From NCBI GenBank assembly GCA_963842235.1, contig CAWJFT010000001.1, positions 882,368 through 946,367 of the forward strand: 64,000 nt of DNA, in the 5' to 3' direction. Made by a program: the position numbers and the translations under genes. Position 1 is the first letter of the stretch. Each line of letters begins with the position of its first letter. This DNA is from an uncultured Actinomycetes bacterium. Its GTDB lineage: Bacteria; Actinomycetota; Thermoleophilia; Gaiellales; Gaiellaceae. The notes beneath the pieces were generated by a model. That model was not told the origin of the DNA and did no database searches. It was given only the letters and a program-made list of their open reading frames with translations. This document shows positions 1-64,000 of the stretch, one piece after another.

Positions 1-464
1 TTGTTGTTCCAGTCGTTGAACGGATAGAAGATCCAGTACTGCAGGGCGAGCCGGTCCGGATACGCCGGCTCCGTTGCCACGTGGGCATAGACCGCCGGCT
101 GCTTGCCCTGGGTGATCCGTCGCGCCCACCGTTCGTAGTCGCAACCTGGGTTGAGCGCGTCGCCCGGAAAGTCGAGGTTGTACTCGAAGAGGCCTTTCCC
201 GAGGTCGGCCGCGGTCGGCGCGATCTTGACGAGGTCGTTCTCCGTCCAAGGCCCACGCAAGGAGACGGTGTCCTGGCCGAAGATCGCGTCGATGTCGATC
301 GGCTCGTACGGCTCGCCGGGCCCGCACTCCTCCTTCTGCTCGACCAGGCGAACGACAGGTGCATAGCGCTGGGCGAGCTCCTCCTCGGACTGCGCGTGCA
401 CAACGGCGGGGAGGCTCAACGCGCCGACGGCGACAAGCGCCGCGCTCGCGAGGCCGCGAAGCAT
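1..464 (-). CDS. hypothetical secreted protein, N-terminal part only (gene runs past the window start)
   Basis: Reverse-strand ATG at 464-462 gives MLRGLASAALVAVGALSLPAVVHA (signal-peptide-like) and stays open to position 1. It is absent from the ORF track because it is truncated. Confidence 0.5.
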   Translation of the reverse strand, partial: MLRGLASAALVAVGALSLPAVVHAQSEEELAQRYAPVVRLVEQKEECGPGEPYEPIDIDAIFGQDTVSLRGPWTENDLVKIAPTAADLGKGLFEYNLDFPGDALNPGCDYERWARRITQGKQPAVYAHVATEPAYPDRLALQYWIFYPFNDWNN

Positions 465-495
465 CCCGAGAGACTAAGCCTAGAATCGAAGCGAT

Positions 496-3013
496 ATGCG
501 CGCCACCGCCGAGCTTCGCGAAGGCTTCCTCCAGTTCTTCGAGTCGAAGGGCCATACCCGGCTGCCCTCGGCACCGCTGATTCCGCCGCCCGAGGACACT
601 TCGACGCTGCTGATCAGCGCGGGCATGCAGCCGCTGAAGCCCTATTTCCTCGGCCAGAAGGAGCCGCCCGCGACGCTCCTCACCACCCACCAGAAGTGCT
701 TCCGCACGACCGACATCGACGAGGTCGGCCTCGACGGCTACCACCTCTCCTTCTTCGAGATGATGGGCAACTTCTCGATCGGCGAGTACTTCAAGGACGG
801 CGCGGTCGAGCTCGCCTGGGAGTTCATGTTCGAGCACCTGAAGATCGATCGCGACCGCCTCTGGGTGAGCGTCTTCGCCGGGGATCCCGAGCTCGGCCTC
901 GGGAGAGGACGAGGTCGCGATTGCCGCCTGGGAGAAGGTCGGCCTCGAACGCGAGCGGATCGTCGGCCTGCCGCGGACGGAGAACTTCTGGCAGGCGGGG
1001 GAGACAGGGCCGTGCGGGCCGTGCTCGGAGATGTACTTCGACCGCGGCGAGGCGCTGTCGTGCGGCCGGCCGACGTGTGGGCCGGGTTGCCCCTGCGAGC
1101 GCTACCTCGAGTTCTGGAACCTCGTGTTCATGGAGTTCGACCTGGGGGCCGACGGCACCCTCACGCCGCTCCCGAAGCCGGTCATCGACACCGGGCTGGG
1201 GCTCGAACGTACTGCGGCGATCCAGCAGGACGTGATCTCCGTCTACGAGACCGACGGCTACCAGGCGATCATGGACTGGATCGAGGCCGAGAGCGGTGTC
1301 GGCTGGCAGAGCTCCGAGAAGGCGACGAAGGCGCACCGGATCATCGCCGACCACGGCCGGGGGATGACCTTCCTCGTCGCCGACGGCGTCCTGCCGTCGA
1401 ACGAGGGACGCGGCTACGTCCTGCGCCGGGTGATCCGGCGAGCCGTCCAGCAGGCACGAGTCATCGGGCTCGCCGACCTGTGGCGGAGCTCCGACGTCGT
1501 CGCCGACCAGATGTCCCGGTGGTACCCGGAGCTCGACGAGAACCGTGAACGGGTTCGGGAGACGCTGAAAGAGGAGGAGGAGCGGTTCTCCGAGACGCTC
1601 GAGCGGGGAATGCGCCTCTTCGAGGAGATCGCGGCGGGCGACCGCATCTCCGGCGACGACGCGTTCCGTCTCCACGACACCTACGGCTTCCCGCTCGAGC
1701 TGACCCGCGAGCTGGCGGAGGAGCGCAGCCTCGCCGTCGACGAGGAGGAGTTCACGCGCTTGATGGCCGAGCAGCGCGCCCGGTCCCGACGCGGCGTGGC
1801 CGCGGAGACGATTGCGATCCGGGTCGACGAGACGCGGCCCACGGAGTTCGTCGGCTACGAGCAGACGGAGGTCCTGACGGCGATCGTCGCCTACGCGGAG
1901 CTCGGCGACGGCACGTTCCAGGCCAAGCTCGAGCGCTCTCCGTTCTATCCAGAAGGCGGCGGCCAGGTCTCGGACGTCGGGTTCATCGAGCATGAGGAGA
2001 CAGGCGCGCGGGCCGAAGTGCTCCGCGCGATCCGCGTCGGCGACGACCAGGTCCTGCACTTCAACGGCGAGGGGTTCCGCGAGGGCGATCGCGTCCGCGC
2101 CGTCGTTCCGTGGTCCGTGCGTTTCCCGACGATGGCGAACCACACCGCCACGCATCTCCTCCACCAGGCGTTGAGGGACATCCTCGGCGACCACGTCAAG
2201 CAGGCCGGCTCGGCGGTCCGCCCGGACAAGCTGCGCTTCGACTTCACGCATCCGAAGGCGCTGACCGAGGAGGAGCGTGAGCGGGTCGAGCACGCCGTGA
2301 ACGAGAAGGTGTTCCAGAACCACCCGGTGCGGGCCTTCGTCACGCCGATCGAGGAGGCGCGGCGGCTCGGGGCGATGATGCTCTTCGGCGAGAAGTACGG
2401 CGACGAAGTCCGGGTCGTCGAGATCGACGACTACTCGCGCGAGCTCTGCGGGGGCACGCATGTCCGGTGGACGGCGGAGATCGGGCCGTTGGTGATCCTC
2501 TCCGAGAGCTCCGTCGGCTCCGGCGCGCGGCGCATCGAGGCGGTCACCGCCGGCGAGGCCTGGGCATTGCTGCACGCTCGGGCCGAAGAAGCGGAGGAGC
2601 TCCGCGGAGAGGTGTTGGAGCTGCGGCGCGGCGCGGCCAAGCCCACGGCGCGCGCCGCCGAGACCGAGGTCATCTACAGGGACGAGTCCAATGGGATCGT
2701 CGTCGCCGAGGTCACGGCGGTGAAGGGCTCGGCGCTCAAGGACCTGTCCGACCAGATCCGCCAGTCGAAGAAGGCGTCGGTTGTGCTGCTCGGGTCTGTG
2801 GACGACGGTCGTGCGTACCTCGTCGTGAACGTAGACCCAAGCCTCGTCGAGCGCGGCGTCGATGCTGTGTCAGTTGCACGGGAGGCGGCGAAGAAGATTG
2901 CGGGCGGCGGGGGCGGACGCCCGGACCTCGCCGAGGCCGGAGGCAAGAATCCGGAGGGTTTGAGCGAAGCCTTCGAGGTGGCGAAGAGCGAGATCGCATC
3001 GGCTCTGCGGTGA
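496..3013 (+). CDS. alaS: alanine--tRNA ligase, reading frame broken near 901-903
   Basis: FFESKGH, HQKCFRT and FFEMMGNFS lie in the frame of ORF 496..1548. The rest (NFWQAGETGPCGPCSE, WNLVFMEF, HTATHLLH, CGGTHV) lies in the frame of ORF 1031..3013, which is open back to about 902. Confidence 0.9.
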
Positions 3014-3396
3014 AGGTGCTGGCGCTCGACTACGGGGCCGCTCGAACCGGCGTCGCCGTCTCGGACCCGACCGGGACGCTCGCCCGCCCGCTGGGCGTCA
3101 TCGAGCGTGCCGGCAGCGAGGACGGCCTCCGCGAGCTTGCCGAGCTCGTGCGATCGGAGGCTGTCGACCGCGTGGTCGTCGGTTTGCCGCTCACGCTCCG
3201 CGGGGAACGAGGCGAGCAGGCCGAAGAGACGGAGCGGTTCGCCGAGGCGCTCGCGGCGGCACTCGAGGTGCCGGTCGACCGCTTCGACGAACGCTTTACT
3301 ACGACCCTTGCCGGGCCGGGCGCCGGAGAGGATGCCCGGGCGGCGGCACACCTGCTGACGAGCTACCTGGAATGGTCGAAGAGCCGACGACACTGA
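3010..3396 (+). CDS. ruvX: Holliday junction resolvase-like nuclease RuvX/YqgF
   Basis: GTG at 3010 overlaps the alaS stop (GTGA). VKVLALDYGAARTGVAVSD is the YqgF N-terminal motif. Confidence 0.85.
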   Translation: MKVLALDYGAARTGVAVSDPTGTLARPLGVIERAGSEDGLRELAELVRSEAVDRVVVGLPLTLRGERGEQAEETERFAEALAAALEVPVDRFDERFTTTLAGPGAGEDARAAAHLLTSYLEWSKSRRH

Positions 3397-4295
3397 CCCG
3401 GCCCCGGCGCCGATACCGGGCGAAGCCCTCGCGTCGGCGGCTGTTCGTCCGGCGCCTGGTTGCGCTGGGCTTCCTCCTCGCTCTGGTGGGCCTGCTCGCC
3501 GGATCCGCGTGGGCGCTCTGGGGCCGCGGCGAAGAGGCTGCCCCGCAGCCCACTGCGGCGCCTCCACCTCCGAAACCGTTGCGCATCATCTTCCCGGAAG
3601 GCTTTACGCGCACGGACATGGCGAAGAGGATCGGCGAGGTGAACCAGATCGCTCGGGAGAAGCGCAATGTCCGTCCTCGGCTCTCCCCGCAGCGCTACCT
3701 GGCGCTCACGGAGGCCTCCTCGAAGGTGCCGCCCGCCTTCCTGCGGCAGGGGCGACCGACGAACCTCGAGGGGTTCTTGTTTCCCGCGACATACGAGTTC
3801 ACGAAGCGCACGACGACGCGGCAGCTCGTCAATGACCAGCTGGCGGCGTTCAAGAAGAACTGGGCGCGCGTGAACATGCGCTACGCCCGAAGCAAGAACC
3901 TGACGCCGTACGACGTGCTGACCATCGCGTCGTTGATCGAGAAGGAGGTGGCGGTGGCCCGGGAGCGGCCGCTCGTCGCCGGGGTCATCTACAACCGGCT
4001 GAAGGCGGGCATGACGCTTGGGATCGACGCGACGATCCGGTACGGGCTCGGCGTCCCGGCGACGGAGTCGCTGCGCGAGTCGCAGCTCAATGACCCGACG
4101 CCGTACAACACTCGGATCCATGCGGGGCTGCCGCCGACGCCGATCGCCAACCCTGGCCTGGCGTCGATCCAGGCCGCTGCGCATCCGGCCAAGGTCGACT
4201 ACCTCTTCTTCGTCCGCAAGCCGGACAAGAAGCACCACTTCTTTACGGCGTCCCAGCGCGAGTTCGACAACTACAAGAACGCCCACGGGTACTGA
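3372..4295 (+). CDS. mltG: endolytic murein transglycosylase MltG (YceG family)
   Basis: N-terminal TM segment, then LEGFLFPATYEF, LIEKE, IYNRL, IDATIRYG, YNTR..GLPPTPIANPG. Confidence 0.9.
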   Translation: MVEEPTTLTRPRRRYRAKPSRRRLFVRRLVALGFLLALVGLLAGSAWALWGRGEEAAPQPTAAPPPPKPLRIIFPEGFTRTDMAKRIGEVNQIAREKRNVRPRLSPQRYLALTEASSKVPPAFLRQGRPTNLEGFLFPATYEFTKRTTTRQLVNDQLAAFKKNWARVNMRYARSKNLTPYDVLTIASLIEKEVAVARERPLVAGVIYNRLKAGMTLGIDATIRYGLGVPATESLRESQLNDPTPYNTRIHAGLPPTPIANPGLASIQAAAHPAKVDYLFFVRKPDKKHHFFTASQREFDNYKNAHGY

Positions 4296-4951
4296 TGCCG
4301 CGAGTCGTGCTGATCGGCTCGCCGGTCGCTCACTCGCTCTCGCCGCAGATGCAGAACGCGGCATTCGCGGCGCGCGGGCTGGACTGGACCTACGAGGCGC
4401 TCGATGTGGCGCCGGAGGACCTTGAAGGCGTCGTTCGCGGGCTCGAGACGGGCGCGAATATCACGGCGCCCTACAAGCTCGAGGTCGCCCGGTTGCTCGG
4501 CTCGGAGCATCCGTCGGTGAACACGCTCGTCGTGCGCCACGGCGAGGTCGAGGCCTACTCCACCGATGCGGCGATCGTGGAAGGGCTCGAGCTCGAGCGG
4601 CCCGCGATCATCGGCGACGGTGGGGCAGCGGCCGCCTTCAGGCAGGCGCTCCCCGGCGCGCGCGTCTTCTCGCGGCGGGGTGAGTGGCCTCCCGACGTGG
4701 CGGAATGTGACCTCGTGATCAACGCAACGCCGGTGCGGGACCAGGTGCTCGTCGAGCTTGGTGCAGGCCAGACGCTCGTCGACCTGCCCTATCCGGGCTC
4801 GGCCACGGCGGACGCCGCGCGGGCGGGCGGCGCGCGTGTCCTCGACGGGCTCGAGGTGCTCGTTGCCCAGGGTGCTGCCTCGTTCGAGCTCTGGACCGGC
4901 GTGCCCGCTCCGGTCGAGGTCATGCGGCGCGCCGTAGGCTTGCCCGCGTGA
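4295..4951 (+). CDS. aroE: shikimate dehydrogenase (compact form)
   Basis: GSPVAHSLSPQMQNAAF, NITAPYK and NTL..STD motifs. ATGA overlap with mltG. Confidence 0.8.
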   Translation: MPRVVLIGSPVAHSLSPQMQNAAFAARGLDWTYEALDVAPEDLEGVVRGLETGANITAPYKLEVARLLGSEHPSVNTLVVRHGEVEAYSTDAAIVEGLELERPAIIGDGGAAAAFRQALPGARVFSRRGEWPPDVAECDLVINATPVRDQVLVELGAGQTLVDLPYPGSATADAARAGGARVLDGLEVLVAQGAASFELWTGVPAPVEVMRRAVGLPA

Positions 4952-6003
4952 AGCTGACGACCGCAGGCGAATCTCACGGCCCGGCGCTCGTGGGGATCCT
5001 GACGGGGCTGCCCGCCGGCCTTGTCCTCGATCGCGACGCGATCGACGCCGACCTCGCTCGCCGTCAGCAGGGCTATGGGCGCAGCCCTCGCCAGCAGATC
5101 GAGCAGGACCGGGTGGACGTCCTGGCCGGGCTCCGGCATGGACGCACGCTCGGCACGCCGCTTGCCTTCGTTGTCCAGAACCGGGATCACAAGAACTGGA
5201 CGTGGGGGATGGACCCGTGGCCGCCCGAGGGCGAGCCCGAAGGCAAGGGCACGAAGCCGGTCACACTGCCGCGGCCGGGCCATGCCGACCTCGCCGGCAC
5301 GCTGAAGTACGGCCACGCCGATGTCAGGGACACGCTGGAACGGGCAAGCGCCCGCCAGACGGCCATCACGGTTGCGGCCGGCGCCGTCGCCAAGGCGCTC
5401 CTGGCCGAGATCGGCGTCGAAGTGGCGGGATCCGTCGTCGAGATGGGCGACGTCGACGAGGCCCGCGCCGAGCGGGACACCGTGGGCGGCGTCGTCGAGG
5501 TGCGGACACGTGGAGTCCCGCCCGGGCTCGGTTCGTATGCGACGAAGGAGCAGCGGCTCGACGCTCGGCTCGCTGCGGCGCTGATGGGGATCCAGGCCGT
5601 CAAGGGGGTTGAGATCGGCGAGGGCTTCTCGCTCGCGAACCTTCGCGGCTCGCAGGCGCACGACGAGATCCTTCCGGGGCTCCGACGCGAGACGAACCGT
5701 GCCGGCGGGATCGAGGGCGGCGTCTCGAACGGGGAGGAGATCGTCGCCCGCGCGGCGATGAAGCCCCTTCCGACGCTCATGCGGCCCCTTCGCTCGGTCG
5801 ACATCGAGAGCGGCGAGCCCGGGGAGGCGCTGGTCGAGCGCAGCGACACCGCCGCGGTCGAGGCGCTTTCCGTCGTCGCCGAGGCGTCAGTTGCCTTCGA
5901 GCTTGCCCGCGCCGCCCGGGAGAAGTTCGGCGGCGATTCCGTCGACGATTTCGTCGCCGCCCACCGCGCCTATCTCGAGCGCATCCCGTGGCAACCGCGG
6001 TAG
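4948..6003 (+). CDS. aroC: chorismate synthase
   Basis: TAGESHGPALVGIL, RPGHADL..KYG, ERASARQTA and GGISNG-like motifs. GTGA overlap with aroE. Confidence 0.92.
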   Translation: MKLTTAGESHGPALVGILTGLPAGLVLDRDAIDADLARRQQGYGRSPRQQIEQDRVDVLAGLRHGRTLGTPLAFVVQNRDHKNWTWGMDPWPPEGEPEGKGTKPVTLPRPGHADLAGTLKYGHADVRDTLERASARQTAITVAAGAVAKALLAEIGVEVAGSVVEMGDVDEARAERDTVGGVVEVRTRGVPPGLGSYATKEQRLDARLAAALMGIQAVKGVEIGEGFSLANLRGSQAHDEILPGLRRETNRAGGIEGGVSNGEEIVARAAMKPLPTLMRPLRSVDIESGEPGEALVERSDTAAVEALSVVAEASVAFELARAAREKFGGDSVDDFVAAHRAYLERIPWQPR

Positions 6004-7307
6004 ACCGTCACATCGCGCTCATCGGGTTCATGGGCGCGGGGAAGTCGACCGTCGGGAAGCAGGTCGCCGTGCTCACCGGCCGGCCGTTCATCGACCTCGA
6101 CGCGGAGATCGAGCGCCGCCACGGGCCGATCCCGAAGCTGTTCGAGCGGGGCGAGGAGGAGTTCCGGCGGCTGGAGACGGTCGTCGCCGCCGAGATGCTT
6201 GCTCGCTCGCCGTCGGTGATCGCGCTCGGCGGCGGAGCGTTCGAGGCGGCGCGATCCGATCGCGCGCTGACCGTCCTGCTCGACGTCGACGTCGAGACGG
6301 CGTGGGAGCGAAGCCGGGAGAGCGACCGACCGCTGGCCCAGGACGAACCGAGCTTCCGCGCGCTCTATGCCCAGCGCGACTATCGAGCCGTTGCGGATGC
6401 GGTCGCCGAGGATGCGGAGGGCGTCTTGCTCGCCGCGCTCGGGATCGAGTTCGCCGGGCGCCCTGAAGCCGATGCGCTAATCGCCGATCCCCGGGCACTG
6501 GAGCTCCATCCCATCCAGCTCGGCGACACCTACACCGCCGAGGGGAAGACCCTCGCGGAGGCCGCGCGGCTCTGGCGGGAGCTCAGGGTCGGCCGCGACG
6601 CGACGATCGCCGCCTACGGCGGTGGGACGACCACCGACGTCGTCGGCTTCGTGGCTGCGACCTACATGCGCGGCGTCCGTTGGATCGCGCTGCCGACGAC
6701 CCTCGTCGGCCAGGTCGACGCCGCGATCGGGGGCAAGACGGCGGTCGACCTGCCGGAGGGCAAGAACCTCGTCGGTGCGTTCCACTATCCGGATCGGGTG
6801 CTGATCGACCCGTCGCTGCTCGTGACGCTTCCCGAGGCCGAGCGCCGAAACGGGATGGCCGAGGTGATCAAGACCGGCCTGCTCGTCGGCCGACCGCTCT
6901 GGGAGCTGCCCGACGAGGAGATGATCCGGGCGTGCGCCGCCTTCAAGGCGGGCGTCTGCCTGATGGATCCCTTCGAGCAGAAGGGCCGTCGCGAGATCCT
7001 CAACCTCGGCCACACCTTCGGGCACGCGCTCGAGGCCGCCTCGGACTACCGCCTCGCGCACGGCGAGGCGGTCGCGTTGGGCTTGACCGCTGCTCTGCGG
7101 CTCTCGGGCCTGGAGATCCCCGAGGTCCTCGAAGTGCAGCCGGTCCGCGTCGACCGCGAGCGCGCGTGGGCCGCGCTCCAGCGCGACAAGAAGGCGCGCG
7201 AGGGCAGAATCCGGCTCGTGCTGCTCGAGGGGCTCGGCAAGCCGGTTGTTCGCGAGGCCGAGCCCGGCGAGGTTCGCGCCGCCCTCGACGAGCTGATCGT
7301 GGCCTGA
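5988..7307 (+). CDS. aroKB: bifunctional shikimate kinase / 3-dehydroquinate synthase
   Basis: N-terminal LIGFMGAGKSTVG P-loop (AroK). C-terminal GGGTTTDVVGF, AAIGGKTAVD, NLGHTFGHALE, HGEAVALG (AroB). Confidence 0.85.
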   Translation: MATAVDRHIALIGFMGAGKSTVGKQVAVLTGRPFIDLDAEIERRHGPIPKLFERGEEEFRRLETVVAAEMLARSPSVIALGGGAFEAARSDRALTVLLDVDVETAWERSRESDRPLAQDEPSFRALYAQRDYRAVADAVAEDAEGVLLAALGIEFAGRPEADALIADPRALELHPIQLGDTYTAEGKTLAEAARLWRELRVGRDATIAAYGGGTTTDVVGFVAATYMRGVRWIALPTTLVGQVDAAIGGKTAVDLPEGKNLVGAFHYPDRVLIDPSLLVTLPEAERRNGMAEVIKTGLLVGRPLWELPDEEMIRACAAFKAGVCLMDPFEQKGRREILNLGHTFGHALEAASDYRLAHGEAVALGLTAALRLSGLEIPEVLEVQPVRVDRERAWAALQRDKKAREGRIRLVLLEGLGKPVVREAEPGEVRAALDELIVA

Positions 7308-7732
7308 TGCTCGTCGGCGTGCTCAACGGCGTGAACCTCAACCTGCTGGAGCAGCGCGATCCGGCCCTGTACGGCGGTCTTTCGCTTCCGCAGCTCGAGG
7401 AGCAGATCCGCGCCTGGGGCCAGGAGCTGGGCTGCGACGTCGTGTGCCGGCAGACGAACAGCGAGGGAGAGTACGTGGACTGGTGCCAGGAGCTCGGCCA
7501 GTCGTCGGACGGGCTCGTGGTGAACCCGGGCGCCTGGACGCACTACAGCTATGCGATCCACGACGCTCTGGAGGTCGCGCGCGGGCCGATCGTCGAGGTG
7601 CATCTCTCCGACATCGAGTCGCGGGAGCAGTGGCGGCGGAACTCGGTGATCGCCGACCTCGCCGCGCACCGCGTGATCGGCAAGGGGCCGGAGGGTTACA
7701 AGGAGGCACTGGAATTCCTGGCTCGCGGATAG
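7307..7732 (+). CDS. aroQ: type II 3-dehydroquinate dehydratase
   Basis: ATG at 7307 overlaps the aroKB stop. VLNGVNLNLLEQRDPALYG, NSEGE, NPGAWTHYS and EVHLSDI motifs. Confidence 0.9.
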   Translation: MLVGVLNGVNLNLLEQRDPALYGGLSLPQLEEQIRAWGQELGCDVVCRQTNSEGEYVDWCQELGQSSDGLVVNPGAWTHYSYAIHDALEVARGPIVEVHLSDIESREQWRRNSVIADLAAHRVIGKGPEGYKEALEFLARG

Positions 7733-8754
7733 AACGGCTTCGTGAGCTCCTCGAGGAGCCGCTGCTCGTCAGCGCTCCGGTGAACGTCCGGTACCTGACC
7801 GGGTTCGAGAGCACAAATGCCGTCGTTCTGGTCGAGCCCGGGCGCGTGCGGGTCTTCACCGACTTCCGCTATGCGGAGCGGGCCCGGGAGCTCGAGGGTG
7901 TCGAGTTCGAGGAGACGAAGCGCTACATCTACTCGGATCTGGCCGAGCGACTCCCGGAGCCGATCGCGTTCGAAGCCGATGCGCTCACCTACGCGAACTG
8001 GGAGCTCCTTCGCGCTGGCGGCGTCGATCTCGTGCCGCGGCGGGGTCTCATCGAGTCCCTTCGAGCGGTCAAGGATGGGGAGGAGCTGGACTCGATCCGG
8101 CGCGCGACTGAGGTCACGAATCGGACGTACGAGCGGCTGGCCGAAGAGCCGTTCGCCGGGCGGACGGAGAAGGACCTCGCCTGGCGGATGGAGCAGCTCT
8201 TCCACGAGGAGGGAGCCGACGGGCTTGCGTTTCCGATCGACATCGCGTCGGGGCCGAACGCGGCGAGTCCGCATGCGGTGTCAGGCGATCGCGTGGTGCA
8301 AGAGGGCGATCTGGTGATCGTGGACGCGGGCGCCGTGGTCGACGGCTACTGCTCGGACTGCACGCGCACGTTTGCCGTCGGCGAGGTCTCGGACTCACTT
8401 CGGGAGACGTACGAGGTCGTCCTGCTGGGCCAGCAGGCGGGGCTCGACGCTGTCCGCGCCGGAGTGTCCGGCCGGGACGCCGACACTGAGGCGCGCGCCG
8501 TGATCGCGGACGCCGGCTACGGAGAGAACTTCGGGCACGGCCTGGGGCATGGGGTCGGCCTGCTCGTCCACGAAGCGCCGGTGCTGCGGCCGGAGTCCGA
8601 GGACGTCTTGGCCGCGGGCAACGTCGTCACGGTCGAGCCGGGGATCTACCTGAGCGGCGTCGCGGGGGTCCGGATCGAGGACCTCGTGGTGGTCACGGAC
8701 GACGGTTGCGACGTACTGACATCGTTTCCGAAAGACCTGATCTCCGTTCGCTAG
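7714..8754 (+). CDS. Xaa-Pro aminopeptidase (M24B family)
   Basis: NVRYLTGF N-domain, then VDAG..DGYCSDCTRT, GHGLGHGVG, EPGIY, VRIED. The start is uncertain: AGGAGG 7701-7706 precedes ATT 7714, and the nearest in-frame canonical start is GTG 7630, deep inside aroQ. Confidence 0.85.
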   Translation: MPGSRIERLRELLEEPLLVSAPVNVRYLTGFESTNAVVLVEPGRVRVFTDFRYAERARELEGVEFEETKRYIYSDLAERLPEPIAFEADALTYANWELLRAGGVDLVPRRGLIESLRAVKDGEELDSIRRATEVTNRTYERLAEEPFAGRTEKDLAWRMEQLFHEEGADGLAFPIDIASGPNAASPHAVSGDRVVQEGDLVIVDAGAVVDGYCSDCTRTFAVGEVSDSLRETYEVVLLGQQAGLDAVRAGVSGRDADTEARAVIADAGYGENFGHGLGHGVGLLVHEAPVLRPESEDVLAAGNVVTVEPGIYLSGVAGVRIEDLVVVTDDGCDVLTSFPKDLISVR

Positions 8755-8766
8755 ATTGGCGCCGCC

Positions 8767-9333
8767 GTGGCCGAGACCGTCAGTACCAACCAGTTCAAGA
8801 ACGGGATGCACATCGAGCTCGATAGCTCGGTCTGGCGCATCGTGGAGTTCCAGCACGTCAAGCCCGGAAAGGGCGGCGCCTTCGTCCGGACGAAGCTCAA
8901 GAACCTCGACTCTGGCGCCGTGGTCGACAAGACGTTCCGGGCCGGGGAGAAGTTCCCCCGCGTGCACACGGAGACGAAGAACGCTCAGTACCTCTACGAC
9001 TCGGGCGACGAGGTCGTCTTCATGGACGAGCAGAGCTACGAGCAGTTCAGCCTGTCCCGTGACTCCGTTTCCGACGCGCTCGACTATCTGGAGCCGTCGA
9101 GCACCGTGCAGATGCTGAACGTCGACGGCCGGCCGGCCGGAGTCCAGATGCCGGCGTCGGTCGAGCTGACGGTGGCCGAGACGGAGCCCGGCGTCCGAGG
9201 TGACACGGTCTCGAACGTGACGAAGCCGGCGAAGCTCGCGACGGGAGCCGTCGTCCAGGTGCCGCTCTTCGTCAACCAGGGCGACCGGATCAAGGTCGAT
9301 CCCCGCGAAGGCCGCTACATCTCTCGGGCCTGA
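8767..9333 (+). CDS. efp: elongation factor P
   Basis: Full-length EF-P: FKNGMHIELD, VKPGKGGAFVRTKLKNL, VETEPGVRGDT, KPAKLATGAVVQVPLF. Confidence 0.95.
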   Translation: MAETVSTNQFKNGMHIELDSSVWRIVEFQHVKPGKGGAFVRTKLKNLDSGAVVDKTFRAGEKFPRVHTETKNAQYLYDSGDEVVFMDEQSYEQFSLSRDSVSDALDYLEPSSTVQMLNVDGRPAGVQMPASVELTVAETEPGVRGDTVSNVTKPAKLATGAVVQVPLFVNQGDRIKVDPREGRYISRA

Positions 9334-9473
9334 CCCTTCCACCCGTTGTCCTTGTGCCTGGCACCGGGACCCGGCCCGAGCGGACGGTCTCGGGGTTCAG
9401 CGGCCCGGCTCGAGCGGACTTGCCCTCCGGAGCGGACGCGCCGTTGAGAGCTGACCGGGCTACGCTTTTTCCG

Positions 9474-10151
9474 ATGAGCGACCGCCGCGCATTTGCGCTC
9501 TTTTCGCTCGCTCTGGCGTCCGCGCTCTGCCTCGGAGCGCTGGTCGCGCGCTGGCTGTACACCGACTCGGCCGCCTACGGCTTCATGTCGTGGAACCTCT
9601 TTCTCGCCTGGATTCCGCTCATCGCCGCCGTGGCCGTCTATGACGCCCAGCGGCGCCGTGCCGGTCCCTGGACACTCCTGCCGCTCGCCGCGGTTTGGCT
9701 CGTCTTCCTGCCAAACGCGCCGTACCTGCTGACCGACTTCGTCCACCTGGGATCCCGCGACGACGCGCCCCTCTGGTTCGACATCGTCCTCTTCGGCTCG
9801 TTCGCCTGGACGGGGACGCTCCTCGGCTTCCTCTCGATCTTCGTCATGCAGGGAGTCGTGCGCCGCGCGGCCGGGTCGCTCTGGAGCTGGCTGCTCGTCG
9901 TGACGAGCCTCGCGGCGAGCTCCTTCGGGATCTACCTCGGACGCTCACTGGGCTGGAACAGCTGGGACGTCGTCGTCCAGCCGGGCGCGCTGCTCGAGGA
10001 CATCTGGGCGAGGTTGGCCGACCCGCTCGCGTACCCCCGCGGCGTGGGAATGACCCTCGCACTCACGGCCGTCCTTTCGACCGGATACCTGACGCTTTAC
10101 GCCTTCGCCCAGCTCGGCGCCGCCGAGCGGTTCGACACCTCGCGCCGTTAG
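9474..10151 (+). CDS. DUF1361-like integral membrane protein
   Basis: ATG at 9474. Multiple TM segments and WNLFLAWIPL..NAPYLLTDFVHL; the family name is recalled from memory. Confidence 0.6.
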   Translation: MSDRRAFALFSLALASALCLGALVARWLYTDSAAYGFMSWNLFLAWIPLIAAVAVYDAQRRRAGPWTLLPLAAVWLVFLPNAPYLLTDFVHLGSRDDAPLWFDIVLFGSFAWTGTLLGFLSIFVMQGVVRRAAGSLWSWLLVVTSLAASSFGIYLGRSLGWNSWDVVVQPGALLEDIWARLADPLAYPRGVGMTLALTAVLSTGYLTLYAFAQLGAAERFDTSRR

Positions 10152-10160
10152 GCTCGCTTC

Positions 10161-11973
10161 GTGCCCGCCCTGGTCGACACTACCGTCCGCCTGCTGAGCC
10201 AGGAACCGCTCGCCGGTCGGCTCTCGACGGCGGCGATCCTCGAGCTCGCCGAGGTGCTCGACGGAGCCGGATTCGCGGCGCTCGAGGTCTCCGGCGGAGG
10301 TGTCTTCGACAGCGCCGTCCGTCGCGGAGTCGAGTCGCCGTGGGAACGCATCCGCGCGATCCGTGCCCGCACGTCGACCCCACTGGGGATGGCCCTCCGC
10401 GGGCGCTTCCTCGTCGGGTCCCGGCCGGTTGGAGGCGACTTCGTCCGCCGGTTCGTGATGACGGCCGCCGAGAACGGGATCGACGTCTTCCGCCTCCACG
10501 ACCCGCTGAACGACGTGTCGAACCTCCGCGAGGCCGGCGAGGCGATCACCTCGGCCAACCGCGAGTTCGACGCGGGCCTCATCTACAGCCCGGGCCCCAC
10601 CGGCGAGACCGACACGCTCGTCGAGCAGGCGAAGAAGCTTCCCGACCTCGGCGCCGCGCGCATCCTCCTCCACGACCCCTCCGGGTCGCTCCAGCCGCAT
10701 CACTCGCACGAGCTGGTGGCCGCGCTCGCGGAGACCAGCGGGCTCCCCGTGGGGATCTACTGCCAGGGCTCGGGCGGAAGCGCTCTCGCGACAGCGCTCG
10801 AAGCCGCCCGCGCAGGCGCCGACCGGATCGCCTGCACCACCTATCCCGTCGCTCTGATCCTCCACCGGGTCGCCGGCGAAGGACTGGCCGACGCACTGCG
10901 TGGCCAGGGGCTCGATCCGGGGATCGACGTCTCGGCCGTCTGGCGAGCAGCGCAGCTTGTCGACGAGCACATCGGCGACGAGCCGGTCACGCCGCTTGCG
11001 ACCCGCGTCGCCGTCAGGGCTGCGGCCCACAACCTGCCGGCCGGGCTCGTCGCTGCGCTGGACGGGCACCTGCGGGCGCAGAGCGCAGGAGACCGGCTCG
11101 ACGAGGTGCTCGGCGAGCTCGAGCGCATCAGGGCCGAAGCCGGCTGGCCGCCGCTCGCCGCGCCCATCGGCCAGATCCTCGGCAGTCAGGCGCTGATCCA
11201 CGTCCTCTCGGCCAGTCGCTACCAGGTCGTCGTCGACGAGCTCCGGGAGCTCTATCGCGGAGACTTCGGCTCCCCGCCCGCGGAGCTCGACCCGACGGCT
11301 CAGCGCGCTATCGAGCTGATCTCGGACGGCGAGGTGGAGCAGCAGCCTGCGGCCGACCTCGACGAGATCAGGGACGAGGCCCGCGGGCTGGCCTCGAGCG
11401 ACGAGGAGCTTCTCCTGCTCGCGCTCTTCGGCGATGAGGCCGAGGCGCTGCTTCACGCCGTGCGCGGCCGAGCGAGCGGCGAGGAAGACCTCGTCGGCGG
11501 AGGAGTCGACCAGAGCCGCGCGGAGCGGATCCGCGAGCTGGTTCGGATCGTCCAGGAGAGCGGTGTCGCCGAGATCGCAGTCGAAGAAGCCGGGATGCGA
11601 GTCTCGATCCGCCGGCGCGAGGAGCCTGAGGCAGGGACCCCACCCGCACCTGCGCCAGCCGCGCCGACGCCGACGGATGTCGCTCCGCTGCAGCCGGCGG
11701 AGGAGGTGTCGACCGACGGGCTCGTCCGGGTCGAGGCGCCGATGGTCGGGACCTTTTACCGCGCGTCCTCTCCCGGCGCGCCGGCCTTCGTGGAAGAGGG
11801 CGCGCCGGTCGCCGCCGGCCAGACGCTCTGCATCCTCGAGGCGATGAAGCTGATGAACGAGATCAAGGCGGAGCTCGACGGCATCGTGCGGCACATCCAC
11901 GTCGCCAACGGCGACGCCGTCGAGTTCGGCCAGCTCCTGTTCGAGATCGAGCCGGCGCTCGGCCGGCCACTCG

Positions 11974-11984
<11 letters not shown>
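10161..11984 (+). CDS. biotin carboxyl carrier protein (AccB-type) with a long N-terminal OadA/PycB-like carboxyltransferase domain lacking the catalytic ligands
   Basis: Residues 1 to about 400 align by eye along OadA/5S carboxyltransferase. The C-terminus is AccB (IRELVRIVQESGVAEIAVEE, MVGTFYRASSPGAPAFVEEG, LCILEAMKLMNEI). Confidence 0.8.
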
Positions 11985-13334
<1,350 letters not shown>

Positions 13335-13338
<4 letters not shown>

Positions 13339-13721
13339 CCGCTATCAGTCGCCGAGAAGCACGGCGCGCAGCGCTCTTCATGCTCTTCCAGTGGGACGTG
13401 ACCGGCAAGCCGCTGGGGTCGACCTACGAGGGCGAGGTGGACGAGTTCGCGCACGAGACGGCGGAGGGCGTCGCCGAGCGTGCGGAGGAGCTCGACCGTC
13501 GAATCGACGAAGCGACCGTCGACTGGCCGGCGAACCGGCTCGGCGCGCTCGAGCGGAACGTGCTCCGCGTCGGCATCTACGAGCTCGACAAGGGCGAGGT
13601 TCCGCCGGAGGTGGCGATCGACGAAGCGGTGCGCCTCGCGAAGCGCTACGCCTCTGATGAAGCCGGCAAGCTCGTGAACGGGATCCTGGGACGGATCGCG
13701 CGGGAGACGGCGAAGCCGTGA
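13335..13721 (+). CDS. nusB: transcription antitermination factor NusB
   Basis: REARRAALFMLFQWDV, LERNVLRVGIYEL, AIDEAVRLAKRY, NGILGRIA. GTGA overlap with accC. Confidence 0.85.
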
Positions 13722-13906
13722 GCGCGGAGGAATCCCTCAGGCGGGCGGAAGAGCTGATGGAGCGGCTCGAGGCCACGCGGAGCCGGCTCGAGGCGACGAC
13801 CGACCCAGAAGCGGCGATCGAGATCCTGACCGAGCTCTCCAACATCGCCAAGGAGGTCGAGGCCGAGCTCTCGAAGGCCAAGCGCGAGGTCGATGCGGAC
13901 GCCTGA
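13718..13906 (+). CDS. xseB: small helical protein, possibly exodeoxyribonuclease VII small subunit
   Basis: 62 aa, coiled-coil-like. Its position between nusB and the polyprenyl synthase matches the xseB-ispA arrangement known from E. coli and Bacillus. Sequence resemblance is weak and no xseA is adjacent. Confidence 0.4.
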   Translation: MSAEESLRRAEELMERLEATRSRLEATTDPEAAIEILTELSNIAKEVEAELSKAKREVDADA

Positions 13907-14660
13907 CGCGCACCGCGAGGCGTTCGAGGAGTACCTCGAGGCGCTGCAGCTTCCCTCCGAGCTCGGCGGGCTCCAGGAAGCCGTGCGCTACGCGCTCGCG
14001 GGCGGGGGCAAGCGGATCCGGCCGGTGCTTTGTCTGGCGACGACCGAGGCGGCGGGTAGTGAGCCCGACGAGGCGCTGGACGCGGCCGCGGCGCTGGAGC
14101 TCGTTCACTCCTTCTCGCTCGTCCATGACGACCTCCCCGCCCTGGACGACGACGAGCAACGACGGGGCCGGCCGTCGGCGCATGTCCGCTTCGGCGAGGC
14201 CGAGGCGATCCTTGCCGGCGACGCCCTCCTCACCGAAGCCTTCGCCTTGGCGCTCCGCTGCCCGACCGCCGACGTCGCGCGCGAGCTCGTCCACGCCACC
14301 TCCGGGATGATCGCGGGCCAGTACCTCGACGTGAACGGAGCCCGTCGTGACCGGGCCGAGCTGAACCGGCTGAAGACGGGCCGGCTGTTCGAGGCCTCCG
14401 TCGGCTGCGGGCTCTGGATCGCAGGTGTCCCACCTGAGGAGCAGGATCCGTGGCGCGCCTTCGCGGCCGACTACGGCTTCCTCTATCAGGTCGTGGACGA
14501 CCTCCTGGACGACGACGGCCTCGTCCAGGAGCGCGGGGCGGAGGAGACCAGGACGCTGGCCGCGGAGACCGAACGATCGGCTCGGGCCCACCTGGCCGAG
14601 ATCGACCGGGACACCTCAGTGCTCGGTGAGCTCGTCGACGAGCTCACGGCGCGCATCTAG
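13893..14660 (+). CDS. polyprenyl diphosphate synthase (FPP/GGPP synthase family)
   Basis: GGKRIRP, first Asp-rich motif LVHDDLPALDDDEQRRG, second motif QVVDDLLDDDG. Confidence 0.85.
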   Translation: MRTPDAHREAFEEYLEALQLPSELGGLQEAVRYALAGGGKRIRPVLCLATTEAAGSEPDEALDAAAALELVHSFSLVHDDLPALDDDEQRRGRPSAHVRFGEAEAILAGDALLTEAFALALRCPTADVARELVHATSGMIAGQYLDVNGARRDRAELNRLKTGRLFEASVGCGLWIAGVPPEEQDPWRAFAADYGFLYQVVDDLLDDDGLVQERGAEETRTLAAETERSARAHLAEIDRDTSVLGELVDELTARI

Positions 14661-15466
14661 CACGTGCCGTAGCCGTATTCGCGGACCTTCTCGCAGAACT
14701 CCTGCTCGCTGGCCGTGAAGAAGTGGCGGACGCTGCCCGGCTTCCGCAGGTAGTAGAGGTAGTTCCGCGGCGCCGGCCGTGCGGCTGCCCGCATCGACGG
14801 CACGCCCGGATTCCCGATCGGCGTCGGCGGCAGTCCCTTGAACCGCCGCGTGTTGTACGGCGAGTTGCTCCGGAGCTGCCGCTTGGTCAGCGGCCGCGTG
14901 CCCGGGATCCCGAGGCCGTAGCGGATCGTCGCGTCGATCGCGAGCGGCATGTCCTTCTGGAGTCGGTTGTAGATGACCGCGGAGACGAGCCGGCGCTCGT
15001 CTGGCGCGACCGTCTCACGCTCGATCATCGAGGCGATGATGAGGACGTCGTACGGCGTCAGGTTCCCGGCCCGGGCGCGGCGAAGGTCGATCCCGCTCCA
15101 CACCTGCTCGAACGCGGCAAGCTGCTGCACGATCAGCTCCGGCGCACGCGTTTCCCGCGTGAACTCGTAGAGTGAGGGAAAGAGGAAGCCCTCGACGCTG
15201 CGCCGCTTCAGGTACGGCCTGAAGGCGCTCGGCGCCCTTGCGCGGGCGGCCGCGGCCTTGTAGGCGACGCCGGTGAGCCTCGGCGTGACGTGTCGCTTGT
15301 GGATCGCGATCTTCCGGACCTCGGACACCCGATCGGCCATCTGCCGAACGCTGAAGCCCTCGGGGAAGACGATCCTCAGGGTCGTGGGAGCAGTCGCCGC
15401 ACGCGCGTCGAGTGCGCCGAGCGCGAGAACAAGCGCAGCCAGCATGACGGCGAGACCCCGAGCCAT
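14657..15466 (-). CDS. mltG: second MltG/YceG-family endolytic transglycosylase
   Basis: C-terminal 270 aa of ORF 14657..16159: signal/TM MARGLAVMLAALVLALGAL, VEGFLFPSLYEF, MIERE, IYNRL, IDATIRYG, YNTR..GLPPTPIGNPG. An alternative ATG lies at 15487. Confidence 0.85.
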   Translation of the reverse strand: MARGLAVMLAALVLALGALDARAATAPTTLRIVFPEGFSVRQMADRVSEVRKIAIHKRHVTPRLTGVAYKAAAARARAPSAFRPYLKRRSVEGFLFPSLYEFTRETRAPELIVQQLAAFEQVWSGIDLRRARAGNLTPYDVLIIASMIERETVAPDERRLVSAVIYNRLQKDMPLAIDATIRYGLGIPGTRPLTKRQLRSNSPYNTRRFKGLPPTPIGNPGVPSMRAAARPAPRNYLYYLRKPGSVRHFFTASEQEFCEKVREYGYGTC

Positions 15467-15485
15467 CGCCTTTAGCCTACGTGCC

Positions 15486-16247
15486 ATGAAGAAGCGCCTC
15501 GACGTGCTGCTCGTCGAGCGCGGTCTCGCGGAGTCCCGCGCCCAGGCGCAGGCACTGGTGATGGCCGGCCGCGTCCCGGGCTTCGAAAAGGCCGGCCAGC
15601 AGGTCGACGAAGCCGCTGCGCTCGAGCTGACCGAGCGGCCGCGGTTCGTCTCCCGCGGCGGCGAGAAGCTCGACCACGCTCTCGAGGTCTTCGGGGTCGA
15701 TCCCGCCGGCCGCGACGCTCTCGACGTGGGCGCGTCGACCGGAGGGTTCACCGACGTCCTGCTCCAGCGCGGCGCGGCGCGGGTGATCGCACTCGACGTC
15801 GGGCGGGCGCAGCTGCACGAGCGGTTGCGCGAGGATCCACGGGTGATCGTCATGGACGGCGTCAACGCGCGGCACCTCGCCGAGCTCCCGTTCAGGCCGG
15901 AGCTCGTCACCTGCGACGTCTCGTTCATCAGCGTCCGGCAGGTGCTGCCCGCGGTGCTCCCGCTCGCCGAGCCCGGCTGGGAGGCGGTCGTCCTCGTCAA
16001 GCCCCAGTTCGAAGCGGGACGCGAGCAGGTGAAGGGCGGCGTCGTCAAGGATCCGGCGGTGCACGAGCGCGTGCTCCGCGAAGTGGCCGAGGCGGCGCTC
16101 GACTGGGACGCGGCGACCGTCGGCGTCACGGACTCCGGACTTCCCGGCCCGAAGGGCAACCGCGAGTTCTTCCTCCACCTCGTGCACCGGCCCGAGGCGG
16201 AGCTGCCGGCGGAGCTCGACGATTGGATCCGCGATGCCGTCGGTTGA
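15486..16247 (+). CDS. tlyA: TlyA-family rRNA 2'-O-methyltransferase
   Basis: MKKRLDVLLVERGLAESRAQAQALV (S4 domain), SRGGEKL, LDVGASTGGFTDVLL, DVSFIS, PQFE. Confidence 0.9.
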   Translation: MKKRLDVLLVERGLAESRAQAQALVMAGRVPGFEKAGQQVDEAAALELTERPRFVSRGGEKLDHALEVFGVDPAGRDALDVGASTGGFTDVLLQRGAARVIALDVGRAQLHERLREDPRVIVMDGVNARHLAELPFRPELVTCDVSFISVRQVLPAVLPLAEPGWEAVVLVKPQFEAGREQVKGGVVKDPAVHERVLREVAEAALDWDAATVGVTDSGLPGPKGNREFFLHLVHRPEAELPAELDDWIRDAVG

Positions 16248-17016
16248 GCGGGCCACCGTCGTCAGCCACGGCAAGCCCGAGCTCGTCGCCGAGGCAGTCG
16301 AGCGGGTCAAGCGGGTGGCCGAGGAAGCCGGCGTCGAGCTGGTCGACGGCGATGACGCCGATCTCGCTGTCGTCCTCGGCGGAGACGGGACGATGCTCCG
16401 GGCGCTCAAGCGCTTCCTCGGCACCGGCGTGCCGGTTCTCGGCGTCAACTTCGGACGGGTCGGCTTCCTGGCCGGCGTGCCGCAGGAGGAGCTCGAGATC
16501 GGGCTCGAACGTGCCTTCAGGGGCGAGTTCATGACCGTGGAGCTGCCTACGGTCGAGGCCGAGCTCGGGGGGAAACGGGAGCCCGCGGTGAACGACGTCG
16601 TCGCCTCCAGCGCCTCCATCGGGCGGATGGTCGAGCTCCGCTGGACGATCGGCGGCGAGGACCTCGGCTCGGTGCCGTGCGACGGGGTGATCTGCTCGAC
16701 GCCGTCGGGCTCGACTGCGTACAACCTGTCGAACGGCGGGCCCGTCCTCGTCTGGGGCCTCGACGCGATGGCGGTCACATTCGTCGCGCCGCACTCGCTC
16801 CACGCCCGGCCGCTGGTCGTTCCCCGCAGCCACGACCTCGAGGTCACGAACCTCACTCCCGACGTGAACGTGGCCGTCCTCGCGGACGGACACCACATCG
16901 GCGAGCTCGGCCGCGGGGACAGCGTCTCGGTGACGCTCGCCGAGGCCCGAAGCCTGCTGGCGCGGTTGCCGGAATCGACCTTCTTCCGTCGCTACCGCGA
17001 CACGTTCGCGTCCTAG
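16234..17016 (+). CDS. nadK: NAD kinase
   Basis: VVLGGDGTMLRA, GVNFGRVGFL, NDVV, DGVICSTPSGSTAYNLSNGGP. Confidence 0.9.
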   Translation: MPSVERATVVSHGKPELVAEAVERVKRVAEEAGVELVDGDDADLAVVLGGDGTMLRALKRFLGTGVPVLGVNFGRVGFLAGVPQEELEIGLERAFRGEFMTVELPTVEAELGGKREPAVNDVVASSASIGRMVELRWTIGGEDLGSVPCDGVICSTPSGSTAYNLSNGGPVLVWGLDAMAVTFVAPHSLHARPLVVPRSHDLEVTNLTPDVNVAVLADGHHIGELGRGDSVSVTLAEARSLLARLPESTFFRRYRDTFAS

Positions 17017-17037
17017 GCGCTGCGTAGCATCGGCCGT

Positions 17038-20431
<3,394 letters not shown>

Positions 20432-20450
20432 CGTCGCGTTTACGAAGTAG

Positions 20451-20475
20451 GCACGAAGCGGTTTCTCCTTCGTGC
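20451..20475 (+). terminator. hairpin downstream of pyrG (8-bp stem GCACGAAG/CTTCGTGC, 9-nt loop)
   Basis: Perfect inverted repeat read directly from the sequence. No U-tract follows, so the terminator function is tentative. Confidence 0.3.
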
Positions 20476-20488
20476 GGCCGTTGTCCAT

Positions 20489-21391
20489 ATGGTAAACGGC
20501 ATGAAGAAATCAAACCTCATAGTTCTGGGAGCGGCGTTGATGGCCCTGCTGGCGGTGCCCGCTTCGACTGCTGCCGGCGGCCCGGGCAAGGTGAACATCG
20601 TCCCCGCCGACTGCGGCGACAGGTACGACAATGACGACGACGGGAGGGTTGACTACCCAGCCGATCCGGGCTGCACAAGCTCTTCGGACGGCGACGAGTG
20701 GAATCCACCGCCGCCACCACCTCCGCCTCCTCCGCCACCGCCTCCTCCTCCACCGCCTCCAGCCTGCTCCGATGGGGCAGACAATGACGGCGACGGGTTC
20801 AACAACTACCCGAGCGATCCGGGCTGCTCATCTGCTTCGGACAACGACGAGTGGAACGACTGGGCCTCGCTGGCAGAAGTGGGGACGTTCACCTGGGGCG
20901 AAACGTCGTATGCCTGCGGGACGGCCGGTGCGGATGCGAACCAGTGGTACGCCCCGGGAGTCTTGGCGGACAGCATCCCGCCCGGCGACGGCCTCACGGG
21001 AACAGCGGTAGATACTTTCTGCCCGCTGTCCACGTCGCGGTGCAAGAAGCAGGTCTGGGAGACCGAGATGATCCAGAAGCTGACCCCGTGGGGCCCGAGC
21101 TACCGGGCGCTGACGTTCAAGGGCTTCTACAGCGTCTGCTACCGCTACAACGACGGCATCGTCACGGTGAAGGGGCGAGCGGCCGACTGTTACGCCCCGC
21201 AGGTGCCGTGGCAGTGCAACGGAATCGCTGAGGGATACCCGTGGCACTACCGTGCCGCGAAGTACGTCGAGTTTCACTACCGCATCAAGGCTTGCATCCA
21301 GGGCAGCGGTTGCACCGTCGGACGCCAGCCGTGGGTGACGATTACGTTCTTCGACAACAACACGCAAAACTTCACTCAGGGTCTGGCATGA
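20489..21391 (+). CDS. orphan secreted Cys-rich protein with two acidic DNDxDG modules and a poly-proline spacer
   Basis: Signal peptide MKKSNLIVLGAALMALLAVPASTAA (alternative ATG 20501). It has two 31-aa repeats, 19 consecutive Pro codons, and a 170-aa C-terminal domain with many Cys/Trp/Tyr. I recognise no family for the C-domain. Confidence 0.75.
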   Translation: MVNGMKKSNLIVLGAALMALLAVPASTAAGGPGKVNIVPADCGDRYDNDDDGRVDYPADPGCTSSSDGDEWNPPPPPPPPPPPPPPPPPPPACSDGADNDGDGFNNYPSDPGCSSASDNDEWNDWASLAEVGTFTWGETSYACGTAGADANQWYAPGVLADSIPPGDGLTGTAVDTFCPLSTSRCKKQVWETEMIQKLTPWGPSYRALTFKGFYSVCYRYNDGIVTVKGRAADCYAPQVPWQCNGIAEGYPWHYRAAKYVEFHYRIKACIQGSGCTVGRQPWVTITFFDNNTQNFTQGLA

Positions 21392-21474
21392 ACACCGTCA
21401 AGTGGATCCTCATCGGAGCGGTAGTCGTCTTCGGCGTGATGATCTATCTCTCGTACATGGTGACGATGGGCTAG
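21388..21474 (+). CDS. 28-aa single-TM micro-protein
   Basis: ATG overlaps the upstream stop (ATGA). MNTVKWILIGAVVVFGVMIYLSYMVTMG is one hydrophobic helix. A terminator-like hairpin follows. Confidence 0.45.
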   Translation: MNTVKWILIGAVVVFGVMIYLSYMVTMG

Positions 21475-21493
21475 TCCCGTCCGTCGTTTTCTT
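21462..21493 (+). terminator. intrinsic-terminator-like hairpin plus T-run
   Basis: GACGATGGG / CCCGTCCGTC stem (one bulge, one G:U), 5-nt loop containing the stop codon, then GTTTTCTT. Confidence 0.4.
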
Positions 21494-21706
21494 GCAGGCA
21501 GGCTGAGTGGCTCGGATCGTCGGCGCCTATCAACCGCCTCTAACAGAACGAAGCCTTGTGCCGCCCTGCTGCGCTGGGCGGCGCGAGGCTGCGTCCTCGG
21601 TCTCGCCCGTATCCCTATACGAACGAGACGCTGCGTCGTTCCCTCGCACCACCCATCGCACCCGGACGACGAAGCGTCATTCAGTTAGAGGCTTAGGATT
21701 CTGCGC

Positions 21707-22840
21707 ATGTCGCCAAGCTGGGCGCCGGACGTCGTTGCGCTCTTCACCGAGCTGGCCGCCATCCCGAGCCCACCTGGCTCGGAGCGTGCGGTCGCGGACC
21801 GCGTCGCCGCCTACCTCCAGGATCTGGGCCTCGCGGTGTCCGAGGACGACGCGGGCGCCCGAATCGGAGCGAGTGCGGGAAATCTGCTTGCCCGGCTCGA
21901 GCCTTCGAGCGCGAACGGCGGCACGCCGATCTTCCTCTGCGCTCACCTCGACACGGTTCAGCCGACTGGGCCGCTCGAGCCAGTGGTCGAAGACGGGATC
22001 GTCCGGAACGCGGGCGGAACGATCCTCGGCGCCGACAACAAGGCCGCGGTGGCCGCGATGCTCGAGGCCGTCCGCCTGATCCTGTCCGAGAACCGTCCGC
22101 ACGCCGGCATCGAGCTCCTGTTCACGCCGAAGGAGGAAGTCGGGCTCCAGGGCGCCAAGGCGTTCGACGCAGAGCGGCTGGAGGCCGGAGTGGGTTTCGT
22201 CTTCGACCACGCCGCTCCGATCGGGGAGGTCATGTTGGGGGCTCCTCACGCACGAGCGCTCGACGCGACGATGCGAGGGCGCGCGGCCCACGCAGGCATT
22301 GCGCCCGAGGAGGGCCGCTCGGCAATCGCCGCCGCGGCCCGCGCGATTACCGATTTCCGCCTCGGTCGCCTGGACGACGAGACCACGGCGAACGTCGGGC
22401 TGATCGAGGGTGGGACGGCCAAGAACATCGTTCCCGAGCGTTGCACCTTCAACATCGACGTCCGTTCGCACGACGAGCGAAAGCTCGCCGACCTCGTCCA
22501 GGAGATGCTCGAGACGATCACGTTCGCCGCGGCCCTCGAGCAGTGCGAGGCGGAGACGACGGTGGACGAGAGCTATCGCGGCTACCGCTTAGGCCGCGGT
22601 GATCTTCCTGTTCGGCTGGCTTGCGCCGCGCTCGAGCGGGAGGGGTTTCAGCCGCGGCTCGCTTTGGGCGGGGGCGGCGCGGACGCGAACATCTTCAACG
22701 AGCGCGGCCGGCCGTGTGTCAACCTCGCGAACGGGATGAGCGCGATCCACACGCCCGACGAGCACATCGCCGTCGCGGATCTCGAGCGGATGGTCGACGT
22801 CACGCTCGCCCTGGTCGACGTGGCGCGCGACGCGTCTTAG
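21707..22840 (+). CDS. M20-family metallopeptidase (peptidase T-like)
   Basis: CAHLDTV, GADNKAAVA, FTPKEEVGL, GGTAKNIVP, IHTPDEH. Confidence 0.85.
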   Translation: MSPSWAPDVVALFTELAAIPSPPGSERAVADRVAAYLQDLGLAVSEDDAGARIGASAGNLLARLEPSSANGGTPIFLCAHLDTVQPTGPLEPVVEDGIVRNAGGTILGADNKAAVAAMLEAVRLILSENRPHAGIELLFTPKEEVGLQGAKAFDAERLEAGVGFVFDHAAPIGEVMLGAPHARALDATMRGRAAHAGIAPEEGRSAIAAAARAITDFRLGRLDDETTANVGLIEGGTAKNIVPERCTFNIDVRSHDERKLADLVQEMLETITFAAALEQCEAETTVDESYRGYRLGRGDLPVRLACAALEREGFQPRLALGGGGADANIFNERGRPCVNLANGMSAIHTPDEHIAVADLERMVDVTLALVDVARDAS

Positions 22841-22847
22841 CCTGGCC

Positions 22848-23624
22848 GTGGAGGAGCGGCGCCTCGGGCCCGTCGTAGGGCTCGGCACATGGAACACGTT
22901 CGGCGGTGACGACGAGCTCGCGGGCGACGTGGTGCAAGCGGCCTGGGGCGCGGGCACGCGGGTCTTCGACTCCTCTCCGATGTATGGGCGCGCCGAGCGC
23001 TCGCTGGCCGCGGCGCTCGAGGGACGGCGCGAAGAGGCGGCGGTAGCGACGAAGATCTGGGCGCCCACCGTTGAGCAGGGGATGCACCAATTCGCGGAGC
23101 AACTCGACCTCTTCGGGCGCGTTGAGATCGAGCAGGTGCACAACCTCGTCAGCTGGCGCGAGCACCTGGGCTGGCTCGAGGAGGAGCGCACCGCCGGTCG
23201 CGCCGGGCTGCTCGGGGTCACGCACTACGCGCCGAGCGCGTTCGGCGAGCTTGGCCAGGCGCTCGAGACCCGGTCCTTCCAGACGGTGCAGGTGCCCTAC
23301 AACCCGTACGAGCGTGAAAGTGAGCGTCGGATCCTGCCGCTCGCGGCAGAGCTCGGCGTCGCCGTCATTGTCATGCGTCCGCTTGCCGAGGGGGAGCTGC
23401 TCGACCGGGTGCCGGAGCCGGAGGAGCTCGAGCCACTCAGGGAATTCGGGGTCGAGACCTGGGCGCAGGCGCTCCTCAAGTGGGCGCTCTCCGATCAGCG
23501 CGTAGACGTCGTGATCCCGGCGACACGCAACCCGCTTCACGCCGCAGAGAACGCATTCGCAGGCTCGCCGCCCTGGTTCGGCCCTGAGGAGCGCCGGCTG
23601 GTCGAGCGGCTGGCGCGCGCATAG
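22848..23624 (+). CDS. aldo/keto reductase
   Basis: GLGTW, FDSSPMYG.AE, ATKIW, VQVPYNP, VIVMRPLAEG, VIPATRNP. Confidence 0.85.
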   Translation: MEERRLGPVVGLGTWNTFGGDDELAGDVVQAAWGAGTRVFDSSPMYGRAERSLAAALEGRREEAAVATKIWAPTVEQGMHQFAEQLDLFGRVEIEQVHNLVSWREHLGWLEEERTAGRAGLLGVTHYAPSAFGELGQALETRSFQTVQVPYNPYERESERRILPLAAELGVAVIVMRPLAEGELLDRVPEPEELEPLREFGVETWAQALLKWALSDQRVDVVIPATRNPLHAAENAFAGSPPWFGPEERRLVERLARA

Positions 23625-23646
23625 ACGGATATCGTTCCGCCGCCCG

Positions 23647-24768
23647 ATGAACGTCGGCGTCCCCAAGGAGATCAAGCCGGACGAGTACCGCGTCGCGCTC
23701 ACGCCGGCAGGTGCGCTCGAGCTCACCCGCGACGGCCACTCGGTCGTGGTCGAGCAGGGAGCGGGGGAGGGCAGTGCCTTCAGGGACTCCGACTACAGCA
23801 GCGTCGGAGCGCGAATCGGCTCCGTCGCGGACGTTTGGGAGGCCGAGCTCATCCTCAAGGTCAAGGAGCCGCTGCCCGAGGAGTACACGAGGCTGCGCGA
23901 GGGTCAGGTGCTCTTCACCTACCTCCATCTCGCCGCGAGCGAGGATCTGACCCGGGCGCTGATGGAGAGCGGCGCGGCGTGCGTCGCATACGAGACCGTG
24001 GAGACGGACGACCGCGCGCTTCCGCTCCTCGCGCCGATGAGCGAGATCGCCGGCCGCCTTGCGGCGCAGGCCGGTGCGGCGTTCCTGGAGAAGCCGGTCG
24101 GTGGCCAAGGGCTCCTCCTCGGAGGCGTCCCGGGCGTGGCGCCGGGCGAAGCGGTGGTGATCGGTGGAGGGATGGTCGGCTACAACGCGGCCGTGATCGC
24201 GCTGGGGCTCGGCGCGCAGGTCACGATCCTCGAGCGCTCCATCGATCGGATGCGGCATCTGGAAGAGGTGCTCGGGTCGCGCGTCACGCTCCTGATGTCG
24301 TCCGGCCTCCAGATCCAGGAGTCGGTCGCGCATGCCGATGTCGTCATCGGCGCGGTGCTCATCCCCGGCGCGCTGGCGCCGAAGCTGATCACCCGCGAGA
24401 TGGTCGCCGGCATGAAAGACGGCTCAGTGATCGCCGACGTTGCGATCGACCAGGGCGGCTGTGTGGAGACGTCACGACCGACGACGCACTCTGAGCCGGT
24501 CTTCGTCGTCGACGGCGTCATCCACTACTGCGTCGCGAACATGCCCGGTGCCGTTCCGATCACCTCTACGAAGGCGTTGACGAACGCCACGCTGCCGTAT
24601 GTCGAGGGGATCGCGAACGAGGGTCTCCGCGAGGCGATCGCCCGTGATCGCGCGCTCGCGCGGGGTGTGAACGTGCTCGAAGGGAAGGTGACGTACGAAG
24701 CTGTGGCCGAAGCACACGGCCTCGACTTCACCCCGCTGGACGAGGTCCTCAGGTTCTCCCCGGTCTAG
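23647..24768 (+). CDS. ald: alanine dehydrogenase
   Basis: MNVGVPKEIK..EYRVALTP, VKEP, GGVPGV..VIGGGMVGYNAA, DVAIDQGG, HYCVANMPGAVP. Confidence 0.95.
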   Translation: MNVGVPKEIKPDEYRVALTPAGALELTRDGHSVVVEQGAGEGSAFRDSDYSSVGARIGSVADVWEAELILKVKEPLPEEYTRLREGQVLFTYLHLAASEDLTRALMESGAACVAYETVETDDRALPLLAPMSEIAGRLAAQAGAAFLEKPVGGQGLLLGGVPGVAPGEAVVIGGGMVGYNAAVIALGLGAQVTILERSIDRMRHLEEVLGSRVTLLMSSGLQIQESVAHADVVIGAVLIPGALAPKLITREMVAGMKDGSVIADVAIDQGGCVETSRPTTHSEPVFVVDGVIHYCVANMPGAVPITSTKALTNATLPYVEGIANEGLREAIARDRALARGVNVLEGKVTYEAVAEAHGLDFTPLDEVLRFSPV

Positions 24769-24992
24769 TGCCCCATCCAGCAATACATGCCGGCTTCTGG
24801 CCCGCGATCACGCGGCGCCAGAGCCCACCCTCCTCCTCACCAAGGTCTACAGACCTTGGCTCGTCGGAGTGCGAACTCTGGATTCGGACGGTCGTACCGG
24901 CGAAGCCGGCACGACCTCTGCTGGTCGGCGCCGACGAGTCGGCGCCTTGGGCTCGCGACCCAGAATTCCGGCGGCATTACCGGACGGGGCAC
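24768..24992. mobile_element. MITE copy A (225 bp, imperfect TIRs about 19 bp, TA target duplication)
   Basis: GTGCCCCATCCAGCAATAC at the left end matches the reverse complement of the right end (GTGCCCCGTCCGGTAATGC). It is flanked by TA/TA. The first 114 nt match copy B at 113 positions. Confidence 0.8.
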
Positions 24993-25138
24993 TAACCCTC
25001 TGCCGGCTCGGGCTCTTTCCGCTTCTTCCTGGGCGCGCTAGGCGTGATCTTGACGACCAGCCAGGTGACGCCCGCAGCGAGGCTGATCACCGCGGCGATG
25101 AAGATGACCATGCCGATGAGTCCCAGGACGGTCTCCAT
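24992..25138 (-). CDS. 48-aa single-TM protein
   Basis: Reverse ATG at 25138: METVLGLIGMVIFIAAVISLAAGVTWLVVKITPSAPRKKRKEPEPAEG. Its TAG stop is built from the MITE flank TA plus the terminal MITE base. It is below the ORF-track size cutoff. Confidence 0.45.
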   Translation of the reverse strand: METVLGLIGMVIFIAAVISLAAGVTWLVVKITPSAPRKKRKEPEPAEG

Positions 25139-25246
25139 GACCGCCGTAGAATAGCCCCCGTGAACCTCCGAGCTTCCTGCGGTGGCGCCTCGTGCTCGAG
25201 AGCACGGCGCCTGACGTCGTCCTTGGCCGCAACCTAGGAGGCATAC

Positions 25247-26413
25247 GTGCCGCGCGCGTGCGTCATCGTGCTCGACGCCGTGGGGGCGGGAGAGCTACCG
25301 GATGCGGCGGAATACGGCGACGAGGGCTCGGACACGCTCGGGAACGTCGCGAAGGCGGTCGGCGGGCTCGACCTTCCCAACCTCGAGGCGCTCGGGCTCG
25401 GCAACGTCGAGCCGCTCGAGGGCTGCCCACCCCAGCCGGGCGCTCCCGCCATCGCCGGGCGGCTGCTCGAGCGCTCGAAGGGCAAGGACACGACCACAGG
25501 CCACTGGGAGCTCATGGGGGTCGTCACGGAGCAGCCCTTCCCGACGTATCCGCACGGCTTTCCGTTCGAGGTCCTCGATCCATTCATGCACCGGACGGGA
25601 CGCGGCGTCCTGGGGAACAAGGCCGCCTCGGGGACGGAGATCATCGAGGAGCTCGGCGAGGAGCATCAGCGCACGGGCAAGTGGATCGTCTACACGTCCG
25701 CCGACTCGGTCTTCCAGATCGCCGCCCACGTCGACACGATCCCGCTGGATGAGCTCTACCAGGCTTCCGAGGTCGCCCGGGAGATCCTCACCGGCAAGCA
25801 CGCCGTCGGACGAGTCATCGCACGGCCTTTCGAAGGCGAGCCCGGCAACTACGTCCGGACGCCCGACCGGCACGATTGGTCCCTGAAACCCAGACAACCC
25901 AACTACCTGACCCTCGTGCGAGAGGCGGGCCACAAGGTGCATGCGGTCGGGAAGATTCGGGACATCTTCGCCGGCGTCGACATCGACGAATCGAACACGA
26001 CACGCTCGAACGTGGAGGGGATCACGCAGACCGAACGGCTGCTCCGGGAGCTCGACGACGGCCTCGTCTTCGTAAACCTGGTCGAGACCGACATGCTCTG
26101 GGGCCATCGCAACGATCCGGTCAACTTCCACCGGTGCCTTCAGGACTTCGACCGGCGGTTGCCCGACCTGCTTGCTGCGCTGCGCGATGGCGACATCCTC
26201 ATCCTGACGTCCGACCACGGGTGCGACCCCACGACACCTTCGACCGACCACTCCCGCGAGCATGCGCTGCTGCTTGCGTACGTGGAGGGGCGCAACGCAA
26301 GCGGCCACGTTCACCAGGGTGAGTTCGCCGACGTCGGATCGACGGTGAACGCCTGGCTCGGCGGAAAGGCTCCGAGGCGCGGGATCCCCGGCCAGCCGAT
26401 CGTCGAGTCTTGA
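25247..26413 (+). CDS. deoB: phosphopentomutase
   Basis: VIVLDAVGAGELPDA, DTTTGHWE, SADSVFQIAAH, ETDMLWGHRND, SDHGCDPT. AGGAGG lies 5 nt upstream of the GTG. Confidence 0.92.
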   Translation: MPRACVIVLDAVGAGELPDAAEYGDEGSDTLGNVAKAVGGLDLPNLEALGLGNVEPLEGCPPQPGAPAIAGRLLERSKGKDTTTGHWELMGVVTEQPFPTYPHGFPFEVLDPFMHRTGRGVLGNKAASGTEIIEELGEEHQRTGKWIVYTSADSVFQIAAHVDTIPLDELYQASEVAREILTGKHAVGRVIARPFEGEPGNYVRTPDRHDWSLKPRQPNYLTLVREAGHKVHAVGKIRDIFAGVDIDESNTTRSNVEGITQTERLLRELDDGLVFVNLVETDMLWGHRNDPVNFHRCLQDFDRRLPDLLAALRDGDILILTSDHGCDPTTPSTDHSREHALLLAYVEGRNASGHVHQGEFADVGSTVNAWLGGKAPRRGIPGQPIVES

Positions 26414-27114
26414 CGCTTCACGATCCGAGCTTGGTCCGCGAGCAGTACGTCGACGAGACCTGCTTGGCGACACGCAAGCGCGCTCACGAGCTCGGTGAGG
26501 GCCCCGACGCGCGTGAGATTGTGTTCTCGGCGATCAGGGACGCCCGGCCGGGCCGCATCCTCGAGGTCGGCTGCGGCGAAGGCGAGCTGGCCGAGCGCAT
26601 GTCGCGGGAGCTCGACGCGGCGGTCGTGGCCGTCGATCAGTCGGACCGCATGGTCGAGCTCGCGCGGGTGCGGGGAGTCGATGCACGTGTCGGCGATGCG
26701 CAGGCGCTCGAGTTCGAGGACGAGACCTTCGACTGCACGGTCGCAGCGTGGATGCTCTTCCATGTCCAGGACGTCGATCGTGCGCTCTCCGAGCTGGCGC
26801 GCGTCCTTCGGCCGGGTGGGCGCCTCGTCGCAGCGACGAACGGGCCGGACCATCTCTCCGAGCTCTACGAGCTCGTCGGTGCGGCTCCGTTGGAGTCGCG
26901 CTTCGGCTCCGCCAACGGCGCCGGTCTTCTCCAGCAGCACTTCGCATCGGTCGAGCGAATTGACGCCCAGGGCTGGCTCGTCTTTCCGGACCGGGACGCC
27001 GCGCAGGACTTCCTCGACTCGCTGATCCGGCTCTCGCGCTACCTGGTGCCGGACGTCGACGGTCCGATCCGGGCCCGCCGGACGCCGACGGTCTTCGTTG
27101 CGGAGAAGGCGTGA
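26410..27114 (+). CDS. class I SAM-dependent methyltransferase
   Basis: ILEVGCGEGELA motif I, followed by D..F.D..FD and LRPGGRLV. Confidence 0.75.
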   Translation: MTLHDPSLVREQYVDETCLATRKRAHELGEGPDAREIVFSAIRDARPGRILEVGCGEGELAERMSRELDAAVVAVDQSDRMVELARVRGVDARVGDAQALEFEDETFDCTVAAWMLFHVQDVDRALSELARVLRPGGRLVAATNGPDHLSELYELVGAAPLESRFGSANGAGLLQQHFASVERIDAQGWLVFPDRDAAQDFLDSLIRLSRYLVPDVDGPIRARRTPTVFVAEKA

Positions 27115-28406
27115 TCCGTCCCGCCGAGCTGATCCAGCGCAAGCGCGACGGCGGGGAGCTCTCCGACGAGGAGCTCTCCGAGCTCATCCTCGGCTACACC
27201 CGCGGCGAGATCCCTGACTACCAGCTGGCGGCGTTCTGCATGGCCGTCTACTTCCGCGGGCTATCAGCACGGGAGACATACGCGCTTACCGACGCCATGG
27301 TGCGGAGCGGGGAGACGATCGACCTGCAGGCCGAGATCGGACGCCCCGTGGCAGACAAGCACTCGACTGGCGGCGTCGGGGACAAGGCATCGCTCGTGGT
27401 CGGGCCGCTGGTCGCCGCCTGCGGGGTCCCCTTCGGAAAGATGAGCGGCCGCGGCCTCGGCCACACCGGCGGGACGCTCGACAAGCTCGAATCGATTCCC
27501 GGCTACCGCGTCGAGCTTTCGCGGGATGAATTCGTACTCCAGGTGCGCGACGTCGGCCTCGCCGTCATCGGCCAGACGGCCGAGCTCGTCCCCGCCGACA
27601 AGCAGCTCTATGGGCTTCGAGACGTGACCGCCACTGTCGAGAACGTCTCTCTGATCGCGGCCAGCATCATGTCGAAGAAGATCGCAGCGGGGGCGAACGC
27701 GATCGTCCTGGACGTCAAGGTCGGCGACGGGGCGTTCATGAAGTCGCTCGACGACGCACGGGCACTCGCGGGGGCCATGCTCGAGCTAGGCCGGCGCGCC
27801 GACCGTAGGGTCGTCTGCGAGCTGACCGACATGGATCAGCCGTTGGGGCGAGCGGTCGGCAACGCGCTCGAGATCCGCGAGGCGCTCGCAACCCTCAGCG
27901 GCGACGGGCCGCCGGATCTGACGGAGCTCGCGATCGATGCAAGCGCCCACCTCGTCGAGCTCTGTGATGGCCTAGATGCCACCGAAGCACGGTCTCGAGT
28001 CGAATCGGTCCTCCACGACGGGACGGCCCTCGACGCCTACGAGCGCTGGATCCGCGCGCAGGGCGGCGACCCGGCGGAGGACGCCCTGCCGCGAGCCTCG
28101 GTGACGAAGTCGGTCACGGCTGACGGCGACGGCTACGTCGGCCGCCTGGGCGCGCTCGCGATCGGGACGGCCGCGATGCGGCTCGGCGCGGGCCGAACCA
28201 CGAAGGACGAGACGATCGACCATGCCGTCGGCATCGTCTGCCTCCGCAAGCGAGGCGACCGCGCCGAGGCCGGCGAAGCGCTGGCCGAGATCCATGCCCG
28301 TGACGAGTCAGCCGCCGAGGCGGTCGTCGATGAGGTTCGCGGAGCGTACGAGCTCGTCGACACGGCGCCCCCAGACCGCGGCGTCGTTCTCGAGACGCTC
28401 AGCTAG
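27111..28406 (+). CDS. deoA: thymidine / pyrimidine-nucleoside phosphorylase
   Basis: IQRKRDG..LSDEE, DKHSTGGVGDK, MSGRGLGHTGGTLDKLESIPG, SIMSKK. Confidence 0.92.
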   Translation: MIRPAELIQRKRDGGELSDEELSELILGYTRGEIPDYQLAAFCMAVYFRGLSARETYALTDAMVRSGETIDLQAEIGRPVADKHSTGGVGDKASLVVGPLVAACGVPFGKMSGRGLGHTGGTLDKLESIPGYRVELSRDEFVLQVRDVGLAVIGQTAELVPADKQLYGLRDVTATVENVSLIAASIMSKKIAAGANAIVLDVKVGDGAFMKSLDDARALAGAMLELGRRADRRVVCELTDMDQPLGRAVGNALEIREALATLSGDGPPDLTELAIDASAHLVELCDGLDATEARSRVESVLHDGTALDAYERWIRAQGGDPAEDALPRASVTKSVTADGDGYVGRLGALAIGTAAMRLGAGRTTKDETIDHAVGIVCLRKRGDRAEAGEALAEIHARDESAAEAVVDEVRGAYELVDTAPPDRGVVLETLS

Positions 28407-28450
28407 CGGGCGGCCGATGTCCAGGCCCGCCTCACGGCTACGCTAGCCAC

Positions 28451-29281
28451 GTGCCGGAGCTGCCCGAGGTCGAGACGGTTCGCGCAAGCCTCGAGCCGGC
28501 GCTCGTCGGGCGGAGGTTCGAGCGAGTGGAGATCCGCGACGCGAGGCTTACGCGGCCGCTCGATCCCGATGAGGTCGCCGCCGAGCTACAAGGCGAGGTC
28601 GTCGAGGCGCTGGAGCGGCGCGGCAAGTATTTGGTTTTTCGGTTTCGAAGCGGTCGAGTACTCCTGGTTCACCTCCGGATGACGGGCTCGTTTCGGCGCG
28701 GGCGAAACGGAACGGACGACGATCCGTACCGCCGTGCTGTTGTCAGGTTAGACGACGGGTCGGACATCAGCTATCGAGACGTCCGGCGCTTCGGTACATG
28801 GGTCCTGCTCGAGCCGGGTGAGGAAGCCCCGTACCTCGCGACGCGCCTCGGCGAGGAGCCGCTGACGACGAGCTTCAAGGCCGCGACACTCGCCGCGCGC
28901 CTCCACGGCCGAAGAGCTCCCGTCAAGGCGGCTCTGCTCGACCAGCGGGCGGCGGCGGGGATGGGAAACATCTACGCGGACGAGGCGCTCTGGCGCGCAA
29001 AGATCCACCCGTTGCGGCCTGCCGGCGATCTGAGCCCGGCCGAGATCCGCCGGCTCCATCGTGGGATCAACGACGCAATCCGCGCGGGGATCGCCCGGCA
29101 GGGGACGACGCTACGCGACTACCGGACGCCCGACGGCGCGAGCGGGTCGATGCAGGACGAGCTCCGCGTCTACGGGCGTGAGGGAGAACCGTGTCCTCGG
29201 TGCGGCACGGCGATTGCCAAGACGAGGGCGGGCGGGCGCGGCACCTGGTACTGCCCGAGCTGCCAGCGGAGCCCGATCTAG
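28451..29281 (+). CDS. mutM: formamidopyrimidine-DNA glycosylase
   Basis: MPELPEVETV, RRGKYL, LRMTG, GMGNIYADEALW, zinf finger CPRCG..WYCPSCQ. Confidence 0.92.
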   Translation: MPELPEVETVRASLEPALVGRRFERVEIRDARLTRPLDPDEVAAELQGEVVEALERRGKYLVFRFRSGRVLLVHLRMTGSFRRGRNGTDDDPYRRAVVRLDDGSDISYRDVRRFGTWVLLEPGEEAPYLATRLGEEPLTTSFKAATLAARLHGRRAPVKAALLDQRAAAGMGNIYADEALWRAKIHPLRPAGDLSPAEIRRLHRGINDAIRAGIARQGTTLRDYRTPDGASGSMQDELRVYGREGEPCPRCGTAIAKTRAGGRGTWYCPSCQRSPI

Positions 29282-30205
29282 GTGCGGGTCGTGGTCACAG
29301 GCGGCGCCGGCTTCATCGGCTCACACGTCGCAGACGCTTTCATCGAGCGCGGCGACGAGGTGCTCGTGGTCGACGACCTGTCGTCCGGGAGGCGCGACCG
29401 GGTCCCGGAAGGAGCCGACTTCGCCGAACTGGACGTCGCCGACGACGGGCATCTGCGCAGCCGGCTCGACGACTTCGCTGCGGAGTTGATCTGCCACCTC
29501 GCCGCCCAGTCCAGTGTCACCGTCTCCGTCGACAAACCGGACCTGGACTTTGCCTCCAACGTGCGAGGGACGTTCAACGTCTGCCAAACGGCTGCCGGAC
29601 TCGGCGCCCGGGTCGTCTTTGCCTCCACGGGCGGCGCCCTGTACGGCAACGAGGCGCCGCTCCCGACGCCGGAAACCTTCGTCGCGCAACCGCTCTCGCC
29701 GTACGGCGCCTCCAAGCTCGCCGGGGAGGCGTTCGTCGCGACCGAGGCGCGGTTTCGGGACCTGCTGCACGTCGTCCTGCGCCTCGGCAACGTCTACGGG
29801 CCGCGGCAGAACCCCCACGGGGAGGCGGGCGTCGTCGCGATCTTCAGCCAGCGCCTGCTCGACGACCAACCACCGGTCGTCTACGGCGACGGCAAGCCGA
29901 CCCGTGACTACGTGCACGTGGCGGACGTCGTCCGTGCGTTCACGCAGGCCGCGGACCGAGAGCTCGCTGGGACCTACAACGTCGGCCGCGGGAAGGAAGT
30001 CTCCGTCCTCGAGCTCCTGGAGATCCTCCAGCGCGCCGCGGAAACCGACGTCGAGCCGCGGCTGGAACCGCTTCGCCCTGGAGAGCTCCAACGGAGCGCG
30101 CTCGACTCGCGCGCGATCGCCGAGAACCTCGAGTGGCGGCCGCAGATCGATCCTGAGAACGGAATTGCCGAGACCTTCCACTGGTACGCCGAGGAGCACG
30201 GCTGA
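29282..30205 (+). CDS. NAD-dependent epimerase/dehydratase (GalE-like)
   Basis: VTGGAGFIGSH, SPYGASKLAGE (YxxxK), NVYGPRQ. Confidence 0.85.
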   Translation: MRVVVTGGAGFIGSHVADAFIERGDEVLVVDDLSSGRRDRVPEGADFAELDVADDGHLRSRLDDFAAELICHLAAQSSVTVSVDKPDLDFASNVRGTFNVCQTAAGLGARVVFASTGGALYGNEAPLPTPETFVAQPLSPYGASKLAGEAFVATEARFRDLLHVVLRLGNVYGPRQNPHGEAGVVAIFSQRLLDDQPPVVYGDGKPTRDYVHVADVVRAFTQAADRELAGTYNVGRGKEVSVLELLEILQRAAETDVEPRLEPLRPGELQRSALDSRAIAENLEWRPQIDPENGIAETFHWYAEEHG

Positions 30206-31224
30206 TGCTGCTGAACCGGTGGGCCATAGCGTTCGCATTCCTCGGCTGTGCCGCCGTGGTGCCCGGGGCAGCGCCGGCGAGTGAAGGCGTGTCCTGGCAC
30301 GGACGGACGCCGGAGCAGGGATCCGCCTTCGTCGCCGGCATCGGCCGGGAGCTGCGGATCCGGCTCGAAGCGTCAGGGGCCCTCACCGGGTCGGTCCGGA
30401 TCCGGGTCAGGAGATTGCCGCGCGGGGCCAGGCTCGTCTACCCCCTGGATTCGCAAGCGAGGGCTGTCTTCCGCTGGCGGCCCTCGGTGAAGCAGCTGGG
30501 CGAGTGGCGGCTCGTCTTTACCGCGCGCGACGGCGCGGCCACCGCCCGGCCGCTCAAGCTCCGCGTCCACGTCGGCCGACGCGCGGCGCGGACGTTTCGC
30601 CTCTCGTCGAGCCGCTGGATCTCCCGGAGCGCGACGCTGCGGCACTCCGTCAACGCGCTGGCGCGCCCCGTCCCGGGCTCGCGCATCCTCGTGCGGCTTC
30701 GCGCTGTGACGCCGGAGCACGTCCCACATGTCGTCTACCTCGTCGGCGGAGCGATCGACCGCCGCGACCGGTACTGGCTTCGGGTGCGGCTTCCCCTGCT
30801 CCCGAACGGCACCACCGGCTGGATCCCTCGCGACGCGGTAACGACCTTCCGCGAAGTCGACACACATCTCGTCATCGACCGCGGCAGCCTGCGCGCGAGC
30901 CTCTATCGCCGCGGGAGACTGGTCTTCCGCGCGATCGTCGGTGTCGGACAGCCGCAGTGGCCGACGCCGCCGGGCCGCTTCTACGTCCGCGAGCGGCTCA
31001 CGGGCTTCACCGATCCGATCTACGGCTCGCTGGCGTTCGGCACGAACGCGCGCTCGGCGGTGCTCACCGACTGGCCGGGCGGTGGCTTCATAGGCGTTCA
31101 CGGGACGAACCAGCCGGAGATCCTTCCCGGGCGCGTCTCGCATGGATGCATCCGGCTGCGGAACGCCGACATCCTCCGCCTCGCGAGGCTGATGCCGGTC
31201 GGGACGCCGCTCACGGTCTCCTGA
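30205..31224 (+). CDS. L,D-transpeptidase (YkuD domain)
   Basis: Signal peptide. C-terminal IGVHGT..PGRVSHGCIRLRNADI catalytic motif. Confidence 0.85.
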   Translation: MLLNRWAIAFAFLGCAAVVPGAAPASEGVSWHGRTPEQGSAFVAGIGRELRIRLEASGALTGSVRIRVRRLPRGARLVYPLDSQARAVFRWRPSVKQLGEWRLVFTARDGAATARPLKLRVHVGRRAARTFRLSSSRWISRSATLRHSVNALARPVPGSRILVRLRAVTPEHVPHVVYLVGGAIDRRDRYWLRVRLPLLPNGTTGWIPRDAVTTFREVDTHLVIDRGSLRASLYRRGRLVFRAIVGVGQPQWPTPPGRFYVRERLTGFTDPIYGSLAFGTNARSAVLTDWPGGGFIGVHGTNQPEILPGRVSHGCIRLRNADILRLARLMPVGTPLTVS

Positions 31225-31253
31225 TCAGCGGGCGGCCTTTCTACACTTCAACC

Positions 31254-31997
31254 GTGGCTGGCCGCACCTACAAGACGGAGGCGGTCGTCCTACGCTCGCT
31301 TCGGTTCGGCGAGGCCGACCGGGTGCTTCACCTCTACACGCTGGATCGCGGTCGCGTCGGGGCGCTGGCCAAGGGCATCCGCCGGACGACATCCCGCTTC
31401 GGCGGCCGCCTCGAGCCATTGAGCCACGTGGAGCTCGTTCTCCACCAGGGAAGCGGCGAGCTGCAGACGGTCACGGGGGTCGAGCTGATCCGCCCACACC
31501 GGGCGGCGCGCGAGGAGCCGTATCGTTTGAGCGTCGGGTTTGTCGGGCTCGAGGCAATGCTCCGGCTCTTCCCCGAGCAGGAGGCGAACTCGCGCGCCTT
31601 CGAGGCGCTGACCCGCTTCCTCGACCTGCTCGACGAGGCCGAGCCGCGAGCCGGTGACCGCGCGGGGACCGACCCGCTCGTCCTGAGCTTCCAGCTGAAG
31701 CTTCTCTGGCTCTCCGGGTACCTCCCGCATCTGACGAGCTGCGCCGAGTGCGGTGCCGAGGCAGGCCTCGTCGGCTACTCGCCGAACGCCGGTGGCGCGG
31801 TTTGTGTGAACTGTCGAGCCGACGCAATCTCGCTCTCACCCGCGGGCCTCGCGGGGATCGAGGCGCTGCTGCGGAGCCCGCTCGCGGAAGCGGCCGGTCT
31901 CGGCCTCGGCGGGCGCGCCTCGCGGGACGCACTCGCAGTGATCAGCTCATCGTACGAGTACCACGGCGGATTCCGACTCAAGACGCTTTCGGCGTAA
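31254..31997 (+). CDS. recO: DNA repair protein RecO
   Basis: GTG 31254: [24 protein letters not shown], zinc-finger-like CAECG..CVNC. Confidence 0.85.
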
Positions 31998-32008
31998 GCT
32001 CGGCTCCT

Positions 32009-32890
32009 GTGGCGCTGAACTACCAGGACATGATCGGCGCGCTGCAGGCCTACTGGGCCGAGCGCGACTGCATCGTCATGCAGCCGTACCACACCGAGCT
32101 CGGGGCGGGCACGTTCAATCCGGCGACCTTCCTGCGCTGCCTGGGGCCGAATCCATGGCGCACCGTCTACGTCGAGCCGTCGATCCGACCGAGCGACGGG
32201 CGTTACGGCGAGAACCCCTACCGCTTCCAGCACTACTACCAGCTGCAGGTCATCCTCAAGCCGGCGCCGGAGGACATCCTCGATCAGTACTTCGGGTCGC
32301 TCGAGGCCGTCGGCATCGACACGCGAAAGCACGACGTCCGTCTCGTCGAGGACGACTGGGAAGGGCCGACGCTCGGCGCCTGGGGGCTCGGCTGGGAGGT
32401 GTGGGTCGACGGGATGGAGGTCACGCAGTTCACCTACTTCCAGCAGCTCGGCGGCCTCGACGTCGAGGTCGTCTCTGGCGAGATCACCTACGGGCTCGAG
32501 CGGCTCGCGATGTTCCTGCAGGGCAAGCAGAGCGCTCTCGACATCGAGTGGGCGACGGGCATCACCTGGGGCGACATCTTCCGGGAGAGCGAGCGGCAGT
32601 GGTCGATCTACAACTTCGAGGAGGCGCCGGTCGACATCCTCATGCGCCGGTTCGAGGAGCACGAGGCCGAGTGTGCGCACCTGCTGGCGAAGAACCTGCC
32701 GCTTCCGGCGTACGACCAGGTGCTCAAGGCCTCGCATACCTTCAACCTGCTCGATGCCCGCGGGGCGATCTCTGCGACCGAGCGGGCCTCCTACATCGGC
32801 CGGGTTCGGGACCTGGCGCGGCGCGTGGCCGAGGAGTACCTCGAGCTTGCGCGCGCGAACGAGGAGGAGCCGGCTGAAGCTGCTGTTTGA
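32009..32890 (+). CDS. glyQ: glycine--tRNA ligase alpha subunit
   Basis: GTG 32009: [29 protein letters not shown]-like, [27 protein letters not shown]. Confidence 0.95.
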
Positions 32891-34730
32891 GATCGGGTGC
32901 GAGGAGCTCCCGGCCGGCTCCGTCTACGAGGCCGAGGCACAGCTGCCGGCGCTCGCCGAACGCCAACTTGGCGCGTCCCCGGAGCGGGTGTTCGTGGGGC
33001 CACGCCGCCTTGCCATCCTCGTGGACGGGCTCGAGGAGCAGACCGGAGAGCAGTGGGTGAAGGGCCCGCCGGTCGCCCTGCGCGACAAGGCGGCCGCGGG
33101 ATTCGCGAAGCGGCACGGGGTGTCCGTCGAAGACCTCGTGGAACGCGACGGCTTTCTCGGGATCACCGTCCAGGCACCGTCCCTGGACAGTGCCTTGCCG
33201 GGACAGCTGGATGCGATCGTTCGCGACCTTCGCTTCGCCAAGACGATGCGCTGGAACGGCTCGGGCCTGCGCTTTCCGCGCCCCGTTCGCTGGACCTGCG
33301 CCCGGCTGGACTCCTCGCCCGTGAGCGGCCACGGCACGACGACGTGGGGCCACCGCTTCACCCACGGCGAGCTCGAGCTGCCGTCCGCCGCCGCCTATGC
33401 GGAGACCTTGCGCGCCGCCGACGTCGAGCCCGAGGCCGCCGAGCGTGAGCGGCTGATCCGTGAGGGGCTCGACGCGCTCGGCGAGTGGAGCGACCCGCTC
33501 GGCAAGCTCCGCGAGGTCGTCCACCTCGTCGAGAAGGTGATCGTGCTCGAGGGCTCGTTCGACGAGCGCTTCCTCTCCCTGCCGAGACGCGTGATCGAAA
33601 CGGCGATGCAGTCGCACCAGCGGTACTTCCCGTTGACGGCGAACCGCTTCGGGTTCGTGGCGAACGGAGGGGATCCGGAAACCGTGCGGGCGGGCAACGA
33701 GACGGTGCTCGAGGGCCGGCTCGACGACGCGACGTTCACCTTCGAGCGTGACGTCTCCGCGGGGATCGAGGAGCTCGCGGACCGCCTCGGGTCGATTGTC
33801 TACTTCGCGGGTGCAGGGACCTTCGCCGACAAGACGGAGCGGCTCCGGAAGCTCGTCGAGCGGCTGGGCGGCGGCGAGGCGTCGCTCGAGGCCGCTCGGC
33901 TCGCCAAGGCCGATCAGGCGGCGGAGCTCGTCCGTGAGTTCCCCGAGCTCGAGGGCTACATCGGGGCCGAGTACGCGCGGCTTGCCGGCTATCCGGAGGC
34001 GGTCTGTGCCGCGATCGCCGAGCAGTACCTGCCCGATTCGGCGCGGGGACCGCTTCCCGATACCGAACCGGGCCGTGTCCTCGCCGCTGCGGACAAGGTC
34101 GATGTCCTCGAAGTCTCGTTCGAGTTGGGGCACAAACCGACCGGCTCTCGGGATCCATACGGGCTGCGGCGCGCGGCGATCGGGCTGTGCCGGCTCGCGA
34201 CGGAGGGCGGCTTGAGCATTCCCCGCGAGCTGCTTCGGGACGACGTCGGCGAGTTCGTCGAGGAGCGCTTCGAGGGTCTCCTGGACGTTCCGGTCGAGTT
34301 CGTCCGCGCCGCCCGGGCTGCAACGGTGCGCGACCTGGGGTCGGTCGCTCGTCTGGCGCAGGCGCTGGCGGCGCTCCCCGACGAGCGGCTCGAGCCGATC
34401 CACACCGCGTACATCCGGGCGAGCAGGCTGGGGGAGAAGGAGAAGGCGGCCGAGACGCTGGATCGGAAGCTCTTGCGCGAGCCTGCCGAACAGGAGGTCG
34501 CCAGCGCCCTGGAGCGGGTCGAGCCAGAGATCGCTTCCGCGCTCGAGACCGGCGACTTCGAGGCGGCCGTCGAAGCCGGCGCCCGGCTCGGGCCGGTGCT
34601 GCACGGGTTCTTCGAGGAGGTGCTCGTGATGGCGGAGGACCCGGCGATTCGCGAAAACCGGCTGCGGCTGCTGCTCGACGTCCGGGATACCCTTCGTGCG
34701 CTCGGCGATCTCGGCCAGATCCCCCGTTAA
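32874..34730 (+). CDS. glyS: glycine--tRNA ligase beta subunit
   Basis: [13 protein letters not shown] is the expected N-terminus, then [17 protein letters not shown]. The only start at that point is CTG 32874, behind GAGGAGGAG; the nearest canonical start is TTG 32847. Confidence 0.9.
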
Positions 34731-34822
34731 CGGGCATTAACGAAGGCTCAACGTCGTTCTCAGACGGCTCTTAGGTGGGTGGTGTTGCATGTGGCCACTC
34801 CAATGAAAGGAAACGGAACTCG

Positions 34823-35851
34823 ATGAGCAAGCAAGTGGCAACCATCGTCCTCGCGCTGTTGCTGGCGGCGGGTGTCGGAGGCGCGGTCGGTGCGGCGGTC
34901 GCCCTCTCGACCGACGACCAGCCGGCGGCGCAGACGGCGAGTGCTACACCCGGTGAGTCGGTCTCCCAGAGCGAGTCCTTCGCCGCCGCGATCTACAAGC
35001 GCGCGAAGGATGCGGTCGTCGAGATCCAAACGACGACCGACCAGGGCTCGGCGACCGGCAGCGGCTTCGTGATCGACAAGCAAGGTCACATCGTCACGAA
35101 CGAGCACGTCGTCGAGGGAGCAACGAAGGTCGCCGTCCAGTTCGCCGATCAGAGCGAGGCCCAGGCGACGATCGTCGGCACCGATCCCTCCACCGACATC
35201 GCCGTGCTGAAGGTCGACCGCCCGGCTTCCCGGCTCACGCCCTTGAGCTTCGCGGCGGCGGGCTCCCTCGAGGTCGGCGATCCGGTCGTTGCGATCGGCA
35301 GCCCGTTCGGTCTCGAAGGCACATTGACGACCGGCGTCGTCAGCGGCCTCGGCCGTGAGATCGAGGCGCCGAACGGCTTCACGATCGAGAACGCTGTCCA
35401 GACCGATGCGGCGCTGAACCACGGCAACTCCGGCGGCCCCTTGCTCGACATGCAAGGGCGCGTGGTCGGTGTCGCCGCCCAGATTCGCAGCGACTCCGGC
35501 GGCAACGTCGGCATCGGCTACGCGGTTCCCGGCGATACCGCCCAGCGCGTGGCCCGCCAGCTGATCAGTGACGGCAGCGTCGAGCACGCGTACCTCGGAG
35601 TCAGCCTCCCCAATTCGGGCGCCGCGACGATCGAGCAGGTCGTGAACAACGGCCCCGCCGACAGCGCGGGCATCCAGGCTGGAGATGAGGTCACCGCCGT
35701 CGACGGCAAGACGATTGAATCGGGCGACGCCCTGCGCGAGGCGATCGACGCCAAGAAGCCCGGAGACAAGATCACCCTCACGATCAAGCGGAACGGCAAC
35801 GAGCGCACCGTGCAGGTAACGCTCGGCCAGCGCCCGGCCACCGCTCAATAG
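34823..35851 (+). CDS. HtrA/DegP-family serine protease with a PDZ domain
   Basis: TM anchor, GSGFVID..GHIVTNEHVV, DIAVLKV, GNSGGPLLD, C-terminal PDZ (GIQAGDEVTAVDG). Confidence 0.9.
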   Translation: MSKQVATIVLALLLAAGVGGAVGAAVALSTDDQPAAQTASATPGESVSQSESFAAAIYKRAKDAVVEIQTTTDQGSATGSGFVIDKQGHIVTNEHVVEGATKVAVQFADQSEAQATIVGTDPSTDIAVLKVDRPASRLTPLSFAAAGSLEVGDPVVAIGSPFGLEGTLTTGVVSGLGREIEAPNGFTIENAVQTDAALNHGNSGGPLLDMQGRVVGVAAQIRSDSGGNVGIGYAVPGDTAQRVARQLISDGSVEHAYLGVSLPNSGAATIEQVVNNGPADSAGIQAGDEVTAVDGKTIESGDALREAIDAKKPGDKITLTIKRNGNERTVQVTLGQRPATAQ

Positions 35852-35869
35852 TCCCCTCCTCAGGCAGAA

Positions 35870-35898
35870 CCATGTCCGGTGCGAGACGCCGGACATGG
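35870..35898 (+). terminator. hairpin after htrA (10-bp stem CCATGTCCGG/CCGGACATGG)
   Basis: Perfect inverted repeat with a 9-nt loop, followed by CTCTGCTCGGGTTTGGG. Confidence 0.45.
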
Positions 35899-35931
35899 CT
35901 CTGCTCGGGTTTGGGCGCTACGCTCGGCGCC

Positions 35932-36762
35932 GTGACCGTCGTCGAGCTGCACATGATCTCGGACGCCACCGGCGCGACGGCGAAACGCCTCGTTCAGGCG
36001 CTGGAGGCGCAGTTTCCGGAGCAGGAGTTCGAGGACATCGTGCATCCGATGGTCGAGACGGTGGACGACCTGCGGCTCGCCGTCGACCGCGCGAAGGGAC
36101 GCCCGGCGGTGATCGTCTACACGATCGTGCACCCGGAGCTCCGCGATGCGATGCACGAGCTCTGCCGGCGCGCAAAGGTCCACTACTGCGACATCCTGCG
36201 ACAGCCGATCGATTCGGTTGTGAAGGTCTCGGGGCAGGCGGCGAAGATGGCCCCGGGCGCGCGGCCGCCGCTCGATTCCAACTACTTCCGGCGGATGGCG
36301 GCCATCGAGTTCGCGGTCAAGTACGACGACGGCGTCGGGGGAGGGCTGGACGACGCGGACATCGTCCTCGTTGGCGTGTCGCGGACGTCGAAGACGCCGC
36401 TTTCGATCTATCTCGGCTACCTCGGGTACAAGACGGCGAACGTCCCGGTCGTGAAAGGGATCGAACCGCCCGAGAAGCTGTTCGAGATCGAGCAGTCGAA
36501 GATCATCGGGCTGACGATCCGTGCCGAGCGGCTCGCCGAGGTTCGAGCCGACCGCGCCAAGCGTCTCGGGGGCAACAACCGGCGCTACGCGGAGCTGGTC
36601 GAGATCTACGACGAGTTGGAGGAGGCGGAAGCGCTCCACCGCCGTCTCGGCTGCCCGGTGATCGAGATCTCCGAGCTCTCGATCGAAGAGACGGCGGCGC
36701 GGGTCATCGCCATGGTCGAGCGACGGCGCGAGCGGGGGTCAGACCCCGTCGCCAATGCGTGA
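35932..36762 (+). CDS. pyruvate, phosphate dikinase regulatory protein (DUF299 kinase/pyrophosphorylase)
   Basis: HMISDATGATA, VLVGVSRTSKTPLS P-loop, GYK.ANVP. I chose GTG 35932 (TACGCT sits 7 nt upstream) because ATG 35872 lies inside the htrA terminator hairpin. Confidence 0.85.
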   Translation: MTVVELHMISDATGATAKRLVQALEAQFPEQEFEDIVHPMVETVDDLRLAVDRAKGRPAVIVYTIVHPELRDAMHELCRRAKVHYCDILRQPIDSVVKVSGQAAKMAPGARPPLDSNYFRRMAAIEFAVKYDDGVGGGLDDADIVLVGVSRTSKTPLSIYLGYLGYKTANVPVVKGIEPPEKLFEIEQSKIIGLTIRAERLAEVRADRAKRLGGNNRRYAELVEIYDELEEAEALHRRLGCPVIEISELSIEETAARVIAMVERRRERGSDPVANA

Positions 36763-36791
36763 CAAGTTCCGCGCGCGTTTGCTCGGGTCCC

Positions 36792-37004
36792 GTGACGGGG
36801 TCTGACCCCACCACAGCGGCCGTCGGAGACCGCGCCGCTGCGGAGGCTCGCGCCAAGCCGGTGCCGCTGTGGCGCTGGGCGATCTGGTGGGTGCTGCTGC
36901 TCGTCGCCGGGCTGCTTTTCTACTTCCTGCTGGCCCCGATCTGGCTCGGGCTCCGGGCAGCAGCCTGGATCGCCGAGTTCAGGGCCCGTCGGAGGCGTTC
37001 CTAG
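36792..37004 (+). CDS. small membrane protein (70 aa)
   Basis: GTG 36792. WRWAIWWVLLLVAGLLFYFLLAPIWLGLRAAAWI is hydrophobic, with a basic tail. No family is recognised. Confidence 0.4.
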   Translation: MTGSDPTTAAVGDRAAAEARAKPVPLWRWAIWWVLLLVAGLLFYFLLAPIWLGLRAAAWIAEFRARRRRS

Positions 37005-37488
37005 ACAACTCGAACACGTACTCGAGACCGTCGACCTCGTCCATCTGCTCGCCCGTCCTGACGAAGCCGAGCTTCCGGACGATCGCCAGCGAGGGCTCGT
37101 TGTGCGGCCCGACCGAAAGGACGAAGTGACGGATCGCCGCCCGCTTCTCCGCCATGTCCATGAGCATGCTTGCCGCCTGGGTCGCGTACCCGTGGCCCCG
37201 ATAGGCGGGGAAGATCCGGTAGCCGAACTCCACGGCGTCTGGGTGCTGCTTCGCGTTGATCCCAGGCGGGCCGTGGTAGCCCGCGTGCCCGATCATCCGG
37301 CCGTCGAGCACCACGGCATGCGGGCACCAGGTCCGAAACCGAATGTCCTCGCGCATCTGCCGCAGCCGCAAGGCAAGGAACGCCTTCTCGCCCTCGGAAG
37401 GAAACTCGTCGGGGAGCTCGATCGCGAGCGCGGTGGCAGCCGCATCCCGCCGTCCGTCCAGGATGGCCTCGACAAACGCGACCGTCAT
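36979..37488 (-). CDS. GNAT-family N-acetyltransferase
   Basis: C-terminal 169 aa of ORF 36979..37983. EFGYRIFPAYRGHGYATQAA is the acetyl-CoA binding motif. Confidence 0.8.
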   Translation of the reverse strand: MTVAFVEAILDGRRDAAATALAIELPDEFPSEGEKAFLALRLRQMREDIRFRTWCPHAVVLDGRMIGHAGYHGPPGINAKQHPDAVEFGYRIFPAYRGHGYATQAASMLMDMAEKRAAIRHFVLSVGPHNEPSLAIVRKLGFVRTGEQMDEVDGLEYVFELSRNASDGP

Positions 37489-37502
37489 CGGGCGGAGCTC
37501 GA

Positions 37503-38180
37503 TCACGCCACTGGGCGAGCCTCGATCGGAGTCTCGACCACCTCGCCGTCCTGGAGCTCTACCCGGTAGGCCTTCGAGCCCTCCTCGCACGCGACGACCT
37601 CGCGAAGCTCGCCGTCGACGAAGTGGAGGCCAACGCCCGCGTCGGCGGCATATCCGGGCGCCAGCCCTGCGCGCACCAGCTCGTGATAGCGCGGCCGCCG
37701 TAGCTCCTCGTCGTCGTAGTGGGGACAGAAGCTCCCCGGAAGGAACCCGAGGCAGTCCATCTGCTCGAGCTGCGGCCCGAACGAGTCGGTTACGCCGGCT
37801 TCGAACCAGCAGATGCCGCCAGCGCTCGAGCCGGCAAGCAGCACACTGGAATCGAGCGCCTCCCGCAGCAGCTCGTCCACGCCGTGCAGGCGCCAGATCG
37901 CGAGCATGTTGCCGCTGTTCCCGCCGCCGACAACGATCAGGTCGGCGTCGAGCACGACCGACCGCAAATCTTCCGGTGGCCACGGAAAGAACTCGAGCCG
38001 CGAGACCTCCGCCATCCCGCCGAACTGGTCGTACACGCGGAGCGCCGCACTCGAATCCTCCGCCGAGGCCGTCCCGATGTAAAGGACCCTAGGTCGCTCA
38101 CGGCCGGTCAGCTCCACGAGGAACCTCGCCATTCCGGCGCAGAGCTTCCCTCCGCCGATGGGGACGATCGTCCTGGACAC
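37503..38180 (-). CDS. S51-family peptidase (dipeptidase E-like)
   Basis: VLYIGTASAED, VGGGNSGNMLA, LAGSSAGGICW (nucleophile Ser), PHYD. Confidence 0.85.
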   Translation of the reverse strand: MSRTIVPIGGGKLCAGMARFLVELTGRERPRVLYIGTASAEDSSAALRVYDQFGGMAEVSRLEFFPWPPEDLRSVVLDADLIVVGGGNSGNMLAIWRLHGVDELLREALDSSVLLAGSSAGGICWFEAGVTDSFGPQLEQMDCLGFLPGSFCPHYDDEELRRPRYHELVRAGLAPGYAADAGVGLHFVDGELREVVACEEGSKAYRVELQDGEVVETPIEARPVA

Positions 38181-38252
38181 CCGCCAAGGCTAACGACGGC
38201 GCCACGCCGCGCCGTAGGGAGATTTCCACCGCTGTGGGAAAATCCCCTTCCC

Positions 38253-40814
38253 ATGCCTCGCTACGTCTACGACTTCGACGAGCCCGCCGACGGCGGCCGG
38301 GACCTGCTCGGAGGCAAGGGAATCGGCCTCGCCGAGATGACGCAGCTCGGCGTTCCGGTCCCGGCCGGGTTCACGATCACGACGGATGCCTGCCGCGCGT
38401 ACATGGCCTCCGGCGGCCAGCTCCCTGAGGGCCTCGAGGTGGAGATCGACGAACACCTCGCGCGCCTGGAGCAGACCTCGGGAAAGCGCGTCGGCGACCC
38501 CGAAGACCCGCTCCTCGTCTCCGTGAGATCGGGCGCCGCGGCCTCGATGCCGGGGATGATGGACACGATCCTCAACGTCGGGCTGAACGACGCAGCCGTG
38601 GACGGGCTTGCGCGCCGCACCGGCAACGAGCGCTTCGCGCACGACTCCTACCGGCGGCTGATCCAGATGTACGGCGAGATCGTCGACCACATCGATCCGC
38701 ATCGCTTCTCCGACGCGCTCGCGAGGCAGGAGGACGACCTTCCGGGCCTGATCGAGACCTTCAAAGGGATCTACGAGGACGAGACCGGGCAGCCCTTCCC
38801 GCAGGACGCCAAGGAGCAGCTAGGTCGCGCCGTCCGAGCGGTCTTCGAGTCCTGGGACACACCGCGCGCGAAGGCCTACCGCCGCCATCACCACATCCCG
38901 GACGACCTCGGGACGGCGGTCAACGTCGTCCAGATGGTCTTCGGCAACAAGGGCGATGAGTCGGGCACCGGCGTCGCCTTTACGCGCGACCCGTCCACGG
39001 GCGAGCAGGGCCTCTACGGCGAGTTCCTCGCCGACGCCCAGGGGGAGGACGTCGTCGCCGGGATCCGGACGCCGCAGCCCATCGCGGAGATGAAGGGGCA
39101 GCTACCCGGGGCCTTCGACGAGCTCGTCGAGACGATGCGACGCCTCGAGGGGCACTACAAAGACATGCAGGACATCGAGTTCACCGTCGAGGACGGCAAG
39201 CTCTACCTCCTCCAGACGCGGAGCGCGAAGCGGACTGCCGCCGCGGCCCTGAAGGCTGCTGTGGAAATGGTCGACGAGGGCCTGATCACGCGCGAGGAAG
39301 CGGTGTCGCGGATCGACTCCGGCCAGCTGGACCAGCTCCTGCACCCGCGAATCGACCCTGACGCGACGTATGACGTCGTCGCGCGCGGCCTCAACGCGTC
39401 GCCCGGCGCCGCCTCCGGCGGGATCGTCTTCGATGCCGACACCGCGGAGGAGCGCGGGAAAAACGGGGACGCGGTGATCCTCGTCCGCTGGGAGACGACC
39501 CCGGACGACATCCACGGCATGATCGCCGCGCAAGGGATCCTCACCGCCCACGGGGGCATGACATCCCACGCGGCCGTTGTCGCCCGCGGGATGGGCAAGC
39601 CGTGTGTGGCCGGCTGCGAGGCGCTGTCGGTCGACGCGCAGGCCAAGCGGGCGTCGCTGAACGGCCACAAGTTCGGCGAGGGCGACGTGATCACGATCGA
39701 CGGCGGCACCGGCGAGGTGATCGTCGGGGAAGTCACGCTGATCCCGCCGGAGATCAACGAGGACTTCGAGACCGTCCTCGGCTGGGCGGACGACGTGCGC
39801 CGACTGAAGGTGCGGGCGAACGCCGACACGCCCGAGGACGCTGTCAAGGCGCGCGAATTCGGCGCACAGGGCATCGGCCTCTGCCGGACCGAGCATATGT
39901 TCATGGCCGAGGACCGGCTGCCGGTCGTCCGCGAGATGATCATGGCGGCGGACGAGGACGAGCGACGCGCGGCGCTCGACAAGCTGCTGCCGCACCAGCA
40001 GGACGACTTCGAGGGGATCTTCGAGGCCATGGCCGGCCTGCCCGTGACGATCCGCCTTCTCGATCCTCCGCTGCACGAGTTCCTGCCGCCGCTCGAGGAG
40101 GCGCGCGACGACCGCATGCGGTCACGGATCCGCGCGCTCCAGGAGGCGAATCCCATGCTCGGGACGCGCGGTTGCCGGCTCGGGCTTCAGTTTCCGGAGA
40201 TTTACGAGATGCAGGTGCGGGCGATCATCCGCGCAGCGATCGCGGTGCGTGAGCGGACAGGAGATGCGCCGCTCGTCGAGATCATGCATCCGCTCGTCGG
40301 CTTCCAGGAGGAGCTCCGCCGGCTACGCGAGCTCACGATCGACACGGCTTCGGCTGAGGGAGAGGTCGAGTACCTCGTGGGGACGATGATCGAGCTCCCG
40401 CGGGCCTGTGTTCGCGCAGATGAGATCGCAGAGGAGGCTGACTTCTTCTCCTTCGGGACGAACGACTTGACGCAGACGGCGCTCGGGTTCTCCCGTGACG
40501 ATGCCGAGGGGAAGTTCCTGACGTACTACCTGCAGGAGGGCGTGCTCGAGCGGAATCCGTTCGAGACGCTCGACCAGAGCGGGGTCGGCGACCTGATGCG
40601 GATCGCTGTCGAGCGCGGGCGAGCTGTGAAGCCGGAGCTCAAGCTCGGGATCTGCGGGGAGCATGGCGGCGAGGCCGACTCGGTCGCGTTCTGCCACCGG
40701 CTCGGGCTGGACTACGTGTCGTGCTCGCCGTACCGCGTCCCGCTGGCGAGGCTGGCGGCGGCGCAGGCGGTCCTCAGCGAGGCCGGCATCGAGGCCGTCT
40801 CCGTCGGCGGCTAG
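38253..40814 (+). CDS. ppdK: pyruvate, phosphate dikinase
   Basis: ATG 38253: GGKGIGLAEM, SVRSGAAASMPGMMDTILN, GGMTSHAAVVARGMG (catalytic His), GICRTEHMF, FFSFGTNDLTQ, CGEHGG. Confidence 0.95.
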   Translation: MPRYVYDFDEPADGGRDLLGGKGIGLAEMTQLGVPVPAGFTITTDACRAYMASGGQLPEGLEVEIDEHLARLEQTSGKRVGDPEDPLLVSVRSGAAASMPGMMDTILNVGLNDAAVDGLARRTGNERFAHDSYRRLIQMYGEIVDHIDPHRFSDALARQEDDLPGLIETFKGIYEDETGQPFPQDAKEQLGRAVRAVFESWDTPRAKAYRRHHHIPDDLGTAVNVVQMVFGNKGDESGTGVAFTRDPSTGEQGLYGEFLADAQGEDVVAGIRTPQPIAEMKGQLPGAFDELVETMRRLEGHYKDMQDIEFTVEDGKLYLLQTRSAKRTAAAALKAAVEMVDEGLITREEAVSRIDSGQLDQLLHPRIDPDATYDVVARGLNASPGAASGGIVFDADTAEERGKNGDAVILVRWETTPDDIHGMIAAQGILTAHGGMTSHAAVVARGMGKPCVAGCEALSVDAQAKRASLNGHKFGEGDVITIDGGTGEVIVGEVTLIPPEINEDFETVLGWADDVRRLKVRANADTPEDAVKAREFGAQGIGLCRTEHMFMAEDRLPVVREMIMAADEDERRAALDKLLPHQQDDFEGIFEAMAGLPVTIRLLDPPLHEFLPPLEEARDDRMRSRIRALQEANPMLGTRGCRLGLQFPEIYEMQVRAIIRAAIAVRERTGDAPLVEIMHPLVGFQEELRRLRELTIDTASAEGEVEYLVGTMIELPRACVRADEIAEEADFFSFGTNDLTQTALGFSRDDAEGKFLTYYLQEGVLERNPFETLDQSGVGDLMRIAVERGRAVKPELKLGICGEHGGEADSVAFCHRLGLDYVSCSPYRVPLARLAAAQAVLSEAGIEAVSVGG

Positions 40815-40819
40815 CCCTG

Positions 40820-41659
40820 CTAGACGGCGTATCCCTGGACGCGCCAGTAGGAGATCGCGATGCTGAGCGCGCCGATCGCCAGCACGCCGACGACGCCGAC
40901 GAAGCCGGGACGGCCATAGACGGCGTGGGTGCGCCCGAAGCGTGAGAGCGCGAGCATCCCGAGCGCGCCGCCCGCGAGGCCGCCGAGGTGTCCGCCGATC
41001 GAGATTCCCGGCACGGCGAACGTGAACACCAGGTTCAGCGCGATGATCCCGAGCGCGCCGCCGCCGAACACGTGCGTCCCCTGTTGCTCCAGGACGAGGG
41101 CGGCTCCGAGGATGCCGAACAGCGCGCCTGAGGCTCCGACGGTGACGCTGTCGGGAGAGAAAAGGAGCGCGCCGGCGGAGCCTGCGAGCCCGGAGACGAG
41201 GTAGAGCAGGAGGTAGCGGCCGCGCCCGAGCACCGTCTCCACGGCCGAGCCGAACCACCACAGCGCGAGCATGTTCAAGCCGAGGTGAAGCGGGCCGTAG
41301 TGGAGGAACGGCGCCGTGAACAGCCGCCACCAGTCACCGGCGGCGACTGCGGGGCCGAACAGAGCCCCTTCGGTGAAGATCCGATTTCCGGTGCCGTTGA
41401 TGTCTCCACCGGCCGCGAGCTCGAGCAGGTAGACGCCGACGTTGACCGCGATGAGGATCTTGGTGACGACGGCTCCGGTTCCCTCGTAGCCGGCGCGGCG
41501 GATCCCGCGGGTGACGCGTGCGCTTCCCTGCGGCTTGCCCGCGTGCTCCGGGCAGCGGATCCCGACAGGTGCGAACACCATGCAGTCCGGGCAGATCGGG
41601 CGCCCGCATTCCGAGCAGGAGACCATCGTCTCCCGGTCGGGATGGCGGTAGCAATACAT
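40820..41659 (-). CDS. rhomboid-family intramembrane serine protease with an N-terminal zinc ribbon
   Basis: MYCYRHPD..CSECGRPICPDC, WWRLFTAPFLHYGPLHLGLNM, GASGALFG, GGHLGG. Confidence 0.88.
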   Translation of the reverse strand: MYCYRHPDRETMVSCSECGRPICPDCMVFAPVGIRCPEHAGKPQGSARVTRGIRRAGYEGTGAVVTKILIAVNVGVYLLELAAGGDINGTGNRIFTEGALFGPAVAAGDWWRLFTAPFLHYGPLHLGLNMLALWWFGSAVETVLGRGRYLLLYLVSGLAGSAGALLFSPDSVTVGASGALFGILGAALVLEQQGTHVFGGGALGIIALNLVFTFAVPGISIGGHLGGLAGGALGMLALSRFGRTHAVYGRPGFVGVVGVLAIGALSIAISYWRVQGYAV

Positions 41660-41695
41660 CGGCTCGGTCACGGGCCTGGGTAGCGTAGTTCTGCG

Positions 41696-42367
41696 ATGCG
41701 GGCCCATGTGGCGTTCACGCCGGACCAGGTGCTGGAAGCGCGGGTCGCGGTCGTCGTCGACGTGCTGCGTGCGACGTCGACGATCGCCCAGGCGCTTGCC
41801 AGCGGCTACAAGCGTGTCTATTGCTGCCGCGAGGTGGAGGATGCCCTCGCCCTGCGCGAGCGGCTGGGGAAGGGGCTTCTGGGCGGCGAGCGGAACGCCG
41901 TCAAGATCGACGGCTTCGACATCGGCGCTTCACCGCGTGAGGTGCTCGAGCCCCAAGGCGAGACGCTGATCTACTCGACGACGAACGGGACCCGTGCGGT
42001 GCTGGCAGCAGCGTCGAGGTGCCGGGAGGTGCTGCTCGGGAGTCTCTTGAACCTCGAGGCCGTGGTCGGGGCGGTTCGGGACGACTGCGTCGTCGTCTGC
42101 GCCGGCTTCCAGGGGCACTTCGCGTTGGACGACGCGTACTGCGCGGGACGAATCGTGGAGCTGCTCGGCGCGGAGGTGACGGATGCGGCGAAGGCGTCGG
42201 TGGTCTTGGCGCGGTCGTATCCGACCGCGTGGGACGGCCTGATGGCCCGAACCTACGGCCCGCCCGGGCTCGAGGACGACATCCGGTTCTGCGCCCAGGA
42301 AAGCGTGCTCGACGTCGTGCCGCGGCTGAGCCGCATGGTCGACTCGGCCGCCGAGGTCACGCTCTAG
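41696..42367 (+). CDS. comB: 2-phosphosulfolactate phosphatase family protein (ComB-like)
   Basis: VVVDVLRATSTI, GGERN, STTNGTRA, CAGF.G.FALDD. Confidence 0.8.
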   Translation: MRAHVAFTPDQVLEARVAVVVDVLRATSTIAQALASGYKRVYCCREVEDALALRERLGKGLLGGERNAVKIDGFDIGASPREVLEPQGETLIYSTTNGTRAVLAAASRCREVLLGSLLNLEAVVGAVRDDCVVVCAGFQGHFALDDAYCAGRIVELLGAEVTDAAKASVVLARSYPTAWDGLMARTYGPPGLEDDIRFCAQESVLDVVPRLSRMVDSAAEVTL

Positions 42368-42780
42368 CGCAGGCGACCGGGAAGGACCGGCTCGGGCGGG
42401 TCGCGGAACGCCTCGATCGTGAGCCGGCACGCCATTCCGAACGACATCAGGATCATTGCGATGACGCCGCCGATGAGCATCAGTCCCGCGTCAGTCAAGG
42501 GCGAGATCTCAGGCTCGATCGGTTTCGAAATCGGGAGCGAGACGACGAAGGAGACGAACGGCAGTGCGAATGCCCAGAGCCGCGGGACGAGAAATCCAGT
42601 GAGCGGCTGGATCAGCATGCCGACGCCGAAGTAGGTCCAACCGAGTGCTTCGTCGTCGAGTGCCGTGTTCTTGTAGGTGAAGACGAAGACGACGGCCAGA
42701 AGCGCGTACACGACGGCAGTCACCCGCTGAACGGTCACGTCGGCACTGTTCCACAGCGTCTCGTCCTTGACACCGAACAT
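42364..42780 (-). CDS. hypothetical membrane protein
   Basis: Four hydrophobic segments and no family recognised. The start is ambiguous: ATG 42780 (MFGVKD...) or ATG 42810. The extra 10 codons of the longer form are simply the two SOS boxes read as EHVF/EHMF. Confidence 0.55.
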   Translation of the reverse strand: MFGVKDETLWNSADVTVQRVTAVVYALLAVVFVFTYKNTALDDEALGWTYFGVGMLIQPLTGFLVPRLWAFALPFVSFVVSLPISKPIEPEISPLTDAGLMLIGGVIAMILMSFGMACRLTIEAFRDPPEPVLPGRLR

Positions 42781-42787
42781 ATGTTCG
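42774..42787. promoter_or_regulatory. LexA (SOS) box CGAACATATGTTCG
   Basis: Perfect 14-bp palindrome matching the Gram-positive/actinobacterial CGAAC-N4-GTTCG consensus, 22 nt upstream of the imuB ATG. Confidence 0.7.
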
Positions 42788-42791
42788 TGAT

Positions 42792-42805
42792 AGAACACGT
42801 GTTCG
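42792..42805. promoter_or_regulatory. second LexA (SOS) box AGAACACGTGTTCG
   Basis: GAAC-N4-GTTC palindrome ending 4 nt upstream of the imuB ATG. Confidence 0.65.
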
Positions 42806-42808
42806 GTC

Positions 42809-43993
42809 ATGATTGCCTGCCTTGCCATCCCCGGATTCGAGCTTCGCGCCGCGCTTCGCAAGCGGCCTAGCCTCGTGCTTCAGCCCGCCGCGCTCGCGCC
42901 TCCCGAGGGTGCCGAGCCGCTGATCGGGCCCATCACCGCCGCGGCCGACCAGGCCGGCGTCAGGCCCGGCATGCGCATGGGGGAGGCGCTCGCGACCTGT
43001 CCGAAGCTTGTTCTCGTCGAGCCCGACCCTGCCTCGGCCGAGCGTGACTGGGAGGAGATCGTCCGCAGCCTGGAGGATTCCGGTTTCGCCGTCGAGTCGA
43101 TCGCGCTCGGCACCGCCTATTTCGACACGCGCGGGGTGGAGCGCCTCTACGGCGGCCTCGAAGCGGCGCTCAAGCGCGCCCTCGCCGCGGTCGGCTCACA
43201 CTGGGACGCGCGCGTTGGTGCGGCCACCCGCCGCTTTGCCGCACTCGCGGCTGCCAACGTCGCGCGCCCAGGCCAGGCGCTGATCGTCTCGGACGAGCAC
43301 ACGAAGGATTTCCTCGCACCGCTCCCGCTCCGCCTGCTCGGACTGGACGAGCGCCGCCGTGAGGAGTTGGAAGCGCTGGGCGTGAAACGTGTTGGACAGC
43401 TTGCCGGGCTCCCGGGCGCTGCTGTGGCCGAACGACTGGGACCGGACGGTCGCAGCGCCTGGGGCCAGGCGAGAGGGGGGAAGCGCGGTCGCATCTGGGG
43501 ACGACGCCCGCCGGCCGAGATCTTCGAGGTGCTCGAGTTCCCCGAGGCGGTCGGCAACGAGCTCACGCTGCGCCGGGCGCTCGCCACCCTCGTCGACCGG
43601 GCGCTCAGCCGCCAGGAACGCGCCGATCGTTTCGTCCGAAAAGTTGCACTTTCGGCACGACTCGTCGGCGGAGCGTCCTGGCGCCGAACGTTGACGTTCC
43701 GGGAACCGGCTGGAGAGCCCGACCGCCTCCGCATCGCGCTCGGGCCGAAGCTGAACGATCTGCCCGCGCCGGTGCTGGCGCTCCGGCTCGAGCTCACGGA
43801 GCTCACGGAGTCGCGCGGACAGCAACTCGAGCTCGTGAAGCCGGAAGGCGCCGAGCTCCAGACGAAGCTGAAGGAGGGGTTGCGTCAGGTGAAGGCCAGT
43901 ACAGGCGGTGGAGCCGTCGCCAGTGTGGTCGAAGTCGCGCCGTGGTCGCGAATTCCGGAAGCACGAGCGCTGTTCGTGCCGCGGGACGACTAG
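42809..43993 (+). CDS. imuB: ImuB, Y-family-polymerase-like subunit of the SOS mutasome
   Basis: MIACLAIPGFELRAAL, GVRPGMRMGEALATCP, YFDTRG, LGVKRVGQLAGLP. It sits behind SOS boxes with dnaE2 downstream. Confidence 0.85.
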   Translation: MIACLAIPGFELRAALRKRPSLVLQPAALAPPEGAEPLIGPITAAADQAGVRPGMRMGEALATCPKLVLVEPDPASAERDWEEIVRSLEDSGFAVESIALGTAYFDTRGVERLYGGLEAALKRALAAVGSHWDARVGAATRRFAALAAANVARPGQALIVSDEHTKDFLAPLPLRLLGLDERRREELEALGVKRVGQLAGLPGAAVAERLGPDGRSAWGQARGGKRGRIWGRRPPAEIFEVLEFPEAVGNELTLRRALATLVDRALSRQERADRFVRKVALSARLVGGASWRRTLTFREPAGEPDRLRIALGPKLNDLPAPVLALRLELTELTESRGQQLELVKPEGAELQTKLKEGLRQVKASTGGGAVASVVEVAPWSRIPEARALFVPRDD

Positions 43994-44016
43994 GAGAGGC
44001 TCCAGCACGATGAGCC

Positions 44017-44286
44017 TTGTGCCGCCGGGCCGCGAAGCTCACCATGCTGAAGCCTCTTCTTGAACCGCGAGCCGCCCTCGTCGAGCCACGAGCAGACGGG
44101 GCGCCGCGTCTCGTCAATCGTCTGGCGGTCGAGGTGATCCGGGAGGAATGGCGTGTCGTCGACCGCTGGTGGACGGAGGAACCGGTCAACCGCCGCTACT
44201 TCGACGTCGTGCTGGAGAGCGGCCAGAACGTTGTCGTCTTCCATGACGACGAGCATGGCCGCTGGTTCAGTCAGCGCGGGGCATAG
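44017..44286 (+). CDS. small conserved protein associated with imuB (DUF6504-like)
   Basis: EEWRVVDRWWTEEPVNRRYFDVVLESGQNVVVFHDDEHGRWF matches a pattern I recall next to or fused with imuB. The family name is from memory and unverified. An alternative ATG lies at 44044. Confidence 0.55.
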   Translation: MCRRAAKLTMLKPLLEPRAALVEPRADGAPRLVNRLAVEVIREEWRVVDRWWTEEPVNRRYFDVVLESGQNVVVFHDDEHGRWFSQRGA

Positions 44287-44295
44287 AGTTGCCCC

Positions 44296-44442
44296 GTGAC
44301 GCTGATCTGGTTCGTCGTCTGGCTGATCTGGGACCTCGTCGGCGACAGGGAGCCGCTGACCACGGATCCCGTGAACTTCTGGGCGGGCTCGCTGATCCTC
44401 GCGATTGCGATCGACCTCGGCGGCGTCCACGCTCGCCGCTGA
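44296..44442 (+). CDS. possible 48-aa two-TM protein
   Basis: GTG 44296: MTLIWFVVWLIWDLVGDREPLTTDPVNFWAGSLILAIAIDLGGVHARR. Below the ORF-track cutoff; the only support is hydrophobicity and tight spacing. Confidence 0.35.
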   Translation: MTLIWFVVWLIWDLVGDREPLTTDPVNFWAGSLILAIAIDLGGVHARR

Positions 44443-44456
44443 GGCGATCGGCGTCT

Positions 44457-45227
44457 CTATCGGCCGCGGGCGCGCGCGGCGAAGCCGCCGTCGGGCGCGT
44501 GGAGGTTGAAGACGCGGGCAGGCGCGATCGGGCGGAAACCGTGCGTGAAGTGGGGCGGGGCGGCCACGTATGTCCCGGAACCGGCTCGGACCGTCTCGTC
44601 TCCGAGGAGAAAGTCGACCTCGCCGTCGAGGACGAAGAAGGAATCGACGTGGTCGTCGTGGTGGTGGGGGTCGACACCTTCCCAACGCTCGTCGAAGACC
44701 ATCTCATGGAGCGAGAGCTGCGGCGTCTCGGCCCTGATCGTGTTCTCGAGCAGCCGGCGCTTCAGCGGCTCTCCGCCGTCGGGGCCAGCCACGATCGCCT
44801 CGGCCGGGCCGTACGGCTCGTCGACGTCGTAGCTGTCCCAGTCGACCCTGACGCCGTCACGGGTCAGCCGGCGGATGTACTCGATGAAGCCGCCGTCGGG
44901 GGCATGGATGTTGAGGTAGTGCGCTCCGCCTGGCCCGGGGTTCGTGAAGCCGTGGACGATGTTCGGCGGGATCGCAACCGACGTGCCGGCACCGGCCAGG
45001 AGGGTCTCGGTCCCGTTCGTGAACTCGAGCTGTCCTTCGAGGACGTAGAACGCGTCGACGTGCTCCTTGTGGAAATGCGGGCCGGGGCCCTCGAAGTCCG
45101 GCCCCACGGTGACCTCATTGACCGAGATCTCGGGCCGCTCGATCTTCACGACGATCCGCTCGTTCAGCCGCTCGCCCTCGCCGGGGCCTAGGAAGACGCC
45201 TTGGGCTACATCGAGCTCCATGCGCAC
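44457..45227 (-). CDS. bicupin protein (two cupin barrels)
   Basis: Two copies of the G.HFH/HHH..E..YVLEG/FVLDG cupin motif with downstream P.HGF. Confidence 0.8.
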   Translation of the reverse strand: MRMELDVAQGVFLGPGEGERLNERIVVKIERPEISVNEVTVGPDFEGPGPHFHKEHVDAFYVLEGQLEFTNGTETLLAGAGTSVAIPPNIVHGFTNPGPGGAHYLNIHAPDGGFIEYIRRLTRDGVRVDWDSYDVDEPYGPAEAIVAGPDGGEPLKRRLLENTIRAETPQLSLHEMVFDERWEGVDPHHHDDHVDSFFVLDGEVDFLLGDETVRAGSGTYVAAPPHFTHGFRPIAPARVFNLHAPDGGFAARARGR

Positions 45228-48200
45228 TCAGCCTATTCGTTCCTCGACGGCGCCTCGCTGCCCGAGGAGCTGGCGGTGCGGGCAGCAGAGCTCGGCTACG
45301 AGGCGCTTGCGCTCACCGACCACGAGGGCGTCTACGGCTCGCTCGAGTTCGCACACGCGGCGAAGGCGTTCGGCGTCCGGCCGATCACGGGCGCCGAGGT
45401 CGCGCTCGCCGACGGCTCGCACGTCACGCTGCTGGTCGAGGGCCAGCGCGGTTACGCGAACCTCTGTCGCCTCTTGACGGCGGCGCACGCACACACCCGT
45501 CCGAAGGAGGGCGAGCGTGCAGTCGACCCGGCGCTCGATCAGGCGCTGCTCGAGGAGCTGAACGACGGCCTCGTCTGCCTCTCCGGCTGCTCGCGCTCGG
45601 GGCTCGCCGTCCGAAACCCGAACGCCGCTGCGCGACTGGCCCGAGCGTTCGGCGCCGAGCGCTTCTTCGTCGAGCTCCAACGGCCGTTCGAACGCGGAGA
45701 CGAGCGGCGGAACGCGCGGCTCCGTGACCTCGCCGAGGCGCTCCGGGTGGAGGCCGTCGTCACCGGCGACGTTCACGCCCACGATGCGGCTCGCGTGCGG
45801 CTCCAGGACACGCTCGTCGCGATTCGCCACCGCACCTCGCTCGAGGGCTCGGAGCCGGAGCGCCGCGGGAACCACGAGGCGATCCTGCGCGCGCCCGGGG
45901 AGATCGCCGACCGCTTTCCACTCGACCATGAGGCAGTCGAGCGGAGCGCACGCATCGCCGAGCGCTGCGAGTTCGACCTGACCCAGGAGCTCGGCTACCG
46001 CTATCCGGACTTTTCGGACCAGGCCGAGCCGGCCATCGGGCAGCTCGCCGGCGTCTGCAACCACGCCTTCGAGGCGCGCTACGGAGCTAGTTACAACTTG
46101 TTACTAGCTCGGGCTCGCGCCCGCCTCGAAGAGGAGCTGAAGCTGATCGACGAGCTCGGGCTCGCCGGCTTCTTCCTGCTGCACCACGAGGTGCTCGAGC
46201 TCGCCCGCGACGTCGCGAACGAGGTCCGGGGCCGCGACTCCCCGCGCAATTCACTCCCACCCGGCCGGGGCCGCGGCAGCTCCGTCGGCTCGATCGTCTG
46301 CTACCTGACCGGGCTCTCGCATGTCGATCCCGTTCAGGCCGACCTGTCTCTCGGGCGCTTCATCAACCGTGAGCTCGACGCCGTCCCCGACATCGACCTC
46401 GACTTTCCGCGCGACATTCGCGAGAAGCTGATCGTCGCGGTCACCGAGCGCTACGGCCGCGAGCATGCGGCGCTCGTCGCCAGCTTCTCGACCTACCGCT
46501 CGCGAGGAGCGATCCGCGACGTTGGCAAGGCGCTGGGGCTCCCGTTCGGCGAGCTCGAGCGGCTCGCGCGGGTCTCGGACGGCTGGAACGCGAAGCGCGT
46601 CGCCGAGGAGCTCCGCCTCGTCCCCGGCTTCGAGGACAAGGCGGACTCGCCGCGCTGGCGTGCCTTCGCCGAGCTCACCCACGAGATCGCGGGCCTCCCG
46701 CGCCACATCTCGCAGCACCCGGGCGGGATGGTGATCTCGTCGCGGCCGCTCGTCGAGCTCGTCCCGGTGCAGCCGGCGGCCATGGTCGGCCGCCAGCTTT
46801 GCCAGTGGGACAAGGACTCCTGCGACGACGCCGGCTTCCTCAAGATCGACCTCCTCGGGCTGGGGATGCTCTCCGCCGTCGAGGAGTGCGTCGATCAGAT
46901 CGCACGGCTCCGCGGTGAGCCGATCGACCTCTCGCGCATCCCGTTCGACGACAAGGAGGTCTACGTGCAGATCCAGGCGGCGGACACCGTCGGCGCCTTC
47001 CAGATCGAGAGTCGCGCGCAGATGCAGAGCATCCTCCGCACCCGGCCGGAGACGCTCGAGGACATCATGGTGCAGGTCGCGCTCGTCCGCCCCGGGCCGA
47101 TCCAGGGCAAGGCCGTGCATCCGTACATCGCGCACCGCCAGCGGCTGCGGGAGGATCCGAGCTTCGTCCCGCCCGTCGATCACCCGCTCCTCGCCGAGCC
47201 GCTGAAGGAGACGCTCGGCGTCGTCGTCTTCCAGGACCAGGTGCTGGAGGTCGCGATGGCGCTGTCGGGGTTCAGCGTCGGCGAGGCGGAAGGGCTGCGC
47301 CGCGCAATGAGCCGCAAACGGAGCGAGGCGGCGCTCGAGGCGTACCGGAAGCGGTTCGTGGAGGGAGCGGCGGCGAACGGGGTCGAGGAGCGGCTGGCGA
47401 ACGAGATCTACGACAAGCTCGTCGGCTTCTCCGGCTTCGGGTTCCCGAAGTCTCATGCGGCGGCCTTCGGGCTGCTGGCCTACCAGTCGCAGTGGCTGCG
47501 CTGCCACTATCCGGCTGAGTTCCTGGCCGCGCTGTTGAACGCGCAGCCGATGGGCTTCTATCCGCCGGCGACGCTCGTGCGGGACGCACAGCGGCGCGGG
47601 GTGGAGGTGCTCCCTCCGGACGTCAACCTCAGCGAGGCGAAGTGCACCGTCCAGGACGGGAAGGTGCGGATCGGGATCGAGTACGTGACGTCGATCGGTG
47701 AGGACGATGCGAAGGCGCTGGTCGACGAGCGCGGGCGCGGCGGGCCGTTCCGGTCGGTGCGTGACCTGGCGCAGCGGGCGCCGCTCCGCCGCGAGGGGCT
47801 CGAGGCGCTGATCTCGAGCGGCGCGTGCGCCGAGTTCGGCGACGAGCCGCGGCCGCTGCTCTGGGAGGCCGGGCTTGCGCCGCGGTCGACGTCGGTTCCG
47901 GGGTCGGGAGGAGAGGAGCGCCAGCTGGCCCTGTCTCTGGATCCCACGGTCGAGACGCCGGAGCTCCCGGAGCCGACCGACTGGGAGCGCATGCTGACGG
48001 ACTACCGGACGACGAGCCTCACCGTCGGCGTCCATCCGTTGAAGCTGCTCCGGCCGCATCTACCCGAGCAGGTCCTTTCGAGCCACGACCTGGGACAATC
48101 CCTAGACCGGGCGCAAGTGGCCGTGGCGGGAATGGCGATCGCGCGCCAGCGGCCGGCGACCGCGAACGGTGTCGTCTTCATGCTGCTCGAGGACGAGTTC

Positions 48201-48425
48201 GGGCAGATGAACCTGATCGTTCCGCCGACGGTGTACGACCGCCATCGCGCGATCGTCCGCGGCGAGCCGCTGATCCTCGCGCGAGGGCGCTTCGAACGGC
48301 AGGGCCGGAACCAGAACGTGCTCGTGCGAGAGCTGGAGACGCTGGGCCCGCTCGCACGACAGGTCGCCGACGTGCCGGAGCTTGCCTCCTCGCTCCCGCC
48401 GGCCCATCACTTCGGCCACCGCTAG
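45201..48425 (+). CDS. dnaE2: error-prone DNA polymerase III alpha-like subunit DnaE2 (ImuC)
   Basis: TTG 45201: YIELHAHSAYSFLDGAS (PHP domain), GRGSSVGSIVCYL, PDIDLDF, HPGGMVIS, FQIESRAQM, 1074 aa. It lies downstream of imuB. Confidence 0.9.
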   Translation: MGYIELHAHSAYSFLDGASLPEELAVRAAELGYEALALTDHEGVYGSLEFAHAAKAFGVRPITGAEVALADGSHVTLLVEGQRGYANLCRLLTAAHAHTRPKEGERAVDPALDQALLEELNDGLVCLSGCSRSGLAVRNPNAAARLARAFGAERFFVELQRPFERGDERRNARLRDLAEALRVEAVVTGDVHAHDAARVRLQDTLVAIRHRTSLEGSEPERRGNHEAILRAPGEIADRFPLDHEAVERSARIAERCEFDLTQELGYRYPDFSDQAEPAIGQLAGVCNHAFEARYGASYNLLLARARARLEEELKLIDELGLAGFFLLHHEVLELARDVANEVRGRDSPRNSLPPGRGRGSSVGSIVCYLTGLSHVDPVQADLSLGRFINRELDAVPDIDLDFPRDIREKLIVAVTERYGREHAALVASFSTYRSRGAIRDVGKALGLPFGELERLARVSDGWNAKRVAEELRLVPGFEDKADSPRWRAFAELTHEIAGLPRHISQHPGGMVISSRPLVELVPVQPAAMVGRQLCQWDKDSCDDAGFLKIDLLGLGMLSAVEECVDQIARLRGEPIDLSRIPFDDKEVYVQIQAADTVGAFQIESRAQMQSILRTRPETLEDIMVQVALVRPGPIQGKAVHPYIAHRQRLREDPSFVPPVDHPLLAEPLKETLGVVVFQDQVLEVAMALSGFSVGEAEGLRRAMSRKRSEAALEAYRKRFVEGAAANGVEERLANEIYDKLVGFSGFGFPKSHAAAFGLLAYQSQWLRCHYPAEFLAALLNAQPMGFYPPATLVRDAQRRGVEVLPPDVNLSEAKCTVQDGKVRIGIEYVTSIGEDDAKALVDERGRGGPFRSVRDLAQRAPLRREGLEALISSGACAEFGDEPRPLLWEAGLAPRSTSVPGSGGEERQLALSLDPTVETPELPEPTDWERMLTDYRTTSLTVGVHPLKLLRPHLPEQVLSSHDLGQSLDRAQVAVAGMAIARQRPATANGVVFMLLEDEFGQMNLIVPPTVYDRHRAIVRGEPLILARGRFERQGRNQNVLVRELETLGPLARQVADVPELASSLPPAHHFGHR
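46089..46105. repeat. 17-nt near-palindrome AGTTACAACTTGTTACT, copy 1 (inside dnaE2)
   Basis: Identical string at 51350-51366 and 51417-51433, read directly. Confidence 0.9.
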
Positions 48426-48433
48426 CGAAAGAG

Positions 48434-48739
48434 CTAGAGCTCGTCGATCTCGAGCGCGAAGCGGGGCAGTCGCTCGTGTACCGCCTCGTTGAACGCGGCG
48501 GCGTACTCCTCGACTGCGTCGGCATCGAGCGTGGCCGCGTAGCGGTCGCGCATCTCGGCGAGCGTCTCCGTTCCGAACTCGACGAGCTCCTGAAAGCGGC
48601 CGAAGACCTCCTCGGCCTCCTCGCGGTCCGCACGGTCATAGGCTCGCTCGGCCTCGTCCACGCGGGCCAGGAACTCGGCATCCTCCTGCTCGAAGAGGTC
48701 GAGCTGGCGGTCGATCAGCTCCGCGAACCGGCCCGGCAC
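48434..48739 (-). CDS. hypothetical acidic protein
   Basis: ORF 48434..48787. GTG 48739 is the likelier start because it avoids overlapping the divergent gene. No motif recognised. Confidence 0.5.
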   Translation of the reverse strand: MPGRFAELIDRQLDLFEQEDAEFLARVDEAERAYDRADREEAEEVFGRFQELVEFGTETLAEMRDRYAATLDADAVEEYAAAFNEAVHERLPRFALEIDEL

Positions 48740-48757
48740 GCGCCCTAGAGTAGTTCC

Positions 48758-49531
48758 GTGGTCGTCCGGACCTGGAACATCTTCCACGGCAACACGTTTC
48801 CGCCGGGACGCAGGCGCTATGTGGAGGAGATGGTGCGGATGGTGACCGAAGGAGATCCTGACGCGGTGTGCCTGCAGGAGGTGCCGCCGTGGTCGCTAGA
48901 CCGGCTCGGCGAGTGGAGCGGGATGCATGTCTTCGGAAAGGTGGCCGCCCGTCCGTCCATCGGGCCGCTGCCGTCGAGCTCGGAGATCGGTCGGCACCTC
49001 ACGGATCTCAACCCCGGCTTTTTTCGCTCCGGCTTCGAAGGGCAGGCGAATGCGATCCTCGTGCGTCGTCCCATCGTCGCCCGCCATGCGCTCACGCTGA
49101 ACCCGTTCCGTTTTCGCCTCGAGGTTGCTCGCCGCCTCGGCCTGCCGCTGATCCGGCAGCTCGCGTGGGCGAAGGAGCGCCGTCAGGCGATCGCGGTCCG
49201 CCTCGACGACGGCACGCTGCTCGTCAACCTCCACGCGACCCACGCGCGCGACGTGCGGATCCCCGAGGCGGAGGTGGAGCGCACCGTGCACTGGGCCGGC
49301 CTGCTGGCAGGCGACGATCTCTGCGTCCTGGCCGGCGATCTCAACGTCGACACCCACCGCTCGGAGGTCTTCGGGCGGCTCGACGGCTTCTCGGCCGCGG
49401 GCCCAGGCGTCGACCACGTGCTCGTGCGAGGCGCGAAGGTGAGCGAGTACGACCGGTGGGGCATCGACCGACGCACTCTCGGCGACCTCGTCCTGTCCGA
49501 TCATGCCGCGGTCGAGGTGGAGATCGAGTGA
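48758..49531 (+). CDS. endonuclease/exonuclease/phosphatase (EEP) family protein
   Basis: TWNIFHG, VCLQEV, VNLHATH, LAGDLN, SDHAAVEVE. Confidence 0.8.
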   Translation: MVVRTWNIFHGNTFPPGRRRYVEEMVRMVTEGDPDAVCLQEVPPWSLDRLGEWSGMHVFGKVAARPSIGPLPSSSEIGRHLTDLNPGFFRSGFEGQANAILVRRPIVARHALTLNPFRFRLEVARRLGLPLIRQLAWAKERRQAIAVRLDDGTLLVNLHATHARDVRIPEAEVERTVHWAGLLAGDDLCVLAGDLNVDTHRSEVFGRLDGFSAAGPGVDHVLVRGAKVSEYDRWGIDRRTLGDLVLSDHAAVEVEIE

Positions 49532-50610
49532 CCTTCGAGGAAGCGCGGGCCGCGTTTCCGGTCCTGGCGCGGTACGCATACCTGAACGCCGGCTCGGTCG
49601 GGCCGATGGCGCAGTCGACGTACGACGCCGTCGTAGAAGCGGAACGGGACGAGTTGGGCCCGCGTGGAAGCCACCCGGCCTTCGAGCGGATCATCGAGGA
49701 GCGGGAGCGGCTTCGCGGAGTCGTTGCGGCTGAGATCGGGGTCGATGCGGAGCGCATGTCGCTGACGACGTCCACGTCCGAAGGGTGCCGCGTCGTGCTC
49801 GGGGGCCTCGACCTGCGCCCGGACGACGAGATCGTCACGACCGACGCGGAGCACTTTGGCCTCCTCGGCCCGGTTCACGCTTCGGGCGCGCGGGTCCGGG
49901 TTGCGAAGGTGCGGGACCGCCCAGCCGACGAAGCGCTTGACGCCATCATCGGCGAGGTCGGCCCCCGGACGCGCCTCGTCGCACTCTCGCACGTCCTATG
50001 GATCACCGGTCACGTTGTCCCGATCGGGGCGCTGAAGGAGGCCGTCTCCGCACCGCTGCTCGTCGACGGCGCGCAGTCGGTCGGCGCGATCCCCGTGAAC
50101 GCCGAACCGTTCGACTTCTACACCGTCTCGGGGCAGAAGTGGCTGTGCGGGCCGTCGCCGACCGGCGGGCTCTACGTCCGTGATCCCGAGCGCCTGCATG
50201 TGGCGGCGCCGAGCTACTTCTCGCAGCGCTCTTATGAGCCGGACGGCTCGTTCGTCCCCAGCGAGGGCGCTCGTCGCTTCGACCAGAACTGGATCCCCGC
50301 GGCCTACATCGCCGGGCTCGAGGCCGCAATTGCGGCAGCGCCAGAGTGGCGCTTCGAGCGTTCCCGCGAGATCACCGAACGCTGCCGCGAGCGGCTCGTC
50401 GACGCAGGCCACGACGTCGTCACCGAGCCGGGACACTCGACGCTGGTCTCCTGGCGCTGGGAAGGTGACACGAAGGAGGTCGTGAAGCGGCTCTACGAGG
50501 AGGGTGTCGTCGTCCGCGATCTGCCTGGGACCGGCCTCCTCCGCGCGTCCTGCGGCTACTGGACGAGCGAAGAGGACATCGACCGGCTGATCCGCATACT
50601 TCCGGCATGA
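49528..50610 (+). CDS. class V aminotransferase / cysteine desulfurase-like PLP enzyme
   Basis: GTG 49528 (GTGA overlap). YLNAGSVGP, VDGAQSVGAIP, DFYTVSGQKWLCGP (PLP Lys). Confidence 0.85.
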   Translation: MTFEEARAAFPVLARYAYLNAGSVGPMAQSTYDAVVEAERDELGPRGSHPAFERIIEERERLRGVVAAEIGVDAERMSLTTSTSEGCRVVLGGLDLRPDDEIVTTDAEHFGLLGPVHASGARVRVAKVRDRPADEALDAIIGEVGPRTRLVALSHVLWITGHVVPIGALKEAVSAPLLVDGAQSVGAIPVNAEPFDFYTVSGQKWLCGPSPTGGLYVRDPERLHVAAPSYFSQRSYEPDGSFVPSEGARRFDQNWIPAAYIAGLEAAIAAAPEWRFERSREITERCRERLVDAGHDVVTEPGHSTLVSWRWEGDTKEVVKRLYEEGVVVRDLPGTGLLRASCGYWTSEEDIDRLIRILPA

Positions 50611-50641
50611 GGGACTCCGACTCTGTAGCGCCGGGCATTTG

Positions 50642-51280
50642 ATGGCGACGGTCACGGTCCGCGGCATCGGGAACGCGAGCACGAGTCCGGACGAGGCGTC
50701 CGTCACGCTCGTGATCGAAGCCTTCGAGCAGACGGCTGCCGCCGCCCTCGCCAAGGTCGCCGAGCAGACGCAGGCAGCGATCGAGCTTTGCGACTCGCTC
50801 GGAATCAAGCCCGCAGCCCGCGTGACGACAGGAGCCAGCGTGGCCGAGCACGGCGAGCACGACCGGGATGGAAGATGGCAGCACCGCGGGTATCGCGCGT
50901 GGAACCAGGTCGTCGTGCGGGTTGGCGAGGCCCCGGTCGTCGGCGAGCTGATCGCCGGCGCCGTGGACCGAGGCGCTCAGGTCAACGGCCCAGCCTGGAA
51001 CATCGCCCCGGACAATCCAGCCCACGCTGTGGCCTGCCGGGAGGCGGCACTCGACGCCCGGCGGCGTGCCGAGGCCTACGCCGATGCGCTCGGCGCCCGT
51101 GTAGGCGCGCTCGTCGCCGTTCGCGACCCAGGAACGGGCCCCGTGCCGCCGCCTCCGCGCCCGATGCGGATGGCGGCGATGGACGCAGGCGCTGTGGAAG
51201 CCCTCCCAGTGGAGGTCGGCGAGCAGATCGTCACGGGGGTCGTCGAGGTGGAGTTCCAGCTCGAACAGGGAAGCGCGTGA
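50642..51280 (+). CDS. SIMPL/DUF541-family protein
   Basis: VTVRGIGNASTSPDEASVTL..A.A..KVAEQT... pattern and overall length. The family is recalled from memory. Confidence 0.7.
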   Translation: MATVTVRGIGNASTSPDEASVTLVIEAFEQTAAAALAKVAEQTQAAIELCDSLGIKPAARVTTGASVAEHGEHDRDGRWQHRGYRAWNQVVVRVGEAPVVGELIAGAVDRGAQVNGPAWNIAPDNPAHAVACREAALDARRRAEAYADALGARVGALVAVRDPGTGPVPPPPRPMRMAAMDAGAVEALPVEVGEQIVTGVVEVEFQLEQGSA

Positions 51281-51349
51281 CGCTCCGCTTGGTCCTTGCG
51301 CTCTCGCACTACAGATCCGCGACGAGGTCCAATCGAAACGTAGCCCGCT

Positions 51350-51366
51350 AGTTACAACTTGTTACT
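51350..51366. repeat. 17-nt near-palindrome, copy 2
   Basis: AGTTACAACTTGTTACT in the 3'-3' intergenic gap. Confidence 0.9.
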
Positions 51367-51416
51367 TGGGTTGGACCGCCGCGAATCAGCGCATGCCACA
51401 GGCGTTTCGGCCGGCA

Positions 51417-51433
51417 AGTTACAACTTGTTACT
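51417..51433. repeat. 17-nt near-palindrome, copy 3
   Basis: AGTTACAACTTGTTACT, here extended to the 21-nt palindrome CAAGTTACAACTTGTTACTTG. Confidence 0.9.
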
Positions 51434-51476
51434 TGCCCAGTCGGCGAAGCACCCCGAGCGCCTCGAACGGCGAGCT

Positions 51477-52052
51477 TCAGGCGGCGTCTGCGGCGGTCCT
51501 CAGTCCGAGCTCGCCGGCGATCGGCTTCATCGCGTCCGTGACGGTCTGAATGTGCTCGTCCAGCTCGACGCCGAGGAGCTCCGCGCCGGCGTAGACCTCG
51601 TCCCGGTGGACGCCTGCAGCGAATGACGGCTGCTTGAGCTTCTTCTTCACGGACTTCGGAGTCAGCGTCTCGATGCCGTCGGGCCGTACGAGCCCGCAGG
51701 CGTGAATGAACCCGGCCAGCTCGTCGCACGCGAAGAGCGCACGCTTCAGATCGGTATCCCGCGGCATCTCCAGATGCTCCGCGTGCGAGAGCACTGACTC
51801 GATCAGCTCCTCCGGATAGCCCTCCTCGCGCAGGATCGCCGCGCCGTCCTGGGGGTGTTGGTCGAGCGTCGGATGGATCTCGTAGTCAAAGTCGTGCAGC
51901 AGCGCCGTGGCGGCCCAGAACTCCTCGTCGCCGCCGAATTTCCGCGCATAGGCGCGGGTGGCGGCCTCCACCGCCAGCGCATGACGCAGGAGTGCCTGGC
52001 TCTTCGTATAACGATTGAGGGTCTCCCAAGCCAGGTCCCTAGTGACCTCCAT
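51477..52052 (-). CDS. HD-domain phosphohydrolase
   Basis: C-terminal 191 aa of ORF 51477..53180: [24 protein letters not shown]. Confidence 0.8.
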
Positions 52053-52076
52053 AACACTGAGTACGATAGTCCGCTC

Positions 52077-53390
52077 GTGTCCACGACTCTCGTCGCAGAC
52101 GCACTGATGGAGAGCTTCGTCATCGAGGGGGGCATCCCCCTCGGCGGCCGCGTCTCCGCTGCCGGAAACAAGAACGGCGCGCTGCCGATCCTGGCCGCGA
52201 CGCTGCTCGCGACCGAGCCTGTGGTGCTGAGCAACGTCCCGCGGATCCGGGACGTCGAGACGATGCTCGCTCTGCTCGCCGATGTCGGAGCCGACGTCGA
52301 CTGGCTCGGGCGGAACGAGGTCCGGATCGACTCCGCCAATGCGAGCAAGTTCGAGCTCGACCCCGAGCTCTGCAGCCGCATCCGCGCATCCTTTCTCCTG
52401 GCCGGCCCACTGCTTGCCCGTTTCGGGCGGGCGAGCGTGCCGCCGCCGGGCGGCGACGTGATCGGAAGGCGCCGGCTCGACCCGCACATCCATGCACTCG
52501 CCGAGCTCGGCGTCGAGATCGAGCTCAACGGCCGCTTCGACATGCAAACGTCGGGCCTTCAGGGGCGGCGGATCTTCCTCGACGAGGCGAGTGTCATGGC
52601 GACCGAGAACGCGATCATGGCCGCTGCGGTGGCGCGCGGCGAGACGGTGATCGGGAACGCCGCCTGCGAGCCGCACGTCCAGGATCTCTGCCGGTTCCTC
52701 TGTTCGCTTGGGGCGAGCATCGAGGGGATTGGCTCGAACGTCTTGCGGATCCGCGGCGTTCAACAGCTCTCGGGCGGCGAGTGGCGGATCGCTCCGGAGC
52801 ACATCGAGGTCGCGAGCTTCATCGGGCTCGCGGCGGTCACGGGCGGCGACGTGACCGTCGAGAACGTCGACATCGACGACCTGGTATCGATCCTCCCCGT
52901 CTTCGCCCGGCTCGGCGTGCACGTCGAGCTCGGAGAGTCGAGCGTGCGCGTCCCGCCCGGCCAGGAGCTGAAGATCGAGGACGACCTCGGCGACCAGATC
53001 CCGAAGATCGAGGACGGCCCGTGGCCGGCGTTCCCCGCCGACCTGACCTCGATCGCTCTCGCCGTGGCAACGCAAGCGGAGGGCACGGTGCTGATCTTCG
53101 AGAAGATGTTCGAGAACCGGCTGTTCTTCGTGGACAAGCTGGTCAGCATGGGCGCGAGGATCATCCTCTGCGACCCGCACCGCGCCGTCGTCACCGGCCC
53201 CGCGAAGCTGTACGGACAGCGCATGGCCAGTCCGGACATCCGCGCCGGGATGGCGATGTTGATCGCCGGTCTCTGCGCCGAGGGGGTCTCGACGATCGGA
53301 AACGTGGGCGAGATCGACCGCGGCTACGAGCGAATCGACGAACGGCTGCGCGCGCTCGGTGCGCGTATCGAACGCGTGGAGAACGCCTAG
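52077..53390 (+). CDS. murA: UDP-N-acetylglucosamine 1-carboxyvinyltransferase
   Basis: [60 protein letters not shown]. The start is GTG 52077 or ATG 52107. Confidence 0.93.
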
Positions 53391-53551
53391 TGCCCCATCC
53401 AGTAATACATGCCGGCTTCTGGCCCGCGATCACGCGGCGCCAGAGCCCACCCTCCTCCTCACCAAGGTCTACAGACCTTGGCTCGTCGGAGTGCGAACTC
53501 TGGCTTGGTGCTCGCGACCCAGAATTCCGGCGGCATTACTGGAAGGGGCAC
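53390..53551. mobile_element. MITE copy B (162 bp)
   Basis: GTGCCCCATCCAGTAATAC ... GCATTACTGGAAGGGGCAC, flanked by TA/TA. It lacks the 64-nt internal module of copy A. Confidence 0.8.
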
Positions 53552-53568
53552 TAGCGCCGCGTTTCGCG

Positions 53569-54093
53569 ATGCCGGCGGGGGAGGAGGCCACGACGCTTCA
53601 GGCACGCGTGTCGCTCGGCGGGAACGGGCGCACCGAGGTCTCCACGGGCCTGCCGGTGCTCGACCATCTGCTGGAGCTGTTGGCGGAGCGCGCCGGACTG
53701 GATCTGCAGCTGGAAGTGGCCCCTGGAGGGCCCGACGCGGCTACGGCCGCCGCCGGGCGTGCCCTCGGAGAGGCGCTCCGCGAGCTCCTGTTCGCCGGAG
53801 AAGCCAAAGGCTATGGCTCGGCGATCGCCCCCGCAGACGAGGCACTGGCGAACGTCGCGCTCGAGGCGTCGAACCGGCCGCTGCTGGTCTCGAACGTCGA
53901 TCTGTCCGACGCACACGTCGCGGGTCTCGACCGCGATCTCGTCTCGGGGTTCCTGAGCGAACTTTCCGAAGCCGCGGGGCTGACGCTCCATGTGCGGCTC
54001 CTTCACGGAGAGGACGCGCGGCACGTGCTCGAGGCGATCTTCAAGGCCCTCGGAGGAGCGCTGGCTGCGGCCGGAGCTCAGCGAAAGGAGTGA
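53569..54093 (+). CDS. imidazoleglycerol-phosphate dehydratase-like protein, divergent
   Basis: TGLPVLDHLLELL, PADEAL and TLHVRLLHGEDARHVLEAIFKALGGAL follow the IGPD fold pattern, but the HHxxED motif is missing. Confidence 0.7.
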   Translation: MPAGEEATTLQARVSLGGNGRTEVSTGLPVLDHLLELLAERAGLDLQLEVAPGGPDAATAAAGRALGEALRELLFAGEAKGYGSAIAPADEALANVALEASNRPLLVSNVDLSDAHVAGLDRDLVSGFLSELSEAAGLTLHVRLLHGEDARHVLEAIFKALGGALAAAGAQRKE

Positions 54094-54095
54094 CG

Positions 54096-54485
54096 ATGGG
54101 AGAAAAGGAGGTCGTGCGCACCGAGCGAGCGCCGGCGCCGTTCCAGGGCGCGCCGTACTCGCAGGCCATCCGCGCAAACGGATTTGTCTTCGTTTCCGGC
54201 CAACTGGCGCTCGACCCGGATCACGCGGAGATCGTCGGGGAGTCGATCCAGGAGCAGACGGAGAAGATCTTCGACAATCTCCAGGCGATCCTCGAGGAGG
54301 CCGGCTCGGGGCTCGATCGCATCGTCAAGACGACGGTCTTTCTGCTCGATCTGAACGACTTCCCGGGCATGAACGAGGTCTATGCGCGCCGCGTCGGGGA
54401 GCCTCCGCCGGCCCGCGCGACGGTCGAGATCTCGAACCTTCCCTCCGGCGCCAAGATCGAGATCGAGGCGATAGCGCTCGCTTGA
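54096..54485 (+). CDS. ridA: RidA/YjgF-family reactive intermediate deaminase
   Basis: APAPFQGAPYSQAI..NGFVFVSGQL, KTTVFL.DLNDF, NEVY, PARATVE, IEIEAIA. Confidence 0.9.
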   Translation: MGEKEVVRTERAPAPFQGAPYSQAIRANGFVFVSGQLALDPDHAEIVGESIQEQTEKIFDNLQAILEEAGSGLDRIVKTTVFLLDLNDFPGMNEVYARRVGEPPPARATVEISNLPSGAKIEIEAIALA

Positions 54486-54508
54486 GAGCGTTCGCTCACG
54501 GGCTGGTA

Positions 54509-54925
54509 CTAATGGCCGATCTCCCAGATGTGACCTCCCGGATCGCGGAAGCTGGCAGTGCGGATCCCCCAGGGACGATCCATCGGCCCGTTCAGCAGTT
54601 CGACTCCGCGGCGCTTCAGTTCGTCGACCATCGCATCCACGTCGTCTACACCGAGCGTGAATTGGAACCTGACACCCGCGTCGGGAGTCGCGACCTTCGC
54701 AGGCGCGATGAGCCCGGGCGCTTCGCTCGCCTCCAGCAGGTTGACGAGAGTGTCACCGAACTTGAAGACGGTCGAGTTGTCGTCTTCGAAGAAGACCGGG
54801 AGCTGAAAGACGTCGCTGTAGAAACGCTTCGCGACCGCCAAGTCCTCCACGAATAACGTGATCGCAGCGATCCCTCCGGGCCACGCCGCCTGGTTGTTTT
54901 CGTCCCTACGAGTCGGCTCGCTCAT
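54509..54925 (-). CDS. VOC (glyoxalase/bleomycin-resistance) family protein
   Basis: ITLFVEDLAVAKRFY, RTASFRDPGGHIWEI. Confidence 0.85.
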   Translation of the reverse strand: MSEPTRRDENNQAAWPGGIAAITLFVEDLAVAKRFYSDVFQLPVFFEDDNSTVFKFGDTLVNLLEASEAPGLIAPAKVATPDAGVRFQFTLGVDDVDAMVDELKRRGVELLNGPMDRPWGIRTASFRDPGGHIWEIGH

Positions 54926-54946
54926 GCATCCAAATCGGCGCGTCAG

Positions 54947-55486
54947 CTATGCCCAGGGGAGGCGGTCCCAGTACGACGGCCGCCCCGGCTTTGCCCGCTC
55001 GAATCGCGCGTACGCCTGCCTCGGGTCGGACGTCTCTTCCTCCGCGCTCGCGCCGTAGCGCGCCGCGAGCTCCGACAGCGGGTAGAACAGTTGCTCGTCC
55101 TCGGATCGCGCACCGACCATCAGGATCGAGCAGGGCCCGTCTCCGGCGCCGACGAAGACATGCTCGGTTCCGGCGGGGCAGTGGAAGAAATCCCACGGAC
55201 GGAGGGGCCGCTCCTCACCGTCGACGAGCAGCCTGCATTCCCCGGAGAGCACGAGGAACCCCTCCTGCTGCGACTCGGAGTGGTAGAGGCAGTTCGGCTC
55301 GCCAGGCTCCAGGACGCTGAGGTTGATGCCGAGCTGCTGGAACTCGGACTGCTGGCTCTCGAACCCGCACCCTGAGCCGAACGTCTCCGACGTCACCCAC
55401 TCGGCATCCCGCACGTTCACGACGAACCAGCCGTCGCTGCCGGGCGTGAGGCCTGAGCCGGAGTCATCGAGCCGCGCCTCGGGCAT
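54947..55486 (-). CDS. cupin-domain protein
   Basis: YHSESQQEGFLVLSGEC.LLV.GEE..L..WDFFHCPAGTEHVF is a single cupin barrel. Confidence 0.8.
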   Translation of the reverse strand: MPEARLDDSGSGLTPGSDGWFVVNVRDAEWVTSETFGSGCGFESQQSEFQQLGINLSVLEPGEPNCLYHSESQQEGFLVLSGECRLLVDGEERPLRPWDFFHCPAGTEHVFVGAGDGPCSILMVGARSEDEQLFYPLSELAARYGASAEEETSDPRQAYARFERAKPGRPSYWDRLPWA

Positions 55487-55514
55487 GCCGCGAGTCTAAG
55501 ACACAATCTCGGGT

Positions 55515-58074
55515 GTGAAGGCACCCGAGGTCATTGCGACTCACACGAACACCGACTTCGACGCGTTCGCGGCGATGTTCGCCGCGCGCCGGCTCTACCC
55601 GGATGCGGTCGTCTGCGTGTCCGCCGCGCTCAACCGGAACGTGCGCGAGTTCTACCGCCTGCACGCGGACGAGCTCGACGCGGTCGAGGTCTCCCGAATC
55701 GAGCCCGAGGCGATCAGGCGCCTGATCGTCGTCGAGACCATGAGTGCGTCGCGCCTCGGGGAGCTGGAGCAGGTCGCGCTCGATCCGGATGTTGAGAAGG
55801 TCATCTTCGACCACCATCACGGCGGCGACCTGCCCGAGTGGGTCAAGCAGGAAAACGCGGTCGTCTCGCAGGACGGCGCGCTGACGACGACGCTCGTCGG
55901 CATCATCGCCGAGCGAGAGCTCTCGGTCACAGCCCTCGAGGCAACCGCCTTTGCGCTCGCGATCCACGAGGACACCGGCTCGCTGACCTACCCGACGGCG
56001 ACCCAGCGTGACGCCGACGCCCTGGCCTGGTGCATGCGCCACGGGGCGAGACAGGAGCTCATCGCCGGGTTCCTGCACACGCCGCTCACCGACGAGGAGC
56101 GTGAGCTGCTCGGCGCGCTCATGGGCTCGATTGAAACCGAGCGCGTCGCAGGAGTCGAGGTGCTCATCACCGCCGCCTCCTGGCCCCGTCACGTCGACGG
56201 CGTCTCCAACCTCGCCCACAAGATCGTCGACCTGACCGACGCGAAGGCGCTCGTCCTGCTGGTCGAGATGGACGACCGCGTGTTCTGCGTGGCCCGAAGC
56301 AGGACGCCGGAGATCGACGCGGCGGCGATCGCGCGAGGCCTGGGCGGCGGCGGTCACCGTGAGGCCGCGTCGGCGATGTTCCGAGGAACGCTCGAGGGGG
56401 CCCGCGCGACGCTCAGCGAGGCGCTCGCCTCGGCGGCCGAGGAGCCGATCCGGGCGGAGCAGGTCATGTCGCGTCCTGCCCGCTGGGTTCCGCCCGAAGA
56501 GTCGGTCAGCCGCGCGATGGTCGCATGCCAGCGCTACGCGCAGAGCGGGATCCTCGTCGTCGAGGAAGGCCGCCTCGTTGGGGCCGTCTCCCGGGAGGAT
56601 CTCGACAAGGCGATCGCCCACGGGCTGTCGCATGCGCCGGTGAAGGGAATCATGAGTTCGCGCGTGGCCACCGTTGAGGCCGCCGCCCCGCTTGCCGAGG
56701 TCCAGGAGGCGCTCGCCGGCTCCCCGGACGGCCGGGTCGCGGTGCTCGACGACGGAGACCTGGTCGGCGTCGTCACCCGCAGCGACCTCCTGCGGGCCCT
56801 GGGCCAGCGCCCCAAGGCGGAGCCCGAGGCAGAGGCCAGTCTCGCCGGCGAGCTCTCGCGGCTCGAGGAGCTTCGGCCCGCCTTCGAGGCGATCGCGGCC
56901 GCAAGCGAGCCGTTCGACGGCGTCTACCTCGTCGGCGGGACCGTTCGCGACATCCTCCTCGGCGAGCCCAACTTCGACGTCGACATCGCGGTCGAAGGTG
57001 ACGCGATCGCGCTGGCGCGCAGCGTGGCGGACGCGCTCGGCGGCCGGGTGCGGGCGCACCAGAAGTTCGGCACCGCCGTCGTGCTCTACGGCGACGACCA
57101 GCGGATCGATGTCGTCACGGCGCGGACGGAGTTCTACGACGCTCCGGCCGCTCTGCCGAGCGTCGAGCACGCGACGATCCGGGAGGACCTCTTCCGGCGC
57201 GACTTCACGATCAACGCTATGGCCGTGTCCCTGAAAGGAGACGACTTCGGCCGCCTCGTCGATCCCTTCCAGGGGCGCCGCGATCTCGAGGCGAAGACGA
57301 TCCGCGTCCTTCACAACCTGTCGTTCATCGACGACCCCACCCGCATCTTTCGCGCGATCCGCTACGAGAGCCGCTACGGCTTCCGGATGGACGAGCACAC
57401 GCAGCGGCTCGCCCGCGGGACGATCGAGATGGGCCTCGTCGGGGACCTTTCCTCCGCCCGGCTCCGCGACGAGCTCATCGCACTCCTGGAGGAGGGTGAC
57501 GCAGGTGCCTCGATCCTCCGGCTGTCCGAGCTCGGCGCCGGCGCCGCGATTCACCCGCATCTGGCGGCGGACGACGAGGCTGTCGAGCTGCTCGAGCGGC
57601 TCATGGAGCTGAACGAGCGCTACGAGGCGGGGATCCCGGCCTGGCGGCTCGCGCTCGCCGCCCTGGCGCGCCGCCTGCCGCCGGACGAGATCTACGACTG
57701 GCTCCGCCGGCTGAAGGTGCAGCGCCGCGACGCCGAGCGGATCGCCTGGGCGGTCACGGTCGGGCCGCGGCTCGTCGAGCGCCTGCGCGGCGATGTTCCC
57801 GAGCCGGCGGAGATCGTCGCGCTCGCCGAGCCGTACGCGCCCGACGCGCCGCTCTTCGCGCTTGCTCTGGCGGATCCGGCGCCGCTCCACCGGTACTTCG
57901 AGGAGCTCCGTGACGTGCGGCTCGAGGTGAGCGGCGCCGATCTCGCCGAGCTCGGCGTGGGGGAGTCTCCGCGCGTCGGGGAGATCCTTGCCGAGCTCCG
58001 CCGCCGGAAGCTGAACGGCCAGCTGGACGGCCGGGAGTCGGAGCTCGCAGGCCGCTCGCGAGCTGATCTCGTGA
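55515..58074 (+). CDS. DHH/DHHA1 - tandem CBS - CCA-adding/poly(A) polymerase-family fusion protein, 3' end frame-shifted
   Basis: THTNTDFDAFAA, FDHHH and GGGGH (DHH/DHHA1). Two CBS motifs. LVGGTVRDILLG..DVDIA and RRDFTINAMA (nucleotidyltransferase). The natural-looking end ELAAARELIS-stop at 58074 is reached only by skipping one G at 58050-58051. Confidence 0.85.
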
Positions 58075-58791
58075 TTCGCTGGGAGACCCCGAGGGCCGTA
58101 CACGGTCGCCTTCTCGACACGGGTCGGCGGCGTCAGCGAAGGGCCGTACGAGTCGCTGAACCTCGGCATCTTCACCGGCGACGACCCCGACTGCGTGGTC
58201 GAGAACCGGCGGCGTCTGGCGGGCAATGCCGGCATCGACCCCGTGCGGACGCGGATGGCGTGGCAGCGCCACGGCCCCGTGGTCAGGCGTGCGTCGCCGG
58301 AGGGAATCCTGACTCCAGGGACGCAGCATGATCCCTGTGACGGGTGGTGGAGTGACGAGCCCGGCCAGGGGATGATGCTCGTCACCGCCGATTGCCTGCC
58401 CGTCGCGATCGCCAGGATGAACGGCGAGCGCCCTGCCCTGGCGATCCTGCATGTCGGCTGGCGCGGCCTCCTCGCGGGGATCGTGCAGAACGGCGTCGAG
58501 GCGCTCGGGGAGCGCCGGCTGGCGGCAGCCATCGGCCCCGGGATCGGGCCCTGCTGCTTCGAGGTCGGCAGCGACGTGGCAGAGCCGTTCGAAGCCGCAT
58601 TCGGGGCCGAGGTGCTCATCGACGGCCGGCTCGATCTCTGGCGGGCGACCGAGCTCGCGCTCAACCGTTCGGGAGTGAGCGATGTCGAGCGCACCGACCT
58701 GTGCTCGTTCTGCCACCCGGAGCTCTTCTTCTCGCACCGCCGTGATCGCGGGACGACCGGCCGCCAGGGCGTGATCGCAGCTGTCGCCTGA
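58071..58791 (+). CDS. pgeF: PgeF/YfiH-family (laccase-domain) protein, 5' end frame-shifted
   Basis: AFSTRVGGVSEGPYESLNLG..GDDP..V.ENRRRL, TADCLPV, LHVGWRG, GPCCFEV, CSFC..FFSHRRD. The conserved N-terminus has no in-frame start unless one C of the run 58087-58090 is skipped to join GTG 58071. Confidence 0.8.
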
Positions 58792-59386
58792 GGAAGTCCG
58801 CGAGCGTTACGAGCGCGTGCGCGCCGAGGTCGGGCCAGACGTGACCGTGGTAGCGGCCACGAAGTACGTGTCTCCGGAGGAGATGTCGGTTCTGGCCGAG
58901 GCCGGGATCGAGGTCGTGGGCGAGAACCGGGCCCAGGATCTCGAGGCGAAGCATGCCGCGCACGGGGACGCATTCCGCTGGCACTTCATCGGCCATCTGC
59001 AGAGCCGCAAGGCGAAGGCGGTGAACGCGATCTGCGAGCTCGTGCACTCGCTGGACTCCGAGTCGGCGGCCCGGCGGCTAGAGGTTCCGGCGCTCGTCCA
59101 GGTCAATCTGGCCGGCGAGGCGTCGAAATCCGGGATCGCCCCGGATGAGCTGGAGGCCTTCCTGGAACGGGCACCGGTCGAGATTCGAGGCCTCTCGACG
59201 ATGCCGCCGCTCGCCTCCGATCCCGAGGAGTCGAGACCCTATTTCCGGCGGCTGCGCGAGCTGGCGGAACGCCTCGGGCTCGAGGAGCTCTCGATGGGCA
59301 CGAGCCAGGATTACCGCGTGGCCGCCGAGGAAGGCGCGACCCTCGTCCGCGTCGGCAGCACCTTGTACGGCCGCGATCCTGGTTAA
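58781..59386 (+). CDS. yggS: YggS-family pyridoxal-phosphate homeostasis protein
   Basis: VVAATKYV, GENRAQD, WHFIGHLQSRK, LSMGTSQDY, VRVGSTLYG. The family-like N-terminus needs CTG 58781; the first canonical start is GTG 58817. Confidence 0.85.
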   Translation: MSPEEVRERYERVRAEVGPDVTVVAATKYVSPEEMSVLAEAGIEVVGENRAQDLEAKHAAHGDAFRWHFIGHLQSRKAKAVNAICELVHSLDSESAARRLEVPALVQVNLAGEASKSGIAPDELEAFLERAPVEIRGLSTMPPLASDPEESRPYFRRLRELAERLGLEELSMGTSQDYRVAAEEGATLVRVGSTLYGRDPG

Positions 59387-59398
59387 CATCCCTGCTCA

Positions 59399-59953
59399 AT
59401 GGGATTTTCAGACGTTTGGAACCGCACCCTCGTCTACTTCGGGATCGCCGAGGAGGACGAGGAAGAGTGGGACGAGGACGGCTACGTCACGAACGAGGAG
59501 CTCGAGCGCACGTACGCCGAGCGCCCCAACGTCCGTCGTCTCTCCACCCGCCGCCGGCAGAGCCGCGAGTTCGACGACTGGACCGATCCGGAGCCGGCGC
59601 CGAGCCGTGCGGCGGCGGCGTCACGTCAGCGGCGCCCCGAGCTCCAGCCGGTGCCTTCGCAGACGAACGCGTCGGTTCGCGTCCATCTCGTCGTTCCGCG
59701 CAGCTTCAACGACGCGCAGACGATCGCCGACCGCTTCAAGGACTACACGCCGGTGATCCTCAACCTCCAGGGCATCGACTCGGAGCTCTCCAAGCGCCTG
59801 ATCGACTTCGCGAGCGGCCTCACGTACGCACTCGACGGCGGCATGCAGCGGATCGCGGACAAGGTGTTCCTCCTGACGCCCGCGAACGTCGAGGTCTCGG
59901 CCGAGCAGCGCGCTCAGCTCCTCGAGCGCGGCGGCTTCTTCAACCAAGCCTGA
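59399..59953 (+). CDS. sepF: cell division protein SepF
   Basis: MGFSDVWNRTLVYFGI, acidic linker, then PRSFNDAQTIADRFKDYTPVILNLQG..RLIDFASGLTYALDG. Confidence 0.9.
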   Translation: MGFSDVWNRTLVYFGIAEEDEEEWDEDGYVTNEELERTYAERPNVRRLSTRRRQSREFDDWTDPEPAPSRAAAASRQRRPELQPVPSQTNASVRVHLVVPRSFNDAQTIADRFKDYTPVILNLQGIDSELSKRLIDFASGLTYALDGGMQRIADKVFLLTPANVEVSAEQRAQLLERGGFFNQA

Positions 59954-59960
59954 CTGATTT

Positions 59961-59986
59961 CGCTGAAAGTCTCACGACTTTCAGCG
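59961..59986 (+). terminator. hairpin after sepF (11-bp stem CGCTGAAAGTC/GACTTTCAGCG, 4-nt loop)
   Basis: Perfect inverted repeat 8 nt after the stop, with no U-tract. Confidence 0.4.
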
Positions 59987-60064
59987 ACTGATATGAAGCC
60001 GGGCGCCGCATCGCTCGCGCGGCCTAGCTGCCGGGTGTCTCTTCCTTCACTCTCGGCCAACCCG

Positions 60065-60089
60065 GCGAAACGGGCGCAGCCCGTTTCGC
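60065..60089 (-). terminator. hairpin after khtT-like gene (11-bp stem GCGAAACGGGC/GCCCGTTTCGC)
   Basis: Perfect inverted repeat with a 3-nt loop, 10 nt beyond the reverse-strand stop. Confidence 0.4.
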
Positions 60090-60098
60090 GGCATAGGC

Positions 60099-60602
60099 CT
60101 ATTCCCCGCTGTCTCCCTGTTCCAGGAGGCGATGGAACGCTGCGTACTGGCCGGCTTTTCCGACCGTGACGAGCGTGTCGCCCTGCTGGATGACGTCGTT
60201 CGGTTGGGCGCCTGACACCGGCTCGGGCTCGCGGAGGATGGCGATGATCGTGATCCCCGTCTTCGCGCGCAGCGCAGCCTCGGCGAGGGTCTTCCCGATC
60301 AGCGGGCTGGAGTCCGGGACCTTGACCCACTCGATCGACAGCTCCCCGAGGGCCATCTCGAGGTCCTCCACGATCTTGGGCCGCTGATAGGCGCCTCCGA
60401 GCAGGGCTCCGAGCTGGCGAGCCTCGTCGTCGTCGAGGGTGATCACGGCGCTCGGCTCCTCGTCGTCGGCGCGCCGGAACCAGTACAGCTCGCGCTTTCC
60501 GTCGTTGTGAAGGATGAGCGAGATCCGGCCGCCAGCGTCGAGGCGGAAGCCGTACTTGACGCCTACACCGGGGAGACGGGCTTCTCGGACATCGATCGGC
60601 AT
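60099..60602 (-). CDS. khtT: cation:proton antiporter regulatory subunit (KhtT-like, RCK_C/TrkA-C domain)
   Basis: ATG 60602, 167 aa. LPGVGVKYGF..., C-terminal GKTLAE..LR..TG..I.AI.R plus GD.L...G. Directly downstream of the CPA2 antiporter. Confidence 0.75.
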   Translation of the reverse strand: MPIDVREARLPGVGVKYGFRLDAGGRISLILHNDGKRELYWFRRADDEEPSAVITLDDDEARQLGALLGGAYQRPKIVEDLEMALGELSIEWVKVPDSSPLIGKTLAEAALRAKTGITIIAILREPEPVSGAQPNDVIQQGDTLVTVGKAGQYAAFHRLLEQGDSGE

Positions 60603-60610
60603 TCGTTCCT

Positions 60611-61792
60611 CTACCTCCCTTCGGCGAGTGTAGGTGCTGCGAACAAGCGACGGCCGAGCAGCTTGGATTCCTTCATGAGCACGAGCCCCAGCGTCGCCGT
60701 GATCAGGACATACAGACCGGCGAAGGCCACGAGCTCGGCCTGCCTCGCCGCGGAGATGGCGGCGTTCTCCGTCGCGAGCTGGGCGAGGATGACGGTGAAC
60801 TCGCCGTGGGCGATCAGCGCGACGCCGGCGTTGAAGCTCTGCCGCCGGGTGAAGCCGCCGGCTCGGCCGGCGAGCATCGTGCTGCCGATCTTGCCGATCA
60901 CCGTGACGACGACGGCTGCGGCGAGGATCCAACCGACGTCGTCGATCGCAGCGACGTCGATCGAGAGGCCGAAGACGAAGAAGAAGAGCGCGGCGAAGAC
61001 ATCTCTGAAGCTGAAGAAACGCTCCTCGATCTCCTCTCGAACGGAGGTCTCGGAGAGCACCACCCCGGCCATCAGGGCGCCGATCGCCTCCGAGAGACCG
61101 AGCTCCTGGGCGGTCGCGCTCATCCCCACGAGGAACGCGACGACGGCCAGCAGGAAGAACTCGCGCGGGAGCCAGTCGAGGAAACGGTCGATCGCGCTCG
61201 TGAGCCAGTTCGACGCGGCCAGCGCGACGGCGATGAAGCCGACCGCTTTCGCGACGATCGCAAGCGTCTCGCCGAGCTCGCCGCCGCCGCCCGATGCGAA
61301 CCCAAGGACGAGCGCGATCACGAGGTCCTCGGCGACGAGAATGGCCAGGATGAGGTCGGTCTCGTCGTCCGCAAGCCGTCGGAAGTCGATCAGCCCCTTC
61401 ACGGTGATCGCGCTCGACGAGACGTAGATCGCCGCGGCCAGAATTAGCGCGGCGAAATCGAATCCGAACGCCGCCACTCCGACCACGAGGCCGAGGCCGG
61501 CGTTCACAGCGAAGTCGATCGCGCCCCCTAGCAGCGCGTGCCTGCGCGTCCGGACTACTCGGCCGATCGTGAACTCGAGGCCGAGGAAGAAGAGCAGGAA
61601 GACGATGCCAAGCTCGGCCACGAAGTGGGTGACGTCGGACGGCTCGACCAGAGCGAGCTGCGTCGGCTCGTTCGGGCCCAGCAACAGGCCGGCAAGGAGG
61701 TAGGCAGGGATCGCAGAGAGCCCGAAACGGCTCGCCACGAGCCCGAGACCTCCGAGCAGGGCGATCGTCACGGCGAGCTCGGCGAGTGTCAT
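60611..61792 (-). CDS. CPA2-family cation:proton antiporter (KefB/KhtU-like)
   Basis: About 12 TM segments. IPAYLLAGLLLGP, ELGIVFLLFFLGLEF. Confidence 0.9.
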   Translation of the reverse strand: MTLAELAVTIALLGGLGLVASRFGLSAIPAYLLAGLLLGPNEPTQLALVEPSDVTHFVAELGIVFLLFFLGLEFTIGRVVRTRRHALLGGAIDFAVNAGLGLVVGVAAFGFDFAALILAAAIYVSSSAITVKGLIDFRRLADDETDLILAILVAEDLVIALVLGFASGGGGELGETLAIVAKAVGFIAVALAASNWLTSAIDRFLDWLPREFFLLAVVAFLVGMSATAQELGLSEAIGALMAGVVLSETSVREEIEERFFSFRDVFAALFFFVFGLSIDVAAIDDVGWILAAAVVVTVIGKIGSTMLAGRAGGFTRRQSFNAGVALIAHGEFTVILAQLATENAAISAARQAELVAFAGLYVLITATLGLVLMKESKLLGRRLFAAPTLAEGR

Positions 61793-61861
61793 CGGCGGGC
61801 CAGACCGAGTCTAAGAGGGTTCAACCGCAGGGGAACCGCCTGGAAAGCAGAAAATGCAGCA

Positions 61862-62176
61862 GTGGGTGCGGTAGGCGCAGCTTCGATCCTGCTCGCGGAC
61901 TGGGTCTCGTCGGTCCAGAACTTCGTGCAGGTCTTCGTCTGGGTCTACGTGCTCCTGATCTTCGCCTACGTCCTGATGTCGTGGATCCGCTTGCCGTACT
62001 CGATCTGGCTGAGCCGGATCCAGCGCTTTCTCTACGACGTCTGCGAGCCCTACCTGCGGCTCTTCCGCCGCATCCTTCCGCCGCTCGGACCGCTGGACCT
62101 CTCCCCGATGGTCGCCGTGATCGTCCTGTTCATCGCCGGGCGCGTCGCGATCGAGCTGCTCGATCGACTCCAGTGA
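61862..62176 (+). CDS. yggT: YggT-family membrane protein
   Basis: GTG 61862. YVLLIFAYVLMSWI...., CEPYLRLFRRILPPLGPLDLSPMVA. Confidence 0.8.
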   Translation: MGAVGAASILLADWVSSVQNFVQVFVWVYVLLIFAYVLMSWIRLPYSIWLSRIQRFLYDVCEPYLRLFRRILPPLGPLDLSPMVAVIVLFIAGRVAIELLDRLQ

Positions 62177-62188
62177 GGGAGGTGAAGC

Positions 62189-62623
62189 ATGGGATTGACG
62201 CCTGTTGAGATTCGCCATGTGCCCATCGGCCGCGGCGTCTGGGGCTATCGCCGCGAAGCGGTCGAGCGTCTGCTCGACCAGGTCGCGGAGAGCTACGAGG
62301 AGGTGTGGCGGGAGCGCGCCGATCTTGCCGACCGCGTCGAGGGCCTGGAGGAGGATCTCCAGCGGCACCGCGAGCTCGAGTCGCTCCTGCGCAAGACGCT
62401 CGTCTCCGCCGAAGCTGCCGCCCAGGAGCAGCGCGAAGGCGCGCGCCGCGACGCGGAGCGGATCGTGGAGGAAGCGTATGCCGAGGCACGGCGGATCACC
62501 TTCGCGGCGACCGCCGAGCGGGAACGCCTCATGGGAGACGTCCGGCGCCTGCGAGAGCTCCTACAGGGCGCTCTGGCAGCGGTCAACGAGGTGCCGGACG
62601 CTGAGCCGGCCGCCGCCGCCTAG
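62189..62623 (+). CDS. divIVA: DivIVA-domain protein
   Basis: MGLTPVEIRHV.F....GYRREAVE.LLD followed by a coiled coil. GGGAGG SD upstream. Confidence 0.85.
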   Translation: MGLTPVEIRHVPIGRGVWGYRREAVERLLDQVAESYEEVWRERADLADRVEGLEEDLQRHRELESLLRKTLVSAEAAAQEQREGARRDAERIVEEAYAEARRITFAATAERERLMGDVRRLRELLQGALAAVNEVPDAEPAAAA

Positions 62624-62632
62624 AATCCGAGC

Positions 62633-62911
62633 GTGGGAGGGCCTTCGACTCGACTGCGTCTGCGCGTCGTTCCCAGCTCGGGGACGTCCGGTGTCGTCGG
62701 CCGGTACGGCGAGGCGTGGAAGCTCCGCGTCGCTGCCCCTCCCGAGCGCGGCAAGGCGAACGAGGCAGCACTCGACCTCCTCGCCCGAACCCTCGATGTC
62801 GCGCCCGGGAGTGTTCGCCTCGTGACCGGCCGTGGAGCACGGGACAAGACCGTGGAGATCTCGGGCCTGACCGCCGAGGAGGCCGAGCGGAGGCTGGCGC
62901 TCTCACCATGA
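62633..62911 (+). CDS. yggU: DUF167/YggU-family protein
   Basis: LRLRVVPSSG, PPERGKANEAAL..LA, V.LV.G..ARDK. Confidence 0.8.
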   Translation: MGGPSTRLRLRVVPSSGTSGVVGRYGEAWKLRVAAPPERGKANEAALDLLARTLDVAPGSVRLVTGRGARDKTVEISGLTAEEAERRLALSP

Positions 62912-63282
62912 GCACTGTCGAGACCGAACAGTTCCGCGAGCTTCTGCTCGACAAGCGCCGTGGGGTCCTCGAGGCCATCGAGTACCTCCACAAGGAGAAT
63001 CGGGGCACGCTCGTCGAGGAAACCGGAGAGCTGGTCTCCGGCAGCGCGGACCAGCACATGGCCGATACGGCGACAGAGACGGTCGACCGGGAGATCGACT
63101 ACACGCTGGAGGAGCACGACGAGCGTCTGCTCGAGTCCATCGACGCCGCGCTCGCTCGGATCGACGCGGGCACGTACGGCACCTGTGTCAACTGTGGGCG
63201 AGCTATCGCCCCGGAGCGGCTCGAGGCGATGCCTTGGGCGACCCTGTGTATCGATTGCAAACGGGAAGAGGAACGGGGCTAG
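62908..63282 (+). CDS. DksA/TraR-family C4 zinc-finger protein
   Basis: ATGA overlap. YGTCVNCGRAIAPERLEAMPWATLCIDC. Confidence 0.8.
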   Translation: MSTVETEQFRELLLDKRRGVLEAIEYLHKENRGTLVEETGELVSGSADQHMADTATETVDREIDYTLEEHDERLLESIDAALARIDAGTYGTCVNCGRAIAPERLEAMPWATLCIDCKREEERG

Positions 63283-63308
63283 AGCAACCGCGCGGGTCCG
63301 GCACCGAG

Positions 63309-63866
63309 ATGCGGGTCGGATCGGCGACGAACGGGGTCGTGCCCCAGTGGGCCGCCGGTCGCTCGCCCGCGGCCGGCTGGCGACAATGGGTCGGGCTCAT
63401 GGCCGTCGCGGTGGCGGCAGTGGTCGCGGACCAGGTGACGAAGGCCGTCGTCGCAGCCGAGCTCTCACTCGGCGAGTCGGTTGACGTCATCGGGCCGCTT
63501 TCGATTCACCACGTGCAGAACTCCGGGATCGCCTTCGGGTTGTTCCCGACGGCGACGGCGTTCGTCATCTTCCTGACCGGCGTGGCCGTCGCGTGGATGC
63601 TCGTCTTCTTCGCCCGCTCCGGAGCGCGGCATCCGATCCTGCCGGTCGCGCTCGGGCTCCTCCTCGGCGGCAGCCTCTCGAACCTGATCGACCGGGTACG
63701 CCTCGGCCATGTCACCGACTTCCTCGACTTCCGCTTCTGGCCGGCCTTCAATCTCGCGGACGCCTTCATCGTCGGCGGCGTCGCGGTGCTGATCGGCGCG
63801 CTTCTGCTCGCCGATCGCGAGCCTCGCCGTGCCCGAACCGTCAAGGTTCCGAGTCAAGGTTCCTAG
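63309..63866 (+). CDS. lspA: lipoprotein signal peptidase
   Basis: DQVTK, NSGIAFG, GGSLSNLIDR, VTDFLDF, FNLADAFI. Confidence 0.88.
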   Translation: MRVGSATNGVVPQWAAGRSPAAGWRQWVGLMAVAVAAVVADQVTKAVVAAELSLGESVDVIGPLSIHHVQNSGIAFGLFPTATAFVIFLTGVAVAWMLVFFARSGARHPILPVALGLLLGGSLSNLIDRVRLGHVTDFLDFRFWPAFNLADAFIVGGVAVLIGALLLADREPRRARTVKVPSQGS

Positions 63867-64000
63867 CGAGGCGGCCGGGCTCCGGCTCGACCGCTTTCTC
63901 GCGGGTCTTCCCGAGGTCGGCTCTCGAGCGGCGGCCGAGCGGCTGCTGGAGGGGAGCTCCGTGCTCGTGGACGGTGCCGCGGCACGCAAGAGCGTGCGTC
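63829..64000 (+). CDS. rluD: RluA/RluD-family pseudouridine synthase, N-terminal S4 domain only (continues past the window end)
   Basis: GTG 63829. AAGLRLDRFLAG....SRAAAERLLEGSSVLVDG...RKS. Confidence 0.7.
   Translation, partial: MPEPSRFRVKVPSEAAGLRLDRFLAGLPEVGSRAAAERLLEGSSVLVDGAAARKSVR

Follow-up and report, generated by a model that had tools for sequence, protein, structure and literature searches.

Paired 21-bp near-palindromes between convergent genes of a Gaiellaceae genome as predicted binding sites of a small helix-turn-helix-like protein family

Why would two identical 19-mers lie close together in the space between two convergent genes, where no promoter of either gene is involved? 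This question is raised by a locus in the 64-kb stretch of DNA that was analysed here as a whole (the window). Two exact copies of the 19-mer AGTTACAACTTGTTACTTG lie on the + strand, at 51350-51368 and 51417-51435, and their starts are 67 nt apart; a third copy with one mismatch is found at 46089-46107. The 17-mer core is exact in all three places, starting at 51350 and 51417 in a 196-nt convergent gap and at 46089 inside dnaE2. Thus, the exact matches bear out an earlier note on this DNA, which had described two identical 17-mers in this gap with 67 nt between their starts and 19 nt in common. For the 15-mer core, the three exact copies in 64 kb compare with a mean of 0.03 in 100 shuffles of the window, and no further copy with up to 3 mismatches is present across the 64 kb. 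The exact 17-mer was not matched in any shuffled version of the window.

Two near-palindromes in a convergent gap

Together with its flanks, the window motif forms a 21-bp near-palindrome, C-W-AGTWACAA-S-TTGTWACT-W-G. Site A (CTAGTTACAACTTGTTACTTG, 51348-51368, with the 17-mer core at 51350-51366) and site B (CAAGTTACAACTTGTTACTTG, 51415-51435, core at 51417-51433) are separated by a G+C-rich spacer of 46 nt (51369-51414). The length of this spacer sets the centre-to-centre distance to 67 bp, or about six helical turns, and its sequence is unconserved across other pairs. The single site CTAGTTACAACTTGTTACTAG at 46087-46107 lies within the coding frame of dnaE2, which encodes the error-prone DNA polymerase III alpha (45201-48425, + strand). 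It had been proposed that the flanks keep their palindromy through compensating bases. This does not hold, as copy 2 reads CTAGT...ACTTG and the two flank positions are independent of each other over 195 sites (Fisher p = 0.78).

The gap measures 196 nt from the stop of a SIMPL/DUF541 gene (50639-51280, + strand; Pfam 4e-41), which lies 68 nt before site A, to the stop at 51477 of a small HD-domain gene on the minus strand, 42 nt after site B. Both stops agree with the earlier gene assignment. The minus-strand ORF of 567 aa (51477-53180) is not itself the HD gene: it contains an HD domain in residues 398-489 only, and its remainder is antisense to a real EPSP synthase gene (~52125-53390, + strand; 5e-68). 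Because the HD domain is confined to these residues and the rest lies opposite EPSP synthase, the HD gene comprises about 190 aa, roughly 51477-52061 with an approximate start. The codon-position G+C was also examined; the 567-aa reading frame arises artefactually from the G+C-rich sequence and consists mostly of an antisense shadow. No promoter- or terminator-like pattern, including no intrinsic-terminator-like site, was detected in the SIMPL-HD gap. Moreover, the gap is convergent and no promoter of a flanking gene is involved at the window pair, as had been argued before.

The window also contains another, distinct repeat, which is MITE-like, measures about 170 nt and has terminal inverted repeats of about 28 bp (CTAGTGCCCCATCCAGYAATACATGCCGG ... 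CCGGCGGCATTACTGGAAGGGGCACTAG). It is found as a full copy between aroA and hisB (53392-53560) and as a truncated copy (24765-24881). A 96%-identical copy is located in a related MAG (L017, 5020-5189).

The closest relative, Gaiellaceae SMAG_U929 (locus L008), is 92% identical over 6.9 kb, and all three window sites are present in it, with site A identical in sequence. In a syntenic locus of 80% identity (L182), the site pair is missing from the SIMPL-HD gap. Three orthologous comparisons yield 116/126 identical columns within sites (92%) versus 263/381 in the surrounding columns (69%; p = 3e-8), and site positions are kept between species of 77-92% identity. The suggestion of selection for a symmetric site, as opposed to simple duplication, is thereby upheld; the window feature is real and under selection. 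An arrangement of an HD gene followed by a site pair that the window seemed to share with another locus (L001) was discarded, as the copy in L001 is non-orthologous to that of the window.

A dispersed site family with helically phased pairs

The earlier note had proposed to follow the motif through whole genomes, and it does recur elsewhere in genomes and in relatives. When 185,579 species genomes were searched, the exact 17-mer was found in 48 stretches. About 18 of them have a G+C content of 66-72%, and of these 18, fourteen are titled Gaiellaceae and the others uncultured Actinomycetes or Thermoleophilia. What is left of the 48 consists of chance matches in low-GC DNA and one contig-end repeat. 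Metagenomes were scanned with the degenerate pattern CWAGTWACAMNKTGTWACTWG, outside of which the G-type centre falls, and nearly all matches among those listed lie on contigs with 66-75% G+C. Among high-GC contigs, the 21-bp motif is confined to Gaiellaceae-like genomes, with about 18 genome loci and at least ~115 metagenome loci. These genomes carry dispersed site units at a density of, very roughly, one per 30-80 kb. The family consensus is the 21-bp near-palindrome CWAGTWACA-MNK-TGTWACTWG, and its centre occurs in three types, namely ACAA-S-TTGT as in the window, ACAC-N-GTGT and ACAG-N-CTGT.

About 40% of the sites are paired and about 60% are true singles. In most genome loci, a partner site is present. 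Around 72 isolated sites with enough flanking sequence, the dnaE2 site included, no weaker partner was found above background. The loci listed contain 58 non-redundant pairs, which divide into 45 short and 13 long ones (367-416 bp). The start-to-start distances of the short pairs cluster at 54-56, 64-67, 76-78, 88-89, 99 and 111 bp. A period scan of these 45 pairs gave R = 0.72-0.75 at 11.1-11.5 bp (Rayleigh p ~1e-11), and the top R in 2000 simulated spacing sets was 0.53. The window pair, with its 67 bp, falls in the six-turn class. Spacers measure 33-114 nt, plus one 11-nt outlier, and have no evident common sequence; spacer length, rather than content, appears to be constrained.

The placement of the sites was assessed by codon-phase analysis, which assigned 130 of 150 units to intergenic and 20 to intragenic positions. 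Where coding sequence lies on both sides, 29 units are convergent, 21 tandem and 6 divergent, all counts resting on crude codon-phase gene calls. Convergent and divergent junctions are equally many in a genome, yet 29 convergent units face only 6 divergent ones (binomial ~6e-5), which indicates that the sites avoid promoter regions. Some of the 6 divergent units are the promoter of the gene for the 98-aa protein described below. Pfam assignments for 30 flanking genes revealed no common theme in their function.

The copy in dnaE2 that the earlier note mentioned is present, with the qualification that it lies inside the reading frame, where it encodes S-Y-N-L-L-L. In aligned DnaE2 homologues, this peptide falls into a linker between 'RY' and 'ARLEEEL'. 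Because this linker is variable in sequence but constant in length, we rejected the idea that the site is an insertion. Several lineages retain a site at this position of dnaE2, of AACTT, CACTGTG or CAGACTG type and in different reading frames. DnaE2 peptides like SNKLLL correspond to AGTAACAAGTTGTTACT, and the peptide NVTLCYKG, read in another frame, corresponds to GTAACACTGTGTTAC. At the DNA level, the site was confirmed as CACTGTG type in L182 and, with two mismatches, as CAGACTG type in L183. The type of the dnaE2 site follows that of the lineage's own sites, which therefore argues for a function.

Two further observations concern dnaE2. On long-read metagenome contigs (L176 and L177, near locus coordinate 6000), the gene is broken into several ORFs with many frameshifts, and six gene calls on long-read contigs begin at or just past the site-bearing linker. 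A split of dnaE2 at the site was considered and rejected, since L176 is frameshifted there without containing any site; given these frameshifted contigs and the site-less L176, the splitting is probably an assembly artefact. Upstream of dnaE2 in the window lies a 394-aa ORF (42809-43993), at the position of which relatives carry a Y-family polymerase (IMS, imuB-like), and a cupin gene is located between this position and dnaE2. If the ORF is imuB-like as in the relatives, the intragenic site would lie inside a mutasome operon.

A small helical protein whose gene is bracketed by sites

The earlier note had also suggested screening candidate HTH proteins against the motif, and this proved productive, as it led to a family of 97-99 aa. 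In L026 and L031, sites about 380 bp apart surround a 98-aa ORF, and the two encoded proteins are 50% identical. All 13 long pairs, which were found by DNA pattern alone and of which 8 came from the metagenome scan only, contain a homologue of this protein. The loci that were fetched with the protein alone (L049-L055, L178-L181 and L184-L186) all have an upstream site and at least a recognisable downstream site. A site is found 45-85 nt before the start codon in 20 lineages, nearly all of which have another one 5-25 nt after the stop. Thus, the gene of the 97-99 aa protein is bracketed by two sites in nearly every lineage examined. Its synteny is conserved within clades, from which we conclude that it is vertically inherited. 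No copy of the gene is present within the 64-kb window.

A word-seeded search collected 205 members of this family and a profile search 418 clusters at 50% identity; the best 150 of the profile-search matches are all small stand-alone proteins, with no transposase fusions. The protein yielded no usable match in Pfam (E < 10), NCBIfam, PHROGs or PDB sequences. AlphaFold predicts an all-alpha structure of five helices, with a pLDDT of ~90 for residues 11-60. The best Foldseek matches to this model are weak (E >= 0.8) and comprise the HTH domains of MuA I-gamma, the Tc3 transposase N-terminal domain and a chain of the Tn7 TnsABCD transpososome. The 97-99 aa proteins are therefore described here as a candidate HTH-like DNA-binding family.

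Within a near-invariant RPSY-x-R motif, residue 48 of the protein is either E or Q and goes with the base at position 10 of the site. In a first set of lineages, E was found with A in 10/10 and Q with C in 5/5. A forward prediction was then made for four further proteins: both Q proteins have C, and both E proteins have G in place of the predicted A. A fifth protein, a distant Q member, has C at position 10. The strict rule that E implies A was discarded, as it failed on the two E proteins with G-type sites. The rule that survives pairs E48 with a purine (12/12) and Q48 with C (8/8), in 20/20 lineages that are phylogenetically non-independent. The switch between E and Q occurs inside several sub-clades. 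Residue 48 is located in the first turn of predicted helix 3, where the recognition helix of an HTH would begin, and its relation to the base at position 10 constitutes a readable specificity rule. The family shows three traits expected of an autoregulated DNA-binding protein with palindromic operators, namely a dyad of about two helical turns (195 sites), a site beside the protein's own gene and covariation between residue and base.

Several features were seen around individual orthologues. In many of them, the end of the upstream site merges into a hexamer similar to TTGACA or TTGGCA, possibly the promoter of the 98-aa gene. A GGCAC(G/A)TT-like motif is also common to many orthologues; it follows the upstream site at a distance of about 15-25 nt, as in L050 and L055 (9951-9990 in both). 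In one member (P0252; L184, 2308-2607), the HTH part is kept, with RPSYQR and C-type sites, and a hydrophobic tail resembling a membrane anchor takes the place of the C-terminal helices. In one clade with common upstream flanks (L031, L099 and L149), a XerC/D-like tyrosine recombinase gene lies 3' of the 98-aa gene on the same strand. It was identified by Pfam in L031 only (5902-6783, minus strand), and the 80-nt gap before it contains the downstream site.

Proposed reading, its alternatives and known systems

We hypothesise that each of the two 17-mers forms the core of a predicted palindromic binding site of 21 bp, and that the two sites, as a phased pair, would be bound cooperatively by the 97-99 aa HTH family. 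We assign this reading a probability of roughly 65%. It draws on the observed site family, the selection acting on it, its helical phasing, its placement at gene ends, the linkage between site and gene, and the covariation of residue and base; from these we infer binding, oligomeric state, autoregulation and role. The binder would be the all-helical HTH protein, encoded elsewhere in the genome, and each palindrome would be read by one protein dimer. With integral turns of ~11 bp between the sites, two dimers would be placed on the same face of the DNA and could act cooperatively. The complex may be a dimer of dimers, or else a short assembly in which the DNA is wrapped or bridged; a centre distance of 55 bp is too short for a plain DNA loop. 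The protein would autoregulate through the sites at its own gene.

One alternative is that the sites belong to another binder, such as an OmpR-type response regulator on a GTTACA-N4-GTTAC direct repeat or a different transcription factor; the 98-aa gene would then be the target under its tightest control. An operator-flanked gene need not encode its binder, and the window variant can also be read as a 10-bp direct repeat, GTTAC-N5-GTTAC. Moreover, the same 15-mer is present in a paper on OmpR of Acidithiobacillus. However, the direct-repeat form accounts for a minority of 20/101 AA-type sites. As the two W positions vary, the inverted forms AGTAACA...TGTTACT and AGTTACA...TGTAACT dominate, and an OmpR-family box of tandem 10-bp direct half-sites was rejected on this ground. 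In addition, the base at the centre goes with E or Q at residue 48 of the 98-aa protein in all 20 lineages, which is not expected of a mere target gene. Because the inverted forms dominate and this covariation implicates the 98-aa protein itself, we consider another binder unlikely. Apart from this unrelated OmpR paper, the motif was not encountered in the literature searched. Neither the sites nor the protein had any other match in the databases and papers searched, and no paper on palindromic intergenic sites in Gaiella was found among them.

The sites could also be the core sites of a Xer-like recombinase or invertase, with pairs that mark invertible or excisable segments. The XerC/D-like gene near the bracketed gene of one clade would fit this idea, as would the additional T/T asymmetry of the window copies, and helical phase matters in some recombination reactions. 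However, the variable centre consists of one base and leaves no asymmetric crossover region of 6-8 bp that could give polarity, and spacers down to 33 nt are too short for synapsis. Single sites are common, no recombinase is consistently adjacent among the loci examined, and all orthologous comparisons are collinear, without an inverted spacer. The window also lacks the GC-skew switch expected of a dif-like site. Xer/dif, with its single 28-bp site, asymmetric 6-8 bp centre and location at the replication terminus, was likewise rejected in view of the many copies found here. We therefore regard the site-specific recombination site of the earlier note as very unlikely.

A very small mobile element, of which the pairs would be the ends or footprints, had also been raised in the earlier note. 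It would be a miniature element (MITE, REP or REPIN-like), and the 98-aa gene would be cargo of its full-length form. Palindromic ends on both sides of a short segment or small gene are compatible with it, as are the REP-like preference for gaps at the 3' ends of genes and the weak fold matches, which are transposase end-binding HTH domains. On the other hand, the spacers share no evident sequence and their lengths are quantised by ~11 bp, and flanking direct repeats are no more frequent than in the control, leaving no target-site duplications. The conserved synteny of the 98-aa gene, the lack of transposase fusions among its relatives and the retention of site positions between species speak against mobility as well. 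Such an origin is improbable to a high degree, and a MITE in the strict sense was rejected, as the copies differ in length and share no evident internal sequence. Finally, a small RNA, terminator or hairpin formed by or between the repeats, which the self-complementary sequences and a convergent gap, where terminators are expected, had brought to mind, can scarcely be credited: fold z-scores are -1.05 (+ strand) and 0.04 (- strand), 44 pair spacers fold no better than shuffles (mean z -0.04), each palindrome would have a 1-nt loop, Rfam yields no relevant match within 50500-52300 at E <= 1 and, over the whole window, nothing that reaches the gathering score, and the gap without promoter- or terminator-like pattern, the non-covarying flank positions and the sites inside coding frames all run counter to it.

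If the sites are bound in phased pairs by the 97-99 aa protein, as we propose, the window pair, placed between the converging genes for the SIMPL and HD proteins, would act as a roadblock or insulator, or as an architectural anchor. Judging from its placement, this is our best guess. The conserved site inside dnaE2 could be an intragenic roadblock, and the sites may have a segregation or architectural role, the former of which the earlier note had also listed. A more far-reaching idea, which we find doubtful at present, is a genome-wide 'punctuation' in Gaiellaceae: phased pairs at the ends of genes, as well as single sites in a few genes like dnaE2, would be clamped by an HTH protein that is small and specific to the lineage. 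If this were true, transcription barriers or chromosome anchors would be made of protein in a genome of 70% G+C that has no U-tract terminators at this gap, and the specificity of the protein would co-evolve in concert with all its sites across the genome.

Gaiellaceae are abundant soil actinobacteria with almost no genetics. An unannotated family of this size is now paired with a precise DNA site and a phased-pair architecture, and its sites lie away from promoters, an unusual placement for a classical regulon. Should binding be confirmed, the family would be a tractable system in which a protein changes its specificity jointly with all of its sites. It may also reveal a new means by which high-GC bacteria mark the ends of genes or gate dnaE2.

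Comparing the family with known systems reveals partial similarities with several of them. As with RTP and TerI/TerII of B. subtilis and Tus and TerB of E. coli, the gene of a small, here predicted, DNA-binding protein lies beside paired sites for that protein. When the motif is read on the opposite strand (46089-46105 and 51350-51366), it contains the 9-mer GTTGTAACT, the core of E. coli Ter. However, Ter sites are asymmetric and polar, whereas the sites described here are palindromic and the window lacks a skew switch, so the match is probably due to chance. RTP is a winged-helix protein, in contrast to the helical HTH fold predicted here, and the bracketed protein, having no Pfam match at all, has none to Tus or RTP either. 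REP and BIME elements are likewise extragenic repeats that prefer positions after genes and between convergent genes. They differ in their imperfect stem of 35-40 nt, compared with an exact 21-bp dyad without a stable hairpin, in their much higher copy number and in their RAYT transposase. In the case of REP/REPIN with RAYT, the flanked gene found here encodes a 98-aa helical protein without a Pfam match and no Y1 (HUH) transposase, and a folding signal is absent. The KorA/KorB operators of IncP plasmids are also identical short palindromes that occur many times, some far from promoters, and are read by a small HTH repressor. Whereas KorA/KorB belong to a plasmid system with partition partners, the sites here are chromosomal, vertically inherited and without an ATPase neighbour.

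There is also a resemblance to MatP/matS, Noc/NBS, SlmA/SBS and ParB/parS, which use near-invariant palindromes of 13-16 bp in tens of copies. As in these systems, the sites are both inter- and intragenic and A+T-rich relative to the genome. However, there is no sequence match to parS, matS, NBS or SBS, and by inspection the motif does not fit the parS consensus TGTTNCACGTGAAACA. The protein has no Pfam match, and phased pairs are found here that are not a feature of those systems. NrdR boxes and the looping operators of lac, gal, ara and deo form operator pairs that are cooperative when in helical phase. The sites of the window family share with them the palindromes at integral-turn spacing, a period of ~11 bp as in in-vivo looping, and a putative regulator whose own gene carries sites. 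Unlike those pairs, which lie in the promoters of specific operons, they avoid divergent gaps and use the 3' ends of genes, at distances down to 55 bp and with an unrelated, much smaller protein. With a protein that has no detectable relative and a site that deviates from all of their consensus sequences, the feature belongs to none of the compared families. By analogy, it would resemble phased operator pairs most in its working, and MatP/matS, Noc/NBS and SlmA/SBS in copy number and invariance.
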